A stretch of DNA of 49,714 bases from a virus (Duplodnaviria > Heunggongvirae > Uroviricota > Caudoviricetes). The position numbers were made by a program, and so were the translations under genes. The notes under the pieces are model-generated. The model saw only the letters and a program-made list of their open reading frames with translations. It was not told the DNA's origin and made no database searches. The stretch lies in IMG/VR virus record IMGVR_UViG_643348544_000005; one strand, written 5' to 3'. Below, one piece after another: positions 1-49,714 of the stretch. Every line of letters starts with the position of its first letter. Within the stretch, counting starts at the first letter, position 1.

Positions 1-1131
1 TCAAATGACCAGTTTTTTCCATTCCTTACCGCGTGCGTCGTTGTAAATATCGGTCATTTTTTGATTCGAATGGCCTAGCAAAATTTTGGTATCAACCCCC
101 TGCTCTCTGAACAATCGCTCTGATAAAGATCTCTGCTCATGGAAAGAGGGAGGGGTGCCATTAGCACGCCAGTTGTAATCCACAGAATCCCGGGCTTTTT
201 TAAATGCAACGGTTAATGTTGCTGGCTTAACCATCCCGCCGCGCTTAGCTGTCCCTTTCGCGTGATGGTGGTGCAATAGCCACGGACTAAGAACGCAATC
301 GCGGCAGGATGACACCACATCATCCAGGGTGAGATTTAATTTATCGCAACGCAGAGCCAGAGGGATGGCAATCCGGGTTCCTGTTTTTTGCTGTTCGACA
401 TGAAGATAACCATCCCGGATATCCGAAAATTGCATTTTGCAAATATCTGAAAGGCGCTGGCCTGTCATCAGTGCCAGCAGCATACCGTGCTGTAAAAAGT
501 AACCATCCTTTTCCGCTGCGTTATAAATCATCATCCACTCATCAAAAGTCAGTCGCTGTCTTGATATCCGCACCTGCGGTTTTTTTGCCGATTCTGCAGG
601 GTTAAAGCCTGGCGGGACATCGCCCGTTTGCTGAGCTTCCCGGAAAACATCGATCAGTACTTTCCTGAAAATTTGTCCCATTCTGTTATGTCCTCTGGCC
701 TTGTACTCTTCCAGTACTGATACCACATCTTTTACGGTTATGGCATCTAACGGTCTGGTGCCAAAACGTTCATCAAATACCCTGAGAGGGGCCGCTTTCT
801 GTTTCAGCGTGTTGAGTTTGATCTCGCCGTTTTCATATCTTTCCTGTTGAATTTTTCTGTAATTATTCAGAAAAATGGTAACGGTTGATGAACCGCCGGT
901 ATCACTAATAATTTTCTCCTGCAGACTGAGCATTTGTTCCATTTGCTGCCGGGCAAGACGGCTGTTCGCTTCTGCTGCAATAGTTTCTGCCAGTTTCTGG
1001 TCAATACTGCCGAGACCGTGATTTTTGCCTGTTATGGGATGCCTGTAACGCCAGTAAACTTTGTTATTTCTTTTGTCAAAATACGGAGATAATCCCGGAA
1101 CATCGGTTTTATATTTTCGCGGGCGCGCCAT
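1..1131 (-). CDS. int: Phage tyrosine integrase (site-specific recombinase)
   Basis: 376-aa ORF, ATG at 1129-1131, stop at window position 1-3; C-terminal region ...LLGHSNQKMTDIY... typical of the tyrosine recombinase catalytic region; overlaps upstream xis-like ORF by 23 bp in classic int-xis arrangement. Confidence 0.9.
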   Translation of the reverse strand: MARPRKYKTDVPGLSPYFDKRNNKVYWRYRHPITGKNHGLGSIDQKLAETIAAEANSRLARQQMEQMLSLQEKIISDTGGSSTVTIFLNNYRKIQQERYENGEIKLNTLKQKAAPLRVFDERFGTRPLDAITVKDVVSVLEEYKARGHNRMGQIFRKVLIDVFREAQQTGDVPPGFNPAESAKKPQVRISRQRLTFDEWMMIYNAAEKDGYFLQHGMLLALMTGQRLSDICKMQFSDIRDGYLHVEQQKTGTRIAIPLALRCDKLNLTLDDVVSSCRDCVLSPWLLHHHHAKGTAKRGGMVKPATLTVAFKKARDSVDYNWRANGTPPSFHEQRSLSERLFREQGVDTKILLGHSNQKMTDIYNDARGKEWKKLVI

Positions 1132-1357
1132 CTTCCAGTATCCTCTTCAAAGCAGGGTGATCTGTGGCGATCACCTCCGGCTTGTTTACCATTCCTACAA
1201 AGCGAGCTTGCGGATCCACTCGCCAGCGTCTTCCAACTTTTTTGGGGAGAGGAAATATCATTCCGGCTTTAGCGTATTTACTTAACGTACTCGGAGTAGG
1301 GACCGGTTCACTGAATTCCTCTTTTGCCCACTCAGTGAGCAGAATAAGTCTTGCCAT
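1109..1357 (-). CDS. xis: Excisionase-like small DNA-binding protein
   Basis: 82-aa ORF immediately upstream of and overlapping int on the same strand; small basic protein (…KKVGRRWRVDPQ…); assignment mainly by position. Confidence 0.6.
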   Translation of the reverse strand: MARLILLTEWAKEEFSEPVPTPSTLSKYAKAGMIFPLPKKVGRRWRVDPQARFVGMVNKPEVIATDHPALKRILEDGAPAKI

Positions 1358-1421
1358 GAGCGTCGTTCGCTAATCATGGTCGCCGCCACTATAGCTGGTG
1401 GGCAACGACCGGGGTTGAACA

Positions 1422-3893
1422 TTAAAAATCAGCCTGATTCGGGATCAGTTTTTGCCAGATAGTTGAAACGTATTTTGCCTGGTAACGGGCATCATCCAGC
1501 GCATTGTGGCGCTCACCTTCGAATGGAATAGCCGCCCTGGCATCGAAGTCCATGGCTTTTCCCAGCTCAACGATTGTGCGTACATCGCGATCGTTGTAGT
1601 AACGCCACGGGCAGGGGATCCCCTGCCGTTCGTATGAACGGCGCAAAATCGTGTTGTCGAAGTTGGCTCCATTTCCCCAGACCTGAACAAAAAATTCGCC
1701 GGAGTTTTCGTCGATAAATTCCCGCAATTGCAGCAGTGCATCATCTAACGGGATTTCATCGGTCAGAATGGCAGATTGCGCCTCCCGTGATTGCTTAAGC
1801 CACCATTTAATGGTGCCACGATCAATGACTCCGCCAGCAGTATCCATATCGATGGTCTTACTAAATTCCGGCCCCATATCTCCGGTTTGCGGATCGAAAA
1901 ATATTGCACCTATTGAGATAAGCGGGGCATCGGGATTTTTTCCCATGGTTTCAAGGTCGATCATCATGTGGTGCCACATTCTGCTGGTGGATGTGATTTC
2001 TTGATGACCGTTCACCTTAATTGAGTGATCTGCCGTCTCGCCAGTTTCATTATCGCTATCGTGATGCTGATTGCCGCCAGTGTTCTCCTTGTGTGGATGT
2101 TCAGCGCCTTCCATTTCCTCCGGATCATCTTCCTGAACTTCAGGCTGATACTCTTCATCGAATGTTTCCTGGTATGTTGCGTCGCCCATTACCGCGCCAC
2201 AATCAGGGCAGTTGCCGCCGCCGGTCTGACCGCAGGCGGTGCAGACTTTTTCCACTTCCTGTTGCGCCACTGATTCAGGCTGTTTCGTTTCTGGCTCGTT
2301 TTGTAACGCATTTGGGCTGTTTTGTTCCGCTTTCTGGTCGTTCTGTTCCGTTTCTTGCTGGTTCTGGTTCACAGAATCGCGGGTCTGGTTCCCCTTAACC
2401 CATTTCGGATCATTCGGGTCGCTAATCCCTTCAACAAATTCACCACGTGATACTGCAAGCAGTTCATCGGCGTCAGGCTGGCTGATATTGGCTGCCTGCA
2501 TAATTTTGTTTACTTCGTCAGCGGTAACTTTTACTGGCTCTGGTTGTGCGGTCGTGTCAGATGCACCAGTATTTTGTTGTGAACCTGAGTATGTACCGTT
2601 TTTACGTGCGAAGTATTCCTCTTTTGTGATTTCCGTAGCTCCCAGGGCCAGTGCTTTTTCCAGACCAGAAAGTTTGTTTGCGCGACCGTATTTTTCGCCG
2701 TCCTTATCGGTGAAGAGGAAGTAGAACGGCCCCTCACGCTCTACAGATGGTTCGACTTCCACTTTGCATTCGGTTTTTTCGTTGCCCGGAATTGCCGTTT
2801 CCACTGCATCAGTTTCTGGTACTGGCGACGAGAGAGTATCAGTTGCGCTCTGATTTCTTCCTTCATCTTCAAACACGCCCTTTGTAGTCAGGTATTCAGT
2901 AATGTATTTGTTCAGTGCCACAGGGTCTTTGTGAATGTCGATCGGACGTTCACGGACAAGGCCAAAAATAGTCTGGCGGTCGTAGCGAAGGGCATCAGGC
3001 TGTTTGCGCATTGATGCCGAGATACGCTTCCAGTCTTCGCGGTCGTTGTCGATAACTTCATTTTTTGCCCAGCGATGGATGCTGCCGTCAATGTTTCCGG
3101 CATCCACATCACCAGGCCAGAGAGCGTAGGCCAGTTCGTCATCCAGTGTTTTCCATGTCTGCTTGTATTCGCGATGAATGGCAGCAATGACCGGGCTGAT
3201 TTTTCCTGTTGAATTTTCACTGTGCTGTTGATTGGTTCTGGCGCGGGCGAGATCAACAACAGACGTGTATTTTCCGGTTTCCTTGCGTTCACCTTCGCGA
3301 CGTTTTTTCCAGATGCGCATCTCTGCCTGAATTTCGGGCCATTTGGCACCAGGCTTACATTTATGCTTAACCCACCCGATGGCATGCAGCTTAAGCTCCG
3401 GATACATGGCGTTAACTTCTGGCATTTTCATCAACGCTTCAACGATATGTCCGTCGAATGTTGCCATGTCTTCCTGCAACAATTCCTGTGCGCTAATAAC
3501 CATATCAACGGTGATGTTTTCACATGTGTCGAACTTAACCATGACAGCGTTCTGTACTTCAGGGGCCAGCTTGTCAAAAGTGACGTTCATCGGATCGGAT
3601 TCAGTCTCAACCGGGACAAAGGAAGCAGACTCCTCATCCCAGCGGTTTTCCTGCATATATTCAGCATCCCAGGAATCGAGGGCAGGGCGGGGTATACCGG
3701 GTTTATCCTCGCAGACAAGAAATTTATAAGCGCAGTCCTGAGCAGCCGGATAATGCTCCAGGAATTGCCAGTGAAATTTTGCGCGGGCGCGACGTTCATC
3801 ACCGGCTTCAATGGCAGTGGCTACAGCGACGGCACCTTCTTCCTTTATTGCCTGTTCGTCCGGAATGGCGGCGCAAATAAAGACTTTACTCAT
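1422..3893 (-). CDS. Large prophage exonuclease-family protein (C-terminal DnaQ-like 3'-5' exonuclease domain)
   Basis: 823-aa ORF, ATG at 3891-3893; C-terminal segment …HMMIDLETMG…FDNTILRR…HNALDDARY… resembles DEDDh exonuclease motifs; central CxxC…CxxC cluster (…CTACGQTGGGNCPDCG…). Confidence 0.75.
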   Translation of the reverse strand: MSKVFICAAIPDEQAIKEEGAVAVATAIEAGDERRARAKFHWQFLEHYPAAQDCAYKFLVCEDKPGIPRPALDSWDAEYMQENRWDEESASFVPVETESDPMNVTFDKLAPEVQNAVMVKFDTCENITVDMVISAQELLQEDMATFDGHIVEALMKMPEVNAMYPELKLHAIGWVKHKCKPGAKWPEIQAEMRIWKKRREGERKETGKYTSVVDLARARTNQQHSENSTGKISPVIAAIHREYKQTWKTLDDELAYALWPGDVDAGNIDGSIHRWAKNEVIDNDREDWKRISASMRKQPDALRYDRQTIFGLVRERPIDIHKDPVALNKYITEYLTTKGVFEDEGRNQSATDTLSSPVPETDAVETAIPGNEKTECKVEVEPSVEREGPFYFLFTDKDGEKYGRANKLSGLEKALALGATEITKEEYFARKNGTYSGSQQNTGASDTTAQPEPVKVTADEVNKIMQAANISQPDADELLAVSRGEFVEGISDPNDPKWVKGNQTRDSVNQNQQETEQNDQKAEQNSPNALQNEPETKQPESVAQQEVEKVCTACGQTGGGNCPDCGAVMGDATYQETFDEEYQPEVQEDDPEEMEGAEHPHKENTGGNQHHDSDNETGETADHSIKVNGHQEITSTSRMWHHMMIDLETMGKNPDAPLISIGAIFFDPQTGDMGPEFSKTIDMDTAGGVIDRGTIKWWLKQSREAQSAILTDEIPLDDALLQLREFIDENSGEFFVQVWGNGANFDNTILRRSYERQGIPCPWRYYNDRDVRTIVELGKAMDFDARAAIPFEGERHNALDDARYQAKYVSTIWQKLIPNQADF

Positions 3894-3985
3894 TTTGTTT
3901 TACCTCATTACAGATTTAAGGGTGAACAAATCCCTGCCATTGCTGGCATATAAGAATGAAACCGGATATTTATTACGGAACTGTT

Positions 3986-4177
3986 TTAAAGACCTGCCGG
4001 GATTTCGTTATTATCCTGGTGAATAACTTTATCGACCGGGTAACAGTTACCGGGAATTTTCTGTTCGGTTGCTGCAGTCACACACTCCTGCATTGTCCTG
4101 TGAACACTGACTGCAATATCAACTGGCTCTCCGGAAACAAGAAAAACTGTCAGAACAAGTGCAAATGCTGTATTCAT
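3986..4177 (-). CDS. ydfD: YdfD-like small membrane/lysis protein
   Basis: 63-aa reading frame MNTAFALVLTVFLVSGEPVDIAVSVHRTMQEC… from internal ATG (4175-4177) of the 81-aa track ORF; matches recollected Qin YdfD; start overlaps dicB stop (ATGA). Confidence 0.8.
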   Translation of the reverse strand: MNTAFALVLTVFLVSGEPVDIAVSVHRTMQECVTAATEQKIPGNCYPVDKVIHQDNNEIPAGL

Positions 4178-4362
4178 TGCCAGCATCCTTTTTGTATCGG
4201 ACGTAAACGGGCCAGCATTGAAAGAATGCATATTTTATTTAATAGCTCCCGTTCGTGTTTTCTCTTGTTAATGGCATCTTCAGTAAATACAGGGTTACTG
4301 ATAGTGACACCAATTTCAAAACAACCTTCAGACGTATTAACGTTTGGTAATAACGTTTCCAT
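4174..4362 (-). CDS. dicB: Cell-division inhibitor DicB
   Basis: 62-aa frame METLLPNVNTSEGCFEIGVTISNPVFTEDAINKRK…KGCWQ from ATG at 4360-4362 within the 97-aa track ORF; near-identical to recollected E. coli DicB (62 aa). Confidence 0.9.
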   Translation of the reverse strand: METLLPNVNTSEGCFEIGVTISNPVFTEDAINKRKHERELLNKICILSMLARLRPIQKGCWQ

Positions 4363-4536
4363 TATCGCGTCCTCAACAATGAATTTTGTGATGCGGTGCC
4401 TGGTGCCTCCAGGTGACGTTAACCAGTTAACAATTAACGCCGGATACAGAGAATCCACCCATAACACTGTTTTTGGTTTTAACTGTTCCGCGTGCGCTCA
4501 GCCGCATTCACCACATCACAAAATTCACTTTAAAAA

Positions 4537-4589
4537 GGGCGGCAGAGCAGTCACGGAGTAAAACTGATACCGCCAAACGTCACCAGAAA
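4537..4589 (-). ncRNA. dicF: DicF small regulatory RNA
   Basis: Minus-strand sequence TTTCTGGTGACGTTTGGCGGTATCAGTTTTACTCCGTGACTGCTCTGCCGCCC followed by a T-tract matches the recollected 53-nt DicF RNA; lies upstream of dicB as in the Qin dicBF operon. Confidence 0.85.
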
Positions 4590-4928
4590 ATTGATAACAG
4601 AGGGCGTTGCAGCGGGGTTGTCACTTAAGCGTATGGTCAACCTGACAACCCGGTGTCCTCAACGGGGGAAGGAATAACCCCGCCATACTTACCGCCGCGC
4701 CATTTCGCGGATTGCCACAACCGGAAGCGCACGGTCGACGAAAATTTAACGACAGGCTATCTATGAACCAGCTACCTCGCCGTGCGCTTTCGCGTTATGG
4801 TCTGACTTTTCAGGGAAATATCCTTTCAGTAAACTGTCAGTGCCGGATTCTTATCCGTGTCCGGCGCACGACCACACGCTGTCACGAGAGGTCTCCATTC
4901 TCAACCAGTAACCTCAATGGAGGATAAA

Positions 4929-5123
4929 ATGTCAGAGCAGGAGTTAAAACTTGGTGCATGTTATTGTGTTCTCAAGGAGCTGGTACACATGCTTCCATCT
5001 ACTCAGTATCAACAGTTAGTTGGCAATTTAAATCAGCGAATCGAAGCTATGTTAAAATCTGATGGTTTTAATAACGTAGAAACGCTGATGCTAAAAAGAT
5101 ATCTTGATGGATTAATCAGATAA
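4929..5123 (+). CDS. Hypothetical small protein encoded antisense inside the dicBF operon spacer
   Basis: 64-aa frame MSEQELKLGACYCVLKELVHML… with SD GGAGGA (4917-4922) 6 nt before ATG 4929; converges on and overlaps the 3' end of the minus-strand gene 5112..5462 by 12 bp. Confidence 0.3.
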   Translation: MSEQELKLGACYCVLKELVHMLPSTQYQQLVGNLNQRIEAMLKSDGFNNVETLMLKRYLDGLIR

Positions 5124-5462
5124 CATTTTTTTACGGCGTTCATATTCGTTAATATTTATGAAGCCTGTTGCCAGAAGCAGTTCGTTAATTTCATGGTTGT
5201 TTGGCTGTTTCTGGCTCTTTGAGCTGGGATCTTCCACTTCTTTTTCTGCAAATTGTTTTGCTGTATCCTCTGTGCCATGGATATTTAAAGCTGTATCTGA
5301 AAACAGCCCAGTAAACGCATCGCGCACATTACGAGCCATATTATCAGTGTCTTTTTTTGTTACCGATTCCAATTCAAGTTCGTTCAGACGATGACGAAGT
5401 GTGTGTGCTGCAATCTCCTGGATTGAAGGAGGTAAATCTTTAAATTCCATCGTCAACCTCAT
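5112..5462 (-). CDS. dicBF-operon protein (position equivalent to YdfB/YdfC)
   Basis: 116-aa ORF directly downstream of ydfA with start overlapping the ydfA stop (ATGA at 5462); second in-frame ATG at 5450; identity beyond operon position not established. Confidence 0.5.
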   Translation of the reverse strand: MRLTMEFKDLPPSIQEIAAHTLRHRLNELELESVTKKDTDNMARNVRDAFTGLFSDTALNIHGTEDTAKQFAEKEVEDPSSKSQKQPNNHEINELLLATGFININEYERRKKMLSD

Positions 5463-5614
5463 CAGTCAGTGTTTCTTGCTAACCAGCGATGCGCGCCAGC
5501 TGCGGTTTTAAACGTTTTACTTTTGGTATACGTCATCGCGGTGAAGGTGCCGTCCTGGTTAGGGAACACACCGCATACCAGAGATTCGTTGTTGCCAAGA
5601 TCGATAGTATCCAT
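5462..5614 (-). CDS. ydfA: YdfA-like small protein
   Basis: 50-aa frame MDTIDLGNNESLVCGVFPNQDGTFTAMTYTKSKTFKT… from ATG 5612-5614 with GAGG SD; matches recollected Qin YdfA. Confidence 0.8.
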   Translation of the reverse strand: MDTIDLGNNESLVCGVFPNQDGTFTAMTYTKSKTFKTAAGAHRWLARNTD

Positions 5615-5730
5615 GCTGACCTCATTTCCCCTTAACGCCGGGGTAGCGGAACTGTTTGCGGAGAACACCGTGCGGTGTGTTGATGGAAGTAATTTAGTTT
5701 TCTCATTATTTTTCGTCAAGGCTTTTTGAT

Positions 5731-5742
5731 GAGAAAACTCAA
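5731..5742 (+). promoter_or_regulatory. Operator-like motif GAGAAAACTCAA (copy 1, leftward dicBF-operon promoter region)
   Basis: Same 12-mer recurs at 6267-6278 on the other side of the repressor gene, with extended similarity (GAGAAAACTCAAGTGTTGG vs GAGAAAACTCAATATTGG); OL/OR-like placement. Confidence 0.3.
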
Positions 5743-5806
5743 GTGTTGGCGCAAGATAAAGCCAATACATTGAAATGTAAGGCTTTAAAATTTTGTGAAG
5801 GGATGA

Positions 5807-6214
5807 TTATTGATGCTTGTTGCGTTTGCGAGCCTCTAATAGCTCGGTGAACAGGCGATTAAAATTCTCAACGCGGGCGCGGAGTTCGCTGAGTTGTGCT
5901 TGTTGCTCTGATTTAGGAAGTGCGCGATACAAACGCAGCATCTCTAACTCATCTTCCGATAAGTCTAGGGTACTATCGAGTGAAACAGGGGGAGCTGGTG
6001 TTTTGTCCTCGTCGCCAAACAGTATCCAGGTTGGTGAACATTGCAATACCTCGGCGAGGCGATGCAAATTTTGCCCGCGCGGGGCTGTATGGTCACTTTC
6101 CCATAATGAAATTGATGAGCCAGATACGCCAGCAGCTTTGCTTAAACCGTTTTGACTTAAGCCTACCTGCTTACGTCTTTCTCTAATGCGTTGACCTAAA
6201 GTTTTCTCGTTCAT
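5807..6214 (-). CDS. dicA: DicA-like HTH repressor (CI analogue)
   Basis: 135-aa frame from ATG 6212-6214 (MNEKTLGQRIRERRKQVGLSQ…VLQCSPTWILFGDEDK…) closely resembles recollected E. coli DicA; divergent from dicC-like gene. Confidence 0.85.
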   Translation of the reverse strand: MNEKTLGQRIRERRKQVGLSQNGLSKAAGVSGSSISLWESDHTAPRGQNLHRLAEVLQCSPTWILFGDEDKTPAPPVSLDSTLDLSEDELEMLRLYRALPKSEQQAQLSELRARVENFNRLFTELLEARKRNKHQ

Positions 6215-6266
6215 ATTTAGATATCTTAATAATCCTTGACTTGAGATTCCTTGAGTGATTAGCATT

Positions 6267-6278
6267 GAGAAAACTCAA
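6267..6278 (+). promoter_or_regulatory. Operator-like motif GAGAAAACTCAA (copy 2, dicA/dicC divergent promoter region)
   Basis: Second copy of the 12-mer found at 5731-5742; lies between dicA start and dicC start. Confidence 0.3.
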
Positions 6279-6291
6279 TATTGGAGGTGCG

Positions 6292-6519
6292 ATGTTTAAA
6301 TCAGACGTAATTAATTTTTACGGTACGAAAGCCAAAGTAGCGAAAGCTGCTGGCGTTGACCCATCTGCTGTTTCTCAATGGCAAGAGCTAGTTCCTGAAG
6401 GTCGCGCGATGCGTCTACAGGAGGCATCTGGCGGCGAGCTTCTGTATGATCCCAAGGTTTATGACGAATATCGTAAGACGAAGCGGGCGGGGCGGTTGAA
6501 CAATGAAAATCACTCCTGA
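6292..6519 (+). CDS. dicC: DicC-like Cro-type regulator
   Basis: 75-aa frame MFKSDVINFYGTKAKVAKAAGV…PEGRAMRLQEASGGELLYDPKVYDEYRKTKRAG from ATG 6292 preceded by GGAGG; resembles recollected DicC. Confidence 0.8.
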   Translation: MFKSDVINFYGTKAKVAKAAGVDPSAVSQWQELVPEGRAMRLQEASGGELLYDPKVYDEYRKTKRAGRLNNENHS

Positions 6520-7024
6520 ACAGGCTCGTGAGGCTCTGGATGCCTGGATATGTCGACCAGGAATGACACAGGAGCAGGCGACGATATTAATCACTGAAGC
6601 ATTCTGGGCTTTGAAAGAGCGCCCGAACATCGATGTTCAGCGTGTCACAGATGAAGGTGGCGCGGTTGATCAGCGAGCGCTTGGCGTTAATCGAGTGAAG
6701 ATATTCGAACGCTGGAAGGCTATCGACACCAGGGATAAGCGTGAAAAGTTCACGGCGCTAGTGCCTGCAATTATGGAGGCTATCCGGATTAATGATTTCA
6801 GGTTGTATCGTGAAATTAGTGACGGAAAAAGCATCACGTACATGATCGCCGGGTTAAACAAAGAATATGGCGATGTGGTGGAGTCCGGACTGCTTTTTGC
6901 TGATCCTGCCGTAGTGGATCGTGAAACTGACGAACTTATAGAAAAAGCAATTGCTTTCAAACTTGCGTATCGACAGCAATACCAACAAAAAGCTGGATGG
7001 AATTATGAGCCTTCTTTTTGCTGA
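6503..7024 (+). CDS. YdaT-like phage regulatory protein (CII-position)
   Basis: 173-aa ORF overlapping dicC stop; loose resemblance to recollected Rac YdaT (…KFTALVPAIMEAIR…); assignment tentative. Confidence 0.45.
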   Translation: MKITPEQAREALDAWICRPGMTQEQATILITEAFWALKERPNIDVQRVTDEGGAVDQRALGVNRVKIFERWKAIDTRDKREKFTALVPAIMEAIRINDFRLYREISDGKSITYMIAGLNKEYGDVVESGLLFADPAVVDRETDELIEKAIAFKLAYRQQYQQKAGWNYEPSFC

Positions 7025-7970
7025 ACGCCCACTGGTTATAAACACACAGCTTGCGATGAAGATTGGCTTAAATGAAGCCATTGTGTTGCAGCAGTTGCAT
7101 TACTGGTTGAGAGATACCAATTCCGGCATGGAATGTGATGGTGTTCGCTGGATTTACAACACAACGGAACAATGGCTGGAACAGTTCCCATTCTGGTCAG
7201 AGTCAACGTTAAAGCGCGCGTTTGCAAGTCTGAAAACGCTGGGGCTCTTGCGTTGTGAAAAGCTCAATAAATCAAAGCGCGATATGACCAATTTCTACAC
7301 GATTAACTATGGGAGCGAGCTTTTAGATGATGGCAAATTGAGCGAATCCATCGGTTCAAAATGCGCCGCTCCATCAGGTCAAAATGACACGATGGAAGAG
7401 GTCAAAATGAAACGCTCCATTGGTTCAAAACGACCCAATGTCATCGGGTCAAAATGGCCCGATGATCCTACAGAGAATACAACAGAGATTACTACAGAGA
7501 ATAAAAACACTTTTCGTCCGGAAGCTTCGCAACCGGACCCGCAGACGGCTGAACAGGATTTTTTAATCCGGCACCCTGGCGCAGTTGTGTTTAGTGCGAA
7601 AAAACGCCAGTGGGGTAGCCAGGAGGATCTGGCGTGTGCGCAGTGGATATGGGGGCGGATCGTGGGTCTCTACGAACAGGCCGCCAGTGATGATGGCGAG
7701 ATCATGCGACCAAAAGAGCCTAACTGGACTGTCTGGGCCAATGATGTGCGCACAATGCGGATGCTGGATGGCAGAAGCCACAGACAAATTTGTGAAATGT
7801 TTGGTCGGGTACAGCGGGATCCGTTCTGGGTAAAAAACATCATGAGCCCGTCAAAGCTCCGCGAAAAATGGGACGAACTGGTCATCCGCCTGGGGCGTTC
7901 ACCTGTACAGCGTTGTGTTAATCATATTTCTGAACCGGATACAGAAATTCCGCCTGGTTTCAGAGGATAA
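7005..7970 (+). CDS. Replication initiation protein (lambda O-like), contains origin iterons
   Basis: 321-aa frame from ATG 7005 (MSLLFAERPLVINTQLAMKIGLNEAIVLQQLHYW…); five iterons inside the gene encode repeated IGSK/GSK motifs; followed by AT-rich stretch, as in lambdoid ori-within-O. Confidence 0.65.
   Translation: MSLLFAERPLVINTQLAMKIGLNEAIVLQQLHYWLRDTNSGMECDGVRWIYNTTEQWLEQFPFWSESTLKRAFASLKTLGLLRCEKLNKSKRDMTNFYTINYGSELLDDGKLSESIGSKCAAPSGQNDTMEEVKMKRSIGSKRPNVIGSKWPDDPTENTTEITTENKNTFRPEASQPDPQTAEQDFLIRHPGAVVFSAKKRQWGSQEDLACAQWIWGRIVGLYEQAASDDGEIMRPKEPNWTVWANDVRTMRMLDGRSHRQICEMFGRVQRDPFWVKNIMSPSKLREKWDELVIRLGRSPVQRCVNHISEPDTEIPPGFRG
7348..7520 (+). repeat. Replication origin: five GGT(T)CAAAATG iterons plus AT-rich region
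   Basis: Directly seen: catcGGTTCAAAATG (7348), catcaGGTCAAAATG (7372), gaagaGGTCAAAATG (7395), cattGGTTCAAAACG (7418), catcgGGTCAAAATG (7442) at ~23-24 bp spacing, then acagagaatacaacagagattactacagagaataaaaacactttt. Confidence 0.7.
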
Positions 7971-8010
7971 GTTTTGATTTCAGGTCATGAGGTAATTTTA
8001 AGGGGGACTT

Positions 8011-8433
8011 GTGGCAAAAGTTTTTACACAAGAAGAGCGGGAAAAAATTAAAGGGCAGGTGGTGGAACTCGTGCGCCAGAGCGGTCGTGAGACGTTACGG
8101 CAACTGGAAGTCAAGACAGGTGCGACAAGATATCTGATGAGCGTTCTCGCAAGAGAGCTGGTTGCCAGCGGCGATGTATACAACTCTGGTTACGGGTTAT
8201 TCCCGTCTGAACAGGCGCGTAAGGACTGGCAAAATGCCCGTAAAAAGCTCTCAAGGGCAAAGCTGAAGGAACCATCTGCGGTTGATCCGGACCTTATCTG
8301 GTCATTACCTGACGGAGAAATACGTCGCTACGACAGGCGTCAGAACATAATCTGTCGCGAGTGCCGGAAGAGTGAAGTTATGCAGCGCATACTAGCATTC
8401 TATCAGGGAAATGCTCGATATTTATTGAAGTGA
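8011..8433 (+). CDS. Hypothetical phage protein (replication-module neighbour)
   Basis: 140-aa ORF with GTG start preceded by AAGGGGGA SD; function unknown. Confidence 0.4.
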   Translation: MAKVFTQEEREKIKGQVVELVRQSGRETLRQLEVKTGATRYLMSVLARELVASGDVYNSGYGLFPSEQARKDWQNARKKLSRAKLKEPSAVDPDLIWSLPDGEIRRYDRRQNIICRECRKSEVMQRILAFYQGNARYLLK

Positions 8434-8685
8434 TGAGATTAAAGTTTATTAGTTCAGATATTGATTGGCTCTTTTGTGGAGTAGGGTAGAGTTAGTGTGT
8501 TTGTCTGCTTGGTGCCAGCAGCGGATATGTTTAACAACAGAAAGCATTCAGCATGGTTAGTGGATTTGCAAAGTGGATTAGGATTTGAGAAACTTTGATG
8601 AAGTTGTAAAGCTTGTTTCTATAAAAATAGAAATTTAACTAATAGTTAAACACACCTCCAGCTTCATTGAAAAGGATTATTAGCT

Positions 8686-9585
8686 ATGATTGATCCACTT
8701 ATTAGAAACTTACAGAGTGATATTGCACTACTCCAGCTTTATATCGCGCAACGCAAACAGGCAGGCTTTCATGACATGGAAAGAATAATTGAGTCATTGA
8801 CCATCTTTATGTTTCGCGCGCTGAAAATGGGTGAACTGGTAAACATGAATCAGATTAAAGTTAATTTTCCCGCCATTGATTTAGCTGATAATAAAAACAT
8901 GATAGCAGTTCAAGTTACTACGAATGCAAGTCCAGCAAAAATTAAAAAAACTATCGAATCTTTTGAGGAAACAAATGAAATAGGAGAGAGTCTGAAAGAT
9001 AAATACTCTACTTTATATATTTTTGGTTTTTGTAAAGCCTCAAGATACCTAACTCCAAGTTATTGTAAAATAATCGACCCCAGCCATTTCGTGAATGAAC
9101 TTTGCGATAAAGCAGATGAAGATATGGTCCAGGATATGATTGACGCCATTCGACGCCATCATGATTATACATCATTACATCCATGGAGTGATAAAGATTC
9201 ACTCGAAATTATACTCAATATTATTAATCGCAATGCAATAAAACATCGGATGAGTTGCGAAGGCAGTCTGTCTGATATGCTTACTGGTTTAAAAGAAATT
9301 AATGAAGTAATTACAAAAGGAACAATTCAACGTAAGCAACGTTCAAAATCGATATCTGACTTCAAAGATCAAAGCATGGTGAAATTTATGAGAGGTGTAA
9401 TGGATGATTTGTCTGTTATTCAAGCCATAGTGAACAAATCTAAAGTTAACCAAGGTGATATGGTTTATATAAGCCATGAAGATATGATTAATATTGATAA
9501 ATTAAAAGCTAAAATAGCAAGTGATTCATCAGAGATTGCAAGGCTAAATAATATTGATATAACACTAAATGTTGTTGATTTATAA
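8686..9585 (+). CDS. SMEK-like domain protein (candidate accessory/defence gene in AT-rich island)
   Basis: 299-aa ORF, ATG 8686 with AAGGA SD; AT-rich codon usage unlike flanking phage genes; N-terminal …VNFPAIDLADNKNMIAVQVTTNASPAKIKKTIESFEE… resembles, from memory, the SMEK N-terminal domain family; unverified. Confidence 0.6.
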   Translation: MIDPLIRNLQSDIALLQLYIAQRKQAGFHDMERIIESLTIFMFRALKMGELVNMNQIKVNFPAIDLADNKNMIAVQVTTNASPAKIKKTIESFEETNEIGESLKDKYSTLYIFGFCKASRYLTPSYCKIIDPSHFVNELCDKADEDMVQDMIDAIRRHHDYTSLHPWSDKDSLEIILNIINRNAIKHRMSCEGSLSDMLTGLKEINEVITKGTIQRKQRSKSISDFKDQSMVKFMRGVMDDLSVIQAIVNKSKVNQGDMVYISHEDMINIDKLKAKIASDSSEIARLNNIDITLNVVDL

Positions 9586-9899
9586 TTGTCGATTTAGCAA
9601 AACAGAGAATGCTTTGAAAGTTTCACCGAGAAATATTTATTGTGAACCTCCTTATTGTTTATCGACTTTTACTCTCCGCTCATTGCAGTACTGTCGGAGA
9701 AGGCTACTATGTACAAGAAGCAGCTAACATAAGCGAGCATCACTATTGATATTAGGAAGAGTATATAAAAACTTCATGCTGAACCTTACAAAAGTAGGTA
9801 AACCGGCAATGGCCTAAGTGGCAGGGTCATGTTGATCCGGCACTGCCGAGCTAATAATTAACAAGCAAATCACTCTTTCTAATAATTTGTTGAAATAAA

Positions 9900-10559
9900 C
9901 TAAATATGTATATGTTTACCAACAACCACATATGAACTACCTGCTTTGCTCCATGATTTTATTATTTCTAAATTATTATCTGAGCATATTTTACTTACAG
10001 TATCCACATCTAATAAACCATAGTAGAAAGCATTACGAGAGTTTTGGTATATATACCCATGCAAATGTTTAATACCGCTCTCGTACCTCTTGAAATAAGA
10101 ACTTTTGTATTGATTGACAATCAGTGCTTCACCATCACTCTTTAATAATTCTCTAATCGCACTGAGGACTTTGTGAATTGTGGATTCACATGGAATTGCG
10201 GAAAGCACGTTTGCGCAAAGTATGAAATCATAATGATTTGTTATTTTATCTATATTTTCATAAGAAACAATATTAGCATTCTTATAGTTATTTATCACGT
10301 AATCTGGAATCGTGGTTTGTACACCTCTGATAATTTGCACTCTTTCTAGTTGTCTTCTGGAATCTAAAAATGTCACAGTTTCAAATTTATTTACTAATTG
10401 TTCTGAATATCTAAGTTTTCCACATCCAAAATCAAGGGCATTGCCATTTTTATTAGTGCTTTCAATCTGTTTACAGAGATAGTTAGATGGCATAGTGTGC
10501 GGTTTCGCTGCATTTTCTGAACGTATGTTTATTCCATTTATTTTGTAATTCAAAATCAA
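9900..10559 (-). CDS. Class I SAM-dependent methyltransferase
   Basis: 219-aa ORF (track start is TTG at 10559; alternative ATG at 10493); glycine-rich SAM motif …ALDFGCGKLRY… followed by acidic …VTFLDSR…; begins 7 bp after the stop of the upstream membrane-protein gene. Confidence 0.65.
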   Translation of the reverse strand: MILNYKINGINIRSENAAKPHTMPSNYLCKQIESTNKNGNALDFGCGKLRYSEQLVNKFETVTFLDSRRQLERVQIIRGVQTTIPDYVINNYKNANIVSYENIDKITNHYDFILCANVLSAIPCESTIHKVLSAIRELLKSDGEALIVNQYKSSYFKRYESGIKHLHGYIYQNSRNAFYYGLLDVDTVSKICSDNNLEIIKSWSKAGSSYVVVGKHIHI

Positions 10560-10565
10560 CCTCGT

Positions 10566-11261
10566 TTAAAAAATATTGTTATTGTTAAAGAATTCTTTTA
10601 TTTTGCTATCAGGTATTTGTCTTACTTGGCTTTCTGTTCTTGGTTTAACTGATGCTATGAAAATAAGGAAGTCAAATGCGACAAGAGAAATAATCCACAA
10701 CCAAAGATTAATTAAAGAGCCAGTAACAGAGAATATATTTGTTAATTTGGCGATACTTATTATTAAAATAGTAACAAATGCGATTACTGTATGTTCAAAG
10801 AAAACCCAAAAGTAATAAACTTTGTTCCAGAAAAGTTCAACGTAATGTTTGTCTTTTAACTCTTTAACTTCTGGGTAATACAGTTTACTCATTACCTTGT
10901 GAGATTCATCAGTAGTTAATTTTCTCGTAACGCCTGCAATTTTTGCTAATGGTTTAATAATTAAATGACTATCCCACATCTTCCTTATTCCAATAATTTT
11001 TGCTACATTATTATGTAGATCTAAAGCTCCACTAATTACTGACCAAAAAACTGAAGATGCAATTGGTAATATGCCAAAGGTTAATATCCATTTAATAAAT
11101 TCCTCGTAGTCTTTAACGGGGGGGATATACTTGGCATTAATGCCAACCAATGGCATGTAGCCATAAATGACTAATGATAGGTAAAATATAAATGTAGTAA
11201 TAAAAGTCGCCTTATGGAGCATAGGCAACATTTCATTATAACTCTTTGGTGGTTCTAACAT
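10566..11261 (-). CDS. Hypothetical 4-TM membrane protein
   Basis: 231-aa frame from ATG 11259-11261 with GGAGAG SD (MLEPPKSYNEMLPMLHK…); four long hydrophobic segments; AT-rich; co-directional and tightly linked with the methyltransferase. Confidence 0.65.
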   Translation of the reverse strand: MLEPPKSYNEMLPMLHKATFITTFIFYLSLVIYGYMPLVGINAKYIPPVKDYEEFIKWILTFGILPIASSVFWSVISGALDLHNNVAKIIGIRKMWDSHLIIKPLAKIAGVTRKLTTDESHKVMSKLYYPEVKELKDKHYVELFWNKVYYFWVFFEHTVIAFVTILIISIAKLTNIFSVTGSLINLWLWIISLVAFDFLIFIASVKPRTESQVRQIPDSKIKEFFNNNNIF

Positions 11262-12003
11262 TTTACTCTCCAAACATTCAAAAAAAAGCTAATCTTCTAT
11301 AATAACGAAATTCAGCTGGCACAATTAAAGATTAATTGCCACCAATTTCTTGATTTTATAATTTTATCTAAATGTTTTTGATTAATCTAGTCCTAAAAGA
11401 AACCTACTGCATAAATATTTATGCTGATGACCCACTCCCTGTTCGTTAACACATAGCAACGTTAGTAATGCATCCTAAGTGATCAATATTTTTGCTAGCT
11501 TCATCTGCTCGCTCAAAGGGAACTATAATGTTGGCTTGCGTGTGACTTGGCATGTTTAAAGAAGTGCTGGTGGTGACTGGTTGCTGTTTTCCATTTCCAC
11601 AGAACAAAATCATAGAAACTATACCCAGTAGTTGTATTGAATCACTGACGAGACAGCCTCATATTTATCAGGACTGGTGTACGTCCAATACAGGAGGTTG
11701 TGGTGCTGGTTCTCAAATGTGCGCTGGCTATTGCTGCTGTAATGGCAATTTATTGTCTTGCTGTTGTTCTTATGGATCACCTTTCTGATTGATTTCATAT
11801 TGGCGAGGTAACGGTAGTTAAGTAGAATTGCTGCGGGTGCTTGAGGCTATCTGCCTCGGGCATCAACACCAAAGGCAGATAGAGAAAAGCCCCAGTTAAC
11901 ATTACGCGTCCGGCAAGACGCTTAACATTAATCTGAGGCCATATCTATGCTCTACACACGTAGGTTAGCCTCTTACGTGCCGAAAGGCAAGGAGAAGCAG
12001 GCT

Positions 12004-12159
12004 ATGAAGCAGCAAAAGGCGATGCTAATCGCCCTGATCGTCATCTGTTTAACCGTCATAGTGACGGCACTGGTAACGAGGAAAGACCTCTGCGAGGTAC
12101 GAATCCGAACCGGCCAGACGGAGGTCGCTGTCTTCACAGCTTACGAACCTGAGGAGTAA
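12004..12159 (+). CDS. hokD: Hok/Gef-family type I toxin (HokD/RelF-like)
   Basis: 51-aa frame MKQQKAMLIALIVICLTVIVTALVTRKDLCEVRIRTGQTEVAVFTAYEPEE matches recollected HokD; upstream leader has hok-mRNA-like inverted repeats; in-frame upstream extension (from 11947) is the mok-like leader, not a separate gene. Confidence 0.85.
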   Translation: MKQQKAMLIALIVICLTVIVTALVTRKDLCEVRIRTGQTEVAVFTAYEPEE

Positions 12160-12229
12160 GAGACCCGGCGAGGGAGAAATCCCTCGCCACCTCTGATGTG
12201 GCAGGCATCCTCAACGCACCCGCACTTAA

Positions 12230-12250
12230 CCCGCTTCGGCGGGTTTTTGT
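12230..12250 (+). terminator. Intrinsic terminator after hok
   Basis: CCCGC-TTCG-GCGGG hairpin followed by TTTTT. Confidence 0.6.
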
Positions 12251-12375
12251 TTTTATTTTCAACGCGTTTGAAGTTCTGGACGGTGCCGGAATAGAATCAA
12301 AAATACTTAAGTAGCGCGCAGGGATAAGAGGGATGGTCCCTTAAAGGGGAGAGCTAATTATCCGGAAGGATTCTG

Positions 12376-12627
12376 ATGATGAACATCGAAGAACTGCGTA
12401 AAATTTTTTGTGAAGATGGCCTCTATGCTGTGTGCGTTGAAAATGGAAATATTGTTAGTCATTACCGCATTGTGTGTTTGCAAAAAAATGGGGCTGCGTT
12501 AATTAATTTTGTGGATGCCCGAGTGACGGACGGATTTATCTTGCGCGACGGTGAGTTTGTCACTTCATTACAGGCATTGAAAGAGATCGGAATAAAAGCT
12601 GGCTTTTCTGCTTTTTCAGAAGAATAA
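12376..12627 (+). CDS. Hypothetical small phage protein
   Basis: 83-aa ORF, ATG 12376 with GGAAGGA SD. Confidence 0.5.
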   Translation: MMNIEELRKIFCEDGLYAVCVENGNIVSHYRIVCLQKNGAALINFVDARVTDGFILRDGEFVTSLQALKEIGIKAGFSAFSEE

Positions 12628-12693
12628 ACTCATCTACAATCTTGCGCGGGGCTGAACTCCCGCTGAGTAACACCGTGCCACCGGAGAAAACCG

Positions 12694-12972
12694 ATGGCAC
12701 GCAACGCAAAATATTACAATCATGATAATTCGACCGTTCTTGCCCACACGCACGAGCGGTATTCTCATGCATTTAAGTCAGACTGGTACCAGCATCCCCC
12801 ATGCACTGAAGAACAGGCCGAATGGCTCATTCAGTGTTACCGCAGGCGCGGATGCGAGGTTAAAAAAGCCCTTAGCCTCGACTACCGTCACTGGATAATC
12901 TCCGTCAGGCTCCCTTACTCCGAACGGCCACCGCGTCCGTCCCGCACATTCCAGCAACGTATCTGGAGGTAA
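12694..12972 (+). CDS. Hypothetical phage protein (nin-region)
   Basis: 92-aa ORF; its stop (12970-12972) is followed after one nucleotide by the GTG start of the next gene (coupled). Confidence 0.45.
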   Translation: MARNAKYYNHDNSTVLAHTHERYSHAFKSDWYQHPPCTEEQAEWLIQCYRRRGCEVKKALSLDYRHWIISVRLPYSERPPRPSRTFQQRIWR

Positions 12973-12973
12973 C

Positions 12974-14023
12974 GTGCGGGTATTACTTCGACCTGTTCTG
13001 GTACCGGAACTCGGGCTGGTGATCGTTAAGCCGGGCCGTGAATCCATGCCGGTATTCCACAATACCCGGGTACTGGTGGAGCCGGAACCGAAAAGCATGC
13101 GTAATCTGTCGTCCGGGGTCGTTCCTGCCGTTCGCCAGCCGCTGGCGGAGGATAAATCATTACTGCCATTTTTCAGCGACGAACGAGTGATTCGTGCTGC
13201 TGGTGGCGCTGGCGCATTGTCTGACTGGTTACTGCGCCATGTTAAATCCTGCCAGTGGCCACACGGCGATTATCACCACAGTGAAACCGTCATTCACCGT
13301 TATGGTACCGGCGCAATGGTGTTGTGCTGGCACTGCGACAACCAGCTGCGCGACCAGACCTCCGAATCACTCGGGCAACTTGCTCACCAAAACCTGTCTG
13401 CATGGATGATTGACGTCATACTCCATGCAATGAATGGCTCGCAGGAACGGGAATTATCGCTGGCTGAATTATCCTGGTGGGCGGTCCGCAATCAGGTGGC
13501 GGACGCGCTACCGGAAGCGGTATTACGTCGTTCGCTGGGGTTGCGTGCGGAAAAAATCCGCTCAATGTACCGTGAAAGCGACATCGTACCGGGAGAGCAG
13601 ACCGCCACCAGCATACTGAAACAGCGCACAAAAAATCTTGCGCCGCTGCCTCACGCCCACCAGCAACAGAACCCACCACAGGAAAAGACGGTGGTCAGGA
13701 TTGCCGTTGATCCTGAGTCTCCGGAATCTTTCATGAAACGACCTAAACGTCGCCGCTGGGTTAACGAGAAATACACTCGCTGGGTGAAGACACAGCCGTG
13801 TGCGTGTTGTGGTAAGCCAGCCGACGATCCCCATCACCTGATTGGTCATGGTCAGGGCGGAATGGGGACAAAATCTCACGATATTTTCACGCTACCGCTG
13901 TGTCGGGAGCATCACAACGAGTTTCATGCGGATCCGCTGGCGTTCGAAGAAAAGCATGGTTCTCAGGTTGATTTAATTTTTCGTTTTCTTGATCACGCCT
14001 TTGCAACTGGCGTGCTTGGGTAA
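12974..14023 (+). CDS. DUF968-like phage protein with C-terminal Cys/His (HNH-like) cluster
   Basis: 349-aa ORF, GTG 12974 with GGAGG 4 nt upstream; C-terminal …CACCGKPADDPHHL…CREHHNEFH…; conserved position upstream of rusA. Confidence 0.6.
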   Translation: MRVLLRPVLVPELGLVIVKPGRESMPVFHNTRVLVEPEPKSMRNLSSGVVPAVRQPLAEDKSLLPFFSDERVIRAAGGAGALSDWLLRHVKSCQWPHGDYHHSETVIHRYGTGAMVLCWHCDNQLRDQTSESLGQLAHQNLSAWMIDVILHAMNGSQERELSLAELSWWAVRNQVADALPEAVLRRSLGLRAEKIRSMYRESDIVPGEQTATSILKQRTKNLAPLPHAHQQQNPPQEKTVVRIAVDPESPESFMKRPKRRRWVNEKYTRWVKTQPCACCGKPADDPHHLIGHGQGGMGTKSHDIFTLPLCREHHNEFHADPLAFEEKHGSQVDLIFRFLDHAFATGVLG

Positions 14024-14035
14024 AAGAGGTGACTG

Positions 14036-14395
14036 ATGCTCATAGATTTGGTTTTACCTTACCCACCGACGGTGAACACTTACTGGCGACGCCGTGGCAG
14101 CACATATTTTATCTCGGAGGAGGGAAAGCGTTATCGCCGGACTGTGGCGCTTATTGTTCGCCAGCAGCGGCTGAAATTAAGCCTGTCCGGAAGGCTGGTA
14201 ATCAGGATTATTGCAGAGCCACCGGATAAGCGCCGTCGCGACCTGGACAATATCCTGAAAGCACCACTGGATGCGCTGACGCATGCAGGACTGTTAATGG
14301 ACGATGAGCAGTTTGATGAAATCAATATTGTACGTGGCCAGCCAGTATCAGGTGGACGGCTGGAGATAAAAATTACAGATGTGGGGTGTGCATGA
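14036..14395 (+). CDS. rusA: Holliday junction resolvase RusA
   Basis: 119-aa ORF MLIDLVLPYPPTVNTYW…RRDLDNILKAPLDAL… matches RusA family; AGAGG SD. Confidence 0.9.
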   Translation: MLIDLVLPYPPTVNTYWRRRGSTYFISEEGKRYRRTVALIVRQQRLKLSLSGRLVIRIIAEPPDKRRRDLDNILKAPLDALTHAGLLMDDEQFDEINIVRGQPVSGGRLEIKITDVGCA

Positions 14396-15081
14396 ATAAC
14401 CAGTATTTACAGTTTGTTCGTGAGCAACTCATGATTGCCACAGCGGATCTCAGTGGGTCGACAAAAGGCCAGCTGGAAGCCTGGCAGGAAAATGCCCTGT
14501 TCGATACGGGGCGTTACAGGCGTAAAAAAATCCGGTACCGCGATGAAGTGACCGGAAAAATGATCACGCGGGATAATCCACCAATCCCGGGAAAACAATC
14601 GCTGGCGAAGGGGACGTCAATTCCTCTGGTCAGTCAGGTTGCTTTTTCTACATCATCATGGCGGCGGGCTGTTTTGTCTCTTGAAGAACATCATAAAGCC
14701 TGGTTGTTGTGGTGTTACAGCGGAAATACTTGCTGGGAGTATCAGATCGCGATAACGCAGTGGGCATGGACAGAATTTAAGACTCACTCTGGTACCAGGA
14801 AAATTGCAGGGAAGACACAGGAACGCCTGAAAAAATTAATCTGGCTGGCTGCACAGGATGTCAGGAGATGGGTTATAGGACATGATATCTACCAGCAACA
14901 GGAGCTTGCCCGTCTGTGTGGGATTAAGCCTGACAACTGGAGCCACAATTATGTGAGCTACTGGCGTGAAATACTCGACATTTTTATGAACCTCGATACC
15001 GAATCTCTGATTTGCACTGTGAAAAGGAGAGCTCAACAAAAAGCGGCATTTTTGCAGCGAGATATTGCAAAAGTCAATTAG
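14392..15081 (+). CDS. Late-gene antiterminator Q-like protein
   Basis: 229-aa frame from ATG 14392 overlapping rusA stop; sits between rusA and a PR'/tR'-like promoter-terminator, the standard Q position; family assignment by position and size. Confidence 0.6.
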   Translation: MNNQYLQFVREQLMIATADLSGSTKGQLEAWQENALFDTGRYRRKKIRYRDEVTGKMITRDNPPIPGKQSLAKGTSIPLVSQVAFSTSSWRRAVLSLEEHHKAWLLWCYSGNTCWEYQIAITQWAWTEFKTHSGTRKIAGKTQERLKKLIWLAAQDVRRWVIGHDIYQQQELARLCGIKPDNWSHNYVSYWREILDIFMNLDTESLICTVKRRAQQKAAFLQRDIAKVN

Positions 15082-15130
15082 ATAGCATATATTTTATGTA
15101 AATGTGATATATTGCTGTAAAGTGTATAAA

Positions 15131-15154
15131 CCCGCTCAAATGTGCGGGTTTTTT
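15131..15154 (+). terminator. tR'-like intrinsic terminator downstream of Q
   Basis: CCCGC-TCAAATGT-GCGGG hairpin followed by TTTTTT; candidate -35/-10 (TTGCAA…TATATT) lies ~40-60 bp upstream, consistent with a late promoter and short leader. Confidence 0.5.
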
Positions 15155-15227
15155 GCTTAACTCTGTGGACCTTTTTATCTGTAGTTGTAATATATGGATA
15201 TTGTTACAATTTAGGTCGGTGAGCTTA

Positions 15228-15992
15228 ATGGAAGAACAGCACGGTAATTACTTTATAAAACGAATTCAGTTGATTGGAAGAGGGGCATTTGGCTTTGTTG
15301 AACACGTTAAGGTTTACAACCTCAATAAAGGTGAATGCGGGGATTATGCTAGAAAGGTCTTAGCACCCGAAAAACCAGAGCTTTTGGCGCAAATAGAGCA
15401 GTTTAGAAGGCGTTTTAAAAGGGAGGTTGTGTATCAATCACATTGCGTACATAGCAATATTGTTCCTATTTATTTGTGCGATTTGTTTGTTGAGAATCCA
15501 TGGTTCATTATGGATAAAGCAGAATGTGATCTTGAGCACGAAATAACGAACAACCTTCTTACAACAGATCAAAAAATTTCAATAGTGAAAATGGTATTAG
15601 ATGGTGTAGCTTACATCCATGCCAAAGGCTATTTACACAGAGATATAAAACCCTTTAATGTTTTGCGATTTAGCGACGGAACATACAAGGTGTCTGATTT
15701 TGGTCTGGTAAAAGATACGAATCCCGAAGGGGATACCACTAAATTGACCGAGATCGGTACCCGTATGGGAAGTACAAGATATATGGCTCCCGAGATTTTA
15801 TATAATGCAGAGTATTCAGTTAAGACTGATGTTTATGCTGTGGGACGGTTAATTGAAGACTTAAATTTAGATGATAAAAAAATAAAGCCTATCATAGCTA
15901 AGTGCACAAGGATGGATAAAGATGATAGATATCAGACAATAGATGATGTGGCGTTTGATTTTGCGCATTCTTTTTTAAGGAGTGAGTCATGA
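15228..15992 (+). CDS. Hanks-type (eukaryotic-like) Ser/Thr protein kinase
   Basis: 254-aa frame from ATG 15228; kinase subdomain motifs read directly: GRGAFGFV (Gly loop), YARKV (Lys), HRDIKPFNV (catalytic loop), DFG, APE; AT-rich. Confidence 0.85.
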   Translation: MEEQHGNYFIKRIQLIGRGAFGFVEHVKVYNLNKGECGDYARKVLAPEKPELLAQIEQFRRRFKREVVYQSHCVHSNIVPIYLCDLFVENPWFIMDKAECDLEHEITNNLLTTDQKISIVKMVLDGVAYIHAKGYLHRDIKPFNVLRFSDGTYKVSDFGLVKDTNPEGDTTKLTEIGTRMGSTRYMAPEILYNAEYSVKTDVYAVGRLIEDLNLDDKKIKPIIAKCTRMDKDDRYQTIDDVAFDFAHSFLRSES

Positions 15993-16732
15993 TTCAGCTG
16001 ATAGCAACTTCATCATTCTCGTATCCAAAAGAACCAGGTAGGGTCAACGAAGATTCATTGCTTCCTCCAAAAATTGTAGGAGACGGCATCTTATTTGCCG
16101 TAGCTGATGGTGTAGGTTCATACTCTGGTGCCAGTTATGCTTCATCCATGGCAATCGCTGAACTTTCAGCATTGACAAGTTTATCTTTTGATGCAGTTCC
16201 GAATGTATTTGCTGAAGTTAAGCGAAAAGTTATGTCGTTAGCTGAAGTTAATGATGAGTTCGATAAAGCTGCTACTACACTTACCTTTTGTTATGTTTGT
16301 GATAGCGGAATTATTATTGGTCATATTGGTGATTGTCGCTTGTATTGCATTGGAGAAAAGAAAGCATACCAATTGACGAAGGACGATACCAGACATCAGA
16401 TGTTAATTGATCAGAATATTTTTAAACCCAGAGATTTGAAGAATAAACCGGGAAAAAATATCTTAACGACTGCCATAGCCTCAAATGTTGATATGGAATA
16501 CGACTGTGATTTTATCCCGTGGAAAGATTTGCCTGGTATTAACGGGTTGTATCATCTGTGTATCATGTCTGATGGAGTTCATAACGTTTGGGAAAAACGC
16601 CCCAGATTTACATCAAATACTATGAGTAATAGTCAGAAGTTTTCTAATGGTATTTTGCGTCGTATAGAGAGAGCCGGACCTGATGATGACTTTTCTTTAG
16701 TAAGTATAATGGTGCGTGTGACGTCAGATTAG
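15989..16732 (+). CDS. PP2C-family Ser/Thr protein phosphatase
   Basis: 247-aa ORF, ATG 15989 overlapping kinase stop (ATGA) with AAGGAG SD; PP2C-like motifs …RVNEDS…, …FAVADGVGSYSG…, …MSDGV…. Confidence 0.85.
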   Translation: MIQLIATSSFSYPKEPGRVNEDSLLPPKIVGDGILFAVADGVGSYSGASYASSMAIAELSALTSLSFDAVPNVFAEVKRKVMSLAEVNDEFDKAATTLTFCYVCDSGIIIGHIGDCRLYCIGEKKAYQLTKDDTRHQMLIDQNIFKPRDLKNKPGKNILTTAIASNVDMEYDCDFIPWKDLPGINGLYHLCIMSDGVHNVWEKRPRFTSNTMSNSQKFSNGILRRIERAGPDDDFSLVSIMVRVTSD

Positions 16733-16805
16733 TTGTATAAACCCAGTAGGGAATGCTAATTTCCCATACTACAGAGTAAAGAAAAACTTAATTTTAATGT
16801 GAAAA

Positions 16806-16828
16806 GGCTGCTATCAGGCGGCCTTTTT
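16806..16828 (+). terminator. Intrinsic terminator after kinase-phosphatase operon
   Basis: GGCTGC-TATCAG-GCGGCC hairpin followed by TTTTT. Confidence 0.5.
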
Positions 16829-16842
16829 ATGTCTGAAAAGCT

Positions 16843-17169
16843 GTGCAGTACGTTAAACACGCTTGTGGTTGTGAATGCCGACTGCGGCGGTATTTTGGCG
16901 TGACAGCGCAGGTGCCGTATACCGATGTCTGGACGCATAAACCGGTGCAGTTCTATCCCGGGAAACATCCGTGCGAAAAACCGGCAGAAATGCTGCAGCA
17001 GATAATCAGCGCAAGCAGTCGTCCGGGAGACCTGGTTGCAGATTTTTTTATGGGCTCAGGTTCAACGGTAAAAGCGGCACTGGCGCTCGGGCGTCGTGCG
17101 ATTGGCGTTGAACTGGAGACCGGACGTTTTGAGCAGACAGTCAGGGAAGTTCAGGATTTAATCGTTTGA
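16843..17169 (+). pseudogene. 3' remnant of a DNA (N6-adenine/N4-cytosine) methyltransferase
   Basis: 108-aa frame ending …DLVADFFMGSGSTVKAALALGRRAIGVELE… (SAM-binding motif-I region as found near the C-terminus of some phage DNA methylases); no N-terminal catalytic region; begins immediately after the kinase/phosphatase terminator. Confidence 0.5.
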
Positions 17170-17218
17170 AACGGATGAGATTGCAGAATTAATTACGCAC
17201 CATTATTATTCTGCTCCC

Positions 17219-17294
17219 GGCCCTTTAGCTCAGTGGTGAGAGCGAGCGACTCATAATCGCCAGGTCGCTGGTTCAAATCCAGCAAGGGCCACCA
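17219..17294 (+). tRNA. tRNA with CAU anticodon (Ile2/ileZ-like or Met)
   Basis: Cloverleaf read directly: acceptor GGCCCTT/AAGGGCC (7 bp), D-arm GCTC…GAGC, anticodon loop CTCATAA, T-arm GCTGG-TTCAAAT-CCAGC, encoded CCA. Confidence 0.85.
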
Positions 17295-17301
17295 TCACAT
17301 A

Positions 17302-17378
17302 CCGCCATTAGCTCATCAGGAAAGAGCGCCAGCCTTCGAAGCTGGTTGCGCGGAGTTCGGGTCCCCGAAGGCGGTCCA
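17302..17378 (+). tRNA. tRNA-Arg-like (anticodon UCG), imperfect stems
   Basis: D-arm GCTC…GAGC and anticodon arm CCAGC-CTTCGAA-GCTGG are clean; acceptor (CCGCCAT/AAGGCGG) and T-stem (CGGAG/CCCCG) each carry one mismatch and T-loop is TTCGGGT; may be degenerate. Confidence 0.55.
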
Positions 17379-17391
17379 TTATCTGTATCCT

Positions 17392-17468
17392 GCGTTGTTA
17401 GCTCAGCCGGACAGAGCAATTGCCTTCTAAGCAATCGGTCACTGGTTCGAATCCAGTACAACGCGCCA
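17392..17468 (+). tRNA. tRNA-Arg (anticodon UCU)
   Basis: Acceptor GCGTTGT/ACAACGC perfect, D-arm GCTC-AGCCGGACA-GAGC, anticodon arm ATTGC-CTTCTAA-GCAAT, T-arm ACTGG-TTCGAAT-CCAGT, encoded CCA. Confidence 0.85.
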
Positions 17469-17481
17469 CACTTATTTTCCC

Positions 17482-17508
17482 TGGCTCGCTTTTGTGGGCC
17501 TTTTTTTT
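17482..17508 (+). terminator. Intrinsic terminator after tRNA cluster
   Basis: GGCTCG…TGGGCC hairpin followed by TTTTTTTT. Confidence 0.5.
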
Positions 17509-17514
17509 AAATGT

Positions 17515-17730
17515 CTCACAATTTAGGCGGTTGACTGTTGTCTGGTTTGCGGGGAGTTTGTTAAAAGAAACTGGCATGGTGAATCCCCCTGTGCGGAGGG
17601 GCAATCAGCGAGTAGGTATATGGGATAATCGCGGATTCAGGTGCTGGTACTGAATTCACCGGGAGGCACCCGGCACCATGCAATGGCACATAGCGCCACT
17701 CTCCAGCCCCTCTCCGGAGGGGCTTTTCTG
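17515..17730 (+). repeat. Copy 1 of a diverged ~215-bp non-coding module (promoter-like box, conserved hairpins, terminator)
   Basis: Shares with copy 2: CTCACAATT, TTGAC(T/A), GCATGGTGAATCCCCCTG(T/A)GCGGAGGGGC, CACCGGGAGGCACCCGGCACCATG, and CCCCTCTCCGGAGGGG + T-tract. Confidence 0.6.
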
Positions 17731-17982
17731 TGCCGGATACATCACAGTTTCTGGAACCTTAGGTACTACAGTATCAGTCAGGGTGCTATATTTTCAGATG
17801 TGATGAAAGCCTGTCAGCAGGCAGGGCGTATCGGAAATGACCCAGTAGAGAAAACGTTGACTCAGATACCGGTGCTGAGTTACCGGGAAACCGGCATCAC
17901 ATGACCGCTATCCTTCCAGGCCCATCCGCTCCGGTGGGCCTTTTTACTGCAGAAAACAGGTTCCCCGTTAAATGCTATGTTG

Positions 17983-18215
17983 CTCACAATTCAGTAAGTT
18001 GACAGTTGCCTGTCAGACTGGGCATTTGTTAAAAAAATTTCGCATGGTGAATCCCCCTGAGCGGAGGGGCGACTGGTGACGGTATAATCTCTGATTATCA
18101 AAACGAGAATGACGCGGGTTTAGTGGCACCGGGCTGAACTCACCGGGAGGCACCCGGCACCATGTGCATGATGATACAGATACGCGGCTTTAGCCCCTCT
18201 CCGGAGGGGTTTTCT
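17983..18215 (+). repeat. Copy 2 of the diverged non-coding module
   Basis: Same ordered blocks as copy 1, 468 bp downstream; contains an additional TATAAT-like element (GGTATAATC) and extra downstream hairpins (CCCGCG…CGCGGG). Confidence 0.6.
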
Positions 18216-18444
18216 TGTGGGCAAAAAAAGCCCGCGCTGGGAGACGCGGGCGGCAAGGAATAAACAATAAAACGTGAAGTAATATTTCAGCTGGCGAATA
18301 ATACCCCATAGTAATCACTCTGCGCAACTGCGCGGTCTTTTTCGAATTGCGGGCTGTCGTCTCTCTTCTGCCATTGTCCTGTAACTTCCGGACTTCAGCC
18401 CGCTCCTTATTTTACTCACAATATTATCCCGGCCGGGAGGATTC

Positions 18445-20301
18445 ATGGCATTTAAACACTATGACGTGGTCAGGGCGGTATCGCCGTCAGACCTTGCGAA
18501 ACGACTGACACAAAAACTGAAGGAGGGCTGGCAGCCGTTTGGTAGTCCGGTGGCCATAACCCCTTATACCCTGATGCAGGCGATTGCAGCAGAAGGTGAT
18601 GTGGTGGTCAGTGGTGCAACTGAGCCGGATTGGTACTACGTCATCGTACTGGCCGGGCAGTCCAATGCCATGGCTTACGGTGAAGGGCTTCCGCTTCCGG
18701 ATTCATACGATGCGCCCCATCCGCGCATTAAGCAACTGGCCCGTCGTAACACAGTGACTCCCGGTGGTGAAGTATGCGTATTTAACGACATCATTCCTGC
18801 TGACCATTGTCTGCATGATGTTCAGGATATGAGTACGATTAACCATCCCCGGGCTGACCTGAGCAAAGGGCAGTACGGCTGTGTCGGCCAGGGCTTACAT
18901 ATTGCCAAAAAACTGCTTCCGTATATCCCTAATAATGCGGGGATCCTGCTGGTACCATGCTGTCGTGGTGGTTCGGCATTCACCCAGGGCACGGAGGGGA
19001 CATTCAGCGAGTCCACGGGGGCCAGTCAGGATTCGGCTCGCTGGGGAGTGGGTAAGCCGTTATATCAGGATCTGCTTTTCCGCACGAAGGCAGCATTGCA
19101 GAAAAACCCGAAAAACGTTTTGCTGGCGATATGCTGGATGCAGGGGGAATTCGATATGACGAATGCCAGTTACGCCCAGCAGCCAGCAGCATTTCTTGCA
19201 ATGGTACAGCAGTTCCGTGCTGACCTTGCCGGGCTGGCGGCGCAGTGTCACGGTGGAAGTCCGGCATCAGTCCCCTGGATTTGTGGCGACACGACATACG
19301 CGTGGAAACAAGAACACGGTACGCAATATGAAGTGGTATATGGTGCATATAAAGGTAAAGAATCCCAGCAGATTTATTTTGTTCCCTTTATGACCGATGG
19401 TAGCGGAGTTAATACACCGACAAACAACCCGTCAGAAGATCCTGATATTGCCGGGTCTGGTTATTACGGTTCGGCATCCCGAACGAACAAAAACTGGGTA
19501 TCATCAAATCGCCCGACGCATTTCAGCTCATGGGCGCGTCGTGGCATTATTCCCGATCGTATGGCAACTGCTATTCTGAACGTAGCCGGTCGCACCTTAG
19601 CCTTCATTAGTGGTAAGGCACCGGAAATCAAACCCTCGCCCGGCGGCGACACGCCATCGGGGCCGTCTGATGGTGACACATCCGTTCGTACAGTCTCCCT
19701 GCTGCCGACAGCCGGAGAGGCTGCTGCGCAGGGCTGGACCATCACCGGCGGCAGTGTTGCGCTGGAAGATGGTGTGTTTAAGGTTACCAAGCAGAGCAAT
19801 AAAACTTGGTCCCTGATGCATCCGGTGGATGACGCAGTCTCCCTGCTGACACGGGGTGGCAGACTGAGCTGTAAGTTTCGACTGTCAGGCGCACTGACCA
19901 ACAATCAGTTCGGTCTGGGAATTTATCTGTATACCGATGTAGCGTTACCTGACGTCGTGGCGATGACCGGGACTGGTAACCCGTTCCTGATGTCGTTCTT
20001 CACCCAGACCACAGACGGCAAACTGAATCTGATGCATCACAGGAAAGCAGGAAACACAAAGTTGGGCGAGTTCGGGAATTACAGTAACGACTGGCAGACG
20101 CTGGAGCTGGTGTTCACCGCCGGCAGTGCCACGGTTACTCCGAAACTGAATGGAGTGGCTGGCCCGGCATTCCAGGTCATAAAAGACAGTCTGACACTGG
20201 GGCTGAATGCGCTGACGCTGACGGATATTACCAAAAATGCAGCGTATGGCGTTGAGATAGAAAGTCTGGTGCTGGAGATAAATGCACCAGCATCATCATA
20301 A
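18445..20301 (+). CDS. nanS: NanS-p/YjhS-like sialate O-acetylesterase (SGNH hydrolase)
   Basis: 618-aa ORF, ATG 18445 with GGGAGGA SD; N-terminal …VIVLAGQSNAMAYGEG… (GQSN motif); occupies the position downstream of the tRNAs where the esterase gene lies in Stx phages. Confidence 0.8.
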   Translation: MAFKHYDVVRAVSPSDLAKRLTQKLKEGWQPFGSPVAITPYTLMQAIAAEGDVVVSGATEPDWYYVIVLAGQSNAMAYGEGLPLPDSYDAPHPRIKQLARRNTVTPGGEVCVFNDIIPADHCLHDVQDMSTINHPRADLSKGQYGCVGQGLHIAKKLLPYIPNNAGILLVPCCRGGSAFTQGTEGTFSESTGASQDSARWGVGKPLYQDLLFRTKAALQKNPKNVLLAICWMQGEFDMTNASYAQQPAAFLAMVQQFRADLAGLAAQCHGGSPASVPWICGDTTYAWKQEHGTQYEVVYGAYKGKESQQIYFVPFMTDGSGVNTPTNNPSEDPDIAGSGYYGSASRTNKNWVSSNRPTHFSSWARRGIIPDRMATAILNVAGRTLAFISGKAPEIKPSPGGDTPSGPSDGDTSVRTVSLLPTAGEAAAQGWTITGGSVALEDGVFKVTKQSNKTWSLMHPVDDAVSLLTRGGRLSCKFRLSGALTNNQFGLGIYLYTDVALPDVVAMTGTGNPFLMSFFTQTTDGKLNLMHHRKAGNTKLGEFGNYSNDWQTLELVFTAGSATVTPKLNGVAGPAFQVIKDSLTLGLNALTLTDITKNAAYGVEIESLVLEINAPASS

Positions 20302-20451
20302 AAAGTGAGCCAGTCAAATGGAAGGTATCGTTAAACTCACCGGTAGTGTTAGTGGGTCGTCTGAGATGCCTGCATGAGTTATCAGAGCCATCAGTACTTA
20401 ACTGGTGGCTTTTTTTATTGTTGTCAGCTTCCGGATAACGGGAGACGGGGT

Positions 20452-20667
20452 ATGTACCAGATGGAAAAAATCACAACAGGTGTGTCATACACCACGTCAG
20501 CGGTGGGAACGGGCTACTGGTTCCTGCAGTTGCTGGACAGGGTTTCCCCGTCTCAGTGGGCGGCAATAGGCGTGCTGGGGAGTCTGCTGTTTGGGCTGCT
20601 GACATATCTGACTAACCTGTATTTCAAAATCAGAGAGGACCGTCGTAAGGCTGCACGGGGAGAGTAA
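20452..20667 (+). CDS. S: Phage-21-type pinholin (S21-like) with dual-start motif
   Basis: 71-aa frame [71 protein letters not shown] closely matches recollected S21; Met1/Met4 dual start. Confidence 0.85.
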
Positions 20668-20671
20668 TTCA

Positions 20672-20986
20672 ATGACTCAAAACTATGAACTGATTGTGAA
20701 AGGGATCCGCAATTTTGAGAATAAAGTTACGGTAACTTTAGCGTTACGGGACAAAAAACGCTTTGACGGTGAAATTTTTGACCTGGACATCTCGCTGGAC
20801 CGTGTTGAAGGTGCCGCGCTGGAGTTTTATGAGGCAGCAGCCAGAAGGAGCATCAGACAGGTCTTCCTGGATGTTGCTGCCGGGTTATGTGAAGGGGACG
20901 AGCTGTTGCCAGAAACGCGCCCCTGTTCAGAGGCGCGGTATACCATAAAAATTAACAGTTCTGATAACTCGATTACGGGTTGTTAG
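20672..20986 (+). CDS. YdfR-like (DUF1327-type) small protein between holin and endolysin
   Basis: 104-aa ORF with ATG 20672; position matches ydfR between essQ and rrrQ in Qin; family assignment from memory. Confidence 0.55.
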   Translation: MTQNYELIVKGIRNFENKVTVTLALRDKKRFDGEIFDLDISLDRVEGAALEFYEAAARRSIRQVFLDVAAGLCEGDELLPETRPCSEARYTIKINSSDNSITGC

Positions 20987-21041
20987 CTTTTTGCAGTTGG
21001 CTTTCCAGTATCTTTCATTGGTAGCATCCTGATAAATATCC

Positions 21042-21575
21042 ATGAGCGCAAAAATCAAATACGGCCTGTCAGCTGCTGTTCTGGCGCTGATTGCTGCAGG
21101 CGCGTCTGCTCCTCAAATACTTGACCAGTTTCTGGATGAAAAAGAGGGTAACCACACTACGGCATACCGCGATGGTTCCGGTATATGGACTATCTGTCGT
21201 GGTGCCACAATGGTGGATGGTAAGCCCGTCATACCGGGAATGAAGCTGTCGAAGGAAAAATGCGACCAGGTTAACGCTATTGAACGTGATAAGGCGCTGG
21301 CATGGGTGGAGCGCAATATTAAAGTACCACTGACCGAACCACAGAAAGCGGGTATAGCGTCATTATGTCCCTATAACATTGGCCCCGGTAAGTGTTTCCC
21401 GTCGACGTTTTATAAGCGGCTGAATGCCGGTGATCGTAAGGGCGCATGCGAGGCGATTCGCTGGTGGATAAAAGATGGTGGGCGCGATTGCCGCATACGT
21501 TCAAATAACTGCTATGGACAGGTTATTCGTCGTGACCAGGAAAGCGCATTAGCCTGTTGGGGGATAGATCAGTGA
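21042..21575 (+). CDS. R: SAR endolysin (R21-like lysozyme)
   Basis: 177-aa ORF; N-terminal signal-anchor-release segment …[18 protein letters not shown]… and lysozyme-like body; follows pinholin as in phage 21 lysis cassette. Confidence 0.9.
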
Positions 21576-22030
21576 GCAGAGTCGCAGCGATTATTTATAC
21601 TCTGGTTATCTGCACCATCGTCTGCCTGTCATGGGCTGTTAATCATTACCGCGATAACGCCATTACCTACAAAGCCCAGCGCGACAAAAATGCCAGAGAA
21701 CTGAAGCTGGCGAACGTGGCAATTACTGACATGCAGATGCGTCAGCGTGATGTAGCAGAACTCGACGCCAGATACACAAAGGAGCTTGCTGATGCTAACG
21801 CGACTATCGAAAGTCTTCGTGCTGATGTTTCTGCTGGGCGTAAGCGCCTGCAAGTCGCCGCCACCTGTGCAAAGTCAACGACCGGAGCCAGCAGCATGGG
21901 CGATGGAGAAAGCCCAAGACTTACAGCAGATGCTGAACTCAATTATTACCGTCTCCGAAGTGGAATCGACAAGTTAACCGCTCAGGTCAACTACCTGCAG
22001 GAGTACATCAGGACGCAGTGCTTAAAATAA
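21572..22030 (+). CDS. Rz: i-spanin Rz
   Basis: 152-aa frame from GTG 21572 overlapping endolysin stop (GTGA); N-terminal TM then coiled-coil-like sequence; contains embedded Rz1. Confidence 0.8.
21792..21977 (+). CDS. Rz1: o-spanin Rz1 (lipoprotein) embedded in Rz in +1 frame
   Basis: 61-aa frame [27 protein letters not shown]… with lipobox (VSAC) and Pro-rich body; AGGAG SD 8 nt upstream of ATG 21792. Confidence 0.7.
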
Positions 22031-22071
22031 TTTTAATTTCACTGAAATTTAATACGTGACTTTCAGGAAAA

Positions 22072-22096
22072 TGCCTCGCAGATGCGGGGCATTTTT
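22072..22096 (+). terminator. Intrinsic terminator after lysis cassette
   Basis: TGCCTCGC-AGAT-GCGGGGCA hairpin followed by TTTTT. Confidence 0.55.
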
Positions 22097-22446
22097 GTAC
22101 AGGTATTTCACCGCGCACCGCAGCGCACTCAACCACGTCGAACCAAACCCTTTGGAATGAGCCTTTGAGTAGTCAGTTAGTGCTGGTGAGCCTTGACGGG
22201 CTGATCTCCTATGCAGCAAAGGTTCATCTCAAAGTAAGACGAACGCTATGACAAACCAAGATTCTATAGACCTATCTGATCTTCGTGGAATGGTCATTTT
22301 TCCAGACAAAAGGTAATCACCATAGTCGTATGGCTATGAATCTTGTTGCTGCAGATAAGCATTTTGTGATTGAAGTGGTCAAATCTCTCAAATGCAGTAA
22401 AATGCAGTGCGCTATAATTCAATAACGGAGGGAGTAAGGAGAAGTC

Positions 22447-23067
22447 ATGAAAGATCAAGATGTTAGGTTCGCGGTGCATCATAAGCTTTTGAAAGAATCG
22501 CATTTAGATCCAGACTGCCTTGTGGTCGATGAATTTTCCATATCCCTTGGCGCCAGTAGAGCAGACATTGCTGTAATAAATGGTGTTATACACGGGTACG
22601 AGCTCAAAAGTGAATATGACTCTTTGGAGCGTTTGCCTCTTCAAATCAAGCATTATTCTTCTGTAATGGACAAGGTTACTCTTGTCGTAGCTGAGAAACA
22701 CCTTGAGGGAGCATTAAAGTTAATCCCAGGTTGGTGGGGCGTTAAAACGGTTTCTGTTGGGCCAAAAGGCGCCATTCTTATAAAGCACATGCGTGGAGAA
22801 AAGCTTAATCGAAACCATGACACATTGATGCTCGCTCAATTGCTTTGGAAAGATGAATGTATCGACGTACTTGAACGATGGGGCTATTCCAAAGGAATCA
22901 AAAGCAAGCCCCGATTTGAGTTATGGAATATTATTGCGGAAAATATTCCAATAGCGAATCTCAGGCCTGAAGTCAGAACAGCCTTAAAGAAACGCGTAGG
23001 CTGGAAAGTTAAGGCTTGGCAGGCTGAGTCTGCGCCAACCAATAAAGCTGTCTCACGACTAACGTAA
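22447..23067 (+). CDS. PD-(D/E)xK nuclease-like protein (candidate defence/accessory gene)
   Basis: 206-aa ORF, ATG 22447 with AAGGAG SD; …CLVVDEFSI…RADIAVIN…IHGYELKSE… fits a D…ExK restriction-endonuclease-like motif; AT-rich; resemblance to sce7726-type family is by memory only. Confidence 0.6.
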   Translation: MKDQDVRFAVHHKLLKESHLDPDCLVVDEFSISLGASRADIAVINGVIHGYELKSEYDSLERLPLQIKHYSSVMDKVTLVVAEKHLEGALKLIPGWWGVKTVSVGPKGAILIKHMRGEKLNRNHDTLMLAQLLWKDECIDVLERWGYSKGIKSKPRFELWNIIAENIPIANLRPEVRTALKKRVGWKVKAWQAESAPTNKAVSRLT

Positions 23068-24076
23068 TATGGTGCGTATGTGCAACTTTACGCCATTCTT
23101 TAGAGCCGCCAGATTTGTTAGCGCCTAATGATCTTTGGTAAATGTAATCATCCCCCCAACTAAATTTGGAGCCAAAGACTTGATACTCTGGCGAACTAAC
23201 AAGGGTAGTACATAAGTTTTTAGTTTGGCCCCATCCATTTCCTTTAACTGCGGTACCTTTTACAAAGATCCATGAGGTATCGTTCGAATATCTCACTGAG
23301 ACATACTGAGACATGAAGCGTGGGTCTACGCTCGTAATGGTAGAGCTAGCGGTGGGATAATCACTAAAACTTGGCGTTCTTCCATTGCTAAAATTCTGTA
23401 CTACGTACATCCAAAGATCGTATTCATGGCGCGGAATATGATGAACTTGATGTTGCGGTATCCCTGCCTGTGATGCCGGGTATGCGGTTGAAGATAAAAT
23501 CAAGTTTCTCCACGGAGCTTGGCCTGATAATGTGTTGACCATGCTTAATGCTTGTTGTTTTAAACTATCAGTTGCGTTTTGAATATCTCCAAAATCAATG
23601 ATTACATCAATTAAACTAGGATGAATATTTAAGTGGTTAACCAGACTTGTGAATTGGTGCCATGTCTGGGGGGTGATAGATATAGCGAGCCCATTGATTA
23701 AGTTGCGTTGAACAGCATGTATATAGTTTGTTGAATATGCGGGAGAAACAACAGGGATAATTTCCTTACCATTTACTCTAGCATCTTGGATACACATATC
23801 TAGAGGATGATGGCGGCTCGAACCATGTTTATCTAAATATTTAACATCCAGCAAAACAGGACGATTGGCTTTCCAGGATGCCGCAAGGTTAATACCGAAG
23901 TCAGATAAGTAAGAACTCAAATTCTTCTTGTAGCATTCGTTTTCATAATCCCAGTCTATGTCTGGAATGGTAATGATCGGAGTAAAACCAGAGAGCGTAG
24001 TTTGATCTAAAAGCATCAGAGATTCATATTCAGCAGGCTTCCATTTCAGCTGTGGATAATATTGATGTTGACTCAT
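23009..24076 (-). CDS. Hypothetical 355-aa protein (possibly beta-protein/sce7725-like), convergent partner of the nuclease-like gene
   Basis: ATG 24074-24076 with AAGGAG SD; 3' end overlaps the convergent gene by 59 bp (23009-23067); AT-rich; no motif recognised by eye. Confidence 0.6.
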   Translation of the reverse strand: MSQHQYYPQLKWKPAEYESLMLLDQTTLSGFTPIITIPDIDWDYENECYKKNLSSYLSDFGINLAASWKANRPVLLDVKYLDKHGSSRHHPLDMCIQDARVNGKEIIPVVSPAYSTNYIHAVQRNLINGLAISITPQTWHQFTSLVNHLNIHPSLIDVIIDFGDIQNATDSLKQQALSMVNTLSGQAPWRNLILSSTAYPASQAGIPQHQVHHIPRHEYDLWMYVVQNFSNGRTPSFSDYPTASSTITSVDPRFMSQYVSVRYSNDTSWIFVKGTAVKGNGWGQTKNLCTTLVSSPEYQVFGSKFSWGDDYIYQRSLGANKSGGSKEWRKVAHTHHITLVVRQLYWLAQTQPAKP

Positions 24077-24299
24077 TAAAACTCCTTAAAATCTTTACTT
24101 ATCCTAAGTATAGTGTTATGGCGTAACGCCAATTGTTTTTATACACTTGAAAACATTGGGAAAAGTTGAGCTATATCTAAATTTACAAAATTGGATGTTA
24201 TAGAAATCGAGGTTTCAACTAGGCATGGAACTGCAAAATTTTTAATGCCTGCACGCGAAAGTCGTTGGCGGGTCCTTTCCGGTGATCCAGATCGTTACG

Positions 24300-24311
24300 G
24301 GGCGGCGACCT
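24300..24311 (+). other. cosN cohesive-end sequence (GGGCGGCGACCT), within cos region ~24240-24480
   Basis: 12-mer GGGCGGCGACCT followed by CGCGGGTTTTCGCTATTTATGAAAATTTT matches recollected lambda left end; lies just upstream of Nu1. Confidence 0.75.
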
Positions 24312-24480
24312 CGCGGGTTTTCGCTATTTATGAAAATTTTTAGGGAAAAATCAGATCCGTTCTTCTTCTTTTTAACTGATTGATTATCAATAGAATTTTA
24401 AAAATATAAAAGGATCTGACAAAGGCTATTTTTGTTAGAAAACGCCATTTTCAGATCCTTTCTGGTTCCCGGGGGAGTGT

Positions 24481-25029
24481 ATGAACGTCAATAAGAAAAA
24501 ACTGGCCGATATTTTTGGCGTTGATGTCAGGACCATCACCGCCTGGCAGAGTCAGGGGTTACCACTAGTTTCTGGTGGAGGAAAAGGGACTGAATCAGTT
24601 TTTGATACAACTGCTGCCATTCAGTGGTATGCGCAGAGGGAAGCTGATATTGAAAACGAAAAACTCCGTAAAGAGATCGAGGATTTGAGGGCTGCCAGCG
24701 AATCAGACCTTCAGCCCGGCACCATTGATTACGAACGTTACCGACTGACGAAGGCACAGGCCGATGCACAGGAGCTGAAAAATGCTCGTGAGGAAGGCCT
24801 TGTCCTCGAGACGGAGTTATTTACCTACATCTTTCAGCGAGTGGCACAGAATATATCAGGGATCCTTGTCCGTGTCCCTCAGACACTGCAGCGTAAATAC
24901 CCTGATATATCACCCGTACATCTTGATGCTGTGAAAACTGAAATCGCGAAAGCATCCGATGTGGCTTCTGAAGCCGGTGAGAATGTGCGCAGGTGGATTG
25001 ATGATTTCAGACGAACTGAGGGCGGCTAA
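24481..25029 (+). CDS. nu1: Terminase small subunit Nu1
   Basis: [36 protein letters not shown]… closely matches recollected lambda Nu1. Confidence 0.9.
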
Positions 25030-26929
25030 TTCTGCAGGAGCGATAGCAACCGGCCTCCTTGCGCTAAAAATTCCTGTCCCTCTGACGACAGTTCAGTGGG
25101 CAGATCGACATTATTACCTTCCGAAAGAGTCATCTTACACCCCGGGGCGGTGGGAAACACTGCCGTTTCAGGTTGCCATCATGAACAGCATGGGGAATGA
25201 CCGGATCCGCACTGTTAATCTGATTAAATCTGCCCGTGTTGGTTATACAAAGATGTTGCTGGGAGTGGAGGCTTATTTTATTGAGCATAAATCACGCAAC
25301 AGCCTTCTTTTCCAGCCCACGGATTCTGCTGCTGAAGATTTTATGAAATCTCATGTGGAACCCACGATCAGGGATGTGCCGGTTTTACTCGATCTTGCAC
25401 CGTGGTTTGGGCGTAAACATCGTGATAATACCCTCACGCTGAAACGTTTTTCATCGGGCGTGGGCTTCTGGTGCCTGGGCGGGGCTGCCGCTAAAAACTA
25501 CCGTGAAAAATCCGTGGACGTGGTCTGCTATGACGAACTTTCCTCGTTCGAACCGGATGTCGAAAAAGAGGGTTCGCCAACCCTGCTTGGGGATAAACGT
25601 ATTGAGGGCTCTGTATGGCCCAAATCCATTCGCGGCTCGACGCCTAAAATCAAAGGCACCTGCCAGATCGAAAAAGCGGCCAACGAGTCGGCGCATTTCA
25701 TGCGTTTTTATGTGCCCTGCCCACACTGTGGGGAGGAGCAGTATCTGAAATTTGGCGATGAATCCACGCCTTTTGGCCTTAAATGGGAGAAGGACAGCCC
25801 CGAAAGCGTTTTCTACCTCTGTGAACATCATGGCTGCGTGATCCATCAGTCTGAGCTTGACCAGAGCAACGGGCGGTGGATCTGTGAAAACACGGGGATG
25901 TGGACCCGTGACGGTCTGACGTTTTTCAGCTCCGCGGATAATGAAATTCCGCCGCCGCGCTCCATCACGTTCCATATCTGGACGGCGTACAGTCCGTTCA
26001 CCACCTGGGTACAGATAGTCTATGACTGGCTGGATGCACTGAAAGATCCCAACGGCCTGAAAACCTTTGTGAACACCACGCTGGGCGAGACCTGGGAAGA
26101 GGCCGTGGGCGAAAAACTCGATCACCAGGTACTGATGGATAAGGTCGTGCATTACACGGCGGCGGTGCCAGCCCGGGTGGTTTATCTGACGGCGGGCATT
26201 GACTCGCAGCGAAACCGTTTTGAGATGTATGTCTGGGGATGGGCACCGGGAGAGGAAGCTTTTCTGGTGGATAAAATCATCATTATGGGCCGTCCCGATG
26301 AGGAAGAGACGCTGTTACGTGTGGATGCGGCGATCAACAAAAAATACTGCCATGCAGACGGAACCGAAATGACCATTTCCCGTGTCTGCTGGGACACCGG
26401 GGGAATCGATGGTGAAATTGTCTATCAGAGGTCAAAAAAACACGGTGTTTTCCGGGTGCTGCCGGTAAAAGGCGCATCTGTCTATGGCAAGCCGGTGATC
26501 ACCATGCCGAAAACCCGCAATCAGCGGGGCGTGTATCTGTGTGAAGTGGGGACGGACACCGCAAAAGAAATTCTCTATGCCCGTATGAAAGCCGATCCCA
26601 CGCCTGCGGATGAAGCCACGTCGTATGCCATCCGTTTTCCTGATGATCCGGAGATTTTTTCGCAGACAGAGGCGCAGCAACTGGTCGCGGAAGAGCTTGT
26701 GGAGAAGTGGGAAAAAGGAAAGATGCGTCTGCTGTGGGATAACAAAAAGCGGCGTAACGAAGCGCTGGACTGCCTGGTGTATGCCTATGCGGCATTACGT
26801 GTGTCCGTGCAACGCTGGCAGCTTGATCTGGCTGTACTGGCAAAATCCCGGGAAGAAGAGACGACCCGGCCAACCCTTAAAGAACTGGCAGCGAAGCTGT
26901 CCGGAGGAGTGAATGGTTACAGTCGCTGA
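25001..26929 (+). CDS. A: Terminase large subunit A
   Basis: Frame from ATG 25001 ([11 protein letters not shown]…[12 protein letters not shown]…) matches recollected lambda gpA over its length; overlaps Nu1 3' end. Confidence 0.9.
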
Positions 26930-27119
26930 ACTACAGGCGCTGCGTCAGGCGCGCCTTGATTTATTAACCGGTAAACGGGTGGTGTCTGTCCAGAAAGATG
27001 GTCGCAGAATTGAATATACGGCGGCTTCTCTGGATGAGCTTAACCGGGCGATCAATGATGCGGAGTCGGTACTGGGGACAACCCGGCGTCGCCGTCGTCC
27101 GCTGGGAGTGAGGTTATGA
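26913..27119 (+). CDS. W: Head-tail connector protein W
   Basis: 68 aa, …LLTGKRVVSVQKDGRRIEYTAASLDEL… matches lambda gpW. Confidence 0.85.
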   Translation: MVTVAELQALRQARLDLLTGKRVVSVQKDGRRIEYTAASLDELNRAINDAESVLGTTRRRRRPLGVRL

Positions 27120-28708
27120 AACGAACGCCTGCCCTGATTGATGTGAACGGCGTTCCGCTTCGTGAGAGTCTCAGCTACAACGGGGGCGGTGCAGGATTTG
27201 GCGGGCAAATGGCTGAGTGGTTGCCACCGGCGCAGAGTGCCGATGCGGCCCTGCTACCCGCGTTGCGTCTGGGGAATGCCCGGGCAGATGATCTGGTGCG
27301 CAATAACGGAATAGCGGCTAATGCGGTGGCTCTGCATAAGGATCACATTGTCGGGCATATGTTTCTGATCAGCTACCGTCCGAACTGGCGCTGGCTGGGG
27401 ATGCGGGAGACCGCAGCAAAAAGCTTTGTCGATGAGGTGGAGGCGGCCTGGTCGGAATACGCCGAAGGGATGTTTGGCGAGATCGACGTGGAAGGAAAAC
27501 GCACGTTCACGGAATTTATCCGTGAAGGTGTGGGCGTTCATGCGTTTAACGGCGAAATCTTTGTGCAGCCGGTCTGGGATACGGAAACCACGCAGTTATT
27601 CCGTACGCGTTTTAAAGCCGTGAGTCCGAAACGGGTGGACACGCCTGGACACGGTATGGGGAACCGTTTTCTGCGGGCCGGTGTGGAGGTCGATCGATAT
27701 GGCCGTGCCGTCGCGTACCATATTTGTGAGGATGATTTTCCGTTCTCTGGTAGTGGACGATGGGAACGGATCCCGCGTGAACTTCCCACCGGACGTCCGG
27801 CCATGCTGCATATTTTCGAGCCGGTGGAGGACGGGCAGACCCGTGGGGCTAATCAGTTTTACAGCGTCATGGAACGGCTGAAGATGCTCGATTCCCTGCA
27901 GGCAACACAGCTTCAGTCGGCCATAGTGAAGGCGATGTATGCAGCGACGATTGAAAGTGAACTTGATACCGAAAAGGCCTTTGAATATATCGCCGGCGCG
28001 CCACAGGAGCAGAAGGATAATCCGCTTATTAATATTCTGGAGAAGTTCTCCAGCTGGTATGACACGAATAACGTGACACTGGGCGGTGTCAAAATTCCGC
28101 ACCTTTTCCCTGGTGATGATCTGAAACTACAGACTGCGCAGGATTCAGACAATGGATTTTCTGCGCTTGAACAGGCGCTGCTGCGGTATATCGCCGCCGG
28201 TCTTGGCGTTTCCTACGAACAGTTGTCCCGTGATTACTCGAAGGTCAGTTACTCAAGTGCCCGCGCCTCCGCCAATGAGTCGTGGCGCTATTTTATGGGG
28301 CGGCGAAAATTTATTGCGGCCCGGCTGGCCACGCAGATGTTTTCCTGCTGGCTGGAAGAGGCACTTCTTCGGGGGATTATTCGTCCGCCACGGGCACGTT
28401 TTGATTTTTATCAGGCGCGATCAGCCTGGTCACGGGCTGAGTGGATTGGAGCCGGAAGAATGGCCATTGACGGGCTCAAGGAGGTTCAGGAATCAGTGAT
28501 GCGCATTGAGGCCGGACTGAGCACGTATGAGAAAGAGCTGGCGCTGATGGGCGAGGATTATCAGGACATTTTCCGCCAGCAGGTCAGGGAATCTGCTGAG
28601 CGGCAAAAAGCCGGACTCTCACGTCCGGTGTGGATAGCGCAGGCGTATCAGCAGCAGATAGCGGAGAGTCGCAGGCCGGAAGAGGAGACAACACCACGTG
28701 AGACGTAA
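27116..28708 (+). CDS. B: Portal protein B
   Basis: 530 aa; extensive similarity to recollected lambda gpB (…FEPVEDGQTRGAN…LQSAIVKAMYAATIESELDT…). Confidence 0.9.
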   Translation: MKRTPALIDVNGVPLRESLSYNGGGAGFGGQMAEWLPPAQSADAALLPALRLGNARADDLVRNNGIAANAVALHKDHIVGHMFLISYRPNWRWLGMRETAAKSFVDEVEAAWSEYAEGMFGEIDVEGKRTFTEFIREGVGVHAFNGEIFVQPVWDTETTQLFRTRFKAVSPKRVDTPGHGMGNRFLRAGVEVDRYGRAVAYHICEDDFPFSGSGRWERIPRELPTGRPAMLHIFEPVEDGQTRGANQFYSVMERLKMLDSLQATQLQSAIVKAMYAATIESELDTEKAFEYIAGAPQEQKDNPLINILEKFSSWYDTNNVTLGGVKIPHLFPGDDLKLQTAQDSDNGFSALEQALLRYIAAGLGVSYEQLSRDYSKVSYSSARASANESWRYFMGRRKFIAARLATQMFSCWLEEALLRGIIRPPRARFDFYQARSAWSRAEWIGAGRMAIDGLKEVQESVMRIEAGLSTYEKELALMGEDYQDIFRQQVRESAERQKAGLSRPVWIAQAYQQQIAESRRPEEETTPRET

Positions 28709-30203
28709 TCTTTCACACATTATTGCCGCAGCATTCAATGAACCGCTGCTTCTGGAGCCCGCCTATGCGCGGGTTTTCTTTTGCGCGCTCGGGCGCGAGA
28801 TGGGAGCAGCAAGTCTTTCGGTACCACAACAGCAGGTACAGTTTGATGCTCCCGGAATGCTGGCTGAAACGGATGAGTACATGGCCGGAGGTAAACGACC
28901 GGCCCGTGTTTACCGGGTGGTGAACGGTATTGCTGTACTGCCGGTGACCGGCACGCTGGTGCACCGGCTGGGTGGTATGCGGCCATTTTCCGGAATGACA
29001 GGCTATGACGGTATTGTCGCCTGTCTTCAGCAGGCAATGGCGGATAGCCAGGTGCGGGGCGTACTGCTGGACATTGACAGTCCGGGCGGGCAGGCCGCCG
29101 GCGCGTTTGACTGCGCTGACATGATTTACCGCCTCCGTCAGCAGAAGCCGGTCTGGGCACTGTGCAATGACACGGCCTGTTCTGCAGCCATGCTGCTGGC
29201 GTCGGCCTGCTCCCGACGGCTGGTTACCCAGACATCCCGTATCGGCTCCATTGGCGTGATGATGAGCCATGTCAGCTATGCCGGTCATCTGGCGCAGGCC
29301 GGTGTGGATATCACGCTGATTTATGCCGGGGCGCACAAGGTGGATGGCAATCAGTTTGAAGCGTTGCCGGCAGAGGTTCGCCAGGATATGCAGCAGCGGA
29401 TTGATGCGGCGCACCGGATGTTTGCCGAAAAAGTGGCGATGTATACCGGGTTGTCTGTGGATGCGGTCACGGGAACAGAGGCCGCCGTTTTTGAAGGTCA
29501 GTCCGGCATTGAGGCCGGGCTGGCGGATGAATTAATCAATGCGTCGGATGCCATCAGCGTGATGGCTGCGGCGCTGAACAGTAATGTCAGAGGAGGCACT
29601 ATGCCGCAATTAACTGCAACGGAAGTCGCCGTGCAGGAGAACCAGCGAGTGATGGGGATCCTGACATGCCAGGAAGCGAAAGGACGTGAACAGCTTGCCA
29701 CGATGCTGGCAGGGCAACAGGGCATGAGCGTTGAACAGGCCCGGGCGATTCTGGCCGCGGCGGCACCGCAGCAGCCGGTGGCATCCGCGCAGAGTGAAGC
29801 CGATCGCATTATGGCGTGTGAAGAAGCGAAAGGTCGTGAACAACTGGCGGCAACGCTGGCGGCGATGCCGGAGATGACGGTGGAAAAAGCCCGCCCGATC
29901 CTGGCTGCCTCACCGCAGGCGAATGCCGGGCCCTCACTTCGTGATCAGATCATGGCCCTGGATGAGGCAAAAGGGGCAGAAGCGCAGGCTGAAAAACTGG
30001 CGGCCTGCCCGGGAATGACCGTGGAGAACGCCCGGGCTGTGCTGGCTGCGGGATCAGGTAAGGCCGAACCGGTCTCTGCATCCACAACCGCCCTGTTTGA
30101 ACATTTCATGGCGAATCATTCACCGGCAGCGGTGCGGGGTGGCGTGTCACAGACGTCAGCAGACGGTGATGCGGACGTGAAAATGCTCATGGCCATGCCA
30201 TGA
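28698..30203 (+). CDS. C: Head protease/scaffold protein C (with nested Nu3-like scaffold region)
   Basis: 501 aa from GTG 28698 with AGAGGAGA SD; …AFNEPLLLEPAYARVFFCAL… matches lambda gpC; C-terminal region carries three tandem ~38-aa repeats. Confidence 0.85.
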   Translation: MRRNLSHIIAAAFNEPLLLEPAYARVFFCALGREMGAASLSVPQQQVQFDAPGMLAETDEYMAGGKRPARVYRVVNGIAVLPVTGTLVHRLGGMRPFSGMTGYDGIVACLQQAMADSQVRGVLLDIDSPGGQAAGAFDCADMIYRLRQQKPVWALCNDTACSAAMLLASACSRRLVTQTSRIGSIGVMMSHVSYAGHLAQAGVDITLIYAGAHKVDGNQFEALPAEVRQDMQQRIDAAHRMFAEKVAMYTGLSVDAVTGTEAAVFEGQSGIEAGLADELINASDAISVMAAALNSNVRGGTMPQLTATEVAVQENQRVMGILTCQEAKGREQLATMLAGQQGMSVEQARAILAAAAPQQPVASAQSEADRIMACEEAKGREQLAATLAAMPEMTVEKARPILAASPQANAGPSLRDQIMALDEAKGAEAQAEKLAACPGMTVENARAVLAAGSGKAEPVSASTTALFEHFMANHSPAAVRGGVSQTSADGDADVKMLMAMP

Positions 30204-30239
30204 AGTCAGTGCTGACCATCAATATGAGGTTTTAACAAA

Positions 30240-30587
30240 ATGGTGACGAAAACCATCACTGAACAGCGTGCGGAAGTACGTATTTTTGCCGGTAATGATC
30301 CGGCTCATACCGCCACAGGCAGCAGCGGGATTTCTTCTGCAACACCGGCTCTGACGCCCCTGATGCTGGATGAAGCCACCGGGAAACTGGTGGTCTGGGA
30401 TGGACAGAAAGCCGGTAGTGCGGTTGGCATACTGGTACTGCCGCTTGAAGGCACAGAGACGGTGCTGACCTATTACAAGTCGGGGACCTTTGCGACGGAG
30501 GCAATCCGCTGGCCTGACAGTGTGGATGAACACAAAAAGGCAAATGCCTTTGCCGGCACAGCCCTGAGTCACACGGCTCTGCCGTAA
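30240..30587 (+). CDS. D: Head decoration protein D
   Basis: 115 aa; …DPAHTATGSSG…TPLMLD…VVWDGQKAGSAVGILV…YKSGTF… matches lambda gpD. Confidence 0.9.
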   Translation: MVTKTITEQRAEVRIFAGNDPAHTATGSSGISSATPALTPLMLDEATGKLVVWDGQKAGSAVGILVLPLEGTETVLTYYKSGTFATEAIRWPDSVDEHKKANAFAGTALSHTALP

Positions 30588-30644
30588 CACGTTATCAGGC
30601 CACCATGGCGGCCTGACTGATTTCTGAATGAAAGGAACTGATTT

Positions 30645-31673
30645 ATGGGATTGTTTACGACCCGCCAGTTACTCGGTTATACCGAACAAAAAGTGAAATT
30701 CCGTGCGCTGTTTCTGGAGCTGTTTTTCCGCCGTACGGTGAATTTCCACACCGAAGAGGTGATGCTGGACAAAATTACCGGAAAAACGCCGGTGGCGGCC
30801 TATGTCTCCCCGATCGTTGAAGGAAAAGTGCTTCGCCATCGCGGTGGTGAAACCCGCGTGTTACGTCCGGGCTACGTCAAGCCCAAACACGAATTTAATT
30901 ACCAGCAGGCGGTTGAGCGCCTTCCTGGTGAAGATCCGGCTCAGCTGAACGACCCGGCCTACCGTCGTCTGCGTATCATTACCGATAACCTCAAACAGGA
31001 AGAGCACGCCATTGTCCAGGTGGAAGAAATGCAGGCGGTGAATGCCGTGCTGTATGGCAAATACACCATGGAAGGGGATCAGTTTGATACTGTCGAGGTG
31101 GATTTCGGGCGCTCTGAAGGAAATAACATTGAGCAGGCTGACGGTAAAAAATGGTCTGAGCAGGACCGTGATACGTTTGATCCGACGCATGATATTGACC
31201 TCTACTGCGATCAGGCCAGCGGCCTTGTGAATATCGCCATTATGGACGGTACGGTCTGGCGTCTGCTGAATGGCTTTAAGCTGTTCCGCGAAAAACTGGA
31301 TACCCGTCGCGGCTCAAATTCACAACTCGAAACGGCAGTGAAAGACCTGGGAGCGGTGGTGTCTTTCAAAGGGTATTACGGTGATCTGGCCATTGTGGTG
31401 GCGAAAACGTCTTATGTGGCAGACGACGGTACCGAAAAACGTTATCTGCCGGTGGGCATACTGGTCCTGGGGAATACGGCAGCAGAGGGCATTCGTTGCT
31501 ATGGTGCCATTCAGGATGCGCAGGCGTTGTCCGAAGGTGTGGTGGCCTCTTCCCGTTATCCGAAACACTGGCTGACTGTGGGCGATCCGGCCCGTGAATT
31601 CACCATGACGCAGTCCGCACCGCTGATGGTGCTGCCGGATCCGGATGAGTTTGTGGTGGTGCAGGTGAAATAA
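30645..31673 (+). CDS. E: Major capsid protein E
   Basis: 342 aa; matches recollected lambda gpE (…YVSPIVEGKVLRHRGG…TGDPAREFTMTQSAPLMVLPDPDEF…). Confidence 0.9.
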   Translation: MGLFTTRQLLGYTEQKVKFRALFLELFFRRTVNFHTEEVMLDKITGKTPVAAYVSPIVEGKVLRHRGGETRVLRPGYVKPKHEFNYQQAVERLPGEDPAQLNDPAYRRLRIITDNLKQEEHAIVQVEEMQAVNAVLYGKYTMEGDQFDTVEVDFGRSEGNNIEQADGKKWSEQDRDTFDPTHDIDLYCDQASGLVNIAIMDGTVWRLLNGFKLFREKLDTRRGSNSQLETAVKDLGAVVSFKGYYGDLAIVVAKTSYVADDGTEKRYLPVGILVLGNTAAEGIRCYGAIQDAQALSEGVVASSRYPKHWLTVGDPAREFTMTQSAPLMVLPDPDEFVVVQVK

Positions 31674-31682
31674 TCCGTGAGC

Positions 31683-31710
31683 GGGGGCGAAATGCCCCCG
31701 TGTCTTTTTT
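31683..31710 (+). terminator. Intrinsic terminator-like hairpin after major capsid gene
   Basis: GGGGGC-GAAAT-GCCCCC followed by GTGTCTTTTTT. Confidence 0.55.
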
Positions 31711-31724
31711 CACAGGAGGCTGAG

Positions 31725-32108
31725 ATGGCAACAAAAGAAGAAAATCTGAATCGTCTTCGTCAACTGGCTGGCCTGCTGGGGCGCGAGGCGGATATGTCGG
31801 GGAGTGCTGCGGATATTGCGCAACGTGTGTCTGAGTGGGAAGAGGAGCTTGCTGTTTCCCCGGAGGGCATTATGCACTCTGATGAGAGCGGGGCTGATCA
31901 AAATCACACAGACGATGGTGAGCAGTTGAACAACACGGATGCTCCGGATGATGTTAAAGCCGTCCGGGTACGGAAGTGCCTGCAAGTAATGGGGTATTGC
32001 CCGGAGACAGGTCGTCCCGTTGAGCTGGCGTTACGGGGTATGCGTGTTCTGGTGCCATCATCACTGGCAACGGCCATGATACAGCACGGAACGGCTGAAT
32101 ATGCGTGA
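31725..32108 (+). CDS. FI: DNA packaging protein FI
   Basis: 127-aa frame from ATG 31725 with AGGAGG SD; acidic linker and C-terminal domain; position between E and FII. Confidence 0.7.
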   Translation: MATKEENLNRLRQLAGLLGREADMSGSAADIAQRVSEWEEELAVSPEGIMHSDESGADQNHTDDGEQLNNTDAPDDVKAVRVRKCLQVMGYCPETGRPVELALRGMRVLVPSSLATAMIQHGTAEYA

Positions 32109-32454
32109 TTTTCAGAATGCCTTTGATGCTGCCCTCGCCGGGGTGGACAGTACGATCGTTGAAGTGATGGGGCTCTGTGCGCAGTTCACCTCGGGGGCAC
32201 AGTGTGGCAGCGAAGTTCAGGGGGTTTTTGACGATCCGGAGTCGCTGGGGTTTGCCGGTGGCGGGGTCCGTATTGAAGGAAGCAGCCCGTCATTATTTGT
32301 GCGGACGGATACGGTTCGTGCCGTGCGGCGTGGTGACACGCTGACCATTAATGGTGAGACATTCTGGGTGGATCGTGTTTCTCCGGATGACGGGGGCAGC
32401 TGTTATCTCTGGCTCAACCGTGGGCAACCACCCGCGGTTAACCGGCGACGATAA
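32101..32454 (+). CDS. FII: Head completion protein FII
   Basis: 117 aa; …SPSLFVRTDTVRAVRRGDTLTINGETFWVDRVSPDDGGSCYLWL… matches lambda gpFII. Confidence 0.85.
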   Translation: MRDFQNAFDAALAGVDSTIVEVMGLCAQFTSGAQCGSEVQGVFDDPESLGFAGGGVRIEGSSPSLFVRTDTVRAVRRGDTLTINGETFWVDRVSPDDGGSCYLWLNRGQPPAVNRRR

Positions 32455-32468
32455 ACGCAGGGTGAATT

Positions 32469-33044
32469 ATGGCGATAAAAGGGCTTGATCAGGCGATTGA
32501 CAATCTGAGCCGGGTTCGTAAAAACGCCATTCCGGCGGCTTCAGCAATGACGATTAACCGCGTGGCCACAACGGCGATTAATCAGTCTTCGTCACAGGTT
32601 GCCCGGGAAACCAGGGTGAGACGGAAACTGGTTAAGGAACGGTCCAGACTGAAACGGGCGACGGTCAGAAATTCGAATGCCAGAATTATCGTTAACCGCG
32701 GTGATCTCCCTGTGATTAAGCTGGGGATCAGAATGCTGGGGCGTCGTCCGGACAGCATACTCAAAGCCGGTCAGCATCGTTATCAGCGGGCATTTATCCA
32801 GCGATTAAATAATGGGCGCTGGCATGTTATGCAACGTCTTCCCCAGGCCAGATATGAGGAGGGCAATGACGACAAGGGCAGGAAAAAGCGTAATCGCCTT
32901 CCCATTCAGGTGGTGAAAATCCCGATGGCGGCCCCACTGAAACAGGCATTTGATGAGAATGTTGACCGTATCCGGCGTGAACGCCTGCCCGGAGAACTGG
33001 CATCCGCGCTGAAACAACAACTGAGGATTGCGATAAAACGATGA
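32469..33044 (+). CDS. Z: Tail completion protein Z
   Basis: MAIKGLDQAIDNLSRVRKNAIPAASAMTINRVA… matches lambda gpZ. Confidence 0.85.
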   Translation: MAIKGLDQAIDNLSRVRKNAIPAASAMTINRVATTAINQSSSQVARETRVRRKLVKERSRLKRATVRNSNARIIVNRGDLPVIKLGIRMLGRRPDSILKAGQHRYQRAFIQRLNNGRWHVMQRLPQARYEEGNDDKGRKKRNRLPIQVVKIPMAAPLKQAFDENVDRIRRERLPGELASALKQQLRIAIKR

Positions 33045-33436
33045 AAAACACTGACATTCGTGCCGCAGTGCTGGATGCACTCGAGCAGCATGAACACGGG
33101 GCGACGCTGTTTGATGGTCGCCCCGTTGTTTTTGACGAAGAGGATTTTCCTGCGATCGCGGTTTATCTGACGGATGCAGAGTATACCGGTGAAGAGCTGG
33201 ATGCAGATACCTGGCGGGCCACGCTGCATATTGAGGTGTTTTTACCGGCACAGGTACCGGATTCAGAGCTTGATCAGTGGATGGAAAGCCGGATTTACCC
33301 GGCGATGACCGCGATCCCGGCACTGGCAGGACTGATTACCACGATGGTTACGCAGGGCTATGAGTATCGTCGTGATGACGATATGGCGTTATGGAGTTCT
33401 GCAGATCTGACTTATTCCATTACATACGAGATGTGA
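33041..33436 (+). CDS. U: Tail terminator protein U
   Basis: 131 aa; near-identical to recollected lambda gpU. Confidence 0.9.
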
Positions 33437-33443
33437 GGACGAT

Positions 33444-34196
33444 ATGGCAACACCAAATCCCCTTGAGCCGGTAAAAGGTGCCGGTACCACTCTGTGGGTT
33501 TACAACGGCAAGGGTGATGCTTATGCAAACCCGTTGTCAGACGATGACTGGCAGCGACTGGCTAAGGTGAAGGATCTGACGCCGGGCGAGATGACGGCAG
33601 AATCCTACGATGATAACTACCTGGATGATGAAGACGCGGACTGGACCGCGACCGGGCAGGGGCAGAAATCTGCAGGTGATACCAGTTTTACGCTGGCCTG
33701 GAAACCGGGAGAGGAAGGCCAGAAAGGGCTTATAGGCTGGTTTGAAAGCGGCGATGTCCGGGCCTATAAAATCCGTTTTCCGAATGGCACGGTGGATGTG
33801 TTTCGTGGCTGGGTCAGCAGTATCGGTAAGGCCGTGACGGCGAAAGAAGTGATCACCCGCACGGTGAAAGTCACTAACGTGGGTAAACCTTCTGTAGCGG
33901 AAGAACGCAGCAAAATTACGCCGGTCAGTGCGATTAAGGTGACGCCTACATCCGGTACGGTGGCAAAAGGGAAAACAACCACCCTGACGGTTTCTTTTGA
34001 GCCGGAAAGTGCAACCGACAAGACGTTCAGAGCGGTTTCCGCCGATCCGTCGAAAGCCACCATTAGTGTGAAAGATATGACAATTACGGTAAACGGCGTG
34101 GCGACAGGTAAGGTGCAGATCCCTGTGGTGAGCGGAAATGGTCAGTTCGCCGCAGTGGCTCAAGTCACCGTTACTGAAGCGGGCGCTGCAGGGTAA
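33444..34196 (+). CDS. V: Major tail protein V
   Basis: 250 aa; matches lambda gpV (…[11 protein letters not shown]…[23 protein letters not shown]…). Confidence 0.9.
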
Positions 34197-34209
34197 ACGG
34201 AGGTAATAC

Positions 34210-34641
34210 ATGTTTCTGAAAACAGAACAATTTGAATATAACGGTGTGTCTGTCACGCTTTCCGAATTGTCTGCGCTGCAGCGTATCGAGCATCTTGCCC
34301 TCCTGAAACGGCGTGCAGAACAGGCAGAATCCAGCGGCAACCTGCAGGTAAGCGTGGAAGATCTCGTCAGAACCGGCGCGTTTCTGGTGGCGATGTCCCT
34401 GTGGCATAACCATCCGCAGAAAACGGGGTCACCGTCAATGAATGAGGCCGTGATGAAGATAGAGCAGGAAGTGCTCACCACCTGGCCTGCCGATGCCATT
34501 GCCCGGGCGGAAGACGTGGTGTTGTGCCTGTCCGGGATGATCGAAGCTGTTCGTCCGGATACTGATATTACTGAAGTGGCGAAAAATAACACGCTGACTG
34601 ATGATGATTTTTCTGCGGGAAAGTCTTCGACGGCGAGCTGA
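34210..34641 (+). CDS. G: Tail assembly chaperone G
   Basis: 143 aa; MFLKTEQFEYNGVSVTLSELSALQRIEHLALLKRRAEQAES… matches lambda gpG; slippery GGGAAAG at 34617-34623. Confidence 0.85.
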   Translation: MFLKTEQFEYNGVSVTLSELSALQRIEHLALLKRRAEQAESSGNLQVSVEDLVRTGAFLVAMSLWHNHPQKTGSPSMNEAVMKIEQEVLTTWPADAIARAEDVVLCLSGMIEAVRPDTDITEVAKNNTLTDDDFSAGKSSTAS

Positions 34642-35081
34642 ACTTTGCCCTCAGACTGGCGCGTGAGATGGGGAGACCCGACTGGCGCGCCATGCTTGCC
34701 GGGATGACATCCACCGAATATGCCGACTGGCACCGTTTTTACCGCACGCATTATTTTCAGGATACCCAGCTGGATATGCATTTTTCCGGGCTGACGTACG
34801 CTGTACTCAGCCTGTTTTTTTGCGATCCGGATATGCATCCCTCTGATTTCAGTCTGCTTGTCCCCCGGCATGAGGAAGAGCAGGTGGAGAGGCCGGATGA
34901 GGACAAAATGCTGATGCAGAAAGCGGCAGGACTTGCCGGAGGCGTCCGGTTCGGTGGGGACGGAGGGCGCGATATTTTATCGTCTGCGGATGTGGCGGAT
35001 GTCATGGTGGATGATGCCGCATTAATGATGGCTTCAGCGGGGATTCCGGGAGGTGTGAGATATGTCCCAGCCGGTTGGTGA
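34623..35081 (+). CDS. T: T portion of G-T tail assembly chaperone (made by -1 programmed frameshift from G)
   Basis: -1 frame opens at the GGGAAAG slippery heptamer and continues to 35081; no independent initiation expected. Confidence 0.7.
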   Translation, partial: VFDGELNFALRLAREMGRPDWRAMLAGMTSTEYADWHRFYRTHYFQDTQLDMHFSGLTYAVLSLFFCDPDMHPSDFSLLVPRHEEEQVERPDEDKMLMQKAAGLAGGVRFGGDGGRDILSSADVADVMVDDAALMMASAGIPGGVRYVPAGW

Positions 35082-37635
35082 TCTTGTTATTGACCTGAGT
35101 CTGGATGCTGTCCGTTTCGATGAGCAGATGAGCCGGGTAAGGCGTCATTTTTCAGGTCTGGATACCGACGCCAGAAAAACCGCCAGTGCTGTTGAACAGG
35201 GCCTGAGCCGCCAGGCGCTGGCTGCACAAAAAGCCGGGATTTCCGTCGGGCAGTATAAAGCGGCCATGCGAACCCTGCCCGCACAGTTTACGGATATCGC
35301 CACGCAGCTTGCCGGTGGTCAGAATCCCTGGCTGATCCTGCTGCAACAGGGCGGTCAGGTGAAGGACTCCTTCGGCGGGATGATCCCCATGTTCAGGGGG
35401 CTCGCCGGTGCGATCACCCTGCCGATGGTCGGGGTCACCTCGCTGGCGGTGGCGACAGGTGCGCTGGTGTACGCCTGGTACCAGGGAGATTCCACGCTTT
35501 CAGCGTTTAATAAAACCCTGGTTCTTTCCGGTAATCAGTCCGGACTGACTGCCGATCGTATGCTGACTCTCTCAAGAGCCGGGCAGGCAGCAGGGCTGAC
35601 GTTTAACCAGGCGAGAGAGTCACTGGCAGCCCTGGTGAATGCCGGTGTGCGTGGTGGTGAACAGTTTGATGCCATCAACCAGAGTGTCGCGCGTTTTGCG
35701 TCTGCATCCGGTGTGGAGGTGGATAAAGTCGCTGAAGCCTTCGGGAAGCTGACCACTGACCCGACGTCGGGACTGATGGCGATGGCGCGCCAGTTCCGTA
35801 ACGTGACGGCAGAGCAGATTGCGTATGTTGCACAGCTGCAGCGTTCCGGAGACGAGGCCGGTGCATTGCAGGCGGCGAACGATATCGCCACGAAAGGCTT
35901 TGATGAGCAGACCCGTCGCCTGAAAGAAAACATGGGAACACTGGAGACCTGGGCGGATAAAACAGGGAAGGCATTCAAATCGATGTGGGATGCCATTCTG
36001 GATATCGGTCGTCCGGAATCCTCAGCGGATATGCTCGCCAGTGCGCAGAAGGCATTTGATGAGGCGGATAAAAAATGGCAGTGGTACCAGAGCCGGAGCC
36101 AGCGCCGGGGAAAAACCGCCTCTTTTCGTGCCAACCTTCAGGGCGCATGGGATGACCGGGAAAATGCCCGTCTGGGTCTGGCAGCGGCAACGCTGCAGTC
36201 GGATATGGAAAAAGCCGGTGAACTGGCGGCAAGGGACAGGGCTGAGCGTGAGTCGTCACAGCTGAAGTATACCGGAGAGGCGCAGAAGGCGTATGAGCGC
36301 CTGCTGACGCCACTGGAGAAATATACCGCCCGGCAGGAAGAGCTGAATAAGGCCCTGAAAGACGGGAAAATCCTGCAGGCGGATTACAACACGCTGATGG
36401 CGTCGGCAAAAAAGGATTATGAGTCGACGCAGAAAAAGCCGTCCGGTGTGAAGGTGTCTGCCGGTGAGCGCCAGGAAGACCAGGCGCATGCAGCCCTGCT
36501 GGCGCTTGAAACCGAGCTCAGGACGCTGGAAAAACACAGCGGTGTGAATGAGAAAATCAGCCAGCAGCGCCGGGATTTATGGGAAGCGGAAAATCAGTAT
36601 GTGGTCCTGAAAGAGGCCGCCACGAAACGGCAGTTATCTGAGCAGGAAAAATCCCTGCTGGCCCATGAGAAAGAGACGCTGGAGTACAAACGCCAGCTGG
36701 CTGAGCTGGGCGACAAGATTGAACACCAGAAACGGCTGAATGAGCTGGCACAGCAGGCGGCGCGGTTTGAACAGCAGCAGAGCGCGAAGCAGGCGGCAAT
36801 CAGCGCAAAAGCCCGCGGACTCACCGACCGTCAGGCGCAGCGGGAGTCGGAAGAGCAGCGCCTTCGTGAGGTGTACGGTGATAATCCGGCTGCGCTGGCG
36901 AAGGCCACATCTGCACTGAAGAACACCTGGTCTGCGGAGGAGCAGCTTCGTGGAAGCTGGATGGCCGGGATGAAGTCCGGCTGGGGCGAGTGGGCGGAAA
37001 GTGCGACGGACAGTTTTTCGCAGGTTAAAAACGCGGCCACGCAGACCTTTGATGGTATTGCACAGAATATGGCAGCGATGCTGACCGGCAGCGAACAGAA
37101 CTGGCGTGGTTTCACCCGTTCTGTGCTGTCCATGCTGACAGAGATTTTTCTGAAGCAGGCGATGGTGGGGATAGTCGGGAGTATCGGCAGCGCCATTGGC
37201 GGGGCTGTTGGTGGCGGCGCATCCGCGTCAGGCGGTACAGCCATTCAGGCTGCGGCGGCGAACTTCCATTTCGCTACCGGGGGATTTACGGGGACGGGGG
37301 GTAAATATGAACCTGCGGGGATTGTTCATCGCGGGGAGTTTGTCTTCACGAAGGAGGCGACCAGCCGGATTGGTGTCGGCAATCTGTACCGCCTGATGCG
37401 GGGCTATGCGGAAGGTGGTTATGTCGGCGGTGCCGGAAGTCCGGCGCAGATGCGGCGGGCGGAAGGCATTAATTTTAATCAGAACAATCACGTGGTGATT
37501 CAGAACGACGGCCCCAACGGGCGGGCAGGGCCGCAGCTGATGAAAGCGGTGTATGAGATGGCCCGCAAGGGGGCACAGGATGAACTCCGGCTGCAGTTGC
37601 GTGATGGCGGTATGTTATCAGGGAGCGGTGGATGA
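35062..37635 (+). CDS. H: Tail tape measure protein H
   Basis: 857 aa, size and position as lambda gpH; follows G-T. Confidence 0.9.
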   Translation: MSQPVGDLVIDLSLDAVRFDEQMSRVRRHFSGLDTDARKTASAVEQGLSRQALAAQKAGISVGQYKAAMRTLPAQFTDIATQLAGGQNPWLILLQQGGQVKDSFGGMIPMFRGLAGAITLPMVGVTSLAVATGALVYAWYQGDSTLSAFNKTLVLSGNQSGLTADRMLTLSRAGQAAGLTFNQARESLAALVNAGVRGGEQFDAINQSVARFASASGVEVDKVAEAFGKLTTDPTSGLMAMARQFRNVTAEQIAYVAQLQRSGDEAGALQAANDIATKGFDEQTRRLKENMGTLETWADKTGKAFKSMWDAILDIGRPESSADMLASAQKAFDEADKKWQWYQSRSQRRGKTASFRANLQGAWDDRENARLGLAAATLQSDMEKAGELAARDRAERESSQLKYTGEAQKAYERLLTPLEKYTARQEELNKALKDGKILQADYNTLMASAKKDYESTQKKPSGVKVSAGERQEDQAHAALLALETELRTLEKHSGVNEKISQQRRDLWEAENQYVVLKEAATKRQLSEQEKSLLAHEKETLEYKRQLAELGDKIEHQKRLNELAQQAARFEQQQSAKQAAISAKARGLTDRQAQRESEEQRLREVYGDNPAALAKATSALKNTWSAEEQLRGSWMAGMKSGWGEWAESATDSFSQVKNAATQTFDGIAQNMAAMLTGSEQNWRGFTRSVLSMLTEIFLKQAMVGIVGSIGSAIGGAVGGGASASGGTAIQAAAANFHFATGGFTGTGGKYEPAGIVHRGEFVFTKEATSRIGVGNLYRLMRGYAEGGYVGGAGSPAQMRRAEGINFNQNNHVVIQNDGPNGRAGPQLMKAVYEMARKGAQDELRLQLRDGGMLSGSGG

Positions 37636-37961
37636 AAACCTTTCGCTGGAAAGTGAAGCCGGATATGGAGGTGAACTCGCAGCCATCGGTGCGTGAAGTG
37701 CGTTTTGGTGACGGGTACTCACAGCGTATGGCGGCAGGGCTGAATGCTGACCTGAAAACATACAGGGTGACGCTTTCCGTGACCCGGGAGGAGGCCCGGC
37801 ATCTGGAAGCGTTCCTGGCAGAGCACGGTGGCTGGAAGGCATTTTTGTGGAAGCCACCCTATGCATACCGGCAGATAAAGGTGACCTGTGCCGGGTGGTC
37901 TGCACGGGTCGGGATGTTGCGCGTTGAGTTCAGCGCGGAGTTTAAGCAGGTGGTGAACTGA
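37632..37961 (+). CDS. M: Minor tail protein M
   Basis: 109 aa; matches lambda gpM. Confidence 0.9.
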   Translation: MKTFRWKVKPDMEVNSQPSVREVRFGDGYSQRMAAGLNADLKTYRVTLSVTREEARHLEAFLAEHGGWKAFLWKPPYAYRQIKVTCAGWSARVGMLRVEFSAEFKQVVN

Positions 37962-38659
37962 TGCAGGATATTCGCGAAGAAAGTCTGAACGAGTCGGTTA
38001 AGTCAGAGCAGTCACTGCGGGTGGTACTCTGGGAAATCGACCTGACGGTACAGGGTGGTGAGCGGTATTTTTTCTGTAATGAGCTGAATGAAAAAGGGGA
38101 GCCGGTCACCTGGCAGGGGCGTAAGTATGAGGCATACCCGATTGACGGCAGCGGCTTTGAGATGAACGGCCGGGGCAGCAGTGCCAGACCGTCGCTGACG
38201 GTGTCCAATCTGTTCGGTCTGGTCACCGGGATGGCGGAAGACCTGCAGAGTCTGGTGGGGGCCACGGTGGTCCGCCGCCGGGTGTATGCCCGTTTTCTGG
38301 ATGCGGTGAATTTCGTTGCGGGCAATCCGGAGGCGGACCCGGAGCAGGAGCTGAGTGACCGCTGGGTGGTGGAGCAGATGTCGCAGCTGACAGCCATGAC
38401 GGCCTCGTTTGTGCTGGCTACACCGACCGAGACGGACGGGGCGCTGTTTCCCGGTCGCATCATGCTGGCGAACACCTGTATGTGGGATTACCGGGGAGAT
38501 GAATGCGGGTATAACGGTCCTGCGGTGGCGGATGAGTTCGACAACCCCACCACGGATATCCGTAAGGACAGATGCAGCAAGTGCATGCGCGGGTGTGAAC
38601 TGCGCAGGAATGTCGGCAATTTTGGCGGTTTCCTTTCCATTAATAAACTTTCGCAGTAA
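37961..38659 (+). CDS. L: Minor tail protein L
   Basis: 232 aa; matches lambda gpL (…CMWDYRGDECGYNGPAVAD…). Confidence 0.9.
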   Translation: MQDIREESLNESVKSEQSLRVVLWEIDLTVQGGERYFFCNELNEKGEPVTWQGRKYEAYPIDGSGFEMNGRGSSARPSLTVSNLFGLVTGMAEDLQSLVGATVVRRRVYARFLDAVNFVAGNPEADPEQELSDRWVVEQMSQLTAMTASFVLATPTETDGALFPGRIMLANTCMWDYRGDECGYNGPAVADEFDNPTTDIRKDRCSKCMRGCELRRNVGNFGGFLSINKLSQ

Positions 38660-38669
38660 ATCCCGGTTT

Positions 38670-39413
38670 ATGACACAGACTGAATCAGCGATTCTGGCGC
38701 ATGCCCGGCGGTGTGCGCCTGCGGAGTCGTGCGGCTTCGTGATAAGCACGCCGGAGGGGGAGTGGTATATCCCTTGTGTGAATATTTCTGCAGAGCCGGA
38801 GGCGTATTTTCGTATCGCACCGGAAGACTGGCTGCGGGCAGAGATGCAGGGGGAGATTGTGGCACTGGTCCACAGTCATCCCGGTGGGCTGCCCTGGCTG
38901 AGCGAGGCTGACCGGCGGCTGCAGATAAAAAGCGCACTGCCCTGGTGGCTGGTCTGCCGGGGTGACATTCACAAATTCCGCTGTGTGCCACATCTGACAG
39001 GACGGCGCTTTGAGCACGGGGTGACGGACTGTTACACGCTGTTCCGGGATGCTTATCATCTGGCGGGGACTGAGATGCCGGATTTTCATCGCGAGGATGA
39101 CTGGTGGCGCAACGGTCAGAACCTTTACCTGGACAATATGGCGGTCACCGGCTTTTACCGGGTGCCCCTGTCCTCTGCACAGGTGGGCGATATTCTGCTG
39201 TGCTGCTTTGGTGCTTCGGTACCGAACCATGCCGCCATTTACTGCGGCAACGGTGAGCTGCTTCACCATCTGCCTGAACAACTGAGTAAACGGGAGAGGT
39301 ATTCCGAAAAATGGCAACGACGAACGCATTCTGTCTGGCGTCACCGCCACTGGCACGCATCTGCCTTCACGGGGATTTACAACGATTTGGCCGCCGCCTC
39401 AGCCTGTATGTGA
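38670..39413 (+). CDS. K: Tail assembly protein K (NlpC/P60-like)
   Basis: Frame from ATG 38670 (MTQTESAILAHARRCAPAESCGFV…) matches lambda gpK. Confidence 0.85.
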   Translation: MTQTESAILAHARRCAPAESCGFVISTPEGEWYIPCVNISAEPEAYFRIAPEDWLRAEMQGEIVALVHSHPGGLPWLSEADRRLQIKSALPWWLVCRGDIHKFRCVPHLTGRRFEHGVTDCYTLFRDAYHLAGTEMPDFHREDDWWRNGQNLYLDNMAVTGFYRVPLSSAQVGDILLCCFGASVPNHAAIYCGNGELLHHLPEQLSKRERYSEKWQRRTHSVWRHRHWHASAFTGIYNDLAAASACM

Positions 39414-39991
39414 ACACGGCAGCGGAAGCCATTCGCGCCCTGTCGATGCAGATGCCGGGCTTTCGCCGTCAGATGAACGAAGGCTGGTACCAGATACGTA
39501 TTGCCGGTTATGACACGGCACCGGAGGCGGTGTACGCCCGTCTTCACGAACAGCTGGGTGAGGGAACGGTCATCCACATTGTGCCGCGACTGGCCGGGGC
39601 CGGAAAGGGTGGACTGCAGATTGTGCTGGGGGCGGCAGCCATCGTGGGCTCTTTCTTCACTGCCGGGGCATCAATGGCGTTATGGGGTTCAGCCCTGGCA
39701 GCCGGTGGTTTTTCTGCCACCACGATGCTGTTTTCACTTGGAGCCAGCATGATTCTGGGCGGTGTGGCCCAGATGCTGGCCCCGAAGGCAAAAACACCGG
39801 ATTACCGCGCAACGGATAACGGCAGACAGAACACGTACTTTTCCTCGCTGGATAACATGATTGCCCAGGGGAACCCGATGCCGGTGCCTTACGGGGAAAT
39901 GCTGGTTGGCTCCCGCCGTATATCCCAGGACATCAGCACCCGTGATGAAGGCGGGGGCGGAAAGGTCGTGGTTATCGGGCGACAGGGATAA
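39311..39991 (+). CDS. I: Tail assembly protein I
   Basis: 226 aa; matches lambda gpI. Confidence 0.85.
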   Translation: MATTNAFCLASPPLARICLHGDLQRFGRRLSLYVNTAAEAIRALSMQMPGFRRQMNEGWYQIRIAGYDTAPEAVYARLHEQLGEGTVIHIVPRLAGAGKGGLQIVLGAAAIVGSFFTAGASMALWGSALAAGGFSATTMLFSLGASMILGGVAQMLAPKAKTPDYRATDNGRQNTYFSSLDNMIAQGNPMPVPYGEMLVGSRRISQDISTRDEGGGGKVVVIGRQG

Positions 39992-40333
39992 AACATAAAA
40001 AAATCCCGCAGTGATCGCGGAGCTGCGGGGACAGACAAATGAAGATCAATGTGAAGGAGTTGTTTTTGTTACTCGGGCAAAAAAACACTAACGCAGCGAA
40101 ATTATAAGCGCCACAGTCAGTGTGTGAAAATGTGAAGATATTCAGAATTTTTATGCCATTACCGGTTTTAACCAACAGGATTATCGGTGGGCATGAAAGA
40201 AAACCCCGGTATCTGCTGATACCGGGGTTTCTCTTTAGCATGGCAGAAATGTGTTTCATGCTTTTCGGGCGAAGGATATCCGACTTCTGTACGGAATGGC
40301 AAGTGGCGGTTAATTTATTCAGGGGAAGGCTGT

Positions 40334-43300
40334 ATGGGAAAAGGTGGCGGTAAGGCACACACGCCTCGTGAGGCGAAGGATAATCTCAAATCCACGCAGA
40401 TGATGAGTGTGATTGATGCGATTGGTGAGGGACCGATAGAAGGTCCGGTGAAGGGACTGCAGAGTATTCTGGTGAACAAAACCCCACTGACGGACACGGA
40501 CGGCAATCCCGTGATACACGGTGTGACGGCGGTCTGGCGCGCCGGGGAGCAGGAGCAGACACCACCGGAAGGCTTTGAGTCCTCCGGAGCTGAAACCGGA
40601 CTGGGCGTGGAAGTGACGAAGGCAAAACCGGTGACGCGCACCATTACGTCCGCGAACATTGACCGCCTGCGGGTTACCTTCGGGGTGCAGTCACTGGTGG
40701 AGACCACGTCAAAGGGTGACCGTAATCCGTCCTCTGTCCGTCTGCTGATTCAGTTACAGCGTAACGGTAACTGGGTGACAGAAAAGGATGTCACCATTAA
40801 CGGCAAGACCACCTCACAGTTCCTGGCCTCGGTGATTCTGGATAATCTGCCTCCCCGCCCCTTTAACATCCGGATGGTCAGGGAGACGGCGGACAGCACC
40901 ACGGACCAGCTGCAGAACAGAACGCTGTGGTCGTCATACACCGAAATCATCGATGTGAAACAGTGCTACCCGAACACGGCCATTGTGGGGATGCAGGTGG
41001 ATGCGGAGCAGTTTGGTGGTCAGCAGATGACGGTGAACTACCATATCCGCGGTCGCATCATCCAGGTGCCGTCAAACTATGACCCGGAAAAACGCACGTA
41101 CAGTGGTATCTGGGACGGCAGTCTGAAACCGGCATACAGCAACAATCCGGCCTGGTGTCTGTGGGACATGCTGACTCACCCGCGCTACGGCATGGGAAAA
41201 CGTCTGGGGGCGGCGGATGTGGACAAGTGGGCGCTGTATGCCATCGGGCAGTACTGCGACCAGATGGTCCCGGATGGTTTCGGGGGGACAGAGCCGCGGA
41301 TGACCTTTAATGCGTACCTGGCACAACAGCGTAAGGCGTGGGACGTTCTCAGTGATTTCTGCTCTGCGATGCGCTGTATGCCGGTATGGAACGGTCAGAC
41401 GCTGACGTTCGTTCAGGACCGCCCGTCGGATGTGGTGTGGCCGTACACCAACAGCGATGTGGTGGTGGATGATAACGGCGTGGGATTCCGCTACAGCTTC
41501 AGTGCCCTGAAGGACCGGCACACGGCGGTGGAGGTGAATTACACCGACCCGCAGAACGGCTGGCAGACCTCCACGGAACTGGTGGAAGACCCGGAAGCCA
41601 TACTGCGCTACGGACGCAACCTGCTGAAGATGGACGCGTTCGGCTGTACCAGCCGCGGTCAGGCCCACCGTGCCGGACTGTGGGTGATAAAGACCGAACT
41701 GCTGGAAACGCAGACGGTGGATTTCACGCTCGGGTCTCAGGGGCTGCGGCACACACCCGGTGACATCATTGAAATCTGTGATAACGACTATGCCGGGATC
41801 CTGACCGGCGGACGTGTCCTGTCCATTGATGCTGCCACCCGCACCCTGACGCTGGACCGTGAGGTTACCCTGCCGGAGACCGGTGCCGCCACGGTGAACC
41901 TGATTAACGGCAGCGGTAAGCCGGTGAGTGTGGACATCACCGAACACCCCGCGCCGGACCGGATACAGGTCAGTACCCTGCCTGATGGTGTGGAGACATA
42001 CGGGGTGTGGGGACTCTCCCTGCCGTCACTGCGCCGTCGCCTGTTCCGCTGTGTCTCCATCCGGGAAAACACGGACGGCACCTTTGCCATCACGGCGGTG
42101 CAGCACGTACCGGAAAAAGAAGCCATCGTGGATAACGGTGCCCGCTTTGAGCCGCAGTCAGGCTCCCTGAACAGCGTCATCCCACCGGCAGTACAGCACC
42201 TGACGGTGGAGGTGAGCGCAGCTGACGGCCAGTATCTGGCGCAGGCTAAATGGGACACGCCGCGGGTGGTGAAGGGCGTGCGCTTCAGTCTGCGCCTGAC
42301 CAGTGGTAAGGGAACGGATGCCAGACTGGTGACCACCGCCATCACCGCAGACACGGAGCACCGTTTCAGCGGCCTGCCGCTCGGGGAATACACCCTGACG
42401 GTGCGGGCGATAAACAGCTATGGCCAGCAGGGTGAGCCTGCCACCACCACCTTCCGGATTGCCGCACCGGCAGCACCGTCGCGGATTGAGCTGACGCCGG
42501 GCTATTTTCAGATAACCGCCACGCCGCATCTTGCCGTTTATGACCCGACGGTACAGTTTGAGTTCTGGTTCTCGGAAAAGCGGATTGCGGATATCAGGCA
42601 GGTTGAAACCGCAGCCCGCTATCTTGGCTCGGCGCTGTACTGGATAGCTGCCAGTATCAATATCAAACCGGGCCATGATTATTATTTTTATATCCGCAGT
42701 GTGAATACTGTTGGCAAATCGGCATTCGTGGAGGCTGTCGGTCGGGCGAGCGATGATGCGGAAGGTTACCTGGATTTTTTCAAAGGAGAAATCGGGAAAA
42801 CACATCTGGCCCAGGAGCTGTGGACGCAGATTGATAACGGTCAGCTTGCGCCGGACCTGGCTGAAATCAGGACGTCCATTACGAATGTCAGCAATGAAAT
42901 CACGCAGACCGTCAATAAAAAACTGGAAGACCAGAGTGCGGCAATCCAGCAGATACAGAAAGTTCAGGTTGATACAAATAATAACCTGAACAGCATGTGG
43001 GCCGTGAAACTGCAGCAGATGAAGGACGGACGCCTTTATATTGCGGGTATCGGTGCCGGTATTGAGAACACCCCTGACGGCATGCAGAGTCAGGTGCTTC
43101 TGGCTGCTGACCGGATTGCGATGATTAATCCTGCGAATGGCAACACAAAGCCGATGTTTGTTGGTCAGGGCGATCAGATATTCATGAACGACGTGTTCCT
43201 GAAACGCCTGACGGCTCCGACCATTACCAGCGGCGGTAATCCTCCGGCATTTTCCCTGACACCGGACGGGCGGCTGACGGCGAAAAATGCCGATATCAGC

Positions 43301-43807
43301 GGTAACGTGAATGCGAACTCCGGGACGCTCAACAACGTCACGATTAACGAGAACTGTCGGGTTCTGGGAAAATTGTCCGCCAACCAGATTGAAGGCGATC
43401 TCGTTAAAACAGTGGGCAAAGCTTTCCCCCGGGACTCCCGTGCACCGGAACGGTGGCCATCAGGGACCATCACCGTCAGGGTTTATGACGATCAGCCGTT
43501 TGACCGGCAGATTGTTATTCCGGCGGTGGCATTCAGCGGCGCTAAACATGAGCGGGAGAATAACGATATTTATTCGTCATGCCGCCTGATAGTACGGAAA
43601 AACGGTGCTGAAATTTATAACCGTACCGCGCTGGATAATACGCTGATTTACAGTGGTGTTATTGATATGCCAGCTGGTCGCGGCCACATGACGCTGGAGT
43701 TTTCGGTGTCAGCATGGCTGGTGAATAACTGGTATCCCACAGCAAGTATCAGCGATTTGCTGGTTGTGGTGATGAAGAAAGCCACCGCAGGCATCAGTAT
43801 CAGCTGA
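40334..43807 (+). CDS. J: Tail tip/central fibre host-specificity protein J
   Basis: 1157 aa; N-terminus [37 protein letters not shown]… and overall length match lambda gpJ. Confidence 0.9.
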
Positions 43808-43825
43808 ATTTTATAACCCATATAC

Positions 43826-43850
43826 GGGCGCCAGAAATGGCGCCTTTTTT
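43826..43850 (+). terminator. Intrinsic terminator after J
   Basis: GGCGCC-AGAAAT-GGCGCC followed by TTTTTT. Confidence 0.6.
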
Positions 43851-43874
43851 ATTGCAGAAAAGCGAGAGGTAATT

Positions 43875-44474
43875 ATGCGTAAAGTTTGTGCAGTCATTTT
43901 GTCCGCAGCCATCTGTCTGTCCGTATCCGGTGCGCCTGCATGGGCGTCTGAACATCAGTTCACACTGAGCGCGGGGTATCTTCATGCCCGTACGAACGCT
44001 CCCGGCAGTGATAATCTGAACGGGATTAACGTGAAATACCGTTATGAGTTTACGGACGCGCTGGGGCTGATTACGTCCTTCAGTTATGCCAATGCTGAGG
44101 ATGAGCAAAAAACGCACTACAGCGATACCCGCTGGCATGAAGATTCCGTGCGTAACCGCTGGTTCAGCGTGATGGCGGGGCCGTCTGTACGCGTGAATGA
44201 ATGGTTCAGCGCGTATTCGATGGCGGGTGTGGCTTACAGCCGTGTGTCGACTTTCTCCGGGGATTATCTCCGCGTAACTGACAACAAGGGGAAAACGCAC
44301 GATGTGCTGACCGGAAGTGATGACGGTCGCCACAGCAACACGTCTCTGGCGTGGGGGGCTGGCGTGCAGTTTAACCCGACCGAATCCGTGACCATTGACC
44401 TTGCTTATGAAGGTTCCGGTAGTGGCGACTGGCGAACGGATGCATTTATTGTTGGTATCGGATACCGTTTCTGA
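43875..44474 (+). CDS. lom: Lom/Ail-family outer membrane protein
   Basis: 199 aa with signal peptide; C-terminal …DLAYEGSGSGDWRTDAFIVGIGYRF matches lambda Lom. Confidence 0.85.
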   Translation: MRKVCAVILSAAICLSVSGAPAWASEHQFTLSAGYLHARTNAPGSDNLNGINVKYRYEFTDALGLITSFSYANAEDEQKTHYSDTRWHEDSVRNRWFSVMAGPSVRVNEWFSAYSMAGVAYSRVSTFSGDYLRVTDNKGKTHDVLTGSDDGRHSNTSLAWGAGVQFNPTESVTIDLAYEGSGSGDWRTDAFIVGIGYRF

Positions 44475-44580
44475 CAACAGACGCCGATTTATCTTCTGTA
44501 AATATTGTTATGATACGCAGGTTCATCCACTTTATGGGGTGAACTGCGTTTGAGGAAACGTAAAGTTACACTGTCCTGAA

Positions 44581-44611
44581 GCCCGTGGCGTCACTGCTGC
44601 GGGCTTTTTTT
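44581..44611 (+). terminator. Intrinsic terminator after lom
   Basis: GCCCGTGGC…GCTGCGGGC hairpin followed by TTTTTTT. Confidence 0.55.
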
Positions 44612-44625
44612 ATTGGTGGAAAAGT

Positions 44626-47600
44626 ATGACAGTAAAAATTTCTGGCGTGCTTAAAGATGGCACAGGAAAACCAGTACAGAACTGCACCATTGTGCTGAAG
44701 GCCAGACGAACCAGCAGCACGGTGGTGGTGAACACGGTGGCCTCTGAAAATCCGGATGAAGCCGGACGTTACAGCATGGATGTTGAGCATGGTCAGTACA
44801 GCGTCACCCTGCTGGTTGAAGGTTTTCCGCCTTCACATGCCGGGACCATTACCGTCTATGAAGGTTCCAGACCAGGTACGCTGAATGATTTTCTCGGTGC
44901 CATGACGGAGGATGATGTCCGACCGGAGGCACTGCGCCGCTTTGAGCAGATGGTGGAAGAGGTGTCACGTAACGCCTCCGCGGTTGCACAGAATACGGCA
45001 GCCGCGAAAAAATCAGCCAGCGATGCCAGTGCATCAGCCAGCGAGGCGGCAACTCATGCAACCGATGCTGCAGCCTCAGCACGTGCCGCCAGCACGTCAG
45101 CCGGACAGGCCGCGTCGTCGGCTCAGTCAGCGTCTTCCAGCGCAGGAACGGCATCGACAAAGGCCCGTGAAGCAGCAAAAAGTGCTGCTGCTGCAGAGTC
45201 ATCAAAAAGCGCGGCAGCTACCAGCGCCAGTGCCGCGAAAACGTCAGAAACGAATGCCGCAGCATCACAAAAATCGGCAGCCACTTCTGCATCCACAGCG
45301 ACCACGAAGGCGTCAGAAGCTGCCACCTCGGCACGGGGTGCGGCGGCCTCAAAAGAGGCAGCGAAATCTTCAGAAACGAATGCATCATCAAGTGCCAGTA
45401 GTGCAGCTTCCTCGGCAACGGCGGCAGGAAATTCCGCGAAGGCGGCAAAGACGTCCGAGACGAACGCCAGGTCTTCTGAAACGGCAGCGGGACAGAGTGC
45501 CTCAGCTGCGGCAGGCTCAAAAACAGCGGCTGCATCATCTGCCAGTGCCGCGTCAACAAGTGCCGGGCAGGCCTCAGCCAGTGCCACCGCCGCCGGAAAA
45601 TCGGCAGAAAGCGCCGCATCATCCGCTTCAACAGCCACAACGAAGGCTGGCAAAGCCACTGAACAGGCCAGTGCAGCAGCAAGGTCTGCTTCCGCAGCGA
45701 AGACATCCGAGACGAACGCGAAAGCGTCGGAAACCAGCGCAGAATCCTCAAAAACGGCTGCCGCATCGTCCGCCAGTTCGGCGGCGTCATCGGCATCATC
45801 GGCGTCAGCTTCAAAAGATGAGGCGACCAGACAGGCGTCAGCAGCGAAGGGCAGCGCCACGACAGCATCCACGAAGGCGACAGAGGCAGCTGGCAGTGCG
45901 ACGGCGGCAGCACAGAGCAAAAGTACGGCGGAATCCGCGGCAACGCGCGCCGAGACAGCGGCAAAACGGGCAGAGGATATTGCATCCGCCGTGGCGCTTG
46001 AGGATGCAAGTACGACGAAAAAGGGGATAGTACAGCTCAGCAGTGCGACCAACAGCACATCTGAAACGCTTGCCGCGACACCGAAGGCAGTTAAAGCAGC
46101 GAATGACAATGCGAATGGCAGGGTACCATCTAACCGAAAAGTTAACGGGAAAGCACTGACTGCGGATATAACATTAACACCGAAAGATATTGGCACTTTA
46201 AATTCAGTAACGATCTCTTTCTCTGGCGGGGCAGGGTGGTTCAAACTGGCAACGGTTACCATGCCACAAGCGAGTTCCATCGTTTACATCGCATTGATTG
46301 GTGGCGCTGGTTACAACGTCGGCTCCCCACAGCAGGCAGGCATTTCAGAACTGGTTCTACGAGCAGGCAATGGAAAGCCCAAAGGGATTACCGGAGCTTT
46401 GTGGAAGCGTACAGCCGTCGGATTAACGAATTTCGCCTGGATCAACACATCCGGCGATACATATGATATTTACGTTGAGATTGGCAATTATGCGACGAGT
46501 GTAAATATCCATTGGGATTGTACTACAAATGCGTCAGTTTCTATTTATACCTCGCCAACATATTCAGCGAGTAAGCCTTCCAGCGTTACCGGTGGTGTTG
46601 TTTATACGATGTATAGCTCACATCAGAAACCTACACCATCAGATATTGGAGCGCTGCCAACGACTGGAGGGACTATTTCAGGTCCGTTGTCTGTTACTGA
46701 TGGGATCACCGGGGCACTGAAGGGGAACGCCGATACCGCGACGAAACTTGCGGCAGCCCCAAAAATTAACGGTGTTAAGTTTGATGGCTCGGCGGATATT
46801 AACCTCACGTCGGAAAATATTGGTGCATTTGCCCGACGTTCGACGGGGGCTTATGCGGATTCGGATGGAGCCGTTCCCTGGAATGCCGAATCAGGCGCTT
46901 ACAATGTCACCCGCTCTGGCGACAGCTATATTCTGGTTAACTTCTATACCGGAGTCGGAAGTTGCCGGACCCTGCAGATGAAGGCGCATTACAGAAATCG
47001 TGGTCTGTTCTACCGTTCTTCAAGAGACGGTTATGGTTTTGAGGAAGACTGGGCAGAAGTTTATACCTCGAAAAATCTTCCACCAGAAAGCTACCCAGTT
47101 GGCGCACCAATCCCGTGGCCATCAGATACCGTTCCGTCTGGTTATGCCCTGATGCAGGGGCAGACTTTTAACAAATCTGCCTACCCGAAACTTGCAGCCG
47201 CTTATCCGTCAGGCGTGATCCCTGATATGCGTGGCTGGACGATTAAGGGCAAACCTGCCAGTGGTCGGGCCGTATTGTCTCAGGAACAGGACGGCATTAA
47301 ATCGCATACCCACAGCGCCAGCGCATCCAGTACGGATTTGGGGACGAAAACCACATCGTCGTTTGATTACGGCACTAAATCCACGAATAACACCGGGGCG
47401 CATACGCACAGTCTGAGTGGCTCTACGGGGTCTGCCGGTGTTCATACTCATGGTAATGGTATTCGTTGGCCAGGAGGCGGCGGTTCTGCGTTAGCATTTT
47501 ATGATGGCGGTGGGTTCACTTATGTCCAGAATTCACAGTATCAAGTAAGCCCGGGGACTTCTTCCTATAGATCGTATTATCAACGTATTCAGACACAGTC

Positions 47601-47796
47601 AGCAGGTGCTCATACCCACTCGCTGTCTGGTACTGCAGCAAGTTCTGGCGCACATGCACATACTGTAGGTATTGGTGCGCATACGCACTCCGTTGCGATT
47701 GGTTCACATGGACACACCATCACCGTTAACGCTGCGGGTAACGCGGAAAACACCGTCAAAAACATCGCATTTAACTATATTGTGAGGCTTGCATAA
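44626..47796 (+). CDS. stf: Side tail fibre protein Stf
   Basis: 1056 aa; N-terminus [28 protein letters not shown]… and C-terminus …[29 protein letters not shown] match lambda Stf; long Ala/Ser-rich low-complexity repeat region. Confidence 0.85.
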
Positions 47797-48380
47797 TGGC
47801 ATTCAGAATGAGTGAACAAGCACGGACCATAAAAATTTATAATCTGCTGGCCGGAACTAATGAATTTATTGGTGAAGGTGACGCATATATTCCGCCTCAT
47901 ACAGGTCTGCCAGCAAACAGTACCGATATTGCACCGCCAGATATTCCGGCTGGCTTTGTGGCTGTTTTCAACAGTGATGAGGCATCGTGGCATCTCGTTG
48001 AAGATCATCGGGGTAAAACGGTTTATGACGTAGCTTCCGGCGACGCGTTATTTATTTCTGAACTCGGCTTATTACCGGAAAATGTTACCTGGTTATCGCC
48101 AGAAGGGGAGTTTCAGAAGTGGAACGGCACAACCTGGGTGAAAGATGCAGAAGCAGAAAAACTGTTCCGGATCCGGGAGGCGGAAGAAACAAAAAACAAC
48201 CTGATGCAGGTAGCCAGTGAGCATATTGCGCCGCTTCAGGATGCTGCAGATCTGGAAATTGCAACGGAGGAAGAAACCTCATTGCTGGAAGCCTGGAAAA
48301 AGTATCGGGTGTTGCTGAACCGTGTTGATACATCAACTGCACCTGATATTGAGTGGCCTACGAACCCTGTCAGGGAGTAA
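47796..48380 (+). CDS. tfa: Tail fibre assembly protein Tfa
   Basis: 194 aa; [54 protein letters not shown]… matches lambda Tfa; start overlaps stf stop (TAATG). Confidence 0.85.
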
Positions 48381-48434
48381 TCATTGGGATTATGCCGCAG
48401 CACGTCTTAAGCAAGAACGTGCTGCGGTTGGATG

Positions 48435-49103
48435 CTATTTTTTCCCTGAAGCGGAAAACATTACTACAGTACCTTGAACCTTGGTTTTAACATTCTCGAA
48501 ATGCTCTGAGAGTATATGTGTTAAGCCTTCTTCGGAATCTTTTGTGTTTGAAAAGATGCCTTTCTGATTGTAAATGCGCATCAGTTTTTGACCGAAGCTA
48601 TTGTGCACAACTCCATCGCCAAGAATTGTGGCTCCGTATAGAGTTCCATCGTCAGTTAAGGCCTGCGCCGCATTGCGTATTACACAGCTTTTTGTAGATA
48701 TATTTCCAGGCAGGCAGTGAAGAAGGTAAAACATGGAAATGGAATCAAATTGACCATGTAACGCCGCGGGATAAGGTTCAAAAACATCATGGCTAATTTT
48801 ATGTTTAATTTTTGATTCCCCAGCCCTTGTAGATGCCGCGTTCAGGCTAGCTTCGTTCAAATCCATTAAAGATATCAGACTACTCTCAGGTACGTGAGTA
48901 AGGTAAAACCCAGTTCCAACACCAATATCCAGATGGTTGTTACCTACATGTTCCAGAAAGTGTGGAAGAAGGTGTTCCTTTGTAGGACATCCCCATGCAA
49001 GCCGATTTGATACTCCCAAAACCCACCAGTCATAAAGCTTTAGGGTAAGTGGTGTGTAAATTTTAGCCCCATCATCTGTGTTTTTTTTCATTGATTTCAC
49101 CAT
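48435..49103 (-). CDS. Class I SAM-dependent methyltransferase (cassette between tfa repeats)
   Basis: 222-aa ORF (ATG 49103; alternative ATG 49091 has better GGTGA SD); SAM motif …HLDIGVGTGFY… and acidic …ISLMDLNE…; AT-rich; opposite strand to tail-fibre genes. Confidence 0.65.
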   Translation of the reverse strand: MVKSMKKNTDDGAKIYTPLTLKLYDWWVLGVSNRLAWGCPTKEHLLPHFLEHVGNNHLDIGVGTGFYLTHVPESSLISLMDLNEASLNAASTRAGESKIKHKISHDVFEPYPAALHGQFDSISMFYLLHCLPGNISTKSCVIRNAAQALTDDGTLYGATILGDGVVHNSFGQKLMRIYNQKGIFSNTKDSEEGLTHILSEHFENVKTKVQGTVVMFSASGKK

Positions 49104-49159
49104 GTTATAGTTTTATTTGTGAATTAAATCAATTATGGCGATGAATTACAAGGGGTTAA

Positions 49160-49429
49160 ATGCTGCCGCAGCATAGCGATATTGAAATAGCCTGGTATGC
49201 TTCGATACAGCAGGAGCCGAATGGCTGGAAGACCGTCACCACACAGTTCTACATCCAGGAATTCAGTGAGTATATTGCGCCACTGCAGGATGCTGTAGAT
49301 CTGGAAATCGCAACGGAGGAAGAAAGATCGTTGCTGGAGGCATGGAATAAATATCGGGTATTGTTGAATCGTGTTGATACATCAACTGCACCTGATATTG
49401 AGTGGCCTGCAAATCCTGTCAGGGAGTAA
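49160..49429 (+). CDS. Tfa C-terminal-domain homologue (short second tail-fibre-assembly-like gene)
   Basis: 89 aa, ATG 49160 with AAGGGG SD; C-terminal 50 aa (…[51 protein letters not shown]) nearly identical to the Tfa C-terminus at 48222-48380. Confidence 0.55.
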
Positions 49430-49543
49430 TCATTGGGATTATGCCGCAGACACGTCGTATGCAGGAACGTGCTGCGGTTAGTTTGTGAGCTTTCGATAGT
49501 GGTTGTTATTTTTGCCCTTATTTGTTCCGGAGGCCATGGTTCA

Positions 49544-49714
49544 ATGGTCCGTCTGCCCCCTGTGGTGATGTCAGCAAAATCAGCCACTGCGCGAACCACA
49601 ATAGCCCGGGAAGATGCTGAAGATCACCAGGTAAAGCTATCAGCGCAGAAACTGGAAGAACTGCTCGCATCAATGGTTAAGGATGAGGTTGATCGCAATG
49701 ATGGGATTTATTGA
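49544..49714 (+). CDS. Hypothetical small protein
   Basis: 56-aa frame MVRLPPVVMSAKSATARTTIAR… from ATG 49544 with GGAGG 10 nt upstream; low support. Confidence 0.25.
   Translation: MVRLPPVVMSAKSATARTTIAREDAEDHQVKLSAQKLEELLASMVKDEVDRNDGIY

Follow-up and report, generated by a model that had tools for sequence, protein, structure and literature searches.

Near its right end, the phage DNA that we analysed very likely holds a joint of the DLP12 type (tfaD-ybcY-tfaX), with a moron methyltransferase gene set between a working tail fibre assembly gene, tfa, and a fossil tfa 3′ end. The layout is already known, being annotated in the DLP12 prophage of E. coli K-12, and the locus is what routine recombination between related prophages leaves behind. 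It carries little weight as a discovery: the layout has stood for decades in the K-12 reference annotation and the copies of the tfa end were described in 2004. It does provide a clean example of a conserved chaperone-domain coding segment acting as the homology handle that moves cargo between prophages.

Organisation of the locus

The window, meaning the whole stretch of 49,714 nucleotides, has a 100% identical counterpart in record NZ_CP042892. The features of the locus, by position in the window, are:

47796..48380, plus strand: tfa, encoding a full-length lambda-type tail fibre assembly protein of 194 aa (Pfam Caudo_TAP, E 4.8e-44; phrog_105)
48139..48337, plus strand: match to Rfam RF02111 (IS009), 225.7 bits, overlapping the coding 3′ third of tfa
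48204..48429, plus strand: repeat copy 1, the last 58 tfa codons and stop, then 49 nt including hairpin 1
48395..48427, no strand assigned: hairpin 1 (CCGCAGCACG...CGTGCTGCGG), folding energy -28.6 kcal/mol, z -4.35
48422..48429, no strand assigned: left junction between tfa/hairpin DNA and the methyltransferase module, with TGCGGT microhomology
48435..49103, minus strand: ybcY-type class I SAM-dependent methyltransferase, an ORF of 222 aa from the first ATG
49104..49159, no strand assigned: divergent intergenic region, for which the motif coordinates of two putative promoters are given below
49160..49429, plus strand: 'tfaX' chimeric ORF of 89 aa, a gp27-like start fused to a tfa 3′ end
49253..49479, plus strand: repeat copy 2, the 3′ part of the ORF at 49160-49429 and hairpin 2
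49444..49477, no strand assigned: hairpin 2, with one additional A in the 5′ arm, folding energy -24.1 kcal/mol, z -2.1
49526..49714, plus strand, continuing beyond the window end: DUF4376 pseudogene fragment (PGAP annotation of the identical record)

The tfa gene, annotated as a tail fiber assembly protein in NZ_CP042892, is full length and lies behind a complete stf. The DUF4376 fragment is 99-99.6% identical in prophage alleles that lack the methyltransferase cassette (cassette-free, or empty, alleles), and the genome downstream of it holds a truncated ompW attachment site.

The two copies of the tfa 3′ end

A preliminary description of this DNA had proposed that the tfa 3′ end and the hairpin behind it recur as a direct repeat, to be checked by dot-plot and alignment. 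The alignment shows that the repeat is real: the two copies (226 and 227 nt) are 88.5% identical over 227 aligned columns, a similarity far above chance (BLAST E 5e-80), and the sole indel is 1 nt in the 5′ arm of the hairpin. The copies had been placed at ~48222-48449 and ~49263-49490, which is 10-20 nt too far to the right, and the proposed length of ~210 bp with ~50 shared tfa codons becomes about 226 nt with 58 codons in each copy.

The coding parts of the copies differ mostly at synonymous positions, with a dS of 0.41, a dN of 0.074 and a dN/dS of 0.18, the last resting on a small count of 22 differences. This indicates that the copies diverged as working genes in separate lineages and so come from two different tfa alleles. 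Copy 2 is itself a hybrid. Positions 49253-49384 resemble DLP12-type tfaX, being 99.2% identical to that of PhiR26_1 against 85-88% for the empty alleles, while positions 49385-49479 resemble the cassette-free prophages and are 100% identical to their tfa end and hairpin.

These patterns bear on whether one phage recently duplicated its tfa 3′ end in tandem and only then gained the methyltransferase. The equal orientation of the copies and their equal end points at the hairpin are what such a duplication would leave. However, synonymous-biased differences at 88.5% identity are not those of a recent duplication, copy 2 starts at a fusion to an unrelated gene and not at a duplication boundary, and the part of copy 2 that is 100% identical to the cassette-free tfa end is only 93.6% identical to copy 1. 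We therefore rejected tandem duplication, which is almost certainly wrong, on the substitution pattern and the chimeric boundary of copy 2. The preliminary description had named a recent duplication, together with a methyltransferase that is a core gene in relatives, as the outcome that would overturn it; what we found is a divergence unlike that of a recent duplication and a gene absent in some relatives.

Hairpins and the match to IS009

The hairpins that had been described are GC-rich and stable, but their supposed role as terminators is not established, as a canonical U-tract directly past the stem is absent at both hairpins on either strand. A scan for intrinsic terminators found none at hairpin 1 on either strand and a partial 5-bp match at hairpin 2. 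Hairpin 1 keeps adjoining the methyltransferase gene 3′ end where the upstream neighbour differs: in O157:H7 F1273 and ETEC4088 homology resumes at 48389 and 48395, at the hairpin, past unrelated upstream DNA.

The repeats might instead each represent a small RNA gene, IS009 of Rfam, with the hairpin as its terminator. The RF02111 match is above the gathering score in copy 1, and a second match at 49183-49386 reaches 112.5 bits, just under the gathering score of 117; K-12 tfaD also matches this family. The stem-loop of hairpin 1 fits the 3′ hairpin consensus of Rfam CssrB as well, but overall CssrB scores 32.6 bits, below its gathering score of 76. The IS009 match falls inside the tfa reading frame and is thus no proof of RNA function, the IS009 consensus is mostly unpaired, and the synonymous bias between the copies indicates protein-coding constraint. 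A small RNA origin is consequently very improbable, and we treat the repeats as tfa ends.

Origin of the insert

The unique segment between the repeats is 823 bp long (48430-49252), and side-by-side sequences show microhomology at both junctions. Citrobacter freundii L024 has nucleotide homology to the window over exactly 48423-49246. In that strain a gp27-like gene (80 aa) followed by a umuD-like gene runs divergently from a methyltransferase gene followed by dinI, and the methyltransferase has 90% amino acid identity to that of the window. In HK140, dinI runs divergently from gp27 and a umuD-like gene, immediately past the tail fibre gene.

The 823-bp segment would thus be a piece of an accessory module which, when intact, would have methyltransferase and dinI running one way and the gp27-like and umuD-like genes the other, normally just past the tail-fibre genes. 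An illegitimate joint at the TGCGGT microhomology may have put the 3′ end of the methyltransferase gene beside the tfa hairpin, and a second illegitimate crossover at CAGG may have joined the gp27-like gene, at codon ~31, to another phage's tfa at codon ~137. The outcome would be two tfa 3′-end copies from two different alleles. The complete copy 2 seen in the window may be the ancestral state, from which the DLP12 and K-12 forms were truncated later (at 49384 and 49406); alternatively, a DLP12-type cassette may have recombined at a later time with a cassette-free prophage to give it. The similarity pattern of copy 2 fits both orders of events.

Distribution and movement of the cassette

Of 5426 complete E. 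coli genomes, 3831 (71%) have the methyltransferase gene; junction probes detected the left junction in 3073 genomes and the right in 3439. As the same two junctions are common to so many genomes, they point to one old event and not to repeated capture. The survey of relatives that had been suggested found the tfa-methyltransferase-tfa arrangement to be the annotated K-12 DLP12 layout, widespread in E. coli.

The methyltransferase had been described as a cargo gene, and its distribution supports this over a core gene. Lambda has tfa and the hairpin once, without the methyltransferase; the same ompW-integrated prophage occurs in 20 E. coli genomes with the order tfa, hairpin, DUF4376 fragment and no cassette; and phage Ayreon has a clean deletion scar at the cassette position. 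The 20 alleles without a cassette may predate it or may result from its deletion. Breakpoints vary among K-12, PhiR26_1, 2G7b, O157:H7, ETEC4088 and 23AR0806, which, like the hybrid copy 2, speaks for recombination at these segments.

The proposal that recombination at tfa 3′ ends shuffles the cassette is supported by published work. The C-terminal domain of tail-fibre chaperones is a conserved trimerisation domain (PMC9608196). As the tfa end encodes this domain, it is about 85-100% identical among many lambdoid prophages and offers a site for homologous recombination. Poteete et al. (2004) had already noted both tfa-end copies of DLP12, and by junction PCR they found lambda Red recombinants whose types were set by tfa homologues, including both DLP12 copies (PMC545071). 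A crossover at either copy would carry the cassette to a new tail-fibre module or right arm, and one between the two copies would delete it.

The divergent spacer and the tfaX reading frame

The spacer between the methyltransferase and 'tfaX' holds a putative methyltransferase promoter (TTGATT-17-TATAAC, 49132-49104, minus strand), whose predicted -10 hexamer abuts the first ATG, and a putative plus-strand promoter (ATGGCG-15-TTAAAT, 49135-49161). A promoter scan found sites no more numerous than in shuffled sequence. The K-12 ybcY/tfaX spacer was recovered by genomic SELEX with RpoD holoenzyme and carries an H-NS mark (PMC3946193); the ybcY hexamers of the K-12 spacer are those present in the window. 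The region upstream of the methyltransferase is also partly conserved in an Enterobacter chromosomal homologue. We infer that the methyltransferase has its own putative sigma-70 promoter region, bound by H-NS in K-12.

The short ORF at 49160-49429 had been described with its own Shine-Dalgarno sequence; the coordinates are exact and the sequence is AAGGGG. Its codons 1-31 (49160-49252) are of gp27-like (phrog_3893) origin and codons 32-89 (49253-49426), with the stop (49427-49429), come from a tfa 3′ end. Against PHROGs it matches phrog_2341, an 88-aa family, over its full length and phrog_3893 over residues 3-37. Intact gp27-like relatives of 79-80 aa occur in a Klebsiella phage, HK140 and Citrobacter. 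Caudo_TAP covers only profile positions 75-130 of 131, so the N-terminal fibre-binding domain is absent, and PGAP calls only a tfa pseudogene without N-terminus, at 49253-49429. As the insert matches the Citrobacter module including its gp27-like gene, 'tfaX' is a chimera and not a spare chaperone, and its label 'tail fiber assembly protein' should be corrected to a gp27-like gene start fused to a tfa end.

This argues against the suggestion of a swappable tfa module, as the ~31 leading codons belong to the unrelated 79-80-aa family and 'tfaX' decays differently in different prophages. A stop cuts it short in K-12, a frameshift interrupts it in 2G7b, it runs into unrelated sequence as a fusion in PhiR26_1 and O157:H7, and strain 23AR0806 lacks the tfa-derived 3′ part, with homology ending at 49186. 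The same decay weighs on the idea that 'tfaX' works as an alternative or auxiliary chaperone, or as a trimerisation-domain-only product interfering with the chaperones of superinfecting phages. Such a role could draw on the good Shine-Dalgarno and intact 89-aa frame in the window, the whole conserved C-terminal domain, the end-to-end match to phrog_2341, the junction retained in 3439 genomes and RNA polymerase binding at the K-12 spacer (PMC3946193). However, the fibre-binding domain is missing, the N-terminus comes from an unrelated gene, and the putative plus-strand -10 overlaps the ATG, so that transcription from this promoter would leave out the start codon. We consider a working 'tfaX' very unlikely; it is better read as a fossil.

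The methyltransferase

The AT-rich class I SAM methyltransferase gene noticed on the opposite strand was recovered by the profile search: Pfam Methyltransf_12 scores 37.5 bits against a cut-off of 30, and Methyltransf_23, _25 and _11 are likewise above their cut-offs. Its G+C content is 41-43%, compared with about 50% in the flanking stf and tfa. The true start is likely to be the ATG at 49091 (M5, giving 218 aa), which has GGTGA upstream. The glycine-rich SAM-binding motif I and the alternating strand/helix fold are present, and structure prediction gave a confident model. The top fold matches listed for this model are all small-molecule or lipid methyltransferases, headed in Foldseek by a bacterial phosphatidylethanolamine N-methyltransferase, and the profile matches in PDB are JHAMT and UbiG. 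From this predicted structure the protein resembles small-molecule and not DNA methyltransferases.

The absence of a DPPY/NPPY-type motif had also been pointed out, and it holds: by eye, [DNS]PP[YFW] does not occur in the 222-aa translation, Pfam and NCBIfam searches returned no DNA-methyltransferase family, and no protein described as a DNA methyltransferase is among the listed fold matches. A DNA methyltransferase was rejected on these grounds. A defence system was rejected as well, with no usable PADLOC match; the best profile was mad2 (E 0.009, 12.9 bits), with no stretch passing alone.

The gene adjoins tail-fibre genes, and DNA methyltransferases are frequent in phages, both of which could suggest a phage DNA-modification or anti-restriction enzyme, or a modifier of the tail fibre. 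Besides the missing motif and families and the lack of a meaningful PADLOC match, several observations speak against this. The gene runs opposite to the late operon, and its close homologues stand alone on chromosomes, away from phages. Where decay has reduced the prophage to int'-tfa'-methyltransferase-ompT, the gene keeps its annotation as an intact CDS, and the plaque-forming phage Ayreon has lost it. Modification of DNA or fibre is thus extremely unlikely. In Enterobacter, Salmonella and Yersinia the homologues (56-65% identity) each occur as a single gene in a chromosomal setting that is not phage, and the methyltransferase gene of the window may derive from this family of stand-alone Enterobacterales genes. 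As their neighbours differ by genus, gene context is uninformative on the substrate. We found no functional study in the literature on ybcY, tfaX or moron methyltransferases. Most likely the enzyme acts in the lysogen on a cellular metabolite, lipid or xenobiotic, and not on DNA or the tail fibre.

As a methyltransferase gene of E. coli, ybcY is very common, and the annotation shows an intact CDS in each non-K-12 genome sampled. The dN/dS between E. coli copies is about 0.2, from a small count (13 differences), which suggests purifying selection. Its 71% presence, the intact annotation there and in the decayed prophage, and this dN/dS, with a broken copy in K-12, would be consistent with a domesticated enzyme that benefits the host, although we regard this as very unlikely. 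The top Foldseek match of the model suggests that such an enzyme could methylate a membrane lipid or other metabolite. E. coli biochemistry was established in K-12; if ybcY is domesticated, its chemistry in natural isolates would have been missed there, and the flanking tfa homology would let it hop between lambdoid prophages by homologous recombination.

Comparison with known systems

The closest known system is K-12 DLP12, where tfaD (b0561), ybcY (b0562) and tfaX (b0563) have the same order, orientation and both junctions as the window and are 96.7% identical to positions 47942-49406 over 1465 nt, with 99% identity between ybcY and the methyltransferase gene of the window. K-12 has ybcY as a pseudogene of 667 nt, a tfaX that a stop shortens to 61 aa and a tfaD missing part of its 5′ end, with appY next in line. 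In the window, by contrast, the methyltransferase frame is unbroken, the tfa gene has its full length and is preceded by a complete stf, and copy 2 extends through a second hairpin. The prophage sites differ too, being ompW here and argU for DLP12. The ~200-bp segment of the lambda tfa C-terminal third described by Poteete et al. 2004 is the repeat found here; that study treated the copies as recombination targets and did not address the methyltransferase or the chimeric second copy (PMC545071).

The duplicated 3′ ends of tail-fibre and chaperone genes lying side by side recall the invertible tail-fibre segments. In those systems (Mu G/Gin, P1 C/Cin, e14 Pin) inverted repeats and an adjacent serine invertase switch host range. 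Here, unlike in the Gin, Cin and Pin systems, the repeats are direct and the second copy is a fossil, and the stretch from tfa to the ompW attachment site contains no recombinase ORF.

The moron concept (Hendrix/Juhala) describes an extra gene with its own expression signals, lower G+C and variable presence, such as lom and bor. The cassette is similar in being present or absent among close relatives at one position (lambda, the 20 alleles, Ayreon), in its G+C of 41-43% against about 50% in the flanks, and in placing the methyltransferase in the slot and orientation of dinI in HK140 and mEp460. For an own promoter there are the K-12 SELEX peak and the hexamers, with a scan not above shuffled background, and for an own terminator a hairpin without U-tract. 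The cassette differs from the classical examples in its product, a predicted small-molecule-type methyltransferase.

The prophage right arm

The window ends in the right arm of a lambdoid prophage, with the order lom, stf, tfa. The record NZ_CP042892 matches it at 100% identity over the 1.9 kb queried (47796-49714) and continues beyond it into a DUF4376 pseudogene fragment, a truncated ompW, then yciE, yciF, yciG and the trp operon. These flanks place the prophage in ompW and the methyltransferase cassette at its right end.

Features of the right arm (window coordinates)
43875-44474, lom
44626-47796, stf, the side tail fibre gene, 1056 aa
47796-48380, tfa, the tail fibre assembly gene, 194 aa
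48395-48427, hairpin 1, folding at -28.6 kcal/mol
48435-49103, minus strand, methyltransferase ORF, 222 aa; Pfam Methyltransf_12, _23, _25 and _11, all above cut-offs
49160-49429, plus strand, second, short ORF (tfaX)
49444-49477, hairpin 2, folding at -24.1 kcal/mol
49526-49714, DUF4376 pseudogene fragment with an internal stop, 3' of the right repeat and running past the window end (9731-10000 in the compared locus L001)

The N-terminal third of stf (45000-46100, plus strand) is filled with degenerate alanine/serine-rich repeats spaced at multiples of 21 nt (families D1, D3 and D4). The 45-aa 'hypothetical protein' that PGAP calls in identical genomes (48353-48490, plus strand) is probably spurious; its coordinates overlap those of the tfa stop, of hairpin 1 and of the methyltransferase 3' end.

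Two diverged tfa ends

The direct repeat of the tfa 3' end and hairpin claimed in the preliminary description is real, its coordinates there being 10-20 nt off: 48204-48429 (copy 1) and 49253-49479 (copy 2) are 88.5% identical with one 1-nt indel (E 5e-80). Each copy comprises the final 58 codons and stop of the tfa frame, then a GC-rich hairpin. As no U-tract directly follows either stem on either strand, calling the hairpins terminators is an inference. The stem-loop of hairpin 1 fits the consensus for the 3' hairpin in the CssrB model, the overall score (32.6 vs 76) falling far under threshold.

Over the 58 common codons 19 differ, 11 synonymously and 8 non-synonymously. The Nei-Gojobori estimates (dS 0.41, dN 0.074, dN/dS 0.18, from small counts) reject a recent duplication as the source of the repeat. 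Small as the counts are, this is the pattern of two alleles that stayed functional while diverging in separate phages, rather than of one copy that drifted in situ. Both copies also match Rfam RF02111 (IS009) on the plus strand, at 48139-48337 with 225.7 bits and at 49183-49386 with 112.5 bits, the latter just under the gathering score of 117; K-12 tfaD matches as well. The match falls inside the tfa frame, where the substitution pattern shows coding constraint. In effect, what the family models appears to be conserved coding sequence, the 3' third of tfa, and not an RNA structure.

The methyltransferase

Profile searches identify the minus-strand ORF as a class I SAM methyltransferase. Its G+C content is 41-43%, against about 50% in stf and tfa. 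The annotated start is probably wrong and the protein 218 aa long, judging from the alignments: 20 of 21 aligned homologues and phrog_2132 start at the fifth residue, and GGTGA stands just before the ATG of that residue (49091). The ORF's first ATG (49103) adjoins the -10 hexamer of a predicted promoter, TTGATT-17-TATAAC (49132-49104, minus strand); a simple promoter scan gave no more sites than its shuffled background. The corresponding K-12 spacer, with the same hexamers, was recovered in genomic SELEX with RpoD holoenzyme and carries an H-NS mark (PMC3946193).

The family is widespread in Enterobacterales. Members at 56-65% identity are single chromosomal genes in non-phage surroundings, with neighbours that differ among Enterobacter, Salmonella and Yersinia, and the prophage copy shares part of its upstream region with the Enterobacter gene. 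The phage gene thus looks like a captured host-type gene.

The AlphaFold2 model is confident (pLDDT 88.4). Its best Foldseek matches in the PDB, at TM about 0.6 and 13-21% identity, are phosphatidylethanolamine N-methyltransferase, juvenile-hormone acid methyltransferase (JHAMT), NodS, polyketide C-methyltransferase domains and RebM; a profile search of the PDB reaches JHAMT and UbiG only. None of the listed fold matches is described as a DNA methyltransferase, and the translation, read by eye, lacks [DNS]PP[YFW], in agreement with the earlier observation that DPPY/NPPY-type motifs are absent. PADLOC gave no usable match, and our literature search found no functional study of ybcY, as the gene is named in K-12. 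Most differences among the E. coli copies are synonymous (13 differences from strain 23AR0806, dN/dS about 0.2). Where decay has reduced the prophage to int'-tfa'-methyltransferase-ompT, annotation still shows an intact methyltransferase CDS. Our best estimate is a small-molecule or lipid methyltransferase that would act in the lysogen.

Origin of the insert

The unique DNA between the repeats holds the methyltransferase ORF, a 56-nt spacer and the opening 31 codons of the second ORF. Only the last 56 residues of that ORF match the tail-fibre-assembly profile (positions 75-130 of 131), while its opening 31-37 or so residues match phrog_3893, whose members are 79-80 aa long. On these matches it is not a tfa gene. 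Full-length members of phrog_3893 occur in a Klebsiella phage and in HK140, where divergent dinI and gp27, the latter followed by a umuD-like gene, lie immediately 3' of the tail fibre gene.

Decisive here is a Citrobacter freundii locus (L024, 4307-5996), which carries what looks like the donor-type configuration: a full-length gp27-like gene (80 aa) leading to a umuD-like gene and, divergently, the methyltransferase (90% amino acid identity) leading to dinI. Its nucleotide homology to the window, 48423-49246 at 91.8%, coincides almost exactly with the unique DNA (48430-49252), which indicates that the insert is a fragment of this accessory module, comprising the methyltransferase gene, the divergent spacer and the opening 31 or so codons of the gp27-like gene. 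The Citrobacter module, itself intact, is found close to purB, and no obvious complete prophage surrounds it.

Short microhomologies, TGCGGT at the hairpin/methyltransferase joint and CAGG at the switch from the gp27-like to the tfa frame, are of a kind typical of illegitimate recombination. In the simplest history, one illegitimate joint would have put the 3' end of the methyltransferase gene beside the tfa hairpin of a donor phage, and the second tfa end would have come from an illegitimate crossover that joined the gp27-like gene of the donor to the tfa of a second phage.

The second ORF is in decay. In K-12 a stop leaves 61 aa, in 2G7b it is frameshifted, in PhiR26_1 and O157:H7 the ORF runs after 49384 into unrelated sequence, and in 23AR0806 homology stops at 49186 and the tfa-derived 3' part is gone. 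A predicted plus-strand -10 hexamer, TTAAAT (ending at 49161), overlaps its ATG at 49160, so a transcript from that promoter would lack the start codon. Given this decay and overlap, a spare or swappable chaperone is unlikely. The 'swappable tfa module' first suggested is not supported for an ORF that is only part tfa, has a phrog_3893 N-terminus and is decaying across relatives. That tfaX serves as a trimerisation-domain decoy is conceivable, yet nothing supports it.

Gain, loss and recombination at the tfa end

Tail fibre assembly proteins are modular (PMC9608196, citing North et al. 2019): fibre binding falls to a variable N-terminal domain, trimerisation to a helical C-terminal domain that is conserved. 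The repeat encodes this trimerising domain, hence its high identity across prophages. Breakpoints, taken as the limits of each record's homology to the window, vary between records.

Extent of homology to the window
K-12: 47942-49406
PhiR26_1: up to 49384
2G7b: 48260-49384, behind a different fibre module
O157:H7 F1273: tfa stops at 48359; 2.8 kb of other cargo; homology again from 48389
ETEC4088: from 48395, after pin-ydfK-ynaM
23AR0806: 48264-49186, then ompT

Hairpin 1 remains with the methyltransferase gene in O157:H7 F1273 and ETEC4088, and by this pattern is probably the 3' end of that gene. The F1273 block (about 1163-3953 of locus L013), a second cargo at the same joint, lies between tfa and hairpin 1/methyltransferase and encodes a manganese catalase, two ferritin-like proteins and a general stress protein (yciGFE-katN-like). 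Its products are annotated like the yciE, yciF and yciG flanking the ompW site of the window prophage.

Copy 2 is hybrid in its similarities. Its first part (49253-49384) is 99.2% identical to DLP12/PhiR26 tfaX vs 85-88% to alleles of ompW prophages without the cassette; the rest (49385-49479) is 100% identical to these cassette-free alleles, and 49480-49714 is 99-99.6% identical to them. The DUF4376 fragment likewise shows 99-99.6% identity to its counterpart in cassette-free prophages, and beyond the window comes the truncated ompW attachment site. The hybrid pattern fits two orders of events. In one, the complete copy 2 would be ancestral and would have been truncated later, and independently, in the K-12 (49406) and PhiR26 (49384) forms. 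In the other, recombination of a DLP12-type cassette with an ompW prophage lacking it would have produced the window.

Probing with a synthetic sequence of the predicted deletion product picked out 20 genomes that have hairpin 2 and the DUF4376 fragment directly after tfa; in each of the three inspected, ompW holds the same J-lom-stf-tfa prophage, cassette-free. In phage Ayreon (L017, 3780-4110), a tfa fragment, hairpin 1 and the final 40 or so nt of the methyltransferase gene are joined straight to about 49133 of the window, in the spacer, after which comes a gp27-like start that is diverged and truncated. This joint is a precise deletion scar of the methyltransferase. Together, the 20 genomes and the Ayreon scar indicate that the cassette has been both gained and lost in nature. 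The captured cargo gene proposed in the preliminary description is broadly upheld.

Relation to DLP12

The same arrangement exists in the cryptic prophage DLP12 of K-12 MG1655 as tfaD (b0561), ybcY (b0562, a pseudogene) and tfaX (b0563), 96.7% identical to 47942-49406 of the window. It is also found in sequenced phages (PhiR26_1, 2G7b, ev243, Turner, Kati and others), one record naming the gene 'putative uncharacterized protein YbcY'. Among 5426 complete E. coli genomes, 3831 carry the methyltransferase gene at a nucleotide identity of at least 95%, making ybcY a very common methyltransferase of E. coli. The left junction (probe 48300-48500: tfa end, hairpin and 3' end of the methyltransferase gene) is found in 3073 and the right junction (probe 49180-49380) in 3439. 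As these probes reach 80% coverage only with sequence from both sides of a junction, both junctions are common to well over half of sequenced E. coli, which argues for one old event that has since spread, not for repeated capture.

Poteete et al. (2004) defined Red recombinant types by the tfa homologues, both DLP12 copies among them, and looked for these types by junction PCR (PMC545071), so both the repeats and their ability to recombine were already on record. The structure in the window is the long-annotated tfaD-ybcY-tfaX joint of DLP12, and how its repeats recombine has been in print since 2004. What we add to the existing annotation is incremental: tfaX as a chimera, a donor module of Citrobacter type, and alleles that lack the cassette or bear its scar.
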